From an uncultured delta proteobacterium (GTDB taxonomy: Bacteria; Myxococcota_A; Polyangia; Haliangiales; Haliangiaceae): a stretch of DNA of 64,000 nt. Every line of letters starts with the position of its first letter. Position 1 is the first letter of the stretch. Below are positions 1 to 64,000 of the stretch, in pieces. Where the stretch lies: NCBI GenBank assembly GCA_963848295.1, contig CAWKDB010000010.1, positions 3,488,001-3,552,000 of the forward strand. Direction: 5' to 3'. The notes below the pieces were generated by a model. The model saw only the letters and a list, made by a program, of their open reading frames with translations. It was not told where the DNA came from and did not search any database. A program made the translations under genes and the position numbers.

Positions 1-1626
1 GAGGTCGCCGACACGCATGTCCGCGCGCAGCTCGCATGGCACTTCAACGATTCGACGCAGAGTGCGCACGACTCGGCGGCGCAGCATCTGCCGCAGTACC
101 TGTCCGCGTACATTCCGCCGACGCTCGTCGACGATCCCGCGCTCGCGCAGGCATGCACCGACCCGGCGAGCTCGATGATCACGAGCTGTCCGGTGCCCGC
201 CGGCTATTTCGCGAGCGCAGGCGCCGGCATGCTGCAAGACACGACCGCGAATCGGCTGAGCGGCACCGCCGACGTCACGCACGTGATCGCCGGCAACGCG
301 CTGCGGTTCGGCGTCACCGGCGAGGATTCGAAGCAGAGGCTGACCTCGTTCTTCACCGGCAACACCGAGGTCATCTCGCTGTTCCCCGGCGCGATCGATG
401 TCGTGCACCTGCTCGGACCCGAGCAGACGTGCTCGACCGATCCGTCGGTGAGCTGCCCCTACGAGAACCAGACGGAGCTGACCTACCGCACGCTGTACGC
501 CGCGGCGTACGCCGAAGACACGCTCCATCTCGCTCCGAACGTCAACGTCGACGCCGGTCTGCGCTGGGAGCTGATGTGGGTCGGCACGAATCTGCACTTC
601 TCGAACGAGCTCGCGCCGCGGCTCGGCGCCACCTGGGATCCGCTCGGCGGCGGGCGGTCGCGCGTGTGGGCGAGCATGGGCCGGAGCTTCGTGACGCTCC
701 CCGCAGGCGTGGATACGTTCCTGTTGCCCGGGACGCGGACGGTCGAGGACATCACGGGCCCGTTCGGCCAGGGCCGGTTCATTCGCACCGCGCCGGCCCT
801 CGCGATCGCGTCCGGCATCGAGCCGATGACGCAAGACGAAGCGACCCTCGGCGGAGAAGTCGCGCTCGCCGGAACGCTGCGGTTGACCGCGTGGCTCCAG
901 GGGCGCCGGCTGTATCGCGGCATCGACACGACGACCGACGGCTTCGACAACCCGGGTCGCGCCGACGGTAACACCCCGGAGGAGCGCCAGACCGAGCTGG
1001 TCGCGGCCCAACTCGAGTCGGCGCCGACCACCCGCCTGGTGCTTCGGCTCGGCTACATGTTCGGGCGCACGATCGGGTCTTCGACCGGTGCCTACGATCC
1101 GCGCCAGGGCGCGGTGCTGTACGGCGGCTCGGACTACGACGTCACCGCGGCGAACCAGCTCGGCTACCTGCCGACCGACGCCGGCCACCGCGTATATATA
1201 GAAGGGCAGACCGGAGGCTCGGTAGGATCTGTACGGCTAGCGTTCTCGACCCGGCTGACCGCCGCCAGCGGGCTGCCGCGCGACGTGCTCGGCGACGGCG
1301 GTTTCGGCGTGGTCGAGCTACTCCCGCGCGGTTCGGACGGGCGCGGCCCGACGATCGCCCAGGCCAACGTCCGGTTGATGGCGACCTGGCGACGGTTCGA
1401 GCTCTCGCTCGACGTGTTCAACGTGTTCGACCGGCGCGACCCGACGACGGTCGGCTCGATCTACACGACCCAGTCGCTGTTACCGATCTCCGGCGGCGAG
1501 ATGGCGGACCTGGTCTTCGCACACGACGTCAACGGCCATCCACTGCAGCTCGACACCTACTACCGGCTGCCGACCAGTTTTCAGTCACCGTTCGGCGCGA
1601 TGCTCGGCCTCCACCGCAGGTTCTAA
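1..1626 (+). CDS. TonB-dependent outer-membrane receptor (Oar-like), 5' truncated by window edge
   Basis: Frame is open from base 1 into ORF 175..1626. Beta-barrel motifs include AAYAEDT..VNVDAGLRWE, LAPRLGATWDP.GGGRS and LSLDVFNVFD, with a C-terminal Phe. Confidence 0.85.
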   Translation, partial: EVADTHVRAQLAWHFNDSTQSAHDSAAQHLPQYLSAYIPPTLVDDPALAQACTDPASSMITSCPVPAGYFASAGAGMLQDTTANRLSGTADVTHVIAGNALRFGVTGEDSKQRLTSFFTGNTEVISLFPGAIDVVHLLGPEQTCSTDPSVSCPYENQTELTYRTLYAAAYAEDTLHLAPNVNVDAGLRWELMWVGTNLHFSNELAPRLGATWDPLGGGRSRVWASMGRSFVTLPAGVDTFLLPGTRTVEDITGPFGQGRFIRTAPALAIASGIEPMTQDEATLGGEVALAGTLRLTAWLQGRRLYRGIDTTTDGFDNPGRADGNTPEERQTELVAAQLESAPTTRLVLRLGYMFGRTIGSSTGAYDPRQGAVLYGGSDYDVTAANQLGYLPTDAGHRVYIEGQTGGSVGSVRLAFSTRLTAASGLPRDVLGDGGFGVVELLPRGSDGRGPTIAQANVRLMATWRRFELSLDVFNVFDRRDPTTVGSIYTTQSLLPISGGEMADLVFAHDVNGHPLQLDTYYRLPTSFQSPFGAMLGLHRRF

Positions 1627-1637
1627 ATCGCCCCACG

Positions 1638-1646
1638 TGATAGAAT
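1638..1646 (+). promoter_or_regulatory. Extended -10 element (TGnTAGAAT) 7 nt before the GTG start; probable leaderless promoter
   Basis: TGATAGAAT is followed by TTTTTTC and then GTG at 1654. No Shine-Dalgarno sequence. Confidence 0.5.
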
Positions 1647-1653
1647 TTTTTTC

Positions 1654-4600
1654 GTGGCCGATGTGTCTCAGTTCGAGGAAGCTGCTGCTGCCGTCCGTCA
1701 CTCACCGCACGCGGTCAGCGCGTGGGAAGAGGTCGAGTCGCTCGCCTCTGATCTCGAGAAGCCCGACGAGATCGTCGTGCTCTACGGCGAAGCTCTCGCC
1801 GGTGCAGTCGAGCCGCAAGTCGCCGAGATGATCGGCGAGCGAGCCGGTAACTTCTGCGACGAGTGGTTCGGCGACGATCCGAAAGTCCTCGAGAAGATCT
1901 TGGCGCGCGTGCTCGAGCTCGCGCCGTCGTCGGATTCGGCGCTGCAGCGGCTCAGCGTGATCTACACGGTCGCGGAGCGCTGGGCCGACGTGCTCGCCCT
2001 GTTCGACCGCGCGATCGCCGCGACGAAGGAGCGCGGTCGCCGCACTCGGTTGTTGCGCGAAGCCGCGCAGCTCGCGAAGGACGTCGCGAATCAGCCGGAG
2101 CGAGCGATCGGCTACTACCAGCAACTGCTGCCGCTCGTTCCCGACGATGCGCAGCTCGGCCAGAGCCTCGAGCGCTTGCTCGAACGCCACGAACGCTGGG
2201 TCGACCTGATCCGCCTGTGGGAAGGGCGGATCGAGAGCCAGTCGAAGAAGGATCGCGAGAAGACGCGCGCGCGGATCGCGGCGTGCTGGCTCGACAACCT
2301 CAAAGATCCCCAGAACGCGCTCGCCGCGGTCAAGCCGTTGCTCGGCGAGGCCGAAGACGATCGCGAGAGCTGCTCGCTGCTCGAACGCATCGTCGAGGCG
2401 CCTCAGGCGACGAAGAGCGTGCGCGACGCGGCGTTGGATCTGTTGCGCTCGCATTACGACTCGACCGGCCGGCCGCGCGAGGTCATACGCGTGCTCGAGC
2501 GCGCGATCCAGCTCGACCCGACCGGCGCGCGCGAGCTGCGCGAAGAGGCCGGTCAGCGCCTCGCCGAGCTCGACGACTTGCCGGCGGCGATGGATCACTA
2601 CAGCGCGCTGCTCGCGATCGCCCCGGAGTCGTCGGTCACCGAGGAGAAGCTGCGCCAGCTCGCCGAGCGCGGCGGCCATCACGATCGCTACGCGGCAGGC
2701 GTCGCGGCCGCGGCGCGCACGAACGCCGGCATCGATCCGACGCGCAAGGTCGAGCTGCTCGGGGAAGCGGCGCGCACCCGGCTCGAGCGGATGTCGGACA
2801 TCGACGGCGCGGTCGCGCTGTTCGTCGAAGCCCAAGCGGTCAGCGGTGCCGCCGAGCACGAGCAGCTCGCGATCGCGCGCCGGCTCGCGGCGTTGTACGG
2901 CCAGCAAAACAAGCCGCAAGACCGACTCGCGGTGCTCGAGCGCCAGGCCCACCTCGAATCGAACGATGCGGCACGGTCGGCGATCCTCAGTGAAGCTGCG
3001 AAGCTCGCCGAATCGCTCGGCGACACCGATCGCGCGCTGACGTTGTGGGAGCGCCGTGTCGACAGCGATCCGAGCGATCTGTCGGCGCTCGATGCCCGGA
3101 TCGGCATCCTCGAGAATCAGAAGCGGTGGGACGATCTGGTCGCGGCGCTCGAGAGTCGTGCGAGCAAGGTCGCGTCGCCGAACCAGAAGCGCTCGGACCT
3201 CGTACGCGTCGCGCTCGTCCACGCCGAGCAGCGTCACGATCTCGATTCGGCGATCGGCGCATGGCAACGCGTCGTCACCGATCACAAAGATGACGAAGAG
3301 GGCATCTCCAAGCTCGCCGATCTGCTCGCCGAGACCGGCCGGTGGAAGGAGATGGCCGACCTGCTCGAAGGCGCTTCGGGCCGCGCGACCGCGCGCACGA
3401 TCGCGCGGTTGGTCCGCCTCGGCGATGCGTTGCGATCGCATCTCGACGAGCCGGCGCGCGCATTGACCGCGTATCGCAACGCCATCGCGATCGAGCCGGC
3501 GAGCAAAGAAGCTCGCGCCGGGCTCACCGCGTTGCTCGATCTGAAGCAGACGCGCGCGGCCGCCGCCGATGCGCTCGCGCAGGCGTTGCGAACGACCGGC
3601 GACGTCGCGGGCGTGCTCGATCTCCTGCCAGCGCGACTCGCCGAAGCCGCCGACGATCGCACCCGGCTCGCATTGTTGCGCGAGGCCGCTCAGCTCCGCC
3701 TCGAGCACAAGCACGATGCCCCCGGCGCGCTCGCGGATCTCGCGAAGGCCTTTCCGCTGGCGCCGCGCGATCAACTGATCGAGCACCAGATCATCTCGCT
3801 CGCCCAGTCGACCAACGATTGGCCGGCCGCCGCCGCCGCGTTCAAGGCCGCGATCGGAGCGCTGGGCGATGACACTCGCGAGGCCGCACGGCTGCGCCTC
3901 GCGTACGCCGATCTCGTCGCGGAGCGCCTCGACGACAACACGCGTGCGGCCGAGGCGTACGAGCAAGTCGCGGCGGTCGAGCCCGGCAATCGCCGCGCGG
4001 TCTACGCGTTCGCGCGACTCGGCGGCGCGCTCGGCGAATGGGAGAAGGCGGCGAACGTGGTCGTGCGCTACGCGATGATGCGCGAGGCATTCGACGACGA
4101 GCTGCTGTCGGTGCTCGAGCTCGCGGCCCAGGGCAACCGCGCGCACGATCTGCTCGCGCTCGCGCTCGGCGAATCGCTCGACAAGTTCAAGCTGCCGGCC
4201 GGCGTCGCCGCGTTGTTCCACCATCGGCTCGCGCTGATCCACCGCGATCATCGTCGCGACACCGCGGCCGCGATCGCATCGTTGCGCAAGGCGCTCGAGC
4301 AGGGCGGCGAACGCCTCGCGTGGTTGACCGATCTCGTCGCGCTCGAACGCGAGGTCGGCCAGACCCCGGCGCTGCTCGACGCGCTGCGCCGGCTCGCCGA
4401 CGCCGATGCGCGCGATCTCGATTCGCTCGTCGGCTCCGCGGACATCGCGAGCAAGCTCGGCGAGCGCGAGCAGGCGCTGCAGATCTTGTCCGCGGTGCTC
4501 GGCCGCGCGACGGCGGCGTGGCGCGGTACCGCGTCGATTCGCTCGGCTCGGTCGGTCGATTCGGTCGCGAAGTGGGCGATCGATGCGCTCGTCGAGCTGT

Positions 4601-7600
4601 ATCGCACCGGCGGTCGCGCGCGCGCTGCGGTCGACACCTTGGTCGAGGCGGCCCGGTTGCCGTTCGATGCGGGGACGCGCCGCGACATGCGCCTGCGCGC
4701 CGCGCAGATGGCGACGGTCGAGCTCGGCGACAACGCCGCGGCGATCGAGATGTATCGCAGCGTGCTCGCCGCGCAATCGAACGACCTCGAGGTGATCGAA
4801 CGACTCGCTCACTTGCTCGGGGTCGAAGACCGCGTGCCCGAGCTCTTGACCCTGCGCCAGATCCAGCTCGGGCTCGAGACCGATCTCGACAAGAAGCTCC
4901 AGCTCCGGCTCGAGCTCGCTCGCCTGGTCGGCATCGTCGAGGAGCGCGGCGGTCGGCTCGATGCGCTGCGCGCGAACCTCGAGGATCGGCCCGGTCACGA
5001 GGCGTCGATCGACGCGGTCGCCGAGCTGCTCGCGAACAAGGGCCAGCATCGCCAGCTCGCCGATCTGCTCGAGCAGCAAGCGCAGCGGCTCGAAGCGAAC
5101 GGCGAACCGGGGCGCGGCTCGAAGCTGTGGGCGCGCTACGCGCAAGTCACGGAGCAAGACACGAAAGAAGTCGAGCGCGCGATCGCCGGCCATCGCCGCG
5201 TCGTCGCGCTGTCGCCGACGCCCGAGTCGCTGCGCGCGCTCGCCCGGCTCAACCTCGACCGCGGACAGTCGGCGCAGGCGGTGCCGTGGCTCGAGAGCCT
5301 GCTCGGCACCGTGCCGCCGAACGAACGCTTGATCGTCGTGCACCAGCTCGCGAAGGCGCACTTGTCGGCGAACCAGACCGATCGCGCGATCGCGGCGATC
5401 GAGGTCAACCTCGACGACAAAGAGCCGGCGCTCGAGCTTCGCACGTTGCTCGCCGAGCTCTATCGCAAGGCCGATCAGTGGGAGCCGCTCGCTCGCCACC
5501 TGACGCGCAGCTTGCCGCTGATCAAGGACGAGCGACTCGCGCGCGACTTCGCTCGCGAAGCGGTGCAGCTGTACCTGACGCGGCTCGGCTCGCCCGCGAA
5601 AGCGATTCCGGCGCTCGAGACCGCGCTCGCGCTCGACCCGACCGACAAGGAGCTGCGGACCGCGCTCGCGGTCGGCCAACGCGTCGCCGGTAAGCTCGTC
5701 GAAGCACGCGCCGCCTTGGCCGAGCTGATCGCCGACTTCGGTCGCCGGCGCTCGCCGGAGCGCGCCGCCTTGCACGTCGAGCTCGCGCGCGTCGCTCAGG
5801 CCGAGGGCAAGACCGACGAGGCGATGGCCGAGCTCGAATCCGCGGCGAAGATGGACGCGTCGAACCCGGCGATCCAGAAGGAGCTCGCCGAGCTCGCCCG
5901 CTCGGTCGGTCAGCTCGACAAGGCCGAGCGCACGTATCGCGCGCTGCTGCTGGTCGTCCGGCGCACGCCGCCGGGCGACGACGAGAACGCGGTCGGTGCG
6001 AGCGAGGTGTTGTTCGAGCTCCACAAGCTGTCGGCGTCGCGCGGCGAGTCCGATCAGGCCAAGGAGCTGCTCGAGTCCGCGATGGAAGCGGCGATCCAAT
6101 CGGACGCCGAGGTCCGCCGGTTGCGCCGCAGCTTGCTCGCCCACAACGAAGGCGAGCTGTTGCTCAAGGTGCTCGGCAAGCGGCTCGATACGAACCCCGA
6201 CGTGCACAGCCAGGCGCGGTTGCTCAGCGACATGGCCGACGCGCTCGACGGGCTCGGCCGCGGCTCCGAGGCACTCGACGCGCTGATCAAGGCGTTCGGC
6301 GTGATGCCGTCGCGGCTCGACCTGCACGAGCGCGCCCGCGAGCTCGCGAAGAAGCTCGGCCAGACCAAGCGGTTCGTCGACGCGGTCGACACCGTCGTCG
6401 ATCGGCTGCGCCGCAAAGATGATCCGCCGCTGATCGCGAACCTCTTGATGCGCGCCGGCGATGCCCTCGAGAACGAAGGCGGCGACCTGCGCGGCGCGGC
6501 GAACCTGTATCGCCGCGTCGAGATCCTCGGCGAGAAGCTCGCGGAGGCGTTCTACGCGCAAGCGCGGATCGCCGCGGCGCTCGGCGACACCGCCGAGCAA
6601 GCGCGCACGCTCGACAAGATGTTCGAGCTCGCCGGGAGCGACGCCGAGCCGACCCCGGCTCAAGTCGACGCGTTGTATCGCCTGTCCGAGATCTTCATCG
6701 GCAGCGATTCGCGGCGCAAGCAAGGCGTCGAGCTGCTCGAGCGCGCGTTCGCTGCCGAGCCGCGGTGGGCGCAAGCCGGCCGGCTGCTCAAGGACGCCGC
6801 ATCTCGCGATGCGAGCGACGAGAAGATCCTCGCCATGTACGAGCGGGTCGCACGCAACGGCGGCGATCAGGAGCTGCTGCTCGACTTCCTCGAGCGCCGC
6901 GGGGCCTTGCCCGGTGCAACGCCGCAGCAGATCCGCGAAGCGGTGGATCTTGCGGTCGAGCTCGCACAAGACGCGCGGGCCGAAGCCTTGCTCGTTCGCG
7001 CCGTCGCTGCCGCGCGCGACACCGCCGATGGCATCGGCTCGGCACCGTGGGCGATGCTCGCGCTCGCCGAGCGTCGACTCGCGGCCGGCGATCTGACGCA
7101 GGCGCGCGACCTGGTCTACGAGATCGCGCCGATCGTCGAGCCCGAGCACGTCGATGGCCTCGCGATGCGGATCGCGACCCGCGCGCTCGCTCATCGCAAG
7201 ACCCAGCTCGCCGCCGACGTCTACGAGTTCTTGCGCGAGCGCAGCCCGGCCGAGCGCGCGGTGTGGCAACCGTTGCTCACGATCTATCGCGAGCTCGGCG
7301 ATGGCGATCGGCTCGGCAGCGTCGTGTCGTCGACCTTGCCGAACCTCGTCTCGCCGGCCGAGCGCAACGCGCTGCGCATCGAGCACGTCAAGTTCCTGAT
7401 CGAGAACCTCAAGCGCCATCACGACGCGCTCGACGTGTTGCGCGATGCGCTGCGCGACGACGCCGATAACCTCGAAGCCGCCGAGATGTACGAAGCGACG
7501 CTGCGCGAGCTCGGCGACGACGATGGCATCGCCGAATTTCTGTGGTCGCGATTTGAAGACGCGCAGCGCCGCGGCCACCGCGACTCGACCGTCGACGTCG

Positions 7601-9396
7601 CGCTGCGGCTCGGCACGTTGCTCGAGAAGCAGGGCTCGCCCGACATCGGACGCGTCTATCGCGCGGCGTTGATCATCGCGCCCGATGATCGCGAGATCCT
7701 GCGCCGCGTCGTCAGCCAGCTCGTCGAGCACGACAACCCGCGCGAGGGCGCGCTGTTGATGGAGCGCTTGCTCGCGGTCGAGACGCCGGACCAAGCACCC
7801 GCGCTCGCCGGTCGACTCGCGACGATGTGGGAAGCCGCCGGCGACGCGAAGGGCGTGCAGCGCACGCTCGAGCTCGCGCATCGCTCGGCGCCCGACGATC
7901 GCGCGATCCACGACCGGCTCGAGCAGTGGTATCGCGATCGCGAGCTGTGGTCCGAGCTCGCCGAGCTGATGACTCACGATGCCGAGAATCTCGACGATGC
8001 CTCGGCGGTCGTTCGCCTGCGCGAAGCGGCGAGCGTGTACTCCGGCTTCCTCGGTCAGCCGCTGAAGGCCGCGGAGGTGTTGCGCAAGGCGCGCGCTCGC
8101 GCACCGAACGTGCCCGAGCTCGTCACCGATCTCGCCGCGGCCCTCGCGGCGGCGGGCGAGCTCGACGCCGCCCAGCGCGCGATCGGCGAGGCACTCGGCA
8201 GCGTCACGGGTGCGGCGCGTGTCTCGCTACTCGTGCTGCGCGCGAGCTTCCGCCAGCAGCTCGGCGACGATGCGTCTGCGGTCACCGATCTCAGCGATGC
8301 GTATGACCTCGACAAGGAACGCGTCGCGGAGAGCTTGGTCGCTGGCCTCGATCGCCTGCGCAGCCGCGCCGAGCGCGACGGCGACATGCCGACCGAGCGC
8401 GTCGCGACGTTGAAGCTAGCGCAGCTCCTCGTCGCGCACGGCGAGCTCGAGCGCGGCCGAGGCTTCCTCGTCGCGTGGATCGAACGCGATGCGCGCGATG
8501 CCGAGCCGCTGTACATCCTGTGCGACCTCGACGAATCGATCGAGCACTGGGACGGCGTCGCAGCCGCCGCGATGCGGCTCGCCTACGTCACCGAAGGTGA
8601 AGCGCAGGTCGCAGCAGCCTTGCGGGCGACCGCCGCCTCCGCGAAGGCGGGGCGTCCGGGCGACGCGGTGCCGGTGCTCGAGGTCGTGTTCCAAGCCCAG
8701 CCCGGGGTCGACGTGTTGCGCGACAAGCTGCGCGAGACCTACGAAGCGGCGGGCGAGTTCAAGTTGCTCGCCGGCATCCTCGTCGCCGACGCCGATCACG
8801 GCAGCGATCCCGCCGCGCGCTACGCGAACTACAAGCGCGCCGCCGAGCTCCTGCTCTACCAGCTCGAAGATGCGGCCTCGGCGCAGGTCCCGGCGCAGCG
8901 CGCGCTCGAGCTCCAGCCCGACGACCACGCCGCGCTGATGCTCAACGTCGACGTGTTGATCGGTTCGGGTCAGGTCGAAGACGCCGGGCGCACGCTCGAA
9001 GCCGCGATCGCCGCGCAGAAGAAGCGCACGCCCGAGCTCGCGGTGCTGCAACAACGCATGGGCCGGGTCGCGGCGACGCTCGGCGACAAGGACGGCCAGC
9101 TCAACTGGTTGAAGAAAGCGTTCGATGTCGATCGCAAGAACGCCGAAGTCGCGGCCGAGCTCGCACAGCTCGCGACCGAGATCGGCGACTACGAGCTCGC
9201 CCTCAAGCCGCTGCGGGCGATCACGCTGATGGACAACCCCGCGCCGGTCACGCGGCCGATGGCGCTGTTGTGGGAAGCGAAGATCGAGCACGCGCGCGGC
9301 AATCGCGCGAAGGCCGAGCTGTGGGCGAAGAAGGCGCTGCGCGAAGATCCGGGCTTCGCGGACGCGCAGCAGTTCCTCGACGAGCTCGGTGGCTAG
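1654..9396 (+). CDS. Giant tetratricopeptide-repeat protein (2580 aa), AgmK-like myxobacterial TPR scaffold
   Basis: Continuous helical repeats such as AIGYYQQLLPLVPDD, ALTAYRNAIAIEPAS and ALETALALDPTD. No signal peptide. Confidence 0.8.
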   Translation: MADVSQFEEAAAAVRHSPHAVSAWEEVESLASDLEKPDEIVVLYGEALAGAVEPQVAEMIGERAGNFCDEWFGDDPKVLEKILARVLELAPSSDSALQRLSVIYTVAERWADVLALFDRAIAATKERGRRTRLLREAAQLAKDVANQPERAIGYYQQLLPLVPDDAQLGQSLERLLERHERWVDLIRLWEGRIESQSKKDREKTRARIAACWLDNLKDPQNALAAVKPLLGEAEDDRESCSLLERIVEAPQATKSVRDAALDLLRSHYDSTGRPREVIRVLERAIQLDPTGARELREEAGQRLAELDDLPAAMDHYSALLAIAPESSVTEEKLRQLAERGGHHDRYAAGVAAAARTNAGIDPTRKVELLGEAARTRLERMSDIDGAVALFVEAQAVSGAAEHEQLAIARRLAALYGQQNKPQDRLAVLERQAHLESNDAARSAILSEAAKLAESLGDTDRALTLWERRVDSDPSDLSALDARIGILENQKRWDDLVAALESRASKVASPNQKRSDLVRVALVHAEQRHDLDSAIGAWQRVVTDHKDDEEGISKLADLLAETGRWKEMADLLEGASGRATARTIARLVRLGDALRSHLDEPARALTAYRNAIAIEPASKEARAGLTALLDLKQTRAAAADALAQALRTTGDVAGVLDLLPARLAEAADDRTRLALLREAAQLRLEHKHDAPGALADLAKAFPLAPRDQLIEHQIISLAQSTNDWPAAAAAFKAAIGALGDDTREAARLRLAYADLVAERLDDNTRAAEAYEQVAAVEPGNRRAVYAFARLGGALGEWEKAANVVVRYAMMREAFDDELLSVLELAAQGNRAHDLLALALGESLDKFKLPAGVAALFHHRLALIHRDHRRDTAAAIASLRKALEQGGERLAWLTDLVALEREVGQTPALLDALRRLADADARDLDSLVGSADIASKLGEREQALQILSAVLGRATAAWRGTASIRSARSVDSVAKWAIDALVELYRTGGRARAAVDTLVEAARLPFDAGTRRDMRLRAAQMATVELGDNAAAIEMYRSVLAAQSNDLEVIERLAHLLGVEDRVPELLTLRQIQLGLETDLDKKLQLRLELARLVGIVEERGGRLDALRANLEDRPGHEASIDAVAELLANKGQHRQLADLLEQQAQRLEANGEPGRGSKLWARYAQVTEQDTKEVERAIAGHRRVVALSPTPESLRALARLNLDRGQSAQAVPWLESLLGTVPPNERLIVVHQLAKAHLSANQTDRAIAAIEVNLDDKEPALELRTLLAELYRKADQWEPLARHLTRSLPLIKDERLARDFAREAVQLYLTRLGSPAKAIPALETALALDPTDKELRTALAVGQRVAGKLVEARAALAELIADFGRRRSPERAALHVELARVAQAEGKTDEAMAELESAAKMDASNPAIQKELAELARSVGQLDKAERTYRALLLVVRRTPPGDDENAVGASEVLFELHKLSASRGESDQAKELLESAMEAAIQSDAEVRRLRRSLLAHNEGELLLKVLGKRLDTNPDVHSQARLLSDMADALDGLGRGSEALDALIKAFGVMPSRLDLHERARELAKKLGQTKRFVDAVDTVVDRLRRKDDPPLIANLLMRAGDALENEGGDLRGAANLYRRVEILGEKLAEAFYAQARIAAALGDTAEQARTLDKMFELAGSDAEPTPAQVDALYRLSEIFIGSDSRRKQGVELLERAFAAEPRWAQAGRLLKDAASRDASDEKILAMYERVARNGGDQELLLDFLERRGALPGATPQQIREAVDLAVELAQDARAEALLVRAVAAARDTADGIGSAPWAMLALAERRLAAGDLTQARDLVYEIAPIVEPEHVDGLAMRIATRALAHRKTQLAADVYEFLRERSPAERAVWQPLLTIYRELGDGDRLGSVVSSTLPNLVSPAERNALRIEHVKFLIENLKRHHDALDVLRDALRDDADNLEAAEMYEATLRELGDDDGIAEFLWSRFEDAQRRGHRDSTVDVALRLGTLLEKQGSPDIGRVYRAALIIAPDDREILRRVVSQLVEHDNPREGALLMERLLAVETPDQAPALAGRLATMWEAAGDAKGVQRTLELAHRSAPDDRAIHDRLEQWYRDRELWSELAELMTHDAENLDDASAVVRLREAASVYSGFLGQPLKAAEVLRKARARAPNVPELVTDLAAALAAAGELDAAQRAIGEALGSVTGAARVSLLVLRASFRQQLGDDASAVTDLSDAYDLDKERVAESLVAGLDRLRSRAERDGDMPTERVATLKLAQLLVAHGELERGRGFLVAWIERDARDAEPLYILCDLDESIEHWDGVAAAAMRLAYVTEGEAQVAAALRATAASAKAGRPGDAVPVLEVVFQAQPGVDVLRDKLRETYEAAGEFKLLAGILVADADHGSDPAARYANYKRAAELLLYQLEDAASAQVPAQRALELQPDDHAALMLNVDVLIGSGQVEDAGRTLEAAIAAQKKRTPELAVLQQRMGRVAATLGDKDGQLNWLKKAFDVDRKNAEVAAELAQLATEIGDYELALKPLRAITLMDNPAPVTRPMALLWEAKIEHARGNRAKAELWAKKALREDPGFADAQQFLDELGG

Positions 9397-9405
9397 CCCA
9401 CGGCG

Positions 9406-11385
<1,980 letters not shown>

Positions 11386-11393
11386 GCCGGGGG

Positions 11394-11420
11394 TTATCGA
11401 CCGCAGGCGCGCTCGGTTGC
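11394..11420 (-). promoter_or_regulatory. Shared module promoter, copy 1 (GCAACC-N13-GTCGATAA)
   Basis: Lies 8 nt upstream of the ATPase ATG and has the same spacing as the copies at 14180-14206 and 14221-14247. Confidence 0.65.
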
Positions 11421-12519
11421 CCGGGCGGCGTGTAGCCGGGCTCGCGGAACGGAACTTCGCAGAACAGCTGCCCTTTCGGCGGCGCCGGCGGGCGCACCAC
11501 CGCCGGCGGCGGTGGCCCGGGGAGGCTGCGGACGCAGCGGAAGCCGGCGAGTACGCCGGTATCGATCGACTGCCACCCATGGCCCCGGCCTGTGATCCCG
11601 GGCGCGGCGTCACCACCCTTCGTCGCACGCCACGGGCGCTCTACCCCTGGCTCTTGGTCATCCGGGATCACAGGCGGGTCGCGCTGGACCGGATCGATCA
11701 CCGACGGGTTGTCGCGGCAACCCCGGATCGAGGACCAGTCGAGCTCGATCACCGGCTCGGGTGCGCGGCGCCTTGTAAATCGCGGGACGCCCTCGATTCG
11801 CGGGAAATTCAGCCAGTCGCTGATCCACTCCGGCGCGCTATAGGACAGGTCCAGAACGCCGTAGGGGCTCGCGCCGGCGGGATGCGCTCCGACATCGAGG
11901 ATGAGCGGCTCGTCGATGCCACATCGGAGCGAGCCGTCGTGGCTCCAGTCCATCGAGCTCAACGTCGTCGTCCGGTCGCACGTCGGTCGCGCATCGCCCC
12001 ACGGATAGATTCGATCGTCGGTGCCGCGCGCGGCCTTCTCCCACTCGGCTTCGCTAGGCAGCCGCTTGCCGACCCAGTTGCAGTACGCGGTGGCATCCTC
12101 GAAGTGGACCTGCGCCGGGAGATTTAGTTCCGCGTCTGGCGCGAAGTCTTCGAGCTGCAGCGACTCGCCGATCGATCGGCCCTTGCAGGCGCCCGCGGCG
12201 TGGCATCGCCCGAACGCGCGCCGTGACACCTCGACGCGATCGATCTCGAGGTGCGAGATCCACAAGCGTCGCGGTGGATCGGCTTCCACGCATTCCGAGA
12301 TCTCCGCCGATTCCATCTCGTGTTGTCGACGGTCGTCGCGCCCGTAGAAGTAGCTGGACACCCGTGCGCGGTAGCAGCCGGCGGAGAACCACGATGCCGG
12401 GACGTCGACCATGTCGTCCGGGATCGGCGTCGTCGGCGTCGGCGGCGGCTCGGGCGGGCTCGCCGGGCCCGAGCATGCGGTGATCGCGCACGCCAGGGTC
12501 GCAGACCGCAGCGTGCGGA

Positions 12520-14172
12520 TCACTGGTTCACCGTCCCACGCGGCGTCTCGTCGTCGGTGGCGATCGCGACGCGCGCCTCGCGCAGGGTGGTCGCGAGGAC
12601 CTGGTCGATCATCGCGGTCGCGCCGGCGATCGAATCGAGCGAGCCGTCGCGGATCGCGTCGGGGGCGTAGCTCGCGAGCGCGGACAGGTCGCCGTCGACG
12701 TGCACGCGCCCGGCCTCGTCGCGGGTCACGATCGTCGGCTCGCTGTCGTAGGCGCCGAGCACGAACCGCATCGGGATCCGCAGCTCCGACAGCCGCGTGG
12801 CCCGCACGCGATCGACGATCGCGTACGACACGCCGTGCAGCGCGGCCGACACGATCTGTGCCGGCGCCACGGCCGACGCGAGCCGGAGCTCGAGCACGCC
12901 GTCGGCCGGCCTCGGTGCGCCGGCGTGGCGGTCGGCGAGCAGCGGTCCCATCTGGGTCGCGCGCTGCTCGGCGCCGGTCGTGTCGGCGACCTGCTCGCTG
13001 CCATTGACCGCGCGCGCGACGTACGCGACCCAGCTCGCCGTGGTCGCGGTGGCTTGGTGCTCTCTCGCCTGGTGGTTGCAATCTACGAGAGCCGCCGTCA
13101 CTTTTTCGAGCGAGGACTTCGCGCGCTTCGGATCGGCGCGATGCAACGGCCGCAGGTTCTTGATCACGTCGATCATATAGGTGCCGTTGGCCTCCTTCTG
13201 CTTCTCCAGCACGTCCTTCTGCGCGAGGAAGAAGTCGATGCGTGGATTGGTCGAGTAGCCCATGCCGGGATCGCGCTCGGCTTGGCCACCGGCCGGGCTC
13301 GGCGTCGCGCTCGGGGCGATCGCCTCGAGCGCGCTCTTGCCCGCCAGCTTGAGCCCTTGCTTGATCGCGGCGCCGAGCACTTTCTCGACCTCGAACGCGA
13401 AGACAACCTCCTCGGCCACTGCAGCGGTCGCGATCGTGAGCGCGGCCTCGGCGAGGTCCCACCACGGCGGCGTGCCGGTCTTGGCGACCCGCTTCTTGTA
13501 CACCGATGCATCGCGGTCGACCGCGTCGCAACCCGCAGCCTGCGCCTCCGCAAGTTCAGTCGCGGCCTTCGTGGCTTTGAGCGCGGCGCGGTCGAACTCC
13601 TTGTCCACCTCGCCCGGTAGGCGGTCATCCGCCTCGACCGCGAGCTCGGCCTGGACCGCCTGGTCCCAGCTCTGCGCCAGGCGGCGCGGCTCGGCTACGA
13701 GCGCGGCCTCGTCGACCGGCCCGCGCGGCACCTGATCGAGCGTGCGGGCACGGCCACGCAGCGCCGTCGTCTTCGTCTCGATCATACCGTCGCTCCAGAC
13801 CACCACCCACGACAGCGTACCCTCGTGGTGCCCCGGCGTGGTGGGCGCGTAGACGATCGTCGGGGATGCCTGCTCGGCCGCGGCCGCTCCCGACGCCCAA
13901 TCGGCCGACGACGGCAACGCGATCTCGGCCGGCGCTTCCAGCCTGAAGTCGGCGCCGTCGATCGTGCAGCACACGATCGCGGCCACGTCGCGCTGGTTGA
14001 AGGGGACGTGGATCTGGGCGGTTCGGCCGCCGCCGACGAGGTGCTCGCCGAAATCGTAGATCGGAACCGCGATGGCGTGCGGCGCGGGCAGGCTCGCCTC
14101 CGGCTCGCGTGGCCTGGCGGCGTGGACCTGCGGGTGCGCGGCCTGCTTCGAATCGTAAGAGGGATCGCCCAT
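12520..14172 (-). CDS. Hypothetical 550-aa protein: low-complexity leader, ASH/Ig-like domain, helical region with hydrophobic segment; candidate effector
   Basis: YDFG...YAPTTPGHHEGTL...LRG resembles ASH/choice-of-anchor Ig folds. WWDLAEAALTIATAAVAEEVV is a hydrophobic helix. No signal peptide. Translationally coupled to the FGE gene. Confidence 0.65.
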   Translation of the reverse strand: MGDPSYDSKQAAHPQVHAARPREPEASLPAPHAIAVPIYDFGEHLVGGGRTAQIHVPFNQRDVAAIVCCTIDGADFRLEAPAEIALPSSADWASGAAAAEQASPTIVYAPTTPGHHEGTLSWVVVWSDGMIETKTTALRGRARTLDQVPRGPVDEAALVAEPRRLAQSWDQAVQAELAVEADDRLPGEVDKEFDRAALKATKAATELAEAQAAGCDAVDRDASVYKKRVAKTGTPPWWDLAEAALTIATAAVAEEVVFAFEVEKVLGAAIKQGLKLAGKSALEAIAPSATPSPAGGQAERDPGMGYSTNPRIDFFLAQKDVLEKQKEANGTYMIDVIKNLRPLHRADPKRAKSSLEKVTAALVDCNHQAREHQATATTASWVAYVARAVNGSEQVADTTGAEQRATQMGPLLADRHAGAPRPADGVLELRLASAVAPAQIVSAALHGVSYAIVDRVRATRLSELRIPMRFVLGAYDSEPTIVTRDEAGRVHVDGDLSALASYAPDAIRDGSLDSIAGATAMIDQVLATTLREARVAIATDDETPRGTVNQ

Positions 14173-14179
14173 GGGCCCG

Positions 14180-14206
14180 CTATCGGCCGAGCCGGCGCTC
14201 GGTTGC
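14180..14206 (-). promoter_or_regulatory. Shared module promoter, copy 2 (GCAACC-N13-GCCGATAG)
   Basis: Lies 7 nt upstream of ATG 14172. Confidence 0.7.
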
Positions 14207-14220
14207 GCGGAAAAGACCAA

Positions 14221-14247
14221 GCAACCGCCGGTGCGAGGTGCCGATAG
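14221..14247 (+). promoter_or_regulatory. Shared module promoter, copy 3 (GCAACC-N13-GCCGATAG)
   Basis: Lies 7 nt upstream of ATG 14255 and is divergent from copy 2. Confidence 0.7.
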
Positions 14248-14254
14248 CGAGCGC

Positions 14255-14704
14255 ATGACCGCAACCACCGCCCTGAACAGCATACCGTTAGTCCTGGGAA
14301 CCTCGACCATGCCGACCGCCGCGCCCCGGCTCGAGGTCGTTCCTAGGACCGGTCCGCCGCCGCTCTGGCAGCCCGGGTCTCGATCGGACACACCGACCAC
14401 GGACGCCATCCGCGAACGCGCGCGAGGCGAGCAGGCCGCGGGTCGGCTGGACGGCGCGATCATCGCGGTGCTGACCCGCCCGTTGCGGCCCGACGAGGGC
14501 CATCGCGTGGGCAACGACAACCGAGAGCGCGAGCTGGTCCGACTGCTCGCCGCGCTCACGCCGGTCGAGACGTACCACCTGCGTCGGCGGCTGGATGCCG
14601 ACCGGGCTGACGATGCGGTCGTCGTCGCGTTCCGCCGCTTGCTCGGCGAGCGGCGGCAGCGGGTGCGCGCGTTCCTCTCCGATCCCAGGCGGCGGTGCGC
14701 GTGA
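14255..14704 (+). CDS. Small helical hypothetical protein (149 aa)
   Basis: Plausible globular helical C-terminal half (RERELVRLLAAL...AFRRLLGERRQRVRAFLSDPRRR). Start is supported by the promoter motif. Confidence 0.6.
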   Translation: MTATTALNSIPLVLGTSTMPTAAPRLEVVPRTGPPPLWQPGSRSDTPTTDAIRERARGEQAAGRLDGAIIAVLTRPLRPDEGHRVGNDNRERELVRLLAALTPVETYHLRRRLDADRADDAVVVAFRRLLGERRQRVRAFLSDPRRRCA

Positions 14705-14767
14705 GCGGACGCGCGTTCGCCGGCGCTCACGTTCGAGCGTCGGCGCGATGGTTCGATCGGCGTCGGC

Positions 14768-15424
14768 TCAGAGCGCGGTCACCGCGACGGTCGCGCCGTA
14801 CGCGCTCTGGCCATAGACCGTGACGTTCGTCGGCGCGACGCCGCTGCCATCGAGCGGCAGGTCGTAGCTCGAGGTCAGCTCGATGCCGACCGGCACGTTC
14901 TGGGTGTGACCGTCGGCGTACTGGATGCCGACCGATTGCACGTAGGTCGCGCCGCCATTCGCCGCGAGCTCGATGGTCGACACCGTGCTGTACTCCGGCG
15001 CGATCGCGACGGCGAGCTGGCCATCGTAGAGCGGCGCCGGCGCGGCCAGCGAGATCCACGGCCGGGTGAACCGGCCACCGACGTAGAACCGATCGTGGTC
15101 GAGGCGCAGCTGCTCGAGTCGGTCGCGCTCGATCCGCTCGCCGCGGAGCTCCGCGCGCTGGTCGGCGGCGTGCACCTCGCCGCGCTGGATCTGTTCGCCG
15201 CGGACTTCACCGCGCACGTACGCGCCGCGGTTGTCGTTGTTGCGCACGACCGGGCCGTGACCGCGCTCGACGATCGGACGCGGCGCCGGGCGAACCGCGA
15301 CGTTGTGTACTGGAGCGACCCGCGCGGCTGCGATGTGGACCGCGGGCGCGGCGTTCGCCGTGGCCGTGAGCGCGAGGGCCGAGGAGCTGACAACCAGGGT
15401 GGCGATAAGGGCTTTGAGCAACAT
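14768..15424 (-). CDS. Secreted hypothetical protein with C-terminal beta-sandwich
   Basis: Signal peptide MLLKALIATLVVSSSALA, strong RBS AAGGAG and a beta-rich C-terminus. Confidence 0.75.
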   Translation of the reverse strand: MLLKALIATLVVSSSALALTATANAAPAVHIAAARVAPVHNVAVRPAPRPIVERGHGPVVRNNDNRGAYVRGEVRGEQIQRGEVHAADQRAELRGERIERDRLEQLRLDHDRFYVGGRFTRPWISLAAPAPLYDGQLAVAIAPEYSTVSTIELAANGGATYVQSVGIQYADGHTQNVPVGIELTSSYDLPLDGSGVAPTNVTVYGQSAYGATVAVTAL

Positions 15425-15452
15425 GGGGTATCTCCTTCTGGCCAGACTTGAT

Positions 15453-15468
15453 TGCAGCGCCGATGCCA
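15453..15468 (-). promoter_or_regulatory. Sigma54 (-24/-12) promoter
   Basis: TGGCATCGGCGCTGCA has the exact GG-N10-GC spacing. An AT-rich stretch and tandem repeats lie upstream. Confidence 0.7.
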
Positions 15469-15518
15469 TATCCAAATAATTGATATCAATCGAGTATTCC
15501 AGAATCGCACATGCGAAG

Positions 15519-15544
15519 TCCGCAGCGATCCGCAGATTCCGCAG
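15519..15544. repeat. Three TCCGCAG direct repeats, candidate enhancer-binding-protein sites
   Basis: Copies at 15519, 15529 and 15538, about one helical turn apart. Confidence 0.5.
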
Positions 15545-15578
15545 CACCGATTCGTCGGTCTCGCGCGTCCGGACCTGC

Positions 15579-16112
15579 ATGGCCACCAAGTGCGTGCTCG
15601 CGGTGCTGCTCACGTTGGCCGGTGTGGCGCACGGCGGGCCGGTGCCGCGCGACCCAGCGCTGCACGCGACCGACTGGTGCAACTGGACCTATGCGAACAC
15701 CAACTGGTATCCGATGTTGGTCGATTGCAAGGCGACGGTCGACGAACGTCACAGCGAGCACGGAGGGATCTGGGCGTTCCGCGAGTATCGTTTCGTCAGC
15801 GCCGCATACGGCGATCTCACCGGCGATGCGGCCGAGGACGCACTGCTCACGATCGAGGTCACGCAACGCCCGGTGCTGATCGCGGCGGGCAAGCCCAGAA
15901 CGTCGGCGGAATTCTGGCTGATGCAAGACACCGCCGCCGGCATGGTGATCTACACGAGCGAGAGCGCCGACGCGGTTCCGACGAGCGTCGCGATCAGCAA
16001 CGGGGTGGCGACGTTGCAATGGCGCGATCGCGGCAAGACCTGCGTGGAACACTGGCAGTTCAAGCGCGAAGGCGAGGCCGCCGTCAAGACACCGCGCCGG
16101 TGCGCGCCGTAA
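15579..16112 (+). CDS. Secreted hypothetical protein (LppP/LprE-like motif YGDLTGD)
   Basis: Signal peptide MATKCVLAVLLTLAGVAHG and motif YGDLTGDAAEDALL. Confidence 0.65.
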   Translation: MATKCVLAVLLTLAGVAHGGPVPRDPALHATDWCNWTYANTNWYPMLVDCKATVDERHSEHGGIWAFREYRFVSAAYGDLTGDAAEDALLTIEVTQRPVLIAAGKPRTSAEFWLMQDTAAGMVIYTSESADAVPTSVAISNGVATLQWRDRGKTCVEHWQFKREGEAAVKTPRRCAP

Positions 16113-16122
16113 GCTGTCGCGC

Positions 16123-16902
16123 ATGCCCGATGCTGCGGTTCTCTACGCCAGCGCCGACCACGTCGCGACGATCACGCTGAACCGGCCCGACAACCGCAAC
16201 AGCATGACGCCCGAGCTGCTCGACGCGTTCGCGCTGGCGGCGGAGCGCGCGCGCGTCGATCGCGAGCTGCGCTGTGTCGTCGTCACCGGTAGCGGTGCAT
16301 GCTTCTCGTCCGGCGCGGACTTCAAGAGCAGCTTGCAACGCGCGGCGGGTGCTCCGCACGAGCGGTCCTACGCGATGTACGAGCCGTTCTTGTCGCTGCT
16401 CGACATCGAGGTCCCGATCATCGGCGCGCTCAATGGTCATACGGTCGGTGGCGGCTTCGGGCTCGCGCTCGTGTGCGACGTCCGGATCGGCGCGCTCGAC
16501 GCGAAGTACGGCGCGAACTTCGTGCGGCTCGGGCTCGCTCCGGGCATGGCCGTGAGCTATCTGTTGCCGCGGATCATCGGCTTGCCGCGCGCGAACGAGC
16601 TGCTGCTCGCAGGTCGACTCGTCGACGGGCGCGAAGCCGAGCGGCTCGGGATCCTCGGCCGCGCCGTGCCGGCCGGTGACGTGCTGGCCGAGGCGACGCA
16701 GCTCGCGCGCGAGATCGCGGCGGCGGCTCCGCTCGCGGTGCGGGAGACGAAAGCGGCGATCCGTCGCGGCCTCGGGCTCGACGTGCGCGCGGCCGCTCGC
16801 GCCGAGTCGTACGCGCAAGCCCAGACGATCGCGACCGACGATGCGCGCGAGGGCATCGCCGCGCTGCTCGCGAAGCGCGATCCGGTGTTCACCGGTCGCT
16901 GA
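16123..16902 (+). CDS. Enoyl-CoA hydratase/isomerase family protein
   Basis: Motifs ITLNRPDNRNS, FSSGADF, PIIGALNGHTVGGG and DAREGIAALLAKRDPVFTGR. Confidence 0.95.
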   Translation: MPDAAVLYASADHVATITLNRPDNRNSMTPELLDAFALAAERARVDRELRCVVVTGSGACFSSGADFKSSLQRAAGAPHERSYAMYEPFLSLLDIEVPIIGALNGHTVGGGFGLALVCDVRIGALDAKYGANFVRLGLAPGMAVSYLLPRIIGLPRANELLLAGRLVDGREAERLGILGRAVPAGDVLAEATQLAREIAAAAPLAVRETKAAIRRGLGLDVRAAARAESYAQAQTIATDDAREGIAALLAKRDPVFTGR

Positions 16903-17899
16903 GCGCGCACGACTCGAGCTTGGCGGGCGACACCTCGTGTGCGAAAGCCCAGGCGAGCCCCCAATACGTGCCGACGGCGATCGACGGCCACGCAGGCGGA
17001 CCGCCGTGCACGTAGCGCTGGCCGGTCTTCGCGACGACGCCGATCACGTCACCGCCGACGCGATCGTAGAGGCAAGTGCCGGCGGCGAGCACGATGACGT
17101 CCGGGTCCTCGAGCTGGTAGCCGCCCGCGCCGACCGTGTCGCGAAACCGAATCGTCGGGTTGGTCACCTGCACGCTCATCGCGGGAACGTAGCCGCGGAC
17201 GCGCACGCCATAACGCGAGATGCCGACCTCGGTCCAGCCGCCGCTGCTCGCGATCACGATCGCGTCCTGGGGCTGGGCGCCGATCCGCGCGACGATCGGC
17301 GAGCGCGCGTTCGCCGCGATGTGAACCTCGGTTGCCGCGTCGACCATCGCGTTCGAGGGCGTTGCTCCGGTCACCGATGGCTCGGGGCCGATCCACATCG
17401 CGCCGAGCGCGAGCTGCGAGACCTTGCCGCTGACCTCGAGGTTCGGATCGGTCGTGGCGATCGACACGTCGGCGTCGACGATCGTCAGCCCGTTATCGCG
17501 AACCGCGATCGGTACGCCGGGCGCGAGCCACGCGCCGTGGACCCCATCCGCGCTCAATGCCACCTGCGAGATGATCACCGGGACGGCGGCGGCGCGCGGC
17601 AGCCACACGCCGATCCGCACGTCATCCCAGTCGCTGAGGACACGTATCGCGTCGGCGCGCAGCTCGAGCACGCTCCACTCGAACGGCCCGCGCTCGCGCG
17701 GCTCGAGGGGGATCGCGACGAGCGGATCGAGCCATGCGCGATCGACGCGATCGATCCACGCATGGTGGTCGAGCCGGCCGGCGATCGCTGGATCGGCGAG
17801 CTCGCGACCTGCGACCGGGAAACGCGCATGCGCCGGCGGCGGGATCGGCGCGTTGCCCGTCCAGCACCCCGCGAGCACGAGCGCATACAGCGCGTTCAT
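16889..17899 (-). CDS. Hypothetical lipoprotein, possibly with SH3-like repeats
   Basis: Lipobox LAGC and beta-rich repeats ending in VRVRGYV and IGVWL. Confidence 0.65.
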   Translation of the reverse strand: MNALYALVLAGCWTGNAPIPPPAHARFPVAGRELADPAIAGRLDHHAWIDRVDRAWLDPLVAIPLEPRERGPFEWSVLELRADAIRVLSDWDDVRIGVWLPRAAAVPVIISQVALSADGVHGAWLAPGVPIAVRDNGLTIVDADVSIATTDPNLEVSGKVSQLALGAMWIGPEPSVTGATPSNAMVDAATEVHIAANARSPIVARIGAQPQDAIVIASSGGWTEVGISRYGVRVRGYVPAMSVQVTNPTIRFRDTVGAGGYQLEDPDVIVLAAGTCLYDRVGGDVIGVVAKTGQRYVHGGPPAWPSIAVGTYWGLAWAFAHEVSPAKLESCALSDR

Positions 17900-18067
17900 G
17901 GAAATCCAGACGGTCGGGTTCACCGCGCCGTCGCACCGCCGCCATCCTTATCCACCGACCGCGTAACGCCCTACGCAGGATGGCAATTCTGGGGTGCGAC
18001 AGGGTCGTGATTCTCACCGGTTACGACGCGCTGCGTCTCGCCTGGCTCTTGCACTACTAACAGGCAG

Positions 18068-19120
18068 ATGGAAATCGGCGTCATCACGAACCCGAACAGC
18101 CGCAAGAACCGCAACCGCCCTGACAGGGCCGAGCGGCTCCAGCGGATCGTCGGGACGATGGGCGAGGTCCACCAGACCACGTCGCTCGAGTCGATCAAGC
18201 CGGTGCTGCGCGACTTCCTACGCAAGCGCGCGCGTTACTGGGTCGCCGATGGTGGCGATGGCGCGCTCCACTGGATGTTGAAGAGCGGCATGGAAGTGCT
18301 GCAAGAAGACGAGTTCGCCGGCCAGGCGATCTCGCTGCCGATGGCATTGCCGACCAAGGGCGGCACGATCGACTTCGTCGCGAACAACGTCGGCATCGAA
18401 GGCGACGCCGAGGGCATCCTCGCGTCGCTGTGCAACGACCTCGAGCACGGCTTGGTCATCGAAGAGACCGAGGTCGATTCGATGGCGATCGACGGGGTGC
18501 AGATCATCGACGGCCAAGAAGTCGAGTTCCGGACCTACGGGTTCGCGTCTGCCGCCGGCGGGATCGGCCAGCGGTTCTATGCGAAGTACTACGAGTCCAA
18601 GGATCCGAACCCGCGCACGATCATGAAGGTCGTCGCGAACACCGTCGCCTCGGCCCCGATCGCGTTGTCGCCGCTCGCGCGCCTGCCGCTCGGTCAGCTC
18701 TCGACGTACGCGCGCGAGATGTTCCAGCCGACGGTCTGCAAGGTCACGCTCGACGGCATGGTGCTGCCCGGCACCGAGTACACCGGCGTCCACATCGCGT
18801 CGATGTCGATCAACCTCGGCAACGTGCTGCGGTTCTTCGGCCAGGCCGATCAACCGGGCCTGATGAACGCGATCGTCGGCACGCCGAGCCCGTGGGCGAT
18901 CATCTCGAACCTGCCGCGGATGGCGCGCGGTGCGCAGATGCGCGGTCGCAATGTCCTCGATCGGCCGTGCCGCGAGATGATGCTCGAGGCGACCGGCAGC
19001 GAGCTGCTCGCGCCGATCATCGACGGCGAGTTCTATCGCGACGTCAAGCGCCTCGCGTATCGCGTCGGCCCGCGCGTCCGGATCCCGAAAGTGATCGCGG
19101 CCAAGAAGGCCGCGGCGTAG
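18068..19120 (+). CDS. Diacylglycerol kinase family (DAGK_cat) lipid kinase
   Basis: Motifs ITNPNS, DGGDG, GGTIDFVA and IDGE. Confidence 0.8.
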   Translation: MEIGVITNPNSRKNRNRPDRAERLQRIVGTMGEVHQTTSLESIKPVLRDFLRKRARYWVADGGDGALHWMLKSGMEVLQEDEFAGQAISLPMALPTKGGTIDFVANNVGIEGDAEGILASLCNDLEHGLVIEETEVDSMAIDGVQIIDGQEVEFRTYGFASAAGGIGQRFYAKYYESKDPNPRTIMKVVANTVASAPIALSPLARLPLGQLSTYAREMFQPTVCKVTLDGMVLPGTEYTGVHIASMSINLGNVLRFFGQADQPGLMNAIVGTPSPWAIISNLPRMARGAQMRGRNVLDRPCREMMLEATGSELLAPIIDGEFYRDVKRLAYRVGPRVRIPKVIAAKKAAA

Positions 19121-19132
19121 TCGTTCGCGCGG

Positions 19133-19444
19133 CTACTCCTTCTTACACGACACCGTGGCGGGGGCGCCGCCGTCGCTCTTGCATTGTTTGTCAGACTTGC
19201 ACGCCGCCACGCACGCGTGCTTGTAGGTCTTGAAGCACTTTCGCCCGACGAGAAAGAAGCAGTCCTGGCGCTCGCCCTGATAGCGCCAGCCGCCCCACTT
19301 GGCGCCCTCCGGATCGACCTCGCCGCTCGCCCGCGCCTCGCGCAGCTGCTTCTCTTTGGCGGTCTTCGGCTCGCCGGAGTCCTTCGTCGGGCCGCCGCAA
19401 GCGACCGCGGCGAGCGATACGACGAGGATCCACCGCAGCGTCAT
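19133..19444 (-). CDS. Small Cys-rich lipoprotein
   Basis: Signal MTLRWILVVSLAAVAC, with six further Cys in the C-terminal domain. Confidence 0.7.
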   Translation of the reverse strand: MTLRWILVVSLAAVACGGPTKDSGEPKTAKEKQLREARASGEVDPEGAKWGGWRYQGERQDCFFLVGRKCFKTYKHACVAACKSDKQCKSDGGAPATVSCKKE

Positions 19445-19470
19445 CTCGCCGATCATGCCATAGTCCGGCC

Positions 19471-20073
19471 GTGGTCGACGACGATCGCGCGGTTAGAGAA
19501 CGCATGGCCGCCCTCGAAGCCGAGGTCAGGGCAGATGCGGACGCCGATCGCGCTCGCCGCGAAGCTGCCGCGGCCAAGGTCCGCGAGGTGCGCGCACGCG
19601 CGGTCGCTGAACGCGACGAGCTGAGCGCCCGGCAAGTCGCGATCGTCAAGAAAGGCAGTAACGCCCTCCGCAAGCCGGCCGATGATTCCGATGACGACGC
19701 CGACGATCTCGGCGGCGCACTCGAGCTCGCCGGCAAAGCGAACAAGGTCCGCAAGGAGCTCGCGAAGCCGGTCGCGAAGGGCGAAAAATCGTGGATCAAG
19801 TCGGGCATCGCGTCACTCGCGCTCGGGCCGATCGGCTGGCTGTACGCGGGGTCGCTGCGCGAGACGATTCCGCTGTCCGCGGCGTGGGTCGTGCTGGCGG
19901 CGATCGCGAGCAAGATCATTCCGGTGTTCCTGCTGATGCCCGCGCTGTACGTGGCCTTACCGTTGTCGGGTATCACCGGGGTGGTTTATGCTGTGCAGTA
20001 CAATCGGCATGGCAGCCGCCAGCGGTTGTTCGGCAACAAGCAAGAAAAGCCGAAACAGCTCCGCGGTGGGTGA
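19471..20073 (+). CDS. Hypothetical membrane protein (coiled coil plus TM segments)
   Basis: Charged N-terminal coil and hydrophobic C-terminal helices. Start uncertain (19471 or 19504). Confidence 0.7.
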   Translation: MVDDDRAVRERMAALEAEVRADADADRARREAAAAKVREVRARAVAERDELSARQVAIVKKGSNALRKPADDSDDDADDLGGALELAGKANKVRKELAKPVAKGEKSWIKSGIASLALGPIGWLYAGSLRETIPLSAAWVVLAAIASKIIPVFLLMPALYVALPLSGITGVVYAVQYNRHGSRQRLFGNKQEKPKQLRGG

Positions 20074-20166
20074 GTGTCGTCGTCGCACGCCCCCCTTACC
20101 GAGCTCTCACCGCGGGATGTAATCCGTAGCGCGTCCTGCGCGACCGTGCGTCGCTAGACTAATGCT

Positions 20167-21035
20167 GTGAATCATCATCGCCTCGTCATGGCTGCTGCCG
20201 CGATCGCAACCGGCTCGGCGCTCGTCCACGCGGAGCCGCAGCCGGCCAAGCCGCGGGTCAAGGTCGGCATCGTTCCTTCGATCGCGGTGAACGTCGATGC
20301 CGCGCGCGTCGATGCGCTCGGTCAAGATCTCGCGGATGCGCTCACGTCCGAGCTCGACATCGACGCGGTCGGTGGTCTCGAGGTTCGCCGCCAGTTGCCG
20401 ACGGACGGCGTGCCGCCGGCGTGCGCGACGACTCCCGCATGCAGCCGCGGCATCGCTCAGAAGCTCGGCGTGTCGCAGATGCTGTTCGTCGTGATGATCG
20501 ACAGCGGCGCCGGTGGCTCGGTCGAGGTCGATCCGACCTGGGTCGATGGCGTGACCGGCACGACGCATGGTCGACCGCCGATCGATCTGACGTCTTCGGC
20601 CGACGCCGATGCGCGCCAGAAGTTCGGCGCCGCCGCCCACGCGCTGTTGCCCGACGCGCCGCTCAAGCCCAAGCCCCGAGCGGGCGGCAGCATCCAGTTT
20701 GGCGAGACCACCTCGACGCCGCGCCACATCACGATCCCGATGATCGTCGCGGGCGGTGCCGCGGTCGTCGGGCTCGGCTTCGGCATCGGGTTCGGGCTCG
20801 AAGCGCGCAGCAAGTACAACGCGTGCAACGCGGACCCGACGTGCCGCAACGTCCCGACCGATTCGCGTCGCGGTTCGATTCGCAACGCCGACTACGCCGC
20901 GGATGGCGGTTGGATCCTCGCGGTCGCCGGCGCCGCGGCGGCCACCGTGTTCTGGGCGACGTCGGGCTCGGAGGCGCGGCTCGTCGTCGCGCCGACGCCG
21001 GGCGGCGCCGCGGTCTCGCTCGGAGGCCAGTTCTA

Positions 21036-21036
<1 letters not shown>
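20167..21036 (+). CDS. Secreted/membrane hypothetical protein
   Basis: Signal peptide, Cys pairs, C-terminal TM segments and an SLGGQF end. Coupled to the kinase gene. Confidence 0.7.
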
Positions 21037-22742
<1,706 letters not shown>

Positions 22743-22751
<9 letters not shown>

Positions 22752-24248
22752 GTACGCGACGTAGACGCAGTTGCGCGACTCTTCGTTGCCGGGGCCGCCG
22801 GGCGGCGACATGCACAGACGGTTCATTCCCTTCACGAGGCTGACCGGCGTCGTGAACTGCGGCGCAGCAAACCTGACCGGGATCAGCGTTGTTCCTGCCA
22901 GATCTTCGTAGTTGTTGTCGACGTCGTGGAGCTCGAACATGTTCGCGCTGCTCGCGCCGTCGACGGTGACCATCACCTGCGACGTGCTGACCACCTGTGG
23001 CGTCGTCGGATCGAACACTGCGCCGTGCACCGCGTTGACCGTCGAACCGTTGATCGTCGCGCCATCGACTCGAGCGCGTCCGTCGCTGCCGGGGCCGCCC
23101 GACGCGTTGCCGAGCAACGAGCTCGTGCCACCGTTGCCGTGCGCCACGCTGACGCCGTTGATCGACGCGACGTTGCCGGCGCGCAGCACGATCACACCGC
23201 CGGAGCCACCGCCGCCCGCCGAGCCCGAACTGCAGTTCGCGCCGTCCGCGCCGTTCGCGGTGACGGCCGGCGCGGTCAGATCGCCGCCTGCACTGAGCTC
23301 GATCGTGCCGCCGGCGCCGCCGCCGACCGAGCCGCCCCCGAGCGCGCCCTTCTGGCCCCCGCCGCCGCCGCTGCCGCCGTTCACGCTGTACGAAGTGATC
23401 AGCGGGTCGCCGATCTCCTTGCCTTGGTTCATCGTGCCGCCCGGGCTCGTTCCGTCCCCCGCGAACCCCGCGCCGCCGCCGCCGTCGTTCGCATCGCCAG
23501 CCTGACCGGGTCCGGGGAGGATGCCCGAGCCATTGCCACCGACCGCGCCGCCTGTGCCGCCGCCGAACACGCCGGCCGAGGTAGCGGCCGTGCTCACCGA
23601 TAGCGAGGGGATCCCGGTCGACTGGATCGACAGGTCGCCGATTGTTCGCAGGATCACCGGCGTCGTCGCACTCGTGAACGACAGCGTCGAGTTTCCGCTC
23701 AGCGCGACGTGGGAGTACTGCACGACGTTCGTGTTGTCGATCGCAACTGCACCCGTCGATGCGACCAGCTCCGGCAGCTCTTGTAGCTTCCAGCCGATCG
23801 TGGCGGTCACCGGGTTGCCGTCGCTCATCTGCGTGACGGTGACGGTGAGCGGAATCGCGGTCGGTGACGGCATCGTGCCCGAATGGATCATCGCGGTCAC
23901 CGGCACCGCGATCAGGTCGCTGTTCGTGGTGGCGACGACCGCGGTCGCGTCCGGGATGACGCTCGGCGCTCCGTCGATCGTCACGGTCGCGCCGGCGGTG
24001 ATGTTCGTGCCCTCGATGACGAGCAGCGCCTTGCGGCTCGCGCCGGTGCCTTGGCCTTCGAGCAAGATCGGCGAGTCCACTTGCGTCAGCGTTAGCCCGG
24101 CCGGGTTTGCGTCGATCGGCCGAGGCGCATCGATCGGCGGCGAATCGATCGCGCCATCGAACGAGCCGGTGATGTGGTCAGGGTTGTAGATGATCGAGCA
24201 TCCACCGAGGAGGAATGCCAGACCGGAGAGTGTCAACGACTGCCGCAT
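22743..24248 (-). CDS. Glycine-rich surface lipoprotein
   Basis: Lipobox LGGC, an Ig-like N-terminal part and GGGGSGG repeats. Confidence 0.75.
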
Positions 24249-24560
24249 CAAAGCAGTATACGCGCGTTCTCGCACGACTCACGGTGGGCTCACCGTCGGT
24301 ATCACCGGCGTCTAACCGAGCCGGGATGGCCTTTACGCGGTGGTTCGCCGACGCTGGTGTGATGGGTTCAATAGGCTGGTCCTGGATCGTGCTGGTCGTC
24401 ACCGCCGGATGCGCCGACCGCGCCGGCCCAAAGCTCGACGAACATCGTGCCGTGGGTCGGCGGCGGTCAGGACCACCACGGGCTCGGCCTGATGGCGGCC
24501 GGGGCGTTCTAAACCGCGGCGGCTTGCGGCTCACGCCGTCGTCGGCGACCATCGAGCGGG

Positions 24561-25370
24561 ATGGTCGCTTGCCTGTTGTGCGGTTCGCCGCGCTCGATCG
24601 GGGTGCTGTGCACGACGCACGGCGTCGCGATCGCGTCTCCCGGGATCACGAGCGAGCAGATCTTCTCGCGCGGCGAGGCCGGGACGGCGTCGTTGATCGA
24701 CGCGTGGGGCATCGGTCACAACTTCGAGGACGGCGCGAAGATCGGTCGCGATCCGCAAGTCGACGTCGCGGTGTTGCACGCGTCGGTGTCGAGCGACCAC
24801 GCGGTGTTGCGCCACGCCGACAACGTCTGGACGATCACCGACCACTCGAGCCGCAACGGGACCGAGATCAATGGCGCCCGCGTCACCGAAGGCACGCTCG
24901 AGGCGGGAGCGACGATCAAGCTCGGCGACGTCAAGCTGTACTTCTGGCCGGAGGCGCTGCCGAAAATGGAGCCGCCGCGCGGGCAGGGCCGGACCGCGCC
25001 GACGCGACGCGACGAGCTGGTGTTCAGCGCGAAGGTCACGACGCCGCGCGGGCACCTCCTCGACCTGCGCCAGCGCGTCGACGGCGGCGTGCTCCGGATC
25101 GGCGAGTCGTCGATCGAGCTCGCGGCGATGGAGTTCGGCCTGTTGCAGCTGCTCGTCGAGCGCCGCCGGATCGTCGGCGACCCCGAGCTCGCCTATGTCG
25201 CCTGGCACGAGATCGCCGACGCGCTCGCGTTTCGCTCGGTTCAGGCCGACAGCGAGAACGTTCGCGAGCTCGTGCATCGCGTCCGCCGCAAGCTCGGCGG
25301 CGTCCAGGCCGACGACTTGATCGAGAGCAAGCGCGGCGTCGGCTATCGACTCGCGGGCGAACCCGGCTAG
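24561..25370 (+). CDS. FHA-domain / winged-helix (OmpR-type) transcriptional regulator
   Basis: FHA motifs IGR..SVSSDHA..SRNGT. C-terminal VHRVRRKL..IESKRGVGYRL. N-terminal CxxC..CxxH. Confidence 0.85.
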   Translation: MVACLLCGSPRSIGVLCTTHGVAIASPGITSEQIFSRGEAGTASLIDAWGIGHNFEDGAKIGRDPQVDVAVLHASVSSDHAVLRHADNVWTITDHSSRNGTEINGARVTEGTLEAGATIKLGDVKLYFWPEALPKMEPPRGQGRTAPTRRDELVFSAKVTTPRGHLLDLRQRVDGGVLRIGESSIELAAMEFGLLQLLVERRRIVGDPELAYVAWHEIADALAFRSVQADSENVRELVHRVRRKLGGVQADDLIESKRGVGYRLAGEPG

Positions 25371-25395
25371 GGCGAGATCCGCTACCATCGAGGCG

Positions 25396-28300
25396 ATGGC
25401 GGCCCCGACTCGGCGTGGAAATCCAACGGCTCGTCGCAAACGTCAGGTGCGCTGGGCCAAGCGGCTGCGCCGGCTCGGACTCGCGTGGGACAACGCGCTC
25501 GAGATCGCGCGCGCCGGCCGGCTGACCGCGCCGTACGGGGCGCCGTTCGAGGTCATCCACGAGGAGCGCGTCTACAAGCTGCGCCGCTACGAGCGCACCG
25601 GCGGCGAGCCGGTCGCGGCGCCGTTGTTGCTCGTGCCGCCGTTGATGGTCGCGTCCGAGGTCTACGACATCTCGCCCGACGTCAGCGCGATCGCTTTTCT
25701 CGCGAGCCAAGGCATCGATTGCTGGCTCGTCGACTTCGGCGCGCCCGAGCACGAAGCCGGTGGGATGAGCCGCACGCTCGACGATCACGTCCGCGCGGTG
25801 TCGCAGGCGATCGATCGCGTGCGCGCGGTCACCGGCCAAGACGTTCACCTCGCGCGGCTACTCGCAGGGCGGCATGTTCGCGTACCAGGCGGCCGCGTTC
25901 CGCCACTCCGAAGGGCTCGCGTCGATCGTCACGATGGGCAGCCCGGTCGATCTGCATCGCCAGCTCCAGCTCAGCGAGGACGTCACCGAGCGCCTCATCG
26001 CCGGCTTGCGCGCGGCGCTGTCGTGGCCGCTGTCGCACATCGAAGGCTTGCCCGGCGTGTTCACCTCGACCGGGTTCAAGCTGCTGTCGGCGCGCAAGGA
26101 GGTGACGCAGCTGTTCGACTTCGTGCGCAACCTGCACGATCGACAAGCGCTCGAGAAGCGCGAGGCGAAGCGGCTGTTCCTCGGCGGTGAGGGCTTCGTC
26201 GCGTGGCCGGGGCCGGCGTTTCGCAAGTTCGTCGACGACGTCATCGTCGGCAATCGCATGGCCTCGGGCGGCTTCGTGATCGACGGCCAGACCGTGACGC
26301 TCGCGGACATCACCGTGCCGATCCTGTACTTCGTCGGCAGTCGCGACGAGATGGGCAAGCCGGGCTCCGTGCGCGGCATTCGGCGCGCCGCGCCGCGCGT
26401 CGACGCGATGTACGAGATTCCGCTCAAGGCCGGCCACTTCGGCCTGGTCGTCGGCTCGACCGCGCTGACCGTGACGTGGCCGAGCGTCATCGCGTGGATG
26501 AAGTGGCGCGCAGGGCTTGGCCCGCTGCCGGCGACCGCGATCGACGTCCGCGCCGGCGTCGTGCCCGATCCGTTCGAGCACGAGCACGATGCACGGCATG
26601 ACGATGACGACGACGACGAGCACGACGAGAGCCCGTTCGAGCTCGCGAAGGATCTGGTCGAGAAGACCGCGCACGCGGCGTTCGATCGGCATCGGCGAGC
26701 TGTCCGAGGATCTCGGCAGCTACTTCGACAACGCGCGCTGGCAGCTGCCGAAGCTCAACCGGCTGCGCCACCTGCAAGACGACACGCTGATCTCGCTCGG
26801 CCGCACGCTGTCCGATCAAGCGCACAAGATCGGCGACCGCACGTTCTTCCTGTGGCGAGGGCGCGCGTTCACGTACGCCGAATCGAACCGCCGCGTCGAC
26901 GCGGTCGTCAAAGGCCTGATCGCGTGCGGCATCAAGAGCGGGCAGCGCGTCGGCGTGATGATGCTGTCGCGGCCGTCGCACTTGTCGATCGTCACCGCGA
27001 TCAACCGGCTCGGTGCGGTCGCGGTGCTGTTGTCGACCGACACGCCCGACGAGATCCTGCCCCGCGCGCTCGAGCTCGGCGAGACCGACATCGTCATCGT
27101 CGATCCGGATAACGCGGCCCGGGCTCGCGCGCTGAGCACCGGCAAAGTGCTCGTGCTCGGCGGCGTCGGCGAGCCCGCCGTGAGGCCTGGCGACAAGCGC
27201 GCGCTACCCGCCGGTGTGATCGACATGGAGTCGATCGATCCCGAGGCGGTGACGCTGCCGGCCTGGTACAGGCCCGATCCGGGGCGCGCTCGCGACCTCG
27301 CGATGATCTTCGTGACGTCCGGCCGGTTCGAGCCGCTGCGCGCGATGCGGATCACGAATCGCCGGTGGGCGTTCTCCGCGCTCGGCGCCGCCGCCGCCGC
27401 GACGCTGACCAATCGCGACACCGTGTACTGCTGCCTGCCGCTGCACCATCCGTCGGGCACGCTCGTCGCCGCCGGCAGCGCGCTCGTCGGCGGCGACGCG
27501 GCTCGCGCTCGCGTCGCGGTTCGAGCCGGAGACGTTCTGGGACGAGGTGCGCCGCTACGGCGTCAGCGTCGTCTACTACGCCGGCGATATGTGCCGGAAG
27601 CTCGTCGATGCGGCGCCGGTGCGCGGCGATCAGAACAACCCGGTGCGCCTGTTCGCGGGCAGCGGCATGCGCCGCGATGTGTGGCGCCGGCTCGTCGATC
27701 GGTTCGGGCCGGTCGGCGTGTGCGAGCTCTACGCCTCGACCGAAGCGAACACCGTGCTCGCGAACGCCGCCGGCAAGAAGATCGGCTCGGTCGGTCGCCC
27801 GCTGCCGGGCTCGCCCGAGGTCGCGATCGCGGCGTGGAACTTTGCCGACGACGACTTCGTGCGCGACGGCTCGGGCCGCCTCGTGCGCGCGCGGCTCGAC
27901 GAGCCGGGCATGCTGGTCGCGCAGATGTCCGCACGCGCGGGCGCCGATATCGCGCACATCGATCCGCAGCGCCTGCTGCGCGACGCGTTCGAGCAAGGCG
28001 ACACCTGGTTCGTCACCGGCGATATCTTCAAGGTCGACACGCTCGGCGACTACTACTTCGTCGACCGCCAGGGCCAGATGATCATGACCCGGCTCGGCCC
28101 GGTCGCCTCGACGCGGATCGAGGACGCGTTCTACGAGTACCGGCGCGCTCGCCCGGTGCATCGCGGTCGGCCGCGCGGATCCCGACGACCCGGGCGTCGA
28201 GCTCCCGATCGCGGCCGTGCAATTACACCCCAACGCATCGGTCGATCTCGCCGCGGCCCTGTCGACCGCGGCGCAGGCGTTGCCCGAGTACGCGCGCCCG

Positions 28301-28462
28301 CGCCGGATCCGGATCGTCGGCGAGCTGCCGATGACCGACGGCTTCCGGCCGATCAAGCGCGCGATCAAGGACCTCGACCTCGCGGACGCGCCCGACGTGC
28401 TCGCGTGGGATGCGCGCTCGCAGCGCTATGTCGCGACGGTCGCCGGCAAGAGGGCTGGCTGA
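25396..28462 (+). pseudogene. Alpha/beta-hydrolase (PhaC-like, Ser nucleophile) fused to acyl-CoA synthetase, Rv1683-like; four +1 frameshifts (pseudogene or sequencing error)
   Basis: Hydrolase motifs LLLVPPLM, GYSQGG, GSRDE and AGHFG. AMP-binding part has LPLHH, ELYASTE, WFVTGD and FVDR. Extra bases near 25855, 26690, 27495 and 28138. About 1020 aa when repaired. Confidence 0.85.
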
Positions 28463-28516
28463 TGCGAGCTCGCGGTCGCTGGTCGTGTGGCTCGGCCGTC
28501 AAAGTGGGAGGTAGCG

Positions 28517-28834
28517 ATGCGTCTTGGAAACGTCTGGCAGCTCGTCATGATTCTCGTACTCGTCGGCTGCCACGCCGCGCCGACACCTGTCGTCGCGCCG
28601 ACACCGGCGGTCGCTCAGCCGATACCGGGCGGGGAGCCGAACGCCGCCACGAATCACGGATGCGACGAAGTGTCATGCAAGACCCGCGACTACGCGGGTG
28701 CGTGTTGCGCAAAGCTCGAGGCCGCCTCGAAGCCAGCTGATTGCAGGGCGACGATGCACGATGCGAATGACTCCGCGTGCCGTACGCAGTTTTGCGCGAC
28801 ACACGCCGATGATCCCGGCTGCGAGCTCGAGTAG
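28517..28834 (+). CDS. Small Cys-rich lipoprotein
   Basis: RBS GGAGG, lipobox LVGC, Pro-rich linker and 8 further Cys. Confidence 0.7.
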   Translation: MRLGNVWQLVMILVLVGCHAAPTPVVAPTPAVAQPIPGGEPNAATNHGCDEVSCKTRDYAGACCAKLEAASKPADCRATMHDANDSACRTQFCATHADDPGCELE

Positions 28835-28932
28835 TGGAGGGCGTCGACGGAGGCTGATCAGCTATCGCGCGCCCAAGCTCTAGCATGCGGTCCCCACGTC
28901 TTCGCGCCGCCGTAGTATCCTGGGTGGAAGGC

Positions 28933-29457
28933 ATGGCGACGCAGGGCAACGTTCTCGTGGTCGACGACGAGCCGCTCGTGCTCGCGGCGTACACGCGGAG
29001 CCTCAAGCGGCACTGGAACGTCGTGACCGCGACCGATATCGCGAGCGCGAAGCGATGCATCAGCGAGGTGAAGCCGGATCTCGCGATCGTCGACATGTGG
29101 CTCGGCGCCGCGAGCGGGCTCGAGCTGATCCAGGCGATCAAGGCCGAGCGGCCGGATGCGAAGGTCGCGATCATCTCCGGCTACATGTCGATCGACGCGG
29201 CGGTGACCGCGACCAAGCTCGGCGCCGATGCCGCCGTGGCCAAGCCCGTGGCGCCGGCGGACGTGCTCGCGCGGCTCGCGCACGGGGTACCGGTGGTCGA
29301 GAACGAGCCTCCGGTCTCGTTGGCTCGCGCCGAGTACGAGCTGATCGCGCGCACGCTGGCGGACTCGAACCACAACGTGTCGCGCGCCGCGAGGCGCCTG
29401 GGGATTCATCGCCACACGCTCCAGCGCAAGCTCAAGCGCACGCCGCCCAAGTCCTGA
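28933..29457 (+). CDS. RegA/PrrA/ActR-family response regulator (REC + Fis-type HTH)
   Basis: VDD..D..K receiver and the signature SLARAEYELIARTLADSNHNVSRAARRLGIHRHTLQRKL. Confidence 0.9.
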   Translation: MATQGNVLVVDDEPLVLAAYTRSLKRHWNVVTATDIASAKRCISEVKPDLAIVDMWLGAASGLELIQAIKAERPDAKVAIISGYMSIDAAVTATKLGADAAVAKPVAPADVLARLAHGVPVVENEPPVSLARAEYELIARTLADSNHNVSRAARRLGIHRHTLQRKLKRTPPKS

Positions 29458-29462
29458 CGGAC

Positions 29463-30590
29463 TCACACCCGGCCGGGTAACCGCATGACGAAGCACGGGC
29501 CTTCGGCGGTGGCTTCGTACTCGATCCGGCCGCCGTGCGCTTCGGCGATCAGCCGGCAGAAGTACAGCCCCATGCCGCGCTTGCCGCCTTTGCCTTGGAC
29601 GTACTTGCCGAACAGGTTCGGCCGGATCGGCTCGGGCACTTGCGGCCCGGTGTTCGCGACCCGGAGCGTGACGCTGCCGTCGTCCTGGTCGTGCCACACC
29701 TCGGCGCTGATCGTGATCCGGCCCCCGCTGTTGCAGTAGCGCGCGGCATTACCGACGAGGTTGTGGAGCACGCGTTCGACGAGGCTCGCGTCGTATCGGC
29801 CTTCGAGCTCCATGGCGCAGTCGATGTCGAGCTCCACGCCGCGCGCGATCGAAGGTCGAGCGACATCGACGACCGACTCGATGAGCGGGCGGACGTTCGC
29901 CTTGCGAACGATCAGCTTGACCGCGGCGTCTTCGAACCGCGCGATGTCGACGAAGTTGGCGACCAGCCCGGACATCCGGCGCACCGAACGCAAGGTCGCC
30001 GCGAGCGCGTCCTTCACGTCGGGGTCGGCGGCTTCGAACACCTCGAGCAGGTGCGTCAGGTTGCTGAGCGACACGGCCAGGCCGTTGTTGAGATCGTGCG
30101 CGAGCAGAGCGCTCGCTTCCTGTCCGTAGACCAGCCGGCGCTCGGTGGCTTCCTTCTCGAGTCGAACCGCGACAAACGCGCGCTGCGTGCGGATCGCCGC
30201 GGCGATGCGGCGCCGGATCTCGGCGATGCCGACCGGCTTGAGCACGTAGTCGTCGGTCCCCGCGTCGAATGCGGCGACGCGGCTGTGCTCGTCGTCGTGC
30301 CCGGTCAGCACGATGATGTGGACCGATGGACCCTGGAGCTGCTTGAGGTGGCGGACGACGTCCGAGCCACTGACCGTCGGCATCGACAGATCGACGATCG
30401 CGACGTCGGGAGGCGTGACCGTCGCTTGCTCGATCGCGCCGGCCGCATCGGTCGCGGTCACGACTTGATAGCCGGCGGTCGCGAGGCCGCTCGCCATCTG
30501 CCGGCACACGCGTTCGTCGTCGTCGACGACCAGCACGCGCACCGACCCCGGTTCGAAGCCAACCTCTCCCTTCCCGCCCGTTTCAAGCAT
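29463..30590 (-). CDS. Hybrid sensor kinase (REC-HisKA-HATPase)
   Basis: VLVVDDD receiver, H-box AHDLNN, N-box NLVGNAARY and G2 GMGL. Confidence 0.9.
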   Translation of the reverse strand: MLETGGKGEVGFEPGSVRVLVVDDDERVCRQMASGLATAGYQVVTATDAAGAIEQATVTPPDVAIVDLSMPTVSGSDVVRHLKQLQGPSVHIIVLTGHDDEHSRVAAFDAGTDDYVLKPVGIAEIRRRIAAAIRTQRAFVAVRLEKEATERRLVYGQEASALLAHDLNNGLAVSLSNLTHLLEVFEAADPDVKDALAATLRSVRRMSGLVANFVDIARFEDAAVKLIVRKANVRPLIESVVDVARPSIARGVELDIDCAMELEGRYDASLVERVLHNLVGNAARYCNSGGRITISAEVWHDQDDGSVTLRVANTGPQVPEPIRPNLFGKYVQGKGGKRGMGLYFCRLIAEAHGGRIEYEATAEGPCFVMRLPGRV

Positions 30591-30621
30591 GCGTGTTAGT
30601 ATCGCCCTCGCGAACTTTGCA

Positions 30622-31890
30622 ATGCAAGCGATTGGAAGAAACGCGAGTCCAGGTGCCGATCCGATCCGACTGGCGGAGGTCGTCCTCGCCGCTGCGGTTC
30701 GCGCTTCGGCCGACGCGGTGTACCTCGAGCCGCTCGCCGGCAACGAGACCTCGTACGCGATCGCGTTCGAGCGCGGGCAGCAAGTCGTCGCGACGGTAAC
30801 GGTCGATGCGTCGGTCGGCTCCGCGGCGATCGCGCGCCTGGCCTTTGTCGCCCAGCTCGATCTATCCGCGAGTCACGCCACGAGCGCGGTCGTGCCCGTC
30901 CGTTCCGGCGATCGGCACGCGGACGTCGTGATCACGATCCGACCCGGCGATGGCCTGCGCGCCGACCTGATGGTCGTCACGAAGGCGCGCTCGGCGAAGC
31001 CCGGCGACCACGGCCCGGTCGAGATCGGCGACGTGATCGCGAACTACCGGATCCTCGCGCAGCTCGGCGAGGGCGGCATGGGCACGGTCTACGAGGTCGA
31101 GCACGTCGTGCTCGGGCGCAAGTACGCACTCAAGGTGCTGCGCGCGAAGGTCGTCGAGTACGAAGCGACCGCGGCGCAGCGCTTCGTGCGCGAGGCGCGT
31201 GCGGCGGCGCGGGTCCGCCATCCCAGCATCGTCGACGTGTTCGACTTCGGCCACTTCCCCGACGGGCGGCCATTCTTCGTGATGGAGATGCTCGAAGGCC
31301 AGAGCCTGGCCGATCACATCGACGACGGTGCGGTGGATCCGGCGACGGTCGTCGCGATCGCGCGTCAGCTCGCGGGTGCGCTCGCGGCGGTGCACGAGCG
31401 CGGCGTGATCCACGCGGACGTCACGCCGTCGAACGTGCTCGTCGTTTCGTGGGATCCGGATCCGGTCCACGTCAAGCTCGTCGACTTCGGGCTGGCCGCG
31501 ATCGCTGGCGAGACGTTCGCCGACGAAAATCCCGACTTCGTGCTCGGCACGCCGTCGTACATCTCGCCCGAACAGCTGCGCGGCCTCGCCGCGACCGACC
31601 GCTCCGATCAGTACAGCCTCGGCATCGTGCTGTACGAGTTGCTCGCCGGCCGCCCGCCGTTCACCGACGTCGACCTTCGCAAGCTGTGCATGATGCACCT
31701 CAACGCGCCGGTCCCTCCGCTCGCGAGCTCGCACGGCCCGATTCCGCCGAAGCTCGTCGACGTGGTCATGACGTGTTTGCAGAAATCACCGCAGGCGCGG
31801 TTCCCCGGCATGCGCGCGATGATCGCGGCGCTCGACGAGGTCGAGCGGCTGACCGACCGCCGGGGTTGGCGGCGATGGTTGACGAGCTGA
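30622..31890 (+). CDS. Ser/Thr kinase with N-terminal PilB/GspE N2-like domain
   Basis: N-terminal IRLAEVVLAAAVRASADAVYLEP...IARLAFVAQLDL. Kinase motifs GEGGMG, ALK, HADVTPSN, DFG and SPE. Start 30589 or 30622. Confidence 0.85.
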   Translation: MQAIGRNASPGADPIRLAEVVLAAAVRASADAVYLEPLAGNETSYAIAFERGQQVVATVTVDASVGSAAIARLAFVAQLDLSASHATSAVVPVRSGDRHADVVITIRPGDGLRADLMVVTKARSAKPGDHGPVEIGDVIANYRILAQLGEGGMGTVYEVEHVVLGRKYALKVLRAKVVEYEATAAQRFVREARAAARVRHPSIVDVFDFGHFPDGRPFFVMEMLEGQSLADHIDDGAVDPATVVAIARQLAGALAAVHERGVIHADVTPSNVLVVSWDPDPVHVKLVDFGLAAIAGETFADENPDFVLGTPSYISPEQLRGLAATDRSDQYSLGIVLYELLAGRPPFTDVDLRKLCMMHLNAPVPPLASSHGPIPPKLVDVVMTCLQKSPQARFPGMRAMIAALDEVERLTDRRGWRRWLTS

Positions 31891-31897
31891 GGCTACG

Positions 31898-32461
31898 ATG
31901 GAGAAGCCGCTCATTGTGTGCATAGACGACGACGAAGCGATGCTCGGCGGGATCGCGCGATCGTTGCGGCGAGAGCCTAGCTTCGACGTGCGCACCAGCG
32001 AAGATCCGATCGAGGTGCTCGGTTGGATCGCGAACGAGTCGGTCGCGGTGCTGGTGTCGGACTACGACATGCCGGCGATGACCGGTGCGCAGCTCGCCGC
32101 CAAGGCGAAGGTGCTCCGCCCCGAGACCGTGCGGATCTTGTTGACCGGGCAGCGAACGCTCGAGACCGCGATCGACGGGATCAACCAGGGTGAGATCTTT
32201 CGCTTCATCAACAAGCCGTTCGATCCGGGCGGCCTGCGCAAGTCGGTGCTCGAAGCGGTCGAGCGCCATCGCGAGCTCGTGGCGCTCTCCGGTGATCGGC
32301 AACGGCGCGAGCGCCGCGAAGCGCTGCGCGCCGCGCTCGAAGCGGAGTATCCGGGCATCTCGTCGGTGCCACAAAACGGGACACTCGACGTGACGATCGA
32401 TCCGTGGAGCGAAGCGACGGCGATGGGCCTCGTCGCGCTCGATCGCAAGCTCGAGAGCTAA
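31898..32461 (+). CDS. Response regulator receiver protein with C-terminal extension
   Basis: CIDDD, VSDYDMP, LTG and INKP. Confidence 0.9.
   Translation: MEKPLIVCIDDDEAMLGGIARSLRREPSFDVRTSEDPIEVLGWIANESVAVLVSDYDMPAMTGAQLAAKAKVLRPETVRILLTGQRTLETAIDGINQGEIFRFINKPFDPGGLRKSVLEAVERHRELVALSGDRQRRERREALRAALEAEYPGISSVPQNGTLDVTIDPWSEATAMGLVALDRKLES
32361..32383. repeat. 23-bp exact repeat, copy 1 (CGTCGGTGCCACAAAACGGGACA); candidate operator
   Basis: Identical to 43408..43430 and lies about 90-140 bp upstream of cheW. Confidence 0.75.
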
Positions 32462-32470
32462 GCATGTAAG

Positions 32471-32968
32471 ATGCCGCCACTTGGGATGGGGACCGGGGAC
32501 ACAACCACTCGCGAGCCGATGCTCGTGACCCGAGTCGGCGGGTTGCTGTGCGCGCTGCCCATCGGCCACGTCGTGGAGACGATGCGCCCGCTGCCGATCG
32601 AGCCGCTCGCGGCGATCGGTCCGGAGCTCGCGTTCGTGTCCGGGGTCGCGGTCGTTCGCGGCGCGCCGATCCCGGTGGTGGACGCGGCGCGACTGCTCGA
32701 CCAGCCCGCCGGCGCGCAGAATCGGTTCGTGATCGTGCGAACGAGCTCTCCAGGCGGCGACGCGCGGGTCGCCCTGTGGGTCGACACCGTCCTCGACGTC
32801 AGGGCGTTCGAGCGCGCGGCGATCGCGGAGCTGCCACCGCTGCTCCACGGCGCGAATCGCGACATCGTGTCGGCGATCGGTACGGTCGACCGCGCGTTGC
32901 TCGTCGTGCTCGACGCCGGGCGCGTCGTCCCCGAGGCCTGGCAAGCGATCCGACGGAGCGACGGGTGA
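32471..32968 (+). CDS. cheW: Chemotaxis coupling protein CheW
   Basis: ALPIGHVVETMRPLPIEP..GVAVVRGAPIPVVD..ALWVD. Start uncertain (32471, 32486 or 32520). Confidence 0.9.
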   Translation: MPPLGMGTGDTTTREPMLVTRVGGLLCALPIGHVVETMRPLPIEPLAAIGPELAFVSGVAVVRGAPIPVVDAARLLDQPAGAQNRFVIVRTSSPGGDARVALWVDTVLDVRAFERAAIAELPPLLHGANRDIVSAIGTVDRALLVVLDAGRVVPEAWQAIRRSDG

Positions 32969-34452
32969 CCGCCGACGAGCTCGCTCATTTCGTCCGGCTC
33001 GCCGAGGCGAGCTTCGGGCTTCGCGTCGACGATCGGCCGGGGCACATGGCCGAGCTGTGCTTGCGTCGCGCCGGCTCTCACCGAGAGTCGGTGGCGCAGT
33101 ATCTCGCGCGCGTCGATGCCGGCGATCCATCCGAATTGCGAGCGCTCGCGACCGAGCTGACGGTCGGCGAGACCTACTTTTTTCGCCACGCCGAACAGTT
33201 TCACGCGTTCGCAGACGTGGCGTTGCCCGAACGAACCCGAGCCCGCGCTCGCGTGCGCGTGCTCTCGGCCGGATGCTCGTCCGGCGAGGAGGCGTACACG
33301 ATGGCGATGCTCGTGCGCGATCGCGTCGCCGAGCCGAACCGCGTCGCGATCCACGCCGTCGACATCAATCCATCTGCGCTCGAGCGCGCGGCCCGCGGCC
33401 GCTACTCGCGCTGGGCTCTGCGCGCCACCCCGCCCGAGCTCGAGCAGCGGTGGTTCCATACCGAGGGTCGCGACGTCATGCTGTCGCCCAACTTGCGCGG
33501 GGCGGTCGCGTTCGACGAGCGCAACCTGATCGACGAGGGTGAGCTGTGGGCACCCGGAACGTGGGACATCGTGTTTTGTCGCAACGTGCTGATGTACTTC
33601 ACCGAGCCCTGCGCCCAGCTCGTGATCGACCGCTTCACGCGCGCGTTGGCGCCGGGCGGATATCTGTTCCTCGGGCACGCCGAGACGTTGCGCGGCCGGT
33701 CCGACGATTTCGAGCTATGCCACACCCACGGCACGTTCTACTACCAGCGCCAGCCGGGAACGCAGGTCGCGTCGACGACGGTGGGCGTCGAGCGTACGGC
33801 CGGGGTCGAGCTGCCGCTCACACCGGATGTCGCGTGGTACGAGGGCATCCACGCGGCGACCCGACGCGTCCACTCGATCGTCGACGACGCCCTCGCGGCG
33901 ACACCCGCGCCCGCCGCCGATCCTGCGATCGCGTCGGCGCGTGACGCGGAGCTCGGCGGGATTCGCGATCTGTTCGGGCAAGAGCGCTTTGCCGAGGCGC
34001 TCGCCCGACTGGCCACGTTGCCCGCGGCGCTCGTGCGCGATCCTGCGGTGGTGATGCTGCGCGCGCTCGTGCTCACGCACGCCGGTCGGCTCGGCGAAGC
34101 GGAGACGGCGTGTCGCGAGCTGCTCGCCGCCGAGCCCACGAGCGCAGCCGGCCACTATTTGTTCGCACTGTGCCGCGAGAGCGCGGGCGACACCGCGGCC
34201 GCCGCGGATCATGCGCGGCGGGCGAGCGAGCTCGATGCGAGCTTCGCGATGGCTCGCGTCCAGCTGGGATTGCTCGCGCGGCGTGCCGGCCGTCGCGACG
34301 ACGCCGCGAAGGAGCTCGCGCACGCGGTCGCGCTGCTCGAGCGCGAAGACCCGGCGCGCCTCGCCTTGTTCGGCGGAGGGTTCGGTCGCCAGGCCCTGAT
34401 CGCGCTGTGCCGTTCGGAGCTGGCTGCAACCGGAGGTCGCGATGAGCGATGA
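32965..34452 (+). CDS. cheR: CheR methyltransferase with C-terminal TPR (WspC-like)
   Basis: TVGETYFFR, SAGCSSGEEAY, DIVFCRNVLMYF and a TPR tail. GTGA overlap with cheW. Confidence 0.93.
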   Translation: MTADELAHFVRLAEASFGLRVDDRPGHMAELCLRRAGSHRESVAQYLARVDAGDPSELRALATELTVGETYFFRHAEQFHAFADVALPERTRARARVRVLSAGCSSGEEAYTMAMLVRDRVAEPNRVAIHAVDINPSALERAARGRYSRWALRATPPELEQRWFHTEGRDVMLSPNLRGAVAFDERNLIDEGELWAPGTWDIVFCRNVLMYFTEPCAQLVIDRFTRALAPGGYLFLGHAETLRGRSDDFELCHTHGTFYYQRQPGTQVASTTVGVERTAGVELPLTPDVAWYEGIHAATRRVHSIVDDALAATPAPAADPAIASARDAELGGIRDLFGQERFAEALARLATLPAALVRDPAVVMLRALVLTHAGRLGEAETACRELLAAEPTSAAGHYLFALCRESAGDTAAAADHARRASELDASFAMARVQLGLLARRAGRRDDAAKELAHAVALLEREDPARLALFGGGFGRQALIALCRSELAATGGRDER

Positions 34453-34945
34453 CCGGGCGACCGCGATGCGCGCGCAGTTCGACCGCGCGTTCGCCGAGCC
34501 GCCCAGGCCGAGCGCGCCGACGATGCGTGACTATCTCCTGGTCCGGATCGATGGACAGCCTCACGCGGTCGCGATGAACGAGATCGCGTCGCTGCACGCC
34601 GATCTTCGCGTGGCGCGCGTCCCGACGCCTGCTCCCGAGCTCTTGGGTGTCGCCGCGGTGCGCGCCGCACTCGTACCGGTCTACGACCTGCGCCTCGCGC
34701 TCGGTGCATCGGCCACCGCGGTCCCGCGCTGGGTCGTGCTCGTCCGCGGTGCGGCCGCCGGCTTCGCCTTCGACGGGTTCGACGGTCACGCCCGCTCGGA
34801 CCAGCAGCAAGACCAGGCCGCCGCGAAGATCGTCGCGTTCGGAGGGCGAGCTCATTCGCTCGTCGCGCTCCGCGAGCTACTCGGGTCGATTCAAGCGCGC
34901 TGGATGAATTCGGTGGATCGCCGCGGGGCGATCGAGGAGACATGA
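34442..34945 (+). CDS. cheW: Second CheW-like protein
   Basis: VPTPAPELLGVAAVRAALVPVYDL. Confidence 0.8.
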   Translation: MSDDRATAMRAQFDRAFAEPPRPSAPTMRDYLLVRIDGQPHAVAMNEIASLHADLRVARVPTPAPELLGVAAVRAALVPVYDLRLALGASATAVPRWVVLVRGAAAGFAFDGFDGHARSDQQQDQAAAKIVAFGGRAHSLVALRELLGSIQARWMNSVDRRGAIEET

Positions 34946-34946
34946 C

Positions 34947-36416
34947 ATGTTTCGGAACTGGACGTTTGGTCGCAAAGTCGGTGCAGGGTTCGCGGTCGCG
35001 GCTATCGCGCTCGCGGTCATCGCGGTCACCGGCTACCGCAGCGCGAAGTCATTGATCGCGAACGACGAGCTCGTCGAGCGCACCCAGCAGGTCCGCCGTC
35101 AGATCGCGGAGGTGCTCACCCAGATGGATAACGCCGAGACCGGCCAGCGCGGCTACGTGATCACCGCGCAGGATTCGTTCCTCGCACCGTATACCGCCGG
35201 AACCGCGGCGGTGAAGTCCGTGGTCGAGGAGCTGCGACGGTTGACGAGCGACAACCCGAACCAACAGGCGAGACTCGATCGCCTACAGCCGCTCATCCAG
35301 CGCAAGCTCGACGAGCTGCAGTCGGTCATCGATACGCGGAAGGCGTCGGGGCTCGAAGCGGCGGCGACCACCGTGTCCGCGGGTGAAGGCAAGCGCACCA
35401 TGGATGACGTGCGCAGCATCCTCGACGACATGGACCGGGAGGAGGTGACGCTGCTCGACACCCGACGTCACGAGGCCGAGTCGAGCACCGAGCTCACGAC
35501 CATCGTGATCGAATGGGGCAGCGGCCTGGCGATCGCGCTGACGATCCTGGTCGGTTGGCTGATCACGAGCTCGCTGTCGAAGCAGGTCGGAACTGCGGTC
35601 CGCCACATCCAGAGCTCTTCGACAGAGCTCCAGGCCGCCGCGAACCAACAGGCGAGCGGCTCGCGCGAGCAATCGACTGCGATGACCGAGATCGCGACGA
35701 CGATCAGCGAGTTGCTCGCGACGTCCCGGCAGATCGCGGAGAGCGCGCAACGGGTGTCGCAGATCGCAGGGCAGACCGCCGGTTCGGCTCGCGCGGGCGA
35801 TGCGACAGTCGGCAAAGGCAACGAAGCGATCGCGACCGTCCGGCGTCAGGTCGACCTCATCGTCGGCCACATGCTCGATCTCGGGAAGAAGTCGCAGCAG
35901 GTCGGTGCCGTGCTCGATATCGTCGCGGAGCTCGCCGAACAAACGAACATCCTCGCGATCAACGCGACGATCGAGGCGGCCGGTGCCGGAGAAGTCGGTC
36001 GCCGGTTCGGCGTCGTCGCCGACGAGATCCGCAAGCTCGCCGATCGCGTGGCCGGCTCGACCAAGGAGATCCGCACGATGGTCGAGGACGTGCGCAGCGC
36101 CGTCAACACGACGGTGATGGCGACCGAGTCGGGTAGCAAGGCCGTCGACCTCGGAGGCACGCAGGTGTCCGAGATGGCGGTCGCGTTCCGGCAGATCGCG
36201 AGCCTCGTCGGGACGACGACCGACGCGGCCCGAGAGATCGAGCTGTCGACCAAACAGCAAGCGACCGCGGTCGAGCAGGTCAACATCGCGATCACGAACG
36301 TCGCGCAAGCGACACGGGAGAACGAAGCGAGCGCGTCGCAGACGCTGCAGACGTCATCACAGCTCGCCCAGCTATCGAGCGAGCTCATGAAGATCGTGCA
36401 GGCGACGGCTGGCTGA
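34947..36416 (+). CDS. Methyl-accepting chemotaxis protein with CHASE3 sensor
   Basis: TM-CHASE3 (AETGQRGYVIT..LTSDNPNQ)-TM, and hairpin tip AEQTNILAINATIEAAGAGEVGRRFGVVADEIRKLA. Confidence 0.95.
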   Translation: MFRNWTFGRKVGAGFAVAAIALAVIAVTGYRSAKSLIANDELVERTQQVRRQIAEVLTQMDNAETGQRGYVITAQDSFLAPYTAGTAAVKSVVEELRRLTSDNPNQQARLDRLQPLIQRKLDELQSVIDTRKASGLEAAATTVSAGEGKRTMDDVRSILDDMDREEVTLLDTRRHEAESSTELTTIVIEWGSGLAIALTILVGWLITSSLSKQVGTAVRHIQSSSTELQAAANQQASGSREQSTAMTEIATTISELLATSRQIAESAQRVSQIAGQTAGSARAGDATVGKGNEAIATVRRQVDLIVGHMLDLGKKSQQVGAVLDIVAELAEQTNILAINATIEAAGAGEVGRRFGVVADEIRKLADRVAGSTKEIRTMVEDVRSAVNTTVMATESGSKAVDLGGTQVSEMAVAFRQIASLVGTTTDAAREIELSTKQQATAVEQVNIAITNVAQATRENEASASQTLQTSSQLAQLSSELMKIVQATAG

Positions 36417-38302
36417 TGGCCTCGGACCCGTACAAGTACTTCCGGATCGAAGCGCACGACCTCGTCGATCAGCTCGGCAAGGGGCTGCTCGATCTCGAGA
36501 AGCGCGGCGATGCCGAGCTCGTCGCTCGCCTGTTGCGCCTGGCCCACACGCTCAAGGGTGCGGCGCGAATCGTCAAGCACCGCGAGCTCGCGGACCTCGC
36601 GCATGCGGTCGAGGACGCGCTCGCACCGTTGCGCGATCACCCGGTTCCTCAGCGCGCGGACGCGGCGTTCGCGCTCGTCGATCGCATGGCGGCACAGGTC
36701 GCCTCGCTCCCTGCACCGCAAGGCGGGACCGCGGCGCAGCCACCGTCGGCGGCGCCCGCACCGGTCGATACCGCACCGACGCTGCCGCGCGCCGATGCGT
36801 CGGCGATCGACGAGGTGCTCGGCGGCCTCGCCGAGGCTCACGCCCTGCTCGGTCGACTGCGAGCCGACCGCGACCCGGCGACGGTCGCCCAGCGCATCGA
36901 GCATCTCGACCGCGAGCTCGGCAACGTGCGACACGACGTCGAGCGGCTCCGCCTGCTCCCCGCGAGCTCGGTGTTCACCTCGCTCGAACGAACCGCGCGA
37001 GATAGCGCGCTGGCCGCGGGCAAGCGTGTCGAGTTCTCGGGCAAGAACGGAGAGGTTCGGCTCGACGCGCACGTGCTCAGCGTCCTGCACGGTGCGCTCG
37101 TCCAGCTCGTGCGCAATGCGGTCGCCCATGGCATCGAGGCCCCGGCCGGGCGTGGCTCCGCCGGCAAGGCCGTTGAAGGGAGAGTCGAGATCAGCTTCGA
37201 GCTCCGCGGCGGCCGCGTCGTCGTCACGTGCAGCGACGACGGGCGCGGGATCGACGTCGGTGCAGTGCGACGCGCGATGACGGCGCGGGGCGTGGCCGGG
37301 GTGAAGCAGATGAGCGACGACGAGCTCCTGCGGCTGCTGCTGCGCGGCGGAATCACGACCGCGACCGAGGTCAGCGAGCACGCCGGCCGAGGAATCGGGC
37401 TCGACGTGGTGCACGAGGCTGCCCGCGAAGTTGGCGGTGAGGTGACGGCGCGGACTACCGCAGGCGTCGGAACGACGATCACGATCTCGACCCCGGCGTC
37501 CCTCGCCGCGGTCGCGGTGCTCGCGGTGGAGGCGGGTGGCCAGGTCGCCGCGATCCCTCACGCCGCGATCCGGCGCGTCCTGCATCTCGCCTCCGATACC
37601 GTGACCCTCACGTCCGAAGGCTCGTGCGTCGCGTACGAGTCGACCACGATCCCGTTCGCGCTGCTCGGCCCGTTGCTCGGCGCGCGCGGCGAGCCCGGCC
37701 GCGCGATGGTGGTGCTCGACGGCGGCGGCGGGTTGATCGCGCTCGGCGTGGACCGTACGCTCGGGATCGAGGAGTCCGTCGTGCGAGCGCTGGCGTCCGA
37801 GGTCCCCGTCGATCCGATCGTGTGGGGCATCGCGCTCGATGCCGAGGGCCATCCGCGCGCGGTGCTCGATCCGATCGCGCTTGCCGCCGCGGCGCGACGG
37901 GCCCCCGTCGAGCTCGGGCCCGCGGTCGCGCGCGCACTTCCGATCCTCGTGGTCGACGACTCGCTCACCACGCGCATGCTCGAGCAGAGCATCCTCGAAT
38001 CGGCCGGTTACGCGGTCGAGGTCGCGACCTCGGGAGAGGAAGCGCTGGAGCGGCTGTCTCGAAATTCCTACGCGCTGCTGCTCGTCGATGTCGAGATGCC
38101 GGGCATGGACGGGTTCACGCTGATCGCCGAGCTGCGCTCGAGGCGCGAGCTCGCCGGGATCCCCGCGATCCTCGTGACGTCGCGCAACGCGCCGGAGGAC
38201 CGCAGACGCGGCGTGACGGTCGGTGCACAGGGCTACGTCGTGAAGAGTGACTTCGATCAAGTGGCGCTGCTCGCGATGATCGACCGGTTGGTGCACACGT
38301 GA
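36416..38302 (+). CDS. cheA: CheA-REC hybrid kinase (WspE/ACF type)
   Basis: Hpt AHTLKG, RNAVAHGIE, DDGRG, GRGIGL, a CheW domain and a C-terminal receiver. Confidence 0.93.
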   Translation: MASDPYKYFRIEAHDLVDQLGKGLLDLEKRGDAELVARLLRLAHTLKGAARIVKHRELADLAHAVEDALAPLRDHPVPQRADAAFALVDRMAAQVASLPAPQGGTAAQPPSAAPAPVDTAPTLPRADASAIDEVLGGLAEAHALLGRLRADRDPATVAQRIEHLDRELGNVRHDVERLRLLPASSVFTSLERTARDSALAAGKRVEFSGKNGEVRLDAHVLSVLHGALVQLVRNAVAHGIEAPAGRGSAGKAVEGRVEISFELRGGRVVVTCSDDGRGIDVGAVRRAMTARGVAGVKQMSDDELLRLLLRGGITTATEVSEHAGRGIGLDVVHEAAREVGGEVTARTTAGVGTTITISTPASLAAVAVLAVEAGGQVAAIPHAAIRRVLHLASDTVTLTSEGSCVAYESTTIPFALLGPLLGARGEPGRAMVVLDGGGGLIALGVDRTLGIEESVVRALASEVPVDPIVWGIALDAEGHPRAVLDPIALAAAARRAPVELGPAVARALPILVVDDSLTTRMLEQSILESAGYAVEVATSGEEALERLSRNSYALLLVDVEMPGMDGFTLIAELRSRRELAGIPAILVTSRNAPEDRRRGVTVGAQGYVVKSDFDQVALLAMIDRLVHT

Positions 38303-39350
38303 TCCGGGTGCTCGTCGTCGATGACTCGGCCACGGTGCGTGCGCGCCTCGTCGAGATCCTCGGCACCGCGTCGGACATCGAGGTGGTCGGCGAGGCCAGC
38401 GACGGCCGACGCGCCGTCGAGCTCACCGCCGCGCTGCGGCCCGACGTCGTGACGCTCGATCTCGCGCTTCCCGAAATGAACGGGTTCGCCGCGACCGAGC
38501 AGATCATGGCGCATCATCCGACGCCGATCTTGATCGTCTCGGCGTCGTTCAACCGGGGCGAGCTGTTCGACACCTACGAGGCGCTCGCGGCCGGGGCGGT
38601 CGACGTGCTCGAGAAGCCGGGGGATGACGACGACGAGTGGGAGCAGCGGTTCTTGTCGGCGGTGCGCATGGTCGCGAAGATCCGAGTGATCACCCATCCG
38701 CGCGCCCGGCTCGCGCCCTATGGCCGTGGCACGGTGCGCACGATCCCGCCGCCCGCGATCGGAGCAGCCCGGCGACCGGAGCTGATCGCGTTGGGCGCCT
38801 CGACCGGAGGGCCGGCCGCCCTCGCCGAGGTGATCGCTGCGATCCCGCGGGGAGTGCTCACACCGATCGTCGTCGTGCTTCATATCGGAGCGCCGTTCGC
38901 GACCGCGTTCGCGGACTGGTTGAGCGAACGCACGTCGCGGCGGACACGTGTCGTCGCCGATGGCGATGTGATCGAGGCGCAGGCGGGCCAGCTGTGGTTC
39001 GCACCTCCCGACCGCCACCTCGTGATCGAAGGGCGCCGGCTGCGCCTCGATTCGGGACCCGAGCGCCATCACTGCCGTCCGTCGATCGACGTGCTGTTCG
39101 AATCGATCGCGGCGTCCTACGCGGATCGCGCGGCCGGGTGCCTGCTCACCGGGATGGGGCGCGATGGCGCCGCGGGCCTGCTCGCGATCCGACGCGCAGG
39201 TGGGTTCACGATCGCGCAAGACGAAGCGACCTCGATCGTCTACGGCATGCCGCGGGAGGCCGCGCTCCTCGGCGCCGCCCAGCAGGTGCTGCCTTTGCAC
39301 GAGATCGGTCCGGCGATCGCGAGACTGACCGAGCTTCGCGAGGTCGAGCG

Positions 39351-39354
<4 letters not shown>
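38299..39354 (+). CDS. cheB: CheB methylesterase response regulator
   Basis: REC followed by GASTGG, VLHI, RPSID and LTGMGRDG. Confidence 0.95.
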
Positions 39355-41312
<1,958 letters not shown>

Positions 41313-41344
41313 GGCTCGACGAGCGACTATAATGGCCGAGTCAT

Positions 41345-43396
41345 ATGGGTGAGGGGGGATTGACGGCACGGAACGTAAGGATCCTGTTCGTCGAGGATTC
41401 GGAAGACGACGCGCTCCTGCTCATCCGCGAGCTGACGCGCGGCGGATACGCGGTCGATTCGCAGCGCGTTCACGCCGAGGACACGCTGCGCGATGCGTTG
41501 CGGCAACCGTGGGACGTCGTGATCTCGGACTTCTCGATGCCAGACTTCTCCGGGCTTCAGGCGTTCGAGATCCTCCGCGCGGTAGCACCCGAGCTTCCGG
41601 TGATCTTCGTCTCGGGCGTCCTCGGCGAGGAGCGCGCCGTGGAAGCGATGCGACTCGGGGCGCGGGACTACTTCGTGAAGGGCAAGATCAGCCGGCTGTG
41701 CGCCGCGGTCGGCCGAGAGCTCGGAGAAGCCGACAACCTCCGAAAGCGCCTCGAGGCGGAGCGCGCGCTCGCGCGGGAAGAGCGCCGCTATCGCAGCATC
41801 TTCGAGTCGGCGTCGGTCGGGATCATCGAGATCGACCTCGCGAGCATCGGGATCATGATCGATGCGATTCCGCCGGAACATCGAACGGACGTACGCGCGT
41901 GGCTGCGCTCGAGCGCCGATTCCGTCGGCCGGGCGGCTCGCCAGATCCGCGTGGTCGCGGCGAATCGGGCCGCGAAAGGGATGTTCGCGGTGGCCACGCT
42001 CGACCAGCTGAGCGCGTTCATCGCCGGTCGCGCGGCGGGGTCGAGCAGCGTGTGGGATCCGCTGCTCGAAGCGATCGCGCTCGGCAAGACCTCGTTCGAA
42101 CGCGAGGTCGAGATCGAGACCCCGGACAAGCACGTCGTCAACGTGCTGCTGTCCGCAACGCTCCCCGACGACCACGCGGATCTCGGGAACGTCGTGTTCG
42201 CGATCGTCGATCTCGCCGAACGCCGGCGGCTCGAAAACCAGATGCGGGCCGTGCAGCGGATGGAGTCCGTCGGCCGGCTCGCCGGCGGGATCGCTCACGA
42301 CTTCAACAACATCCTCGCCGTGGTCACGACCTATGCGGGCTTCGTGGCCGAAGACAACGGCCTGAGCGAACGCGCTCGCGAAGATGTCGCCGCGATCATC
42401 GGAGCGGCGAAGCGCGCGGCCACCCTGACTCAGCAGCTGCTCGCGTTCAGTCGTCGCCAGCGGCAGCATCCCGTGGTGCTCGACTTGAACGCGACGGTGC
42501 GCGGCTTTCACCTGATGATCCGACGCGTCGTCGGTGAGGACGTCCACCTCGCGCTTCACCTCGGCGATCGCCTCGGTCATATCCGTGCGGATCCGAGTCA
42601 GCTCGAACAGGTGCTGCTGAACTTGGTCGTCAATGCCCGCGACGCGATGCCGACCGGCGGGCGGCTCACGCTGGAGACCGCGAACGCCGAGCTCGGAGCC
42701 GACTACGGCCTCGACAAGCTCGCCGAGGTTCCACCGGGGAGCTACGTCTCGTTGACGGTCAGCGATTCCGGCACCGGCATGGACGAGGCCACGCGGTCGC
42801 GCGCCTTCGAGCCGTTCTTCACGACCAAGGCCGCAGGTAAGGGGACGGGTCTCGGCCTCTCGACGGTCTACGGCATCGTGAAGCAGACCGGTGGCTTCGT
42901 GTGGATCTATAGCGAGCCCGGTCACGGTACCGCGTTCAAGATCTACTTCCCACGAACCGAAGAGGCGCATCGGACGGTCGCGAAGCCGGCGTCGGTCTCG
43001 GTCGTCGACGGTACGGAGACCATCGTGCTCGCGGAGGACGAGGTCCAGGTCCGGCGTGCGCTCCGCCGGATCCTCGAGAAGCACGGCTATCAAGTCCTCG
43101 AAGCGTTAGATCCGGCGCACGCGTTGCGGCTGTGCGAGGAACACCCCGGGCCCATCGACCTGCTGCTGACCGACGTGGTGATGCCGAACATGAGCGGTAG
43201 CGAGCTCGCCGAGGGTGCGCGCGCGCTGCGCCCGCAGCTCAAGACGGTGTTCATGTCGGGCTACACGGCCACCGCGATCGTCGACCACGGCATGTTGGGC
43301 GCCGACGAGGCCTACCTGACCAAGCCGTTCACGCGAGACGAATTGCTGCAGCGCCTGCGCGAGGTGCTGGACAAGGGCGACCCGACGAGGTCGTGA
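41345..43396 (+). CDS. Hybrid kinase (REC-PAS-HisKA-HATPase-REC)
   Basis: VEDSEDD receiver, [31 protein letters not shown] and a C-terminal REC. Confidence 0.92.
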
Positions 43397-43407
43397 TCGC
43401 GGCTCGG

Positions 43408-43430
43408 CGTCGGTGCCACAAAACGGGACA
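43408..43430. repeat. 23-bp exact repeat, copy 2; candidate operator
   Basis: Identical to 32361..32383. Intergenic, about 150 bp upstream of the next kinase operon. Confidence 0.75.
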
Positions 43431-43579
43431 TGTGGTCGGGCGGCGACCATCGCGCTTTACGTTTCTTCACATCGGTCGCGGCCACTCTCACTGGAACCCA
43501 ACGCAGCGCCGACTCCTCCGGACGGTGGAACGTGAGAGGCTGAGGTCATGTTTCACGCGGGTTGGGGCAGGGACTCGCG

Positions 43580-46414
43580 TTGAGGTTCACGCTTCGCTTC
43601 AAGCTGTTCGCGATCGTCGCGGTGTCGGCGGTCGCGCTGATCGTGTCGACGATCTCGAGCAGCGTCTCGGAACGTGCGGTCGAGGCTCAGGTCGACAGCA
43701 TCCGCGACACCTATCTTCCAAAGATCCGGCTGCGGCCCGAGCTCGAGAATGCGTTCGAGCATTGCGTCCGGACCATCCAGGGTGCGGCCGAGGCCGCCGA
43801 CGCGGACTTGCTCGTCCCGGCGTCGGGTGATCGCGAAGCCGTCCTCCGGCTGATCGATACGCGCGATGCGATGACGGTCGGGCAGAGCGCGGCGCTGAGG
43901 CTCGCATTCGACGACTACTTCGACTCGGCGATGAGCGTGTCGCGCCGGATGATCGCGGGCGAATCGGCGAGCGCGGTGGCACCGCAGGCGCAAGACATGC
44001 TGGCGAAGCGCAAGCGGTTCGAGAGCCTCATCGGTCAGACCACGGCGTTCGACGAGCACGCGCTCGACGAAGCCTTCGCCGCCACGAAAGCGGAGCAGAA
44101 GACGGCGATGGTCATCCGGCTCGTGGTCGGCGGCGTCTGCCTCGCCGCGATGCTCGCGCTGTCGCTGTGGATCGGCAGCGCGTTGTTCGCGAACCTCGGC
44201 GCGCTCGTGGCCGGGTTCGAGCGCTTCGGTCGCAAGGAGTTCGCGACGCCGATCGCTCCGACGAGCCAGGACGAGCTGAGCGAGGTCGCGACCCAAGCGA
44301 ACCGGATGGCCGACGAGCTGTTCCGACTCGATCTCGAACGCGCACAGAGTGAGTGGGTGAAGACCGGCCTCGCCGGGTTGAGCGACGAGCTTCGAGGCGA
44401 GCTCGATCCTCAGGAAGTTGCAGATCGCACCGTCACCTACCTCGCGCGCTACGTCCAAGCGCCGGTCGGGGCCTTGTACTGCAAGTCGGTCGAAGGATCG
44501 TTCGAGCTGCTCGGCAGCTATGCGGTCCCGGAGGGTCATGCGCCCCGCGAGTTCGGAATCGGCCAAGGCCTCGTCGGTCAGGCGGCGACGCGCAGCAAGA
44601 TCACGATCATCGAGGCTCCCGACGCGGCAAGTCTCCCGCTCCGATCCGGGCTGGTCGACACCAAGTCACGCGCGCTGGTCCTGATGCCGCTCGCGCGCGG
44701 AGCGGTGGTGTCGGGCGTGCTCGAGCTCGCCGCGATCCAACCCTGGCGCGAGCTCGACAGCGAGCTGCTGTCCTTGGCGAGCGAGATGATCGCGATCGCC
44801 TTGGAGGTCGCGGCGGCGCGCGCATCGACGAAGGCGTTGCTCGATCAGACGAGGCAACAGGCGCGGGAGCTGGAGCTCGCCGGTGCGACGCTCGAACAGC
44901 GAGCGACCGAGCTCGCGAGGGCCAGCGCCTACAAGTCTCAGTTCCTGGCCAACATGTCGCACGAGCTGCGAACCCCGCTGAACGCGATCATCGGCTTCTC
45001 CGAGCTCATGTACGACGGCTCGGTCCCGCTCGACGCCCAGACGACGCACGAATACCTAGGCGACATCCTGACCAGCGGTCGCCATCTGCTCCAGCTGATC
45101 AACGACGTGCTCGATCTCGCGAAGGTCGAGGCCGGCAAGCTCGAGTTCCAGCCCGAACCGCTCGAGCTATCTCGCGTGGTGCGCGAGGTGCTCGCGGTGT
45201 TGCGCACGACGAGCGCGAAACAACAAGTCGAGATCACGACCGAGCTCGATCCATCCGTCGATCGGCTCGTGCTGGATCCGGGACGGCTCAAGCAGGTCCT
45301 CTACAACTACATCTCGAACGCGCTCAAGTTCACGCCGCCGCGCGGTCGCGTGACCATTCGTGCGTCCGCCGAATCGACGGATCGCGTCCGCATCGAGGTC
45401 CAGGACACCGGGGTAGGGATCGCACCGGATGATGTCGGGCGGTTATTCGGCGAGTTCCAGCAGACCGACGAAGGCGCGCGCAGGCAGGGCGGGACCGGGC
45501 TCGGGCTCGCGCTGACGAAGCGGCTGGTCGAGGCTCAGGGTGGTGAGGTCGGCGTGCGCAGCACGGTCGGGATCGGGAGTACGTTCTTCGCGATCCTGCC
45601 TCGTGCGAGCGGAGCTCCGTCTCCCGCGCCGAGCACGCTCAAGGTCGTGCACGGCCGCGTCGGCGCGCCGACGATCCTCGTCGTCGAGGACGATCCCGTC
45701 GACCGCGACCGTCTCGTGGCCGCGCTGTCGAACGCCGGCTACGGTGTGGAGACCGTCGCGACCGGCGCGGAGGCCATCGACCGCGGCGCCACCCGCGCGT
45801 ACGACGCCATCACGCTCGACTTGCTGTTGCCGGACATGAGCGGGCTCGACGTCCTGCACCGCCTGCGCGAGGGTCCGAACGGCAAGGTCCCGGTCATCGT
45901 CGTCACGGTCGTCGCCGAGCCCGGGAGCGTCGCGGGCTTCGAAGTGCACGACGTGCTCGCCAAGCCGTTGGCCGAGCCCGCGCTGCTGGCGTCCCTCCGC
46001 AGCGCCGGCGTACACGCCGAGGGCGGGCGCGCGATCGTGCTCGTCGTCGACGATGATCAAGCCTCGCTCAAGGTCATGGCCGCGTCGCTCGGCCGGCTCG
46101 GCTACCTCGCGGTGTGCGAGCAAGACCCGGTGCGCGGGCTGCGTGCCGCCACGGAAGAACCGCCGTCCGCGATCGTGCTGGACCTGTTGATGCCCGGGAT
46201 GACCGGCTTCGAGTTCCTCGAGAAATTTCGCACCACCGATGCGGCGCGCAAGGTGCCGGTGATCGTGTGGACGAGCAAAGACCTCGCCGCGGAGGAGCTC
46301 GCTCGACTCCGCAGCGCGGCGCACGCCGTGATCTCCAAGGGTCACGACGGCACCGCGCGCGTGCTCGCGGAGCTCGCTGCCTCTCTCCCGCTACGGATCG
46401 CGAGGAGCTCGTGA
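43580..46414 (+). CDS. Membrane hybrid kinase (TM-sensor-TM-HAMP-GAF-HisKA-HATPase-REC-REC)
   Basis: Two TM segments, HAMP DELSEVA, GAF GQGLVGQAA, FLANMSHELRTPL and two receivers. Start TTG 43562 or 43580. Confidence 0.92.
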   Translation: MRFTLRFKLFAIVAVSAVALIVSTISSSVSERAVEAQVDSIRDTYLPKIRLRPELENAFEHCVRTIQGAAEAADADLLVPASGDREAVLRLIDTRDAMTVGQSAALRLAFDDYFDSAMSVSRRMIAGESASAVAPQAQDMLAKRKRFESLIGQTTAFDEHALDEAFAATKAEQKTAMVIRLVVGGVCLAAMLALSLWIGSALFANLGALVAGFERFGRKEFATPIAPTSQDELSEVATQANRMADELFRLDLERAQSEWVKTGLAGLSDELRGELDPQEVADRTVTYLARYVQAPVGALYCKSVEGSFELLGSYAVPEGHAPREFGIGQGLVGQAATRSKITIIEAPDAASLPLRSGLVDTKSRALVLMPLARGAVVSGVLELAAIQPWRELDSELLSLASEMIAIALEVAAARASTKALLDQTRQQARELELAGATLEQRATELARASAYKSQFLANMSHELRTPLNAIIGFSELMYDGSVPLDAQTTHEYLGDILTSGRHLLQLINDVLDLAKVEAGKLEFQPEPLELSRVVREVLAVLRTTSAKQQVEITTELDPSVDRLVLDPGRLKQVLYNYISNALKFTPPRGRVTIRASAESTDRVRIEVQDTGVGIAPDDVGRLFGEFQQTDEGARRQGGTGLGLALTKRLVEAQGGEVGVRSTVGIGSTFFAILPRASGAPSPAPSTLKVVHGRVGAPTILVVEDDPVDRDRLVAALSNAGYGVETVATGAEAIDRGATRAYDAITLDLLLPDMSGLDVLHRLREGPNGKVPVIVVTVVAEPGSVAGFEVHDVLAKPLAEPALLASLRSAGVHAEGGRAIVLVVDDDQASLKVMAASLGRLGYLAVCEQDPVRGLRAATEEPPSAIVLDLLMPGMTGFEFLEKFRTTDAARKVPVIVWTSKDLAAEELARLRSAAHAVISKGHDGTARVLAELAASLPLRIARSS

Positions 46415-46800
46415 GCGATGCGCCGGTCCACGTGTTGGTGGTCGACGACGTCGAGCTCAACCTCAAGCTCATCGCGGCGCTGTTGACCGCCAATGGTTTC
46501 GCGGTGCAGACCGCGACGTCGGCGGAGTCGGGGCTCGCGTTGCTCCAGGGCCAGCCGTTTCGCGTGCTGTTGATCGACCTCCGCCTCCCGGGCATGGATG
46601 GTCTCACGCTGACGCGCACGCTCCGCGCCGCCCCCGCATACCGCGACCTCGTGATCATCGCGGTCACCGCAAACGCGATGAAAGCCGACGAAGACAGCGC
46701 GATCGCGGCCGGCTGTGACGCGTTCGTGAGCAAGCCGATCAACACCCGCGGCTTGGTCCCGTTGGTCAAGGAGCTCCTCGCCAAGGGGCCGCGTCCATGA
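46411..46800 (+). CDS. Single-domain response regulator (DivK-like)
   Basis: VVDDVELN, IDLRLPGMDG, VTANAM and SKP. Overlaps both neighbours. Confidence 0.9.
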   Translation: MSDAPVHVLVVDDVELNLKLIAALLTANGFAVQTATSAESGLALLQGQPFRVLLIDLRLPGMDGLTLTRTLRAAPAYRDLVIIAVTANAMKADEDSAIAAGCDAFVSKPINTRGLVPLVKELLAKGPRP

Positions 46801-49712
46801 CGCCGACGATCCTGCTGGTCGAAGACAACCCGATCACCACCAAGCTCGTCCGCTTCACGCTCGAGAGCGAGCGGTTCGTGGTCGTCGACGCTGGCGACGG
46901 CGCCACGGCCATCCGGTGCTTTCGCGAACAACCGCCGTCGTTGGTGCTCCTCGATCTGCTGCTGCCCGACTTCGACGGTTTCGAGCTGTTAAAGCTCCTC
47001 CGCGAGCTGCCGGGTGCGGCGGATGTCCCGTTCCTCGCGTTCTCCGGGATGCTGTCGAAGTACGACGAGCAACGCCTGTCCGAAGTGGGCTTCGACGATG
47101 TCGTGACCAAGCCGATCGAGCCATCGCGCCTCGTGCAGATCGTCAAGGGCCACCTGCCTTGGAGCGAGCCGATGCCGGTCGTCGTCACGACCTCGGCGAC
47201 GAAGCTGTTGCTCCTCGCCGACGACGACGCGGTGCAACGCAAGATCGTCGCGCTCCGCTTGCAGCGTGCGGGGTTCCAGGTCGCGACCGCCTCGGACGGC
47301 CAGGACGCCCTCGAGAAAGCGCGAGCGCTCAAGCCGCACGCGATCGTCTCCGATGTCCTCATGCCGCGGCTCGATGGCTTCGGCCTGTGCATGGCGATCC
47401 GCAACGACCCAGGGCTCGCGCATACGCCGATCGTACTGATCAGCAACAGCTACCTCGATGCCGAGGACAAGACGCTCGCCCGCCGCGCCGGTGCCGACGA
47501 GATGTTGGTCCGGACTCCGGAGCTGCGCGACGTGATCGCGATCCTCAGCGCGGACCTGACAACCGCTGCGCGGACGCTGCGCACCCCCGTGCCGGTCAGC
47601 ATCGACCCCGAGCTCGAACGCGAGCGGATTCGCCGCATGATGAATCAGCTCGAGCGCCAGGCTTCGCTTCACGCCGGGCTCAATCAGCGCTGCTCGTTGC
47701 TGTCCGCCGAGCTCTCGGTGTTGAGCGGGATCTCCGAGGCGGTCGCGACCGAGGACGATCTCGAAGGCGCGCTTCACCAGATCCTCGCGGCGTGTTTCGA
47801 TGCCGGCGGAATCTCGCTCGGCACGTTGTACCTGACCTCGCCGGACGGCCTGCGCGGCGTACGGTTCGGAGTGATGGAGTCGTGGTCCGGCTCGGACATC
47901 GAGACGTTCTTCGGTCACCTCGAGATGCTCGAGGCCGCGATCTCGTCGCAGCGCCTGACCTGCGTCCCGTCGGAGGCGTTTCCCGAGGATCGCTATGCGA
48001 CGCTGCTCGAGCGCACCGGCTCGAGATCGGTCGTGATCGCGCCGCTCGGCCACAAGGGACAGGCGCTCGGTGCACTCGTCACGATGGCGCGCTCGCTCGA
48101 CGACCAGACCTCGGACCGCGTCGCGTTCTCTCAGGCGGTCGCCGGTCAGATCAGCCTGGCGCTCGCCCTCGCTCGCTCGTTCCAGGCCAAGCACGAGTCG
48201 GAGCGAACGGCGCGCGCGAACGCGACCGTGCTCCAGTCGATCCTCGACAGCATGGCCGAAGGGGTGATCGTCAGCGACGAGGCCGGAACGGTCACGCACT
48301 GGAACCACGCCGCGAACTCGATCCTCCGCCTGCCGGCAGACGTCATTCCGACGTCGGTCGTCGAACGCCCCGACTTTCCGATCGCCCGCGCGCTCCGTGG
48401 CGAGGCCGTCGATCGCGTCGAGCTCCGCCTCCACGACAAGGCGACGAACGAGGACAGCTGGCTCAGCGTCAGCGCCCGCCCGCTCGGCGATGATCCGCGC
48501 GTCGTGCACGGCGGGCTCGCCGTGTTTCGCGATGTGACGATCGAACGCGCGGCGAGCGCGCGCATGCTCGTGAACGAGCGGATGGCTTCGCTCGGGACGC
48601 TCGCGGCCGGCGTCGGGCACGAGATCAACAATCCGCTGATGGCCGTGCTCGGCAATCTCGAGATGGCGATCAACGACATCAAGCGCGCGCGACGCGAGGT
48701 CGGCGATCTCGAGGTCCTGAACGAGCTCGCCGAGGAGCTTCAGGATGCGCGCGAGGCCGCGGACCGGGTCCGCAGCATCGTCCGCGATCTCAAGTTGTTC
48801 TCGCGCACCGACGAGGAGACGTCCGGCGCGGTCGATGTCGAGCGCGTGATGGAGTCTTCGCTGCGCATGGTGTGGAACGAGATCAGGCATCGCGCGATGC
48901 TCGTGCGCGACTTCAAGCCGGTGCCGCAGGTCTTCGCGAGCGAATCCCGGCTCGGTCAGGTCCTGCTCAACTTGATCGTCAACGCCGCGCAGTCCATTCC
49001 CGAGGGCCGCGCGAATCAGAACGAGATCCGGGTCGGAACCTCGGTGATGGCCGACGGGCGCGTCCGGATCGAGGTGAGCGATACCGGCAGCGGAATGTCG
49101 CCGGAGGTCGCCGCGCAGATCTTCAACCCGTTCTTCACCACGAAGCCGATCGGCGTCGGGACCGGGCTCGGCCTGTCGATCTGTCACCAGCTGGTGAGCG
49201 CGCTCGGTGGCGAGATCATGCTCGACACCCAGCCCGGCGTCGGAACCACGTTCGCGGTGCTGTTGCACCCGATGGAGGCGCCGCAACCGCAGGCCACCGG
49301 CGGACCGATCGTGGCGCCGGCGCGCCGCCGCGGACAGGTCTTGATCATCGACGATGACGCCCTGGTCGCGAGCACGGTCCGCCGAGCACTCGGGCGAGAC
49401 CACGACGTGATCGGCCTGAACGACCCGGTCGAGGCCGCACGCCGGATCGTGAACGGCGGCGCGTTCGACGTGATCTTCTGCGATCTGATGATGCCGAACG
49501 TCACCGGGATGGATCTGTACGAGCAGATCGCGAGGCTCGCACCGGGGCAGGCGGCTCGGATGATCTTCATGACCGGTGGAGCCTTCACGACCCAGGCGCA
49601 GGACTTTCTCGATACGACGCAGAACGCCTTCATCGAGAAACCGATCAGCCTCGAGAAGCTCCGCGATCTCGTGACTGCGCGGATCCGCGCGAACGACGAG
49701 GCCGATTCGTGA
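46797..49712 (+). CDS. Hybrid kinase (REC-REC-GAF-PAS-HisKA-HATPase-REC)
   Basis: Two N-terminal receivers, GAF, PAS SMAEGVIV, AAGVGHEINNPL, FFTTK and a C-terminal REC. Confidence 0.92.
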   Translation: MTPTILLVEDNPITTKLVRFTLESERFVVVDAGDGATAIRCFREQPPSLVLLDLLLPDFDGFELLKLLRELPGAADVPFLAFSGMLSKYDEQRLSEVGFDDVVTKPIEPSRLVQIVKGHLPWSEPMPVVVTTSATKLLLLADDDAVQRKIVALRLQRAGFQVATASDGQDALEKARALKPHAIVSDVLMPRLDGFGLCMAIRNDPGLAHTPIVLISNSYLDAEDKTLARRAGADEMLVRTPELRDVIAILSADLTTAARTLRTPVPVSIDPELERERIRRMMNQLERQASLHAGLNQRCSLLSAELSVLSGISEAVATEDDLEGALHQILAACFDAGGISLGTLYLTSPDGLRGVRFGVMESWSGSDIETFFGHLEMLEAAISSQRLTCVPSEAFPEDRYATLLERTGSRSVVIAPLGHKGQALGALVTMARSLDDQTSDRVAFSQAVAGQISLALALARSFQAKHESERTARANATVLQSILDSMAEGVIVSDEAGTVTHWNHAANSILRLPADVIPTSVVERPDFPIARALRGEAVDRVELRLHDKATNEDSWLSVSARPLGDDPRVVHGGLAVFRDVTIERAASARMLVNERMASLGTLAAGVGHEINNPLMAVLGNLEMAINDIKRARREVGDLEVLNELAEELQDAREAADRVRSIVRDLKLFSRTDEETSGAVDVERVMESSLRMVWNEIRHRAMLVRDFKPVPQVFASESRLGQVLLNLIVNAAQSIPEGRANQNEIRVGTSVMADGRVRIEVSDTGSGMSPEVAAQIFNPFFTTKPIGVGTGLGLSICHQLVSALGGEIMLDTQPGVGTTFAVLLHPMEAPQPQATGGPIVAPARRRGQVLIIDDDALVASTVRRALGRDHDVIGLNDPVEAARRIVNGGAFDVIFCDLMMPNVTGMDLYEQIARLAPGQAARMIFMTGGAFTTQAQDFLDTTQNAFIEKPISLEKLRDLVTARIRANDEADS

Positions 49713-52483
49713 TCGCGCCGCGCCCGACGCTGACCGAGCAAGACCGCGCCGCGTTGCGCGCCTACTGGAAGTTCTTCGCGCAGTTTCGCGCCGGCGTCAT
49801 GGACGAGATCCGCCGGATCGCGCCGTCGATCGACGGACTCGATCGCGTCCTCGCGTTGTGCGACGACGCCAAGGACCTCAGCGCCGAGCATCGCGCGATC
49901 CACGAGGACGACTGGGCTCCGTTCGTCGACGAGCTCCACGCGCGAGGCACCGAGTACGCGCGCCGCGGGCTGCCGTACGCGGTGTGGTTCCGGCTCGCGA
50001 GCCTCGTGCGCGACCGCAACTTCGAGCTCCTTCACGAGCATCTCGGTGCGGCCGCGGACCGCGCGAGCGAGATCACGCGGGGCGTGAATCGGCTCTTCGA
50101 TCTCGGGCTCGAGGCGGTCGGTCGCGCGTATTTCGAGGCCAAGGACCAGCTCGCGCGGGAAGCGCTCGTGCGTTCGGAGCAGCAGCTCCAGCACGCCCAG
50201 AAGCTGGATGCGCTCGGGCGGCTCGCCAGCGGTGTCGCCCATGACTTCAATAACATCATCGGCGTCGTCCAGCTCAGCGCGTGCATCCTCGAGGATACGC
50301 TCGACGTCACCGACGCTCGCCGAGCCGATGCGACCGAGATCCGGCTCGCGTCAGAACGGGCCGCGAAGCTCACGCAACAGCTCCTGGCCTTGAGCCGGCA
50401 GGGAGCAGTCGCGCCGAAGCCGGTGATGATCGACGAGCTGATCGATGGGTTTCTTCCGACGCTGCGCCGGCTCGTCGGTCGGGGAGTCGAGCTCGAGCTC
50501 GAGCCCGGCGGCGTCCCCGCGGTGATCGTCGATCCCGGCCAGCTCGAGCAGGTCGTGATGAACTTCGCGGTGAATGCTCGCGACGCGATGCAGGGCAAAG
50601 GTCGAGTCGTGATCGAGAGCTCGACCGTCGATCTCGACGGAGCTGGCGCGGCGATCCACGGTCTCGCGGCGGGGCGCTATGTCGTCGTCGCGGTCACCGA
50701 CACCGGCCCGGGAGTCGACGCCGAGATCCAGAAGCGGATCTTCGAGCCGTTCTTCACGACCAAGGAGCTCGGCAAGGGCACGGGCTTGGGACTGTCGATC
50801 TCGCAGGGCATCATCGCGCAGGCCGGCGGGACGATCGAGGTCTACAGCGAGCTCGGTCACGGGACGACGTTCCGGATCTGGCTGCCGACCGCCTCGGACA
50901 CCGTCGTCGTCTCCGTCGACGACCTCCCGGTCGCGCCGCGAAAGCTGCAGCCGGTCACGATCCTCTTCGTCGACGGTCAGAGCGAGTTGCGGAGCCTCGT
51001 CTCGCGTCTGCTCCAAGCGGACGACTGCACCGTGGTCCAAGCCGCCACCGGTGCGGAGGCCCGCGGCGCGTGCGTGACCCACGACGGAGTCATCGACGTC
51101 GCGGTGATCGATGTCGCGTTGGCCGACGGCCGCGGCGACCTGCTGATCCGCGGGCTGCGCGAGCTGAGGCCGAGCCTCAAGTTCATCCTGATGTCGGGGT
51201 TTCCGGCGAGCGCGCTCGGGCCCAGCGGCGACGCGCCGGTCGAGATCCTCGCGAAGCCGTTCACGCCGCAGAGGTTGCGCGACGTGATCGCCGCGGCGAC
51301 GTCTGACGTGTGGCCGCGCCGACCCTCCGAGCCGAGTCTGCAGTCGCGCGTGTTGATCGCGGACGACGATCCGGCCCTGCGCAGGATGCTCACGCGGCTG
51401 CTCAAGCGCGCCGCGTTCGACGTCGTCGATGTCCCTTCCGGGCGCGACGCGCTCGCAGCGCTCGATGGCAAGCGCTTCGACGTCGTGCTCAGCGACATCC
51501 ACATGCCCGGCGGCGATGGGCTCGAGCTGCTGCGGTCGGTTCGCCGGATCGATCTCGACATCCCGGTGATCCTCATGAGCGGCAAGCCCGACGTGAAGAC
51601 CGCTGCCGCCGCGCTCGAGTTCGGCGCGTTCCGCTATCTCACGAAGCCGCTCGAGTCCGAAACGGTCGAGAAGATCGTGCGGCAGGCGGCGCGCGCCCAC
51701 GCGCTCGCTCGCGTCCGGCGTGAGGCGATGGCGCTCGGTGGATCCGGTCGGGTCGGGGCCGCCGATCGCGCGGGGCTCGAGGTTCGCTTCGAGCAGGCGC
51801 TCGACAAGCTCTGGATGGCGTATCAGCCGATCGTCGAAGCGCGCAGTGGCGCGCTGTTCGGCGTCGAAGCGCTGATGCGATCGCACGAACCGTCGATCCC
51901 CAACCCGATGGCGCTGCTCGATGCCGCGATGCAGCTCGCTCGCCTGCCGGCGCTCGGCCGGCGGACGCGCAACGCCGCAGGGACCGCGATCGCTGCGCGC
52001 GGCGACATCCCGTCGCTGTTCATGAACCTGCACCCCGACGACATCTTCGACGTCGACCTCATCGACGAGCATGCCGCGCTTACCCAGATCGCGTCGCGGG
52101 TCATCCTCGAGGTGACCGAGCGCGAGTCGTTGGTGACCAGCCCCGAGCTCGCGGTGCGGCTGCAGCGGTTGCGCGACCTCGGCTTCCGGATCGCGGTCGA
52201 TGATATCGGCGCGGGCTACTCCGGCCTGACGAGCTTCACCGATCTGACGCCCGAGATCGTGAAGATCGACATGTCGCTCGTCCGCTCGATCCACACGAGC
52301 ACGGTCAAGCAACGAACCGTCCGGGCGCTGTGCTCGCTGTGCCACGACATGGGGACGCTCGTCGTCGGCGAAGGCGTCGAGACGACGGAAGAGCGCGACT
52401 GCCTGCTCGAGCTCGGTTGTGACCTGTTGCAGGGCTATCTGATCGCGAGACCGTCGAGCGAGCTGCCGGGACTGATGTCGTGA
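49709..52483 (+). CDS. Globin-like sensor-HisKA-HATPase-REC-REC-EAL fusion
   Basis: N-terminal protoglobin/RsbR-like helices and VAHDFNN kinase. EAL domain has YQPI, EALMR, FMNL, EVTE, DDIGAGYS, KID, EGVE and QGY. Confidence 0.88.
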   Translation: MIAPRPTLTEQDRAALRAYWKFFAQFRAGVMDEIRRIAPSIDGLDRVLALCDDAKDLSAEHRAIHEDDWAPFVDELHARGTEYARRGLPYAVWFRLASLVRDRNFELLHEHLGAAADRASEITRGVNRLFDLGLEAVGRAYFEAKDQLAREALVRSEQQLQHAQKLDALGRLASGVAHDFNNIIGVVQLSACILEDTLDVTDARRADATEIRLASERAAKLTQQLLALSRQGAVAPKPVMIDELIDGFLPTLRRLVGRGVELELEPGGVPAVIVDPGQLEQVVMNFAVNARDAMQGKGRVVIESSTVDLDGAGAAIHGLAAGRYVVVAVTDTGPGVDAEIQKRIFEPFFTTKELGKGTGLGLSISQGIIAQAGGTIEVYSELGHGTTFRIWLPTASDTVVVSVDDLPVAPRKLQPVTILFVDGQSELRSLVSRLLQADDCTVVQAATGAEARGACVTHDGVIDVAVIDVALADGRGDLLIRGLRELRPSLKFILMSGFPASALGPSGDAPVEILAKPFTPQRLRDVIAAATSDVWPRRPSEPSLQSRVLIADDDPALRRMLTRLLKRAAFDVVDVPSGRDALAALDGKRFDVVLSDIHMPGGDGLELLRSVRRIDLDIPVILMSGKPDVKTAAAALEFGAFRYLTKPLESETVEKIVRQAARAHALARVRREAMALGGSGRVGAADRAGLEVRFEQALDKLWMAYQPIVEARSGALFGVEALMRSHEPSIPNPMALLDAAMQLARLPALGRRTRNAAGTAIAARGDIPSLFMNLHPDDIFDVDLIDEHAALTQIASRVILEVTERESLVTSPELAVRLQRLRDLGFRIAVDDIGAGYSGLTSFTDLTPEIVKIDMSLVRSIHTSTVKQRTVRALCSLCHDMGTLVVGEGVETTEERDCLLELGCDLLQGYLIARPSSELPGLMS

Positions 52484-52547
52484 CTCGAACCTGACTACTG
52501 CGTGGGAAATGGAGACGAAAGATCATGTCACCACCGTGTGAACAGCC

Positions 52548-53905
<1,358 letters not shown>

Positions 53906-53906
<1 letters not shown>

Positions 53907-54352
53907 TGCGCGGCCGTCACATCTGGGTTCTCGCCGCGCTCGCATTCTCGGCAATTCTCGTCGGCCATCGCGAGGTTGCTGCCGGTGGCGACGACGGCTT
54001 CGTCATGATCGTGAACCCGCAGCTCAAGATCACCGAGGTCGATCGCGACTTCGTCCGCGACGTCTACCTCAAGAAGGTCACCGAGTGGGATCGCGGCGGC
54101 GTGGTGCACCCGGTCGACCTCGACAGCAAGTTCCCGGCACGCGAGCGGTTCACCCACGACGTGGTGCGCAAGACGCCCGCGCAACTCCGCAGCTACTGGA
54201 ATCAGCAGGTGTTCTCCGGCAAAGGCGTGCCGCCACCGGAAGTTCAGAGCGTCACCGCCGTGGTCGATTACGTGCTCTCGAACGACGGCGCGATCGGCTA
54301 CCTGCCGGCGAACGCCGATCCCGGCGGCGCGCGCGTCGTTAGACTCAGGTAG
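53906..54352 (+). CDS. Small periplasmic PstS/PBP-like protein
   Basis: Signal peptide, MIVNP, YWNQQVFSGKGVPP and AIGYL. Coupled to the porin gene (TAATG). Confidence 0.8.
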
Positions 54353-54364
54353 CGCGTCGCGCGA

Positions 54365-54775
54365 TCAAGCCACCTGTTGGATCTGCATCGGCTCGCGGCC
54401 GATCGGTTGCGTGGGCGCCGACGCCTTCCGGTTCGACATCGTCGTGATGACGCGGATCAGCTCGTCCATCTTGAACGGCTTCGAAAGCGTCGCGTCGGCC
54501 TCGTTCGGGCCGAGATTGTCGTCTCCGGAGATCAGGATAAAGACCGGCGGATCTGCCATCCGGCGGGCCATCGCGAGCAGTTGCAGGCCGGTCACGTCGG
54601 GCATCCGGTTGTCGGACAGCACCACGTCGAACCACTCGCCCTCGCGCAACCTCCGCGCGGCCGCGACCGAATCGGTCTCGACCACCGGGTGGTGCTTGCG
54701 CAGCGCGCGCTCGAGGGCCGCCGCTACCCGCCGGTCGTCGTCGACGATCATGATCCGCAGGGTTCGGTCGGCCAT
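54365..54775 (-). CDS. Single-domain response regulator
   Basis: IVDDD, SDNRMP, ISG and SKPF. Confidence 0.88.
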   Translation of the reverse strand: MADRTLRIMIVDDDRRVAAALERALRKHHPVVETDSVAAARRLREGEWFDVVLSDNRMPDVTGLQLLAMARRMADPPVFILISGDDNLGPNEADATLSKPFKMDELIRVITTMSNRKASAPTQPIGREPMQIQQVA

Positions 54776-54920
54776 GGCGACTCGTTGTCCACGAGTCGTG
54801 CCAAGCCTCTGGCCGCGCAAGCCACGGGAACTCCACGAAGCACGCCGACCCGGCAAGACCCATGGGTCAATGTTGACGGCACCAGGTCCTTCACGCGCCA
54901 GCGACGGTCGGATTTTGCAG

Positions 54921-54992
54921 TGAGGGCGGACGGACTCGAACCGTCAACCAGCGGATTAAGAGTCCGATGCTCTACCATTGAGCTACGCCCCC
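54921..54992 (-). tRNA. tRNA-Lys (CTT)
   Basis: GGGGGCGTAGCTCAATGGTAGAGC-ATCGGA-CTCTTAA-TCCGC-TGGTT-GACGGTTCGAGTCCGTC-CGCCCTC-A. CCA is not encoded. Confidence 0.95.
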
Positions 54993-55020
54993 GATTGCTG
55001 CGCGTCTTTTTAGTTTTCAG

Positions 55021-55094
55021 TGAGTCCGGGGCGACTCGAACGCCCGACCTACGGGTTCGAAGCCCGGCGCTCTATCCATCTGAGCTACGGACCC
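55021..55094 (-). tRNA. tRNA-Arg (TCG)
   Basis: GGGTCCGTAGCTCAGATGGATAGAGC-GCCGGG-CTTCGAA-CCCGT-AGGTC-GGGCGTTCGAGTCGCCC-CGGACTC-A. CCA is not encoded. Confidence 0.93.
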
Positions 55095-55107
55095 AGTGCG
55101 GGCGAAG

Positions 55108-55137
55108 TAGATAAAGGCCTGAGTCCCCACCTGTCAA
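55108..55137 (-). promoter_or_regulatory. Probable sigma70 promoter of the tRNA pair
   Basis: Perfect TTGACA, a 17-18 nt spacer, an imperfect -10 (T)TATCTA, then a GC-rich stretch before the tRNA. Confidence 0.5.
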
Positions 55138-55271
55138 GTCACGAATACCTGTAGGTGAGCCTGTGACAGGTAGGAGACCGAGATCTTTGTCCTTCCCAGG
55201 CGAAACGCGCTTCATGTATACGTCGGGGGATGCGCGACACCCGTCGGCGCTCGCCATCGCTGGAGGCCCAC

Positions 55272-58200
55272 GTGTTCGTTCGCTCGACCAAGCTAGACGT
55301 TCTTATCTCGGCGCTGTTCGTGGTCACCACGAGCGCGTGTAGCGGTCTCACCGGTTGCGGCGCGTGCAGCGCGAGCGCGCCTCTGCCAGGCGGTTCGCTG
55401 CCGTCGAATCAAACGATCGAAGGCGGCGCGCAGATCCGCGTCACACCGGCGGGCTTCACGAAGCTCACGTCGATCCTCCCCGGCGTCATCAACAACGCGC
55501 TCGGCGCCGGCTTCTGCATCCCACACGGCAGCGTCGGCACGCCGACCGGCGGCTTCCTCGCGACCGGCGCAGAGTGGTGCGCGAAGAACGACGGTGCGTG
55601 CACGCCGGGCTGCGACGCGCAGGTGTCGCTCAACAACGTCAACGGCCTCGTGCTGAGCGTGACGAACCAGCAGACGCTCAACGTCCAGCTCTCGACCTCG
55701 CTCAACGCGACGATCCACCTGGACGGCCAGATCGTCGGTATCGGCGCCTCGTGCGACATGACCGCGACGTCGAACGACCTCGGCGGCAACTTCGACATCG
55801 CGTTCAACATCAACGCGACGACCGGAGAGCTCGGCATCTCGCTCGCCGACTTCAACAACTTCAAGCTCGACGTCAACTTCGGGAACTGCGGCCTGGTGTC
55901 GGACATCGCGAACGTCGCGACCGACATCATCAACGGCCTGCTCAACTCGTTCGTCGGCCAGCTGCTGACGCCGGTGCTCAACTCGTTCATCCAGGGCCTG
56001 CTGCCGAACCCGCTCGGCATCGAAGGCATGTTGGATGTCGGCTCGCTGCTGTCCGGCATCTCGCCCGGCACCACCGCCGAGATGGAAGCGCGGATCGTGC
56101 CAGGCGGCTACGTCGACCTCGTCGGGAATGGCATGAGCCTCGGCGTGATCACCGGCCTCAACTCCGACGCGGATCCGACGACCCGAACCGGCACACGCCC
56201 CGACGGCGTCCAGTACGCGAGCGAGCCCGCCCTGTGCGTGCCGCCGCTGCCGATTCCGCTGTTCGGCGGTGCGCCGTACAACCTGCCGCTGTCGTCGCGT
56301 AGCACGTTCTCGATGCTACCCGCCGACGAGTTCAACGGCTCGCCGGATCCCGCCGCCGATCTCGCGATGGGCATCTCGCAGACCACGCTCGACCTCGCCG
56401 GCCACCACGCGGTGACCTCGGGCGCGTTGTGCCTCGGCGTCGGGACGTCCGCGATCCCGCAGCTCAACGTCGGCGTCATCGGGTTGCTCGTGCCGTCGCT
56501 GTCGGAGCTCGATGACTCGGGCACGGCGCCGCTCCTGCTCGTGACCCGGCCACAGCGCGCACTGACGTTCACGATCGGCGACAACCAGGGCACCGACCCG
56601 GCGCTCACCATCGGGTTCTCGCACCTCGAGGTCGACTTCTACGCGTTCTTGTTCGAGCGCTACGTCCGCGCGTTCACGCTCGATCTGACGCTCAACGCCG
56701 GCATCCACCTCGACTTCGAGCAACAGCCGGGCATGCCCGCGGTGATCAAGCCGACGCTGCTCGGCATCGACGCCGCCGACGTCACGATCTCGGTGCTCAA
56801 CAGCGAGTTCGTCAAAGAGACGCCTGCCGATCTCGAGGCGGTGCTGCCGTCGGTGTTCTCGCTCGTGACGCCGCTGCTCGGCAACCTCCCGGACATCACG
56901 GTGCCGTCGTTCGCCGGGTTCTCGCTCAACAACCTATCGATCCAGAAGGTGACGACGAGCCAGGACTCGTTCCTCGCGCTGTACGCGACGCTCGGTGCAA
57001 GTGCGCCGTTCCGCGCGCTCGCCGAGCAAGAGCCGCTCGCCCAGGACGCGCTCGACAAGCTCGACGCCGACATCGCGGCCCCGCAGCCGCCGAGCACCGG
57101 CACGTCACACCTGTTGAACGTGTCGACGCCGGCTCCCGAGGTCGTGCGTGGCGCGCTCGCCGGCAAGCCCGACATGAAGCTGCCGACCGTGACGTTCGCC
57201 GCCGACCTGTACGACTCGGCGGGCCGCGAGCTCGAGTGGAACTGGAACTTCAACGGCGGTCTGTTCCATCAGTGGCAACCCGGCGGCGAGCTCGCGATCA
57301 GCGACCCGGCGTTCGCGTGGCAGGGCAAGTACACGATCGGCCTCAAGTCGCGCGTCAAGGGCGACTACCACACCGTCTCGGCGGTGACGACGACGCCGGT
57401 GATCATCGACTCGGTCGGCCCGCACGTCTACGTCGAAAAGGCGACGTGGGTCGGCGACACGTTGACGATTCCGGTCGAAGACATCGTGTCGCTCGACGCG
57501 GTTCAGGTCGCGTTCGGTCGCCCGGGCGAGATCGTGCCGGAGACCAAGTGGGAGAGCACGGCGACGATCGATCGCGCCGACGCGCAGTTGCTCGCGGTCA
57601 ACGGCGAGATCGCGGTGTTCGCGAAGGACGAAGCCGGCAATCAGACGACGACGTTCATCGCGCCGTTCCACGGCCAGGCCGGCACGACCGGTTGCGTGTG
57701 CGGCGTCGGCGGTCGGACGCCGACCACCGGTGGGCTCGTCATGGTCGGCTTCGTCGTCCTGCTCGTGCGGCGCCGCCGTAGGGGGTGGCTTCGACAAGCG
57801 GCGGCTCGCGTGATCCGTTCGCGCCAGGCGAAGATCGTCGTCACGGTCGCGATGTGGCTCGGTGTGTCCGCGGCGTTCTCGATGCAGCAGGGCTGCAGCT
57901 GCAACAAGAGCAACGGCTCGTGCGAGATGGTGTCGGATTGCAGCGATTGCCCGGCGGGCCAGCTGCCGTTCTGCATCGACAACATGTGCGTGTGCTCGGC
58001 CGATATTCCGCCGGGCCGGATCGGCGAGTACTCGCATATCGCCGCGGCGCCCGACGGCAGCGGCTGGGTCTCGGCCTACGCGTCGTCGCACGGCGACCTA
58101 GTCGTCACGCAAGTCACCGCGCCGGGTCGGATCGATGACACCGCGTGGGAGTGGGTCGACGGCGTGCCCGATGGCCCGGTGCTCGTTCCCGGCTCGATGA

Positions 58201-59261
58201 TCCGCGGCGGCGTCGCCGCGGACGGCCCGGACGTCGGCATGTACACCAGCATCGCGGTCGCCGCCGACGGCACGCCGATGGTCACGTACTTCGATCGCGG
58301 CACGATGGCGGCGCCCGCGGCCAATTTGAAGTTCGCGGCGAAAGTGAACGGCACGTGGATCACCGAGATCGTCGACATGGGCACCGGATCGATCAGCAAC
58401 AACAGCGGCTCGCTCGTCGGCATGTACACGTCGCTGACGTTGCGCGCCGATGACGGTCGCCCGGGCGTCGCGTACCTCGCGCACGTCGGCGATGCGATGG
58501 GCGGTCACGCGGAGGTTCGCTACGCGCAGGCCAACGTCGCGCTGCCGATGGGCCCGTCGGATTGGACGACCTACGTCGTCGACACCGCGCCACTGCCGGT
58601 CGTCGATCCGAACAACCCGGACGTCTATCCGCTGCCCGCGGGTCTCGGCTTGTTCATCACGTCGGCGCGCGATCCGAGCACGCAGGCGCCGGTCGTGGCG
58701 TACTACGATCGGGCCGCGGGCGAGCTCAAGCTCAACAAGCTCGATCCGGCGACGATGCAGTTCGGCACGCCGGTCGTGCTCGACGGCGGCAGCGGCGTCG
58801 ACGACGGTTGGAACCCGTCGCTGCAGGTCGACCTGACCGGCGTCGCGCACGTCGCGTACATCGATGCGACGAGCGATGCGCTCAAGTACGTCACCGAAGG
58901 CTCGCCGGTCGAGATCGTCGACGACGGCTACCGGATCGTCGGTCAGACCGTCGACGGGTTGCCGAAGCCGACGTTCGACATCCTCGCGGACGCCAGCCTC
59001 GTGCTGCCGACCTCGGTCGGCGCGGTGGTCGGCTACCAAGACGGCACGACCCAGGAGCTGTTGCTCGCTCAGCGCGCCGACAACGGGATGTGGACCCACG
59101 TCTCGCTCGCGGGCGCGACCAACCCGTGGCCGGGCGCGTACGGCTTCTTCGCGTCGGTCGCGATCGCTTCGAGCAACCTGCTGATCTCGAACTGGGTGAT
59201 CGATCAGCCGACGGACGACAACTGGATGGAAGTGTTCGCGAACGCGACGGTCATCCAGTAG
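55272..59261 (+). CDS. Large lipoprotein: BPI/LBP-like region, Ig-like domain, internal MYXO-CTERM, second lipoprotein signal, Cys-rich segment and beta-propeller
   Basis: RBS GGAGG and lipobox TSAC. QIRVTPAGFTKL resembles BPI starts. Internal GCVCGVGG...VLLVRRRRR, then a hydrophobic helix plus QQGCSC. Propeller repeats DVGMYTSIAV, LVGMYTSLTL and DDGWNPSLQV. Confidence 0.8.
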   Translation: MFVRSTKLDVLISALFVVTTSACSGLTGCGACSASAPLPGGSLPSNQTIEGGAQIRVTPAGFTKLTSILPGVINNALGAGFCIPHGSVGTPTGGFLATGAEWCAKNDGACTPGCDAQVSLNNVNGLVLSVTNQQTLNVQLSTSLNATIHLDGQIVGIGASCDMTATSNDLGGNFDIAFNINATTGELGISLADFNNFKLDVNFGNCGLVSDIANVATDIINGLLNSFVGQLLTPVLNSFIQGLLPNPLGIEGMLDVGSLLSGISPGTTAEMEARIVPGGYVDLVGNGMSLGVITGLNSDADPTTRTGTRPDGVQYASEPALCVPPLPIPLFGGAPYNLPLSSRSTFSMLPADEFNGSPDPAADLAMGISQTTLDLAGHHAVTSGALCLGVGTSAIPQLNVGVIGLLVPSLSELDDSGTAPLLLVTRPQRALTFTIGDNQGTDPALTIGFSHLEVDFYAFLFERYVRAFTLDLTLNAGIHLDFEQQPGMPAVIKPTLLGIDAADVTISVLNSEFVKETPADLEAVLPSVFSLVTPLLGNLPDITVPSFAGFSLNNLSIQKVTTSQDSFLALYATLGASAPFRALAEQEPLAQDALDKLDADIAAPQPPSTGTSHLLNVSTPAPEVVRGALAGKPDMKLPTVTFAADLYDSAGRELEWNWNFNGGLFHQWQPGGELAISDPAFAWQGKYTIGLKSRVKGDYHTVSAVTTTPVIIDSVGPHVYVEKATWVGDTLTIPVEDIVSLDAVQVAFGRPGEIVPETKWESTATIDRADAQLLAVNGEIAVFAKDEAGNQTTTFIAPFHGQAGTTGCVCGVGGRTPTTGGLVMVGFVVLLVRRRRRGWLRQAAARVIRSRQAKIVVTVAMWLGVSAAFSMQQGCSCNKSNGSCEMVSDCSDCPAGQLPFCIDNMCVCSADIPPGRIGEYSHIAAAPDGSGWVSAYASSHGDLVVTQVTAPGRIDDTAWEWVDGVPDGPVLVPGSMIRGGVAADGPDVGMYTSIAVAADGTPMVTYFDRGTMAAPAANLKFAAKVNGTWITEIVDMGTGSISNNSGSLVGMYTSLTLRADDGRPGVAYLAHVGDAMGGHAEVRYAQANVALPMGPSDWTTYVVDTAPLPVVDPNNPDVYPLPAGLGLFITSARDPSTQAPVVAYYDRAAGELKLNKLDPATMQFGTPVVLDGGSGVDDGWNPSLQVDLTGVAHVAYIDATSDALKYVTEGSPVEIVDDGYRIVGQTVDGLPKPTFDILADASLVLPTSVGAVVGYQDGTTQELLLAQRADNGMWTHVSLAGATNPWPGAYGFFASVAIASSNLLISNWVIDQPTDDNWMEVFANATVIQ

Positions 59262-59320
59262 CTCGATTCCGACCGTCGAGGAAATTTGCGTCCAGCTCGG
59301 TGCGTTGTCATCGTTCGGTG

Positions 59321-60520
59321 ATGCGCGGAGCACTCGTCCTCGTACTGGCACTCGTCCTCGATCCTGCGCGTCGAGCTGCAGCTGATAGCTGCGAGCCCGA
59401 CGCCGGCCCGGCGCCGCAGAAAGATGCGCTGACGCTGACGAAGGCGAAGTTCGCCGACCTCCCGAGGTGGGCCGACGATCACCTCTCCGAGGCCGTTCCG
59501 TCGTTCTTGCAGTCATGCGTGAAGCTCGGCGAGCTCAAGGACAACGATCCGGTCGGCATCGACGGTCACGGCGGCAAGGCGAAGCAGTGGCGCCACGCGT
59601 GCGCCGCGGCCGCCAAGCTCAAGCCCGGCGACGATGCCGCCGCGCGCGCGATGTTCGAAGCCGAGTTCGTGCCTTTCGTCGTCGCGGGCAAGACCGGACC
59701 GCGAGGCAAGCTCACCGGCTACTACGTGCAGGAGATCCACGCGTCGCGCAAGCCGCACGGCGCGTTCAAGATCCCGGTGCTCGCGCGGCCGGCCGATCTC
59801 GTGATGGTCGACCTGACGCCGTTCATTCGCGATGCCCACGGACGCCACATCTGGGGCCGGCTCGACAAGGGCGAGCTCCGGCCGTACGCGACCCGAGCCG
59901 AGATTCGCAAGGGCGCGCTCGCCGGCAAGAACCTCGAGTTGATGTACGCCGACGACCCGGTCGACGTGTTGTTCGCGCAGATCGAAGGCTCGGCGAAAGC
60001 GACGCTCGACGACGGCACGGTCGCATGGCTCGAGTTCAACGGCAAGAACGGCCGATCGTACAAGGGCGTCGGCGGCGTGCTCAAGCAGCTCGGCGAGTCG
60101 AGCCGGATCGGCTTCACGATGCAAGGCATTCGCAAGTGGTTCGCCGAGCACCCGACTCGACTCGACGAGATCATCGATCAAGACGCGTCGTACGTGTTCT
60201 TCGCCGAGAGCAAGGTCGCGGGCGCGATCGGCTCGCAGAAAGTCGTGCTGACGCCACGGCGCTCGATGGCGGTCGATCGCGCGTTCATCGCCGCGTCGAC
60301 GCCGGTGTTCGTCGACACCCACGCGCCGATCGTCGGCTCCCCCGGCAAGGTCGAGCCATGGGATCACTTGCTGATCGCGCAGGACACCGGCGCCGGCATC
60401 GTCGGCGCGGTGCGCGGCGACATCTATTGGGGCGACGATCGCGACGCAGCCGAGCTCGGCGGACGGATGGGCGGGCCGGGGCGTTACTGGGTGCTGCTGC
60501 CGAACGGCGTGACGAAGTAG
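59321..60520 (+). CDS. mltA: Membrane-bound lytic murein transglycosylase A
   Basis: FADLPRW, LTGYY, QIEGS, SYVFF, SMAVD and the 3D domain AQDTGAGIVGAVRGDIYWG. Confidence 0.93.
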   Translation: MRGALVLVLALVLDPARRAAADSCEPDAGPAPQKDALTLTKAKFADLPRWADDHLSEAVPSFLQSCVKLGELKDNDPVGIDGHGGKAKQWRHACAAAAKLKPGDDAAARAMFEAEFVPFVVAGKTGPRGKLTGYYVQEIHASRKPHGAFKIPVLARPADLVMVDLTPFIRDAHGRHIWGRLDKGELRPYATRAEIRKGALAGKNLELMYADDPVDVLFAQIEGSAKATLDDGTVAWLEFNGKNGRSYKGVGGVLKQLGESSRIGFTMQGIRKWFAEHPTRLDEIIDQDASYVFFAESKVAGAIGSQKVVLTPRRSMAVDRAFIAASTPVFVDTHAPIVGSPGKVEPWDHLLIAQDTGAGIVGAVRGDIYWGDDRDAAELGGRMGGPGRYWVLLPNGVTK

Positions 60521-60676
60521 CGCGTCTCGTTCGCGACAGCGCAGTCGCGAAGTCCGGAAACAGCCAGGTAACCGCGCGCTCAATCGCCCGCGATCATTCG
60601 CGGCGCGTGGCGGCATTGGACCTGCACTGAACGATGCGGTGTTGCAGCTCGTCGTGTCATTCGTGCTCGCCGCCAC

Positions 60677-61282
60677 GTGACTGCGGTCGCGCAGCCGGCG
60701 CCGAGCTCGACCCAGCCGGCGCCGAGCTCTACCGAGCCGGCGCCGAGCTCATCCGATCCGCCGGTCGTGACGCCATTTGATAACGGGCGCCGCCTGTACG
60801 TCGCGCTTCGCGCCGGCATGATCGCGACGTCGTTCCATTCCGATTCATCCAATGCAGGCGATCAACCCAATCCTGCGATCCGTGTATCGGGCAGCGGCTT
60901 GATCGGCGACTTCGAGATCGGCATGGTGGTCGGACGCGTTGCGGTGATGGGCTACCTGGAGATCTCGCAACCCCAACTCGCGATGGCAACAGGGTGGGCG
61001 GCCGAGACCGGCCTTCGCGGTCGCTATTGCGCGGTCACGGGGCTGTGCATCGGCGGCGGCATCGGGTCGGCGGCCGGCCCGGGATATGGATTCGTGTTCA
61101 CTGCAAATGCCGACGTCGGCTACCGCTTGCCGCAAGTCGGGCCGACGGCGGTCGAAGTGATGGCGATCGTCGAAGGCGGGTACCTGCCAGGTCTGCCGGG
61201 TGTCGACGATCCGGACAACACCGACAGCACACCAGCCCACTCGACGATCTCTGGACAGCTCGAGCTCGGCGTCGTGTTCTGA
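60677..61282 (+). CDS. Small outer-membrane beta-barrel-like protein; signal peptide apparently in another frame
   Basis: Alternating beta-strands and a C-terminal LGVVF. Hydrophobic VLQLVVSFVLAAT lies upstream out of frame (60639-60677). Confidence 0.55.
   Translation: MTAVAQPAPSSTQPAPSSTEPAPSSSDPPVVTPFDNGRRLYVALRAGMIATSFHSDSSNAGDQPNPAIRVSGSGLIGDFEIGMVVGRVAVMGYLEISQPQLAMATGWAAETGLRGRYCAVTGLCIGGGIGSAAGPGYGFVFTANADVGYRLPQVGPTAVEVMAIVEGGYLPGLPGVDDPDNTDSTPAHSTISGQLELGVVF
60692..60754 (+). repeat. 21-bp tandem repeat x3 (QPAPSST)
   Basis: cagccggcgccgagctcgacc / cagccggcgccgagctctacc / gagccggcgccgagctcatcc. Confidence 0.9.
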
Positions 61283-61544
61283 GCAGCGCCGGCGCGACAT
61301 CGGCGTCGCGATCGCGGTCGGAACCGGCTTCGAGCGGCTCGAACCCCGCGCAATCGCAGCGCTCGTGCTGGTCCTGGCCGTGCAAAAACGTCGCGTCGCT
61401 CGACGTCGAGCTCGGCACCCGTCGCGGCCGGTGGTCGGTGCTTAGCTACCTCGACTACGCGACCGCCGCGACCACGACGAGCGGAGCCAGCCTCGACATG
61501 ATTTCTTGCGACTCGCGCGCGGTCATCTGCGTCATCTAGGATGC

Positions 61545-62213
61545 ATGCTCCGCAGTTACTACCTGTTCTGGTTGGCGATCCCTAGCTTGCTGGCGCTCGC
61601 GACCGCGCACGCGTTCCTGCTGGTGATCGCTGTGGTCGCGATGTTGGGGTCGCGGTGGGTGCCAGACCCAGTTCTGATCATCCGCAACACTCGGCGTGCG
61701 CATAGCCTACGCGCGCAGGTCGAGATCAATCCCGCCAACGCGGTCGCGCGCGCCGAGTTGGCCGAGATCTGGCTCGAGCAACGCCGGCCGCGTCGCGCCA
61801 TCCCGCTTCTCGAGCAGGCACTCGAGCGCGATCCGGAGTCGGCCGAGCTGCACTACAAGCTAGGCGTCGCGCAGCTCCGCGCCCAGCGGACCGACGCCGC
61901 GCTGCGCTCGCTAGTCGACGCGGTGAGCCGTGAGCCGAAGCTCCACTATGGCGCCGGCTTGCTCGCGCTCGGCGACGCGCTCGTGGTTGCTCGTCGGTTC
62001 GACGAGGCGGTCGAGGCGTACGAGCGGCACGTCAGGATCAACTCGTCCAGCCTCGAAGGGATGTGCAAGCTCGCCAGCCTCGGCGATCGCGCGAACGACG
62101 CGGCGGCGGCGAGACGCTGGCGCCGCGAAGCGCTCGACAGCTATCGCGCGCTGCCGCGCTTCCAGCGTCGCAAGCAGACCTTGTGGTGGTTGCGCGCGAA
62201 GCTCGGGCTGTAA
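61545..62213 (+). CDS. Membrane-anchored TPR protein
   Basis: Two N-terminal TM helices and TPRs (LEQALERDPESAELHYKLG). Confidence 0.8.
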   Translation: MLRSYYLFWLAIPSLLALATAHAFLLVIAVVAMLGSRWVPDPVLIIRNTRRAHSLRAQVEINPANAVARAELAEIWLEQRRPRRAIPLLEQALERDPESAELHYKLGVAQLRAQRTDAALRSLVDAVSREPKLHYGAGLLALGDALVVARRFDEAVEAYERHVRINSSSLEGMCKLASLGDRANDAAAARRWRREALDSYRALPRFQRRKQTLWWLRAKLGL

Positions 62214-62247
62214 CGGCGACGCGGTCCGATCGCGCTCGGCCTCGTAT

Positions 62248-63852
62248 CTAAGGCTTCGCGAGCGAGAAATCGGCGTCGCCGCGTTTCCACCGGCCGTCGC
62301 CGTCGGCGTCGATCAAGATCGGCGCGGCGATCGCGAACGGCGTGACTCCCGGATGATTCCACCGGTCGCGCTGGTACGAGCCGGTGATCTCGAGCGGCAG
62401 CGGATCGTCGCTATCCGCGGTGACCACGAGCCACGTGTCCTTGTCGCCGACCCTGACCTCGCCAGCCCAGTGGTACTTCGGCCACGTCGGCGGGACCCAC
62501 AACGAGCGCACGAGGCGCGGGCCATCCGGCGTGCCGACGACGACTCGGACGCGATCGACGTGGACGAACTTCGCGTGCTGGACCGTGACGTCGAGCCACA
62601 CCGATCCGGTCTTTGCGACGAGCGATTGGCCAGGACCGACGGTCGCGCTCGAGGCATGGTCGCTCGCGACCTCGACATCGAGCCACGGTCCGGTGGTCGC
62701 GACGACGCGGTGAGCTCGGATCGCGGCGATGAACCCAGCTTGGTCGAACGGCTTGACTCGCGGATCGTCGACGAACACGTAGTTGCGCGCGGTGCCGTCG
62801 AGCACCCAGTTGAGATCGTGGGTATCGCTGTTGCCGAGCGGCGCGTAGATGTGGCCATGGTCGAGGAACGTGTAGTAGTCGCGTACCGATTCATCGATCC
62901 GGCGATCGCCTTTCAAGTTCGCGGCGCTGTAGCCCGCGAGCACCTCGACCGCGTCGAACGTCAGGGGAAACGGCGGCGGCCACGCGACGCCGTCCCAGTT
63001 CGTGTAGTCGAACAGCGCGTTCGAGCGGAAGCGCGGGTGGTTGACCTGGATGATCGGGTTGCCGCTGAACGCGTGCGCGGCCTTGAACATGGCTTCGGTC
63101 TCGAGCGGCACGATGTCATCGTCGGAAGGGCTACCGCCGCGCGGCTTGTCGCGCTCGACCTTGACCGGATAGATGCCGAGGTGAAATTGATCGGACGTCA
63201 GCTCGTTCGCCGGGATCGACACGACCGTATTGTCGAGATGAAGCGCGCGAATCTCGTCGTTGAGATCGCCGTTGACGTTGTGGTCGGACAGCCCGATGAC
63301 CTGGATCCCCGCGGCGACCTGCGCGATCACGCGCTGCGGGTTCGGCACGGTCGAGTCGCTCGACGCGTGCGCGTGAACGTGCAGATCGGCGGCGAGCGTG
63401 CCTTGCGGCGTGAACGCGCGCTCGAGTGGGATCGCGAGCTCGACCTTGCCGCGGTCCGCCGAGAGATCGACGGTGCCTTGCCACAGCTGGTACTCGATGC
63501 CGCGCCACGCCCACACCTTGTACTTGCCGTACGGGATCGCCGGCGACGGATCGCAATCGTCCGCGCCGATCGGCACCTCGGCCGTGCCGTTCGCCAGGAT
63601 CAGCCCGTCCCACGAGCCGACGACACCGGGCGCGATCTCGCATGCGCTCGCGCCCTGGCGCTGGTCATAGAGATCGAGCGTCCCCATGTGGAGCGCTTGA
63701 CCGTCCGCGCCGAACAACAAGACCCGCGCGCCGACGGGCTGATCGTGGTCGGTGACGCGCAGGGCCAAGATCGTCGCTGCCGGTCCGCTCGGCTTCGGCG
63801 GCCGATGGTGGCGGTGGCATGCCGCGAGCGCGAGCAGCGCGAGCGCCCGCAT
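62248..63852 (-). CDS. PHP-domain (CehA/McbA-family) metallohydrolase lipoprotein
   Basis: Lipobox LAAC and motifs DLHVH, SDHN, NHPR and GNSDTH. Confidence 0.85.
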   Translation of the reverse strand: MRALALLALAACHRHHRPPKPSGPAATILALRVTDHDQPVGARVLLFGADGQALHMGTLDLYDQRQGASACEIAPGVVGSWDGLILANGTAEVPIGADDCDPSPAIPYGKYKVWAWRGIEYQLWQGTVDLSADRGKVELAIPLERAFTPQGTLAADLHVHAHASSDSTVPNPQRVIAQVAAGIQVIGLSDHNVNGDLNDEIRALHLDNTVVSIPANELTSDQFHLGIYPVKVERDKPRGGSPSDDDIVPLETEAMFKAAHAFSGNPIIQVNHPRFRSNALFDYTNWDGVAWPPPFPLTFDAVEVLAGYSAANLKGDRRIDESVRDYYTFLDHGHIYAPLGNSDTHDLNWVLDGTARNYVFVDDPRVKPFDQAGFIAAIRAHRVVATTGPWLDVEVASDHASSATVGPGQSLVAKTGSVWLDVTVQHAKFVHVDRVRVVVGTPDGPRLVRSLWVPPTWPKYHWAGEVRVGDKDTWLVVTADSDDPLPLEITGSYQRDRWNHPGVTPFAIAAPILIDADGDGRWKRGDADFSLAKP

Positions 63853-64000
63853 CACAGGTGGAATTCGGCGCCGGCGACGACCGCGGCGCCGAGCTGAGGC
63901 TCGGTCCCGAGATCGTGCGAGAAGAACCCGACGCCGACCGCGAGCTGCGCCTCGACGACGACCGCCACCGATGGCGACACCGCCGCGCGCATGCCGCCGC
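63852..64000 (-). CDS. 3' end of probable outer-membrane beta-barrel protein (truncated by window edge)
   Basis: ...VAVVVEAQLAVGVGFF...GAAVVAGAEFHL*. The stop overlaps the next start. Confidence 0.55.
   Translation of the reverse strand, partial: GGMRAAVSPSVAVVVEAQLAVGVGFFSHDLGTEPQLGAAVVAGAEFHL

Follow-up and report, generated by a model that had tools for sequence, protein, structure and literature searches.

In ComX/SigX-type competence regulons killing genes are co-induced, and in Vibrio the TfoX regulon couples competence to T6SS killing. ComX/SigX of streptococci and SigH of Staphylococcus and Lactobacillus are cases in which one alternative sigma factor heads the genes for DNA uptake (PMC12378983), and the Sxy/CRP-S (TfoX) system of gamma-proteobacteria brings competence genes and a RAYT together in one regulon, with yafM, a RAYT gene of E. 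coli, being reported as upregulated on competence induction (PMC5581495). As to promoter structure, the closest described system is that of FliA, i.e. sigma28, of E. coli and P. aeruginosa (PDB 6pmi, 9wsm); the fliC promoter of P. aeruginosa consists of (-36)TCTAAAG(-30) and (-15)GCCGATAA(-8), with +1 located 7 nt after the -10 box (PMC12784957). A sigma28-family factor in a non-flagellar role is exemplified by the WhiG clade of Actinomycetota, which serves sporulation and, in Rubrobacter, type IV pili and has the consensus XT(C/A)AX-N16-GCCGA; comEC is not mentioned in the main text of that paper (PMC13595943).

Here, we analysed a 64,000-nt stretch of DNA from an uncultured delta proteobacterium (GenBank GCA_963848295.1, contig CAWKDB010000010.1, positions 3,488,001 to 3,552,000; 'the window'), for which a first-pass annotation had described three copies of a promoter motif with identical 13-nt spacing, each 7-8 nt upstream of an ATG that has no Shine-Dalgarno sequence. 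These copies are real rather than chance occurrences: GCAACC-N13-GYCGATAR is present exactly three times, whereas 100 shuffled windows contain 0.01 copies on average and at most 1. Promoter-like site 1 (GCAACC-N13-GTCGATAA; 11394..11420, minus strand) is found 8 nt 5' of the ATG of an AAA ATPase gene (11385), site 2 (GCAACC-N13-GCCGATAG; 14180..14206, minus strand) 7 nt 5' of the ATG of a gene for a 550-aa protein (14172), and site 3 (again GCAACC-N13-GCCGATAG; 14221..14247, plus strand) 7 nt 5' of the ATG of a 149-aa gene (14255). Sites 2 and 3 are divergent, with 14 nt between their -35 boxes, and site 1 is indeed embedded, as had been noted, in the 3' end of an FGE-sulfatase ORF (11342-12523), where it falls within the final ~26 codons. 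None of the three site-to-ATG gaps in the window contains a Shine-Dalgarno word; a single GAGG is located between the two boxes of site 3, 5' of its -10 element, and would thus remain untranscribed if transcription starts at the ATG.

The genes around these sites encode a 659-aa ATPase with WHD (PF22977) and AAA (PF00004) domains, which is one of eight paralogues in the genome (9406..11385, minus strand), a 393-aa protein with an FGE-sulfatase domain and a lipoprotein-like N-terminus (11342..12523, minus strand), whose gene start runs into the stop of the 550-aa gene, the 550-aa protein itself, a putative effector (12520..14172, minus strand), and a 149-aa protein (14255..14704, plus strand) with a helical domain common to other motif-headed genes, including one for an eCIS_core protein of genome G006. 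The 550-aa protein combines a PapD/ASH-like Ig domain (approximately residues 30-145) with long helices and an alpha/beta C-terminus. A full HMMER search yielded 188 relatives, with eCIS_core being fused to 2 of the 15 scanned, and a word-based search returned just the protein itself. In fold searches with its model (pLDDT 88), which mostly covered the Ig domain, that domain was the only part matched (with a Z of 12.3 and an rmsd of 2.2 for 103 residues), the C-terminal domain being unmatched. PADLOC matched none of ten proteins. DUF4157 is a domain that has been discussed as effector-associated (PMC11495950). We infer that the 550-aa protein may be an effector, with the overlapping FGE lipoprotein providing immunity and the ATPase acting as a loader. 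The window also encodes a 2580-aa TPR-rich protein (1654-9396, plus strand), located 3' of a TonB-dependent receptor fragment and converging on the AAA gene.

The motif extends far beyond the window. In the source genome (7.8 Mb, 85% complete, with genes predicted by a simple caller written for this analysis), the exact pattern has seven copies, all of which are followed by an ATG 7-8 nt downstream, and the exact boxes at spacers of 9-12 and 14-19 nt occur 0-2 times each. The shorter pattern CAAC-N14-GYCGATAN has 25 genomic copies, with 21 of them positioned 7-8 nt before an ATG. When GYCGATAN boxes 7-8 nt 5' of an ATG are taken as the starting point, 21 of 56 have CAAC 14 nt upstream, as compared with 0/26, 0/21, 0/27, 0/30 and 3/38 at five other distances. 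When 63 sites of relatives, which had been chosen with the pattern from the source genome, are used to train a matrix, it detects 17 ATG ORFs of at least 60 aa at scores of at least 19 with the native spacer, two with the spacer shifted by +1 and zero for shifts of -1, +/-3 or +/-4. The site consensus is aCGCAACy-N13-GyCGATAs-N7/8-ATG; three sites in the source genome are leadered, two of them with GGAGG.

In matrices from both the source genome and its relatives, the -10 octamer is GYCGATA(C/G/A), i.e. the GCCGATAA-type octamer with an extended GC, in agreement with the sigma28-type -10 box proposed before. With +1 of fliC lying 7 nt past the -10 box, the ATGs of the motif-headed genes occupy the very place of a sigma28 start site, from which leaderless messages are predicted, and the earlier suggestion of an alternative-sigma promoter with leaderless geometry finds support. 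The -35 region differs: it is CGCAAC rather than the CTAAAG of FliA promoters, and it does not match TAAAG or the WhiG-type XT(C/A)AX with a 16-nt spacer to GCCGA, since the spacer is mostly 15 nt and G replaces T at the -35 T position, as seen in 62 of the 63 training sites, a count partly forced by the selection pattern. The targets are non-flagellar here. We regard it as very probable that the motif, a promoter-shaped sequence found genome-wide, is a promoter of the sigma28 type.

Which sigma factor would read it? Four FliA-like genes are present in the source genome: one belongs to the flagellar cluster, two flagellar-type duplicates (C10:3339203 and C10:3436617) lie outside that cluster and group with the first, and the fourth, at C10:64110-64778, is an orphan. 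In addition, a sigma70-family gene at C10:1166389-1167082, possibly frameshifted, matches TIGR02479 in two reading frames. The orphan is a single-copy paralogue outside the flagellar cluster with FliA/WhiG as its best family match (117 bits for TIGR02479 against a cut-off of 189.6). Matches with 53-70% identity are present in 17 of 17 genomes of the genus (split in G017) and with 39-46% identity in seven genomes of the order; close relatives of the protein are labelled Kofleriaceae or Myxococcota, and a scan of named genomes with one divergent protein as the query gave eight loci of little value. In a quick tree, the orphan clade (48 rows) is separated from 25 flagellar-type rows with 97% SH-aLRT. 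Databases label its proteins as 'FliA for flagellar operon', yet the clade occurs in genomes in which flagellin was not detected. That the orphan is the flagellar FliA proper can be rejected, as it scores below the TIGR02479 cut-off, does not have the S-R-V-x-Q helix, maps to an orphan locus and falls into a separate clade. It does retain the equivalents of R80, D87 and R97, which make the base contacts to the -10 and extended -10 elements in FliA (numbering transferred by alignment to 9wsm), and its -35 helix reads S-K-S-W-A-S-R versus S-E-S-R-V-S-Q, with the changes Q228R, E223K and R225W affecting, at Q228, a base-specific -35 contact. There is no sign of autoregulation: none of 25 orthologous sigma genes is preceded by a site above 8.1, and most of them have a TAnnnT box a few nucleotides before their GTG or ATG start. 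It is likely that this orphan paralogue reads the motif.

In the source genome, the sites head the genes for ComEC (TIGR00361 above cut-off) and ComF (DZR_2 plus PRTase; TIGR00201 below cut-off), both of the two RAYT-like transposases found (NF047646 below cut-off), eight copies of a four-helix-bundle gene, seven of them near-identical, an orphan CIS_tube gene, the gene of a lamin-tail protein as well as lipoproteins and unknowns; most sites precede genes of unknown function. The four-helix-bundle (23S_rRNA_IVP) cassette is located at C10:3467569 and seven other loci, with several copies truncated or frameshifted, and is tied to the motif in G011 and G141 too. At C10:553155-557935, a motif-headed, frameshift-broken paralogue of a 904-aa protein adjoins an IS-like gene pair. 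Genes for recA, ssb, radC, comM, recQ and three pilins of the source genome do not have a site.

Used as a genome-wide finder, the motif did uncover further AAA/effector modules, with a second AAA+WHD gene being headed alongside a paralogue of the 550-aa gene and a third AAA module sitting two genes downstream of a site. The first-pass annotation had regarded the promoter as dedicated to the window module. The link itself holds, with 14 of 26 loci of close AAA+WHD homologues in relatives having a site of at least 15 within 1.5 kb (control 0/26), eight of them directly on the ATPase start, but 'dedicated' does not, as the conserved core is comEC and comF. Likewise, the scan it had proposed for eCIS, DUF4157 and AAA genes led to the orphan CIS_tube gene and the other AAA/effector modules, but not to the sheath/tube head of the eCIS operon (C2:900-934 kb), to any of the three eCIS_core (DUF4157) genes or to five of the eight AAA+WHD paralogues, all of which are without a site in the source genome. 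This operon (C2:900084-933515, minus strand) comprises two sheath genes, CIS_tube and eCIS_core; a 220-aa gene that is interspersed with its distal genes and runs on the opposite strand is motif-headed.

Conservation was assessed by counting sites with the end of the -10 box 6-9 nt before an in-frame start, with the source genome and G010 left out, with shifted-spacer controls and in genomes that are kin rather than independent. At comEC, a site of at least 15 is present in 15 of 16 genomes of the genus (control 0) and of at least 5 in 7 of 12 from other families (control 0; one locus with 40 nt upstream), and no in-frame site of at least 10 was seen in 20 genomes of the same class outside the order. 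At comF, the corresponding figures are 13 of 15 in the genus (at least 15; control 1), 8 of 10 in other families (at least 10; control 0) and, at the low threshold of at least 5, 17 of 20 in the same class (control 2); in other classes, one of nine genomes has a site and three more have leadered sites of 11-14. A comEC match was missing from G001 and G013 and a comF match from G001 and G026; the cut comF loci of G015 and G021 were dropped. The predicted comF site is thus found in dozens of related myxobacteria, the predicted comEC site within this order only. The dprA gene has a nearby site in one of 28 loci (G030) and a leaderless site in G156, and the main, signal-peptide-bearing comEA none in 24 loci; a membrane-anchored HHH_3 (ComEA-like) gene is preceded by leaderless sites scoring 16-22 in G025, G026, G027 and G028 (20 loci examined) and also has a site in G087. 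Sites at the class level precede dprA, an HHH_3 gene, recQ and a RAYT. With dprA, comEA, recA, comM and pilin genes mostly lacking a site, the set falls short of a complete competence regulon of the classical kind. The likeness to ComX/SigX and SigH lies in a single alternative sigma factor heading DNA-uptake genes, whereas sigma family, phylum and box differ and dprA, recA, ssb and comEA stay mostly outside the regulon; Sxy/CRP-S in turn shares the pairing of competence genes with a RAYT, but operates through an activator site with sigma70, in contrast to the sigma-specific core promoter predicted here.

The strict pattern, in a draw of 131 genomes, has 26, 14 and 15 copies in three members of the order and 0-4 elsewhere. 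In G011, G006, G014, G141 and G019 it heads comEC, comF, RAYT-like, four-helix-bundle, CIS_tube, eCIS_core and lipoprotein genes; the sites examined number 30 of 62 in G011 and 30 of 46 across the next three genomes. A 106-aa gene (C2:805524-805844 in the source genome) has a site of at least 18 in 15 of 16 genus genomes, source included, and apparently a sigma70-type box as well; its product might act in feedback or as an anti-sigma factor. Likeness to FlgM found no support (hhalign probability 0.2 against the source-genome FlgM, 0 of 19 members with a FlgM Pfam match, Atlas matches unnamed). Leaderless sites upstream of an FHA-domain sigma54 activator gene in four class-level genomes (G082, G156, G076, G058) suggest a second regulatory layer. 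In G019, the genes preceded by the sites at C340:8646 and C207:6226 are a solitary YscI-like one and a FliK-like one with a FliMN_C gene after it, i.e. dispersed type III secretion parts located outside a cluster. Other classes have a CTCAACC-N14-GCCGATA version 5' of PilZ genes that fits the WhiG consensus, and a similar T-type site 5' of an FHIPEP (flhA-like) gene; in G154, an other-class genome with a T-type site, the best sigma match is flagellar-type.

The distribution of sites and sigma factors across genomes bears on who reads the motif. G022 (1.6 Mb, 98% complete) has three sigma70 region-2 matches, i.e. RpoD, RpoH and the orphan-type sigma, with no ECF sigma among them; flagellin was not found in it, and its strict-pattern sites are exactly two, at comEC and comF. 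G003 and G004 similarly have sites, no flagellin was found in them, and the orphan is their only FliA-like factor. In G020 (96% complete), which has weak sites, the orphan-type sigma was not found, nor was it in G027 (71% complete), and in G034 the sigma clade is present with comEC and comF being without a site. Recognition by the flagellar FliA, or by either of the two duplicates specific to its lineage, would be in line with the FliA-type -10 box, with the additional copies over or near the TIGR02479 cut-off in the source genome and with a second, partial FliA-like gene besides the orphan in G016, but is very improbable given the three genomes where the orphan is the sole FliA-like factor and given a flagellar cluster (C10:3345000-3392000) that has no site, including flagellin, flgM and other late genes. 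A classical TAAA/TCAAG promoter was not found for the source-genome flagellin either. AAC does resemble ECF -35 boxes, as had been pointed out for this motif, and with 56 sigma70 region-2 matches in the source genome and RpoH in G022 there are candidates for an ECF- or RpoH-type reader; yet G022 has sites and no ECF factor was found in it, none of 18 pattern-matched heat-shock candidates in the source genome scores above 7.9, and the -10 element is the sigma28 octamer, so that we consider this highly unlikely and an altered sigma28 -35 element the better fit.

A DNA-binding regulator could also have its operator overlapping a housekeeping promoter. Leaderless sigma70-type boxes are common in the source genome (TANNNT 6-8 nt 5' of 565 of 4299 predicted ATG starts), and the 106-aa gene apparently has both kinds of promoter. 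Such an operator is extremely improbable, however: the motif consists of two asymmetric boxes that lack symmetry and keep both their spacer and their distance to +1 constant, and it matches the sigma28 -10 element. Less readily dismissed, though still unlikely, is a different role for the same sigma factor and promoter, namely a broad starvation or social-attack programme, of which comEC and comF would be just the most conserved members, with DNA being taken up as food and no competence switch involved. Targets in the source genome (G000), G011, G006 and G141 are mostly lipoproteins, effector-like proteins and unknowns, dprA, comEA, recA and comM mostly go without a site, and the type III-like genes of G019 and the FHA-sigma54 activators would have a place in such a programme; on the other hand, the smallest strict-pattern set, that of G022, is precisely comEC plus comF, and further transformation genes recur at the class level.

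Overall, we favour, with reasonable confidence, an orphan sigma28-type regulon that produces leaderless messages and has a DNA-uptake core of comF and comEC, a reading that builds on the fixed position and spacing of the sites, their conservation, the genes they head and the clade and residues of the sigma factor. The orphan paralogue would read the GC-CGA -10 box with its retained sigma28 residues and CGCAAC, as an altered sigma28 -35 element, with its altered region-4.2 helix, and would initiate at the ATG. A single induction could then drive ssDNA import through ComEC, ComF and, in other families, the membrane-anchored ComEA-like protein, such that expressing the DNA-import steps at the inner membrane would be the core job of the orphan. 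In the source genus, putative effector modules (the AAA+WHD ATPase, eCIS_core-related proteins, the orphan tube gene) may have joined the regulon, which would suit the killing of neighbours for their DNA, and the RAYT-like and four-helix-bundle genes, as putative selfish elements, would carry the same promoter. It is about an even bet that, more generally, this phylum-wide FliA paralogue is the myxobacterial competence sigma factor, that in Kofleriaceae it arms kill-for-DNA modules, and that selfish elements have captured its promoter in order to act when foreign DNA enters.

In the main text of the open full-text literature covered, neither this promoter nor this sigma clade was seen to be described, with nothing on either in passages of PMC12288465, PMC12378983 and bioRxiv 2021.11.28.470282; nor was a named competence regulator for Myxococcota found in the full-text literature covered. 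If our reading is true, one gene and one motif would make competence in abundant soil predators testable, and myxobacteria that are difficult to handle might become transformable. DNA uptake would also join the roles of the sigma28 family, nature would offer an example in which a -35 helix and a -35 box have changed in concert, and the motif could be used to search for orphan effector modules.
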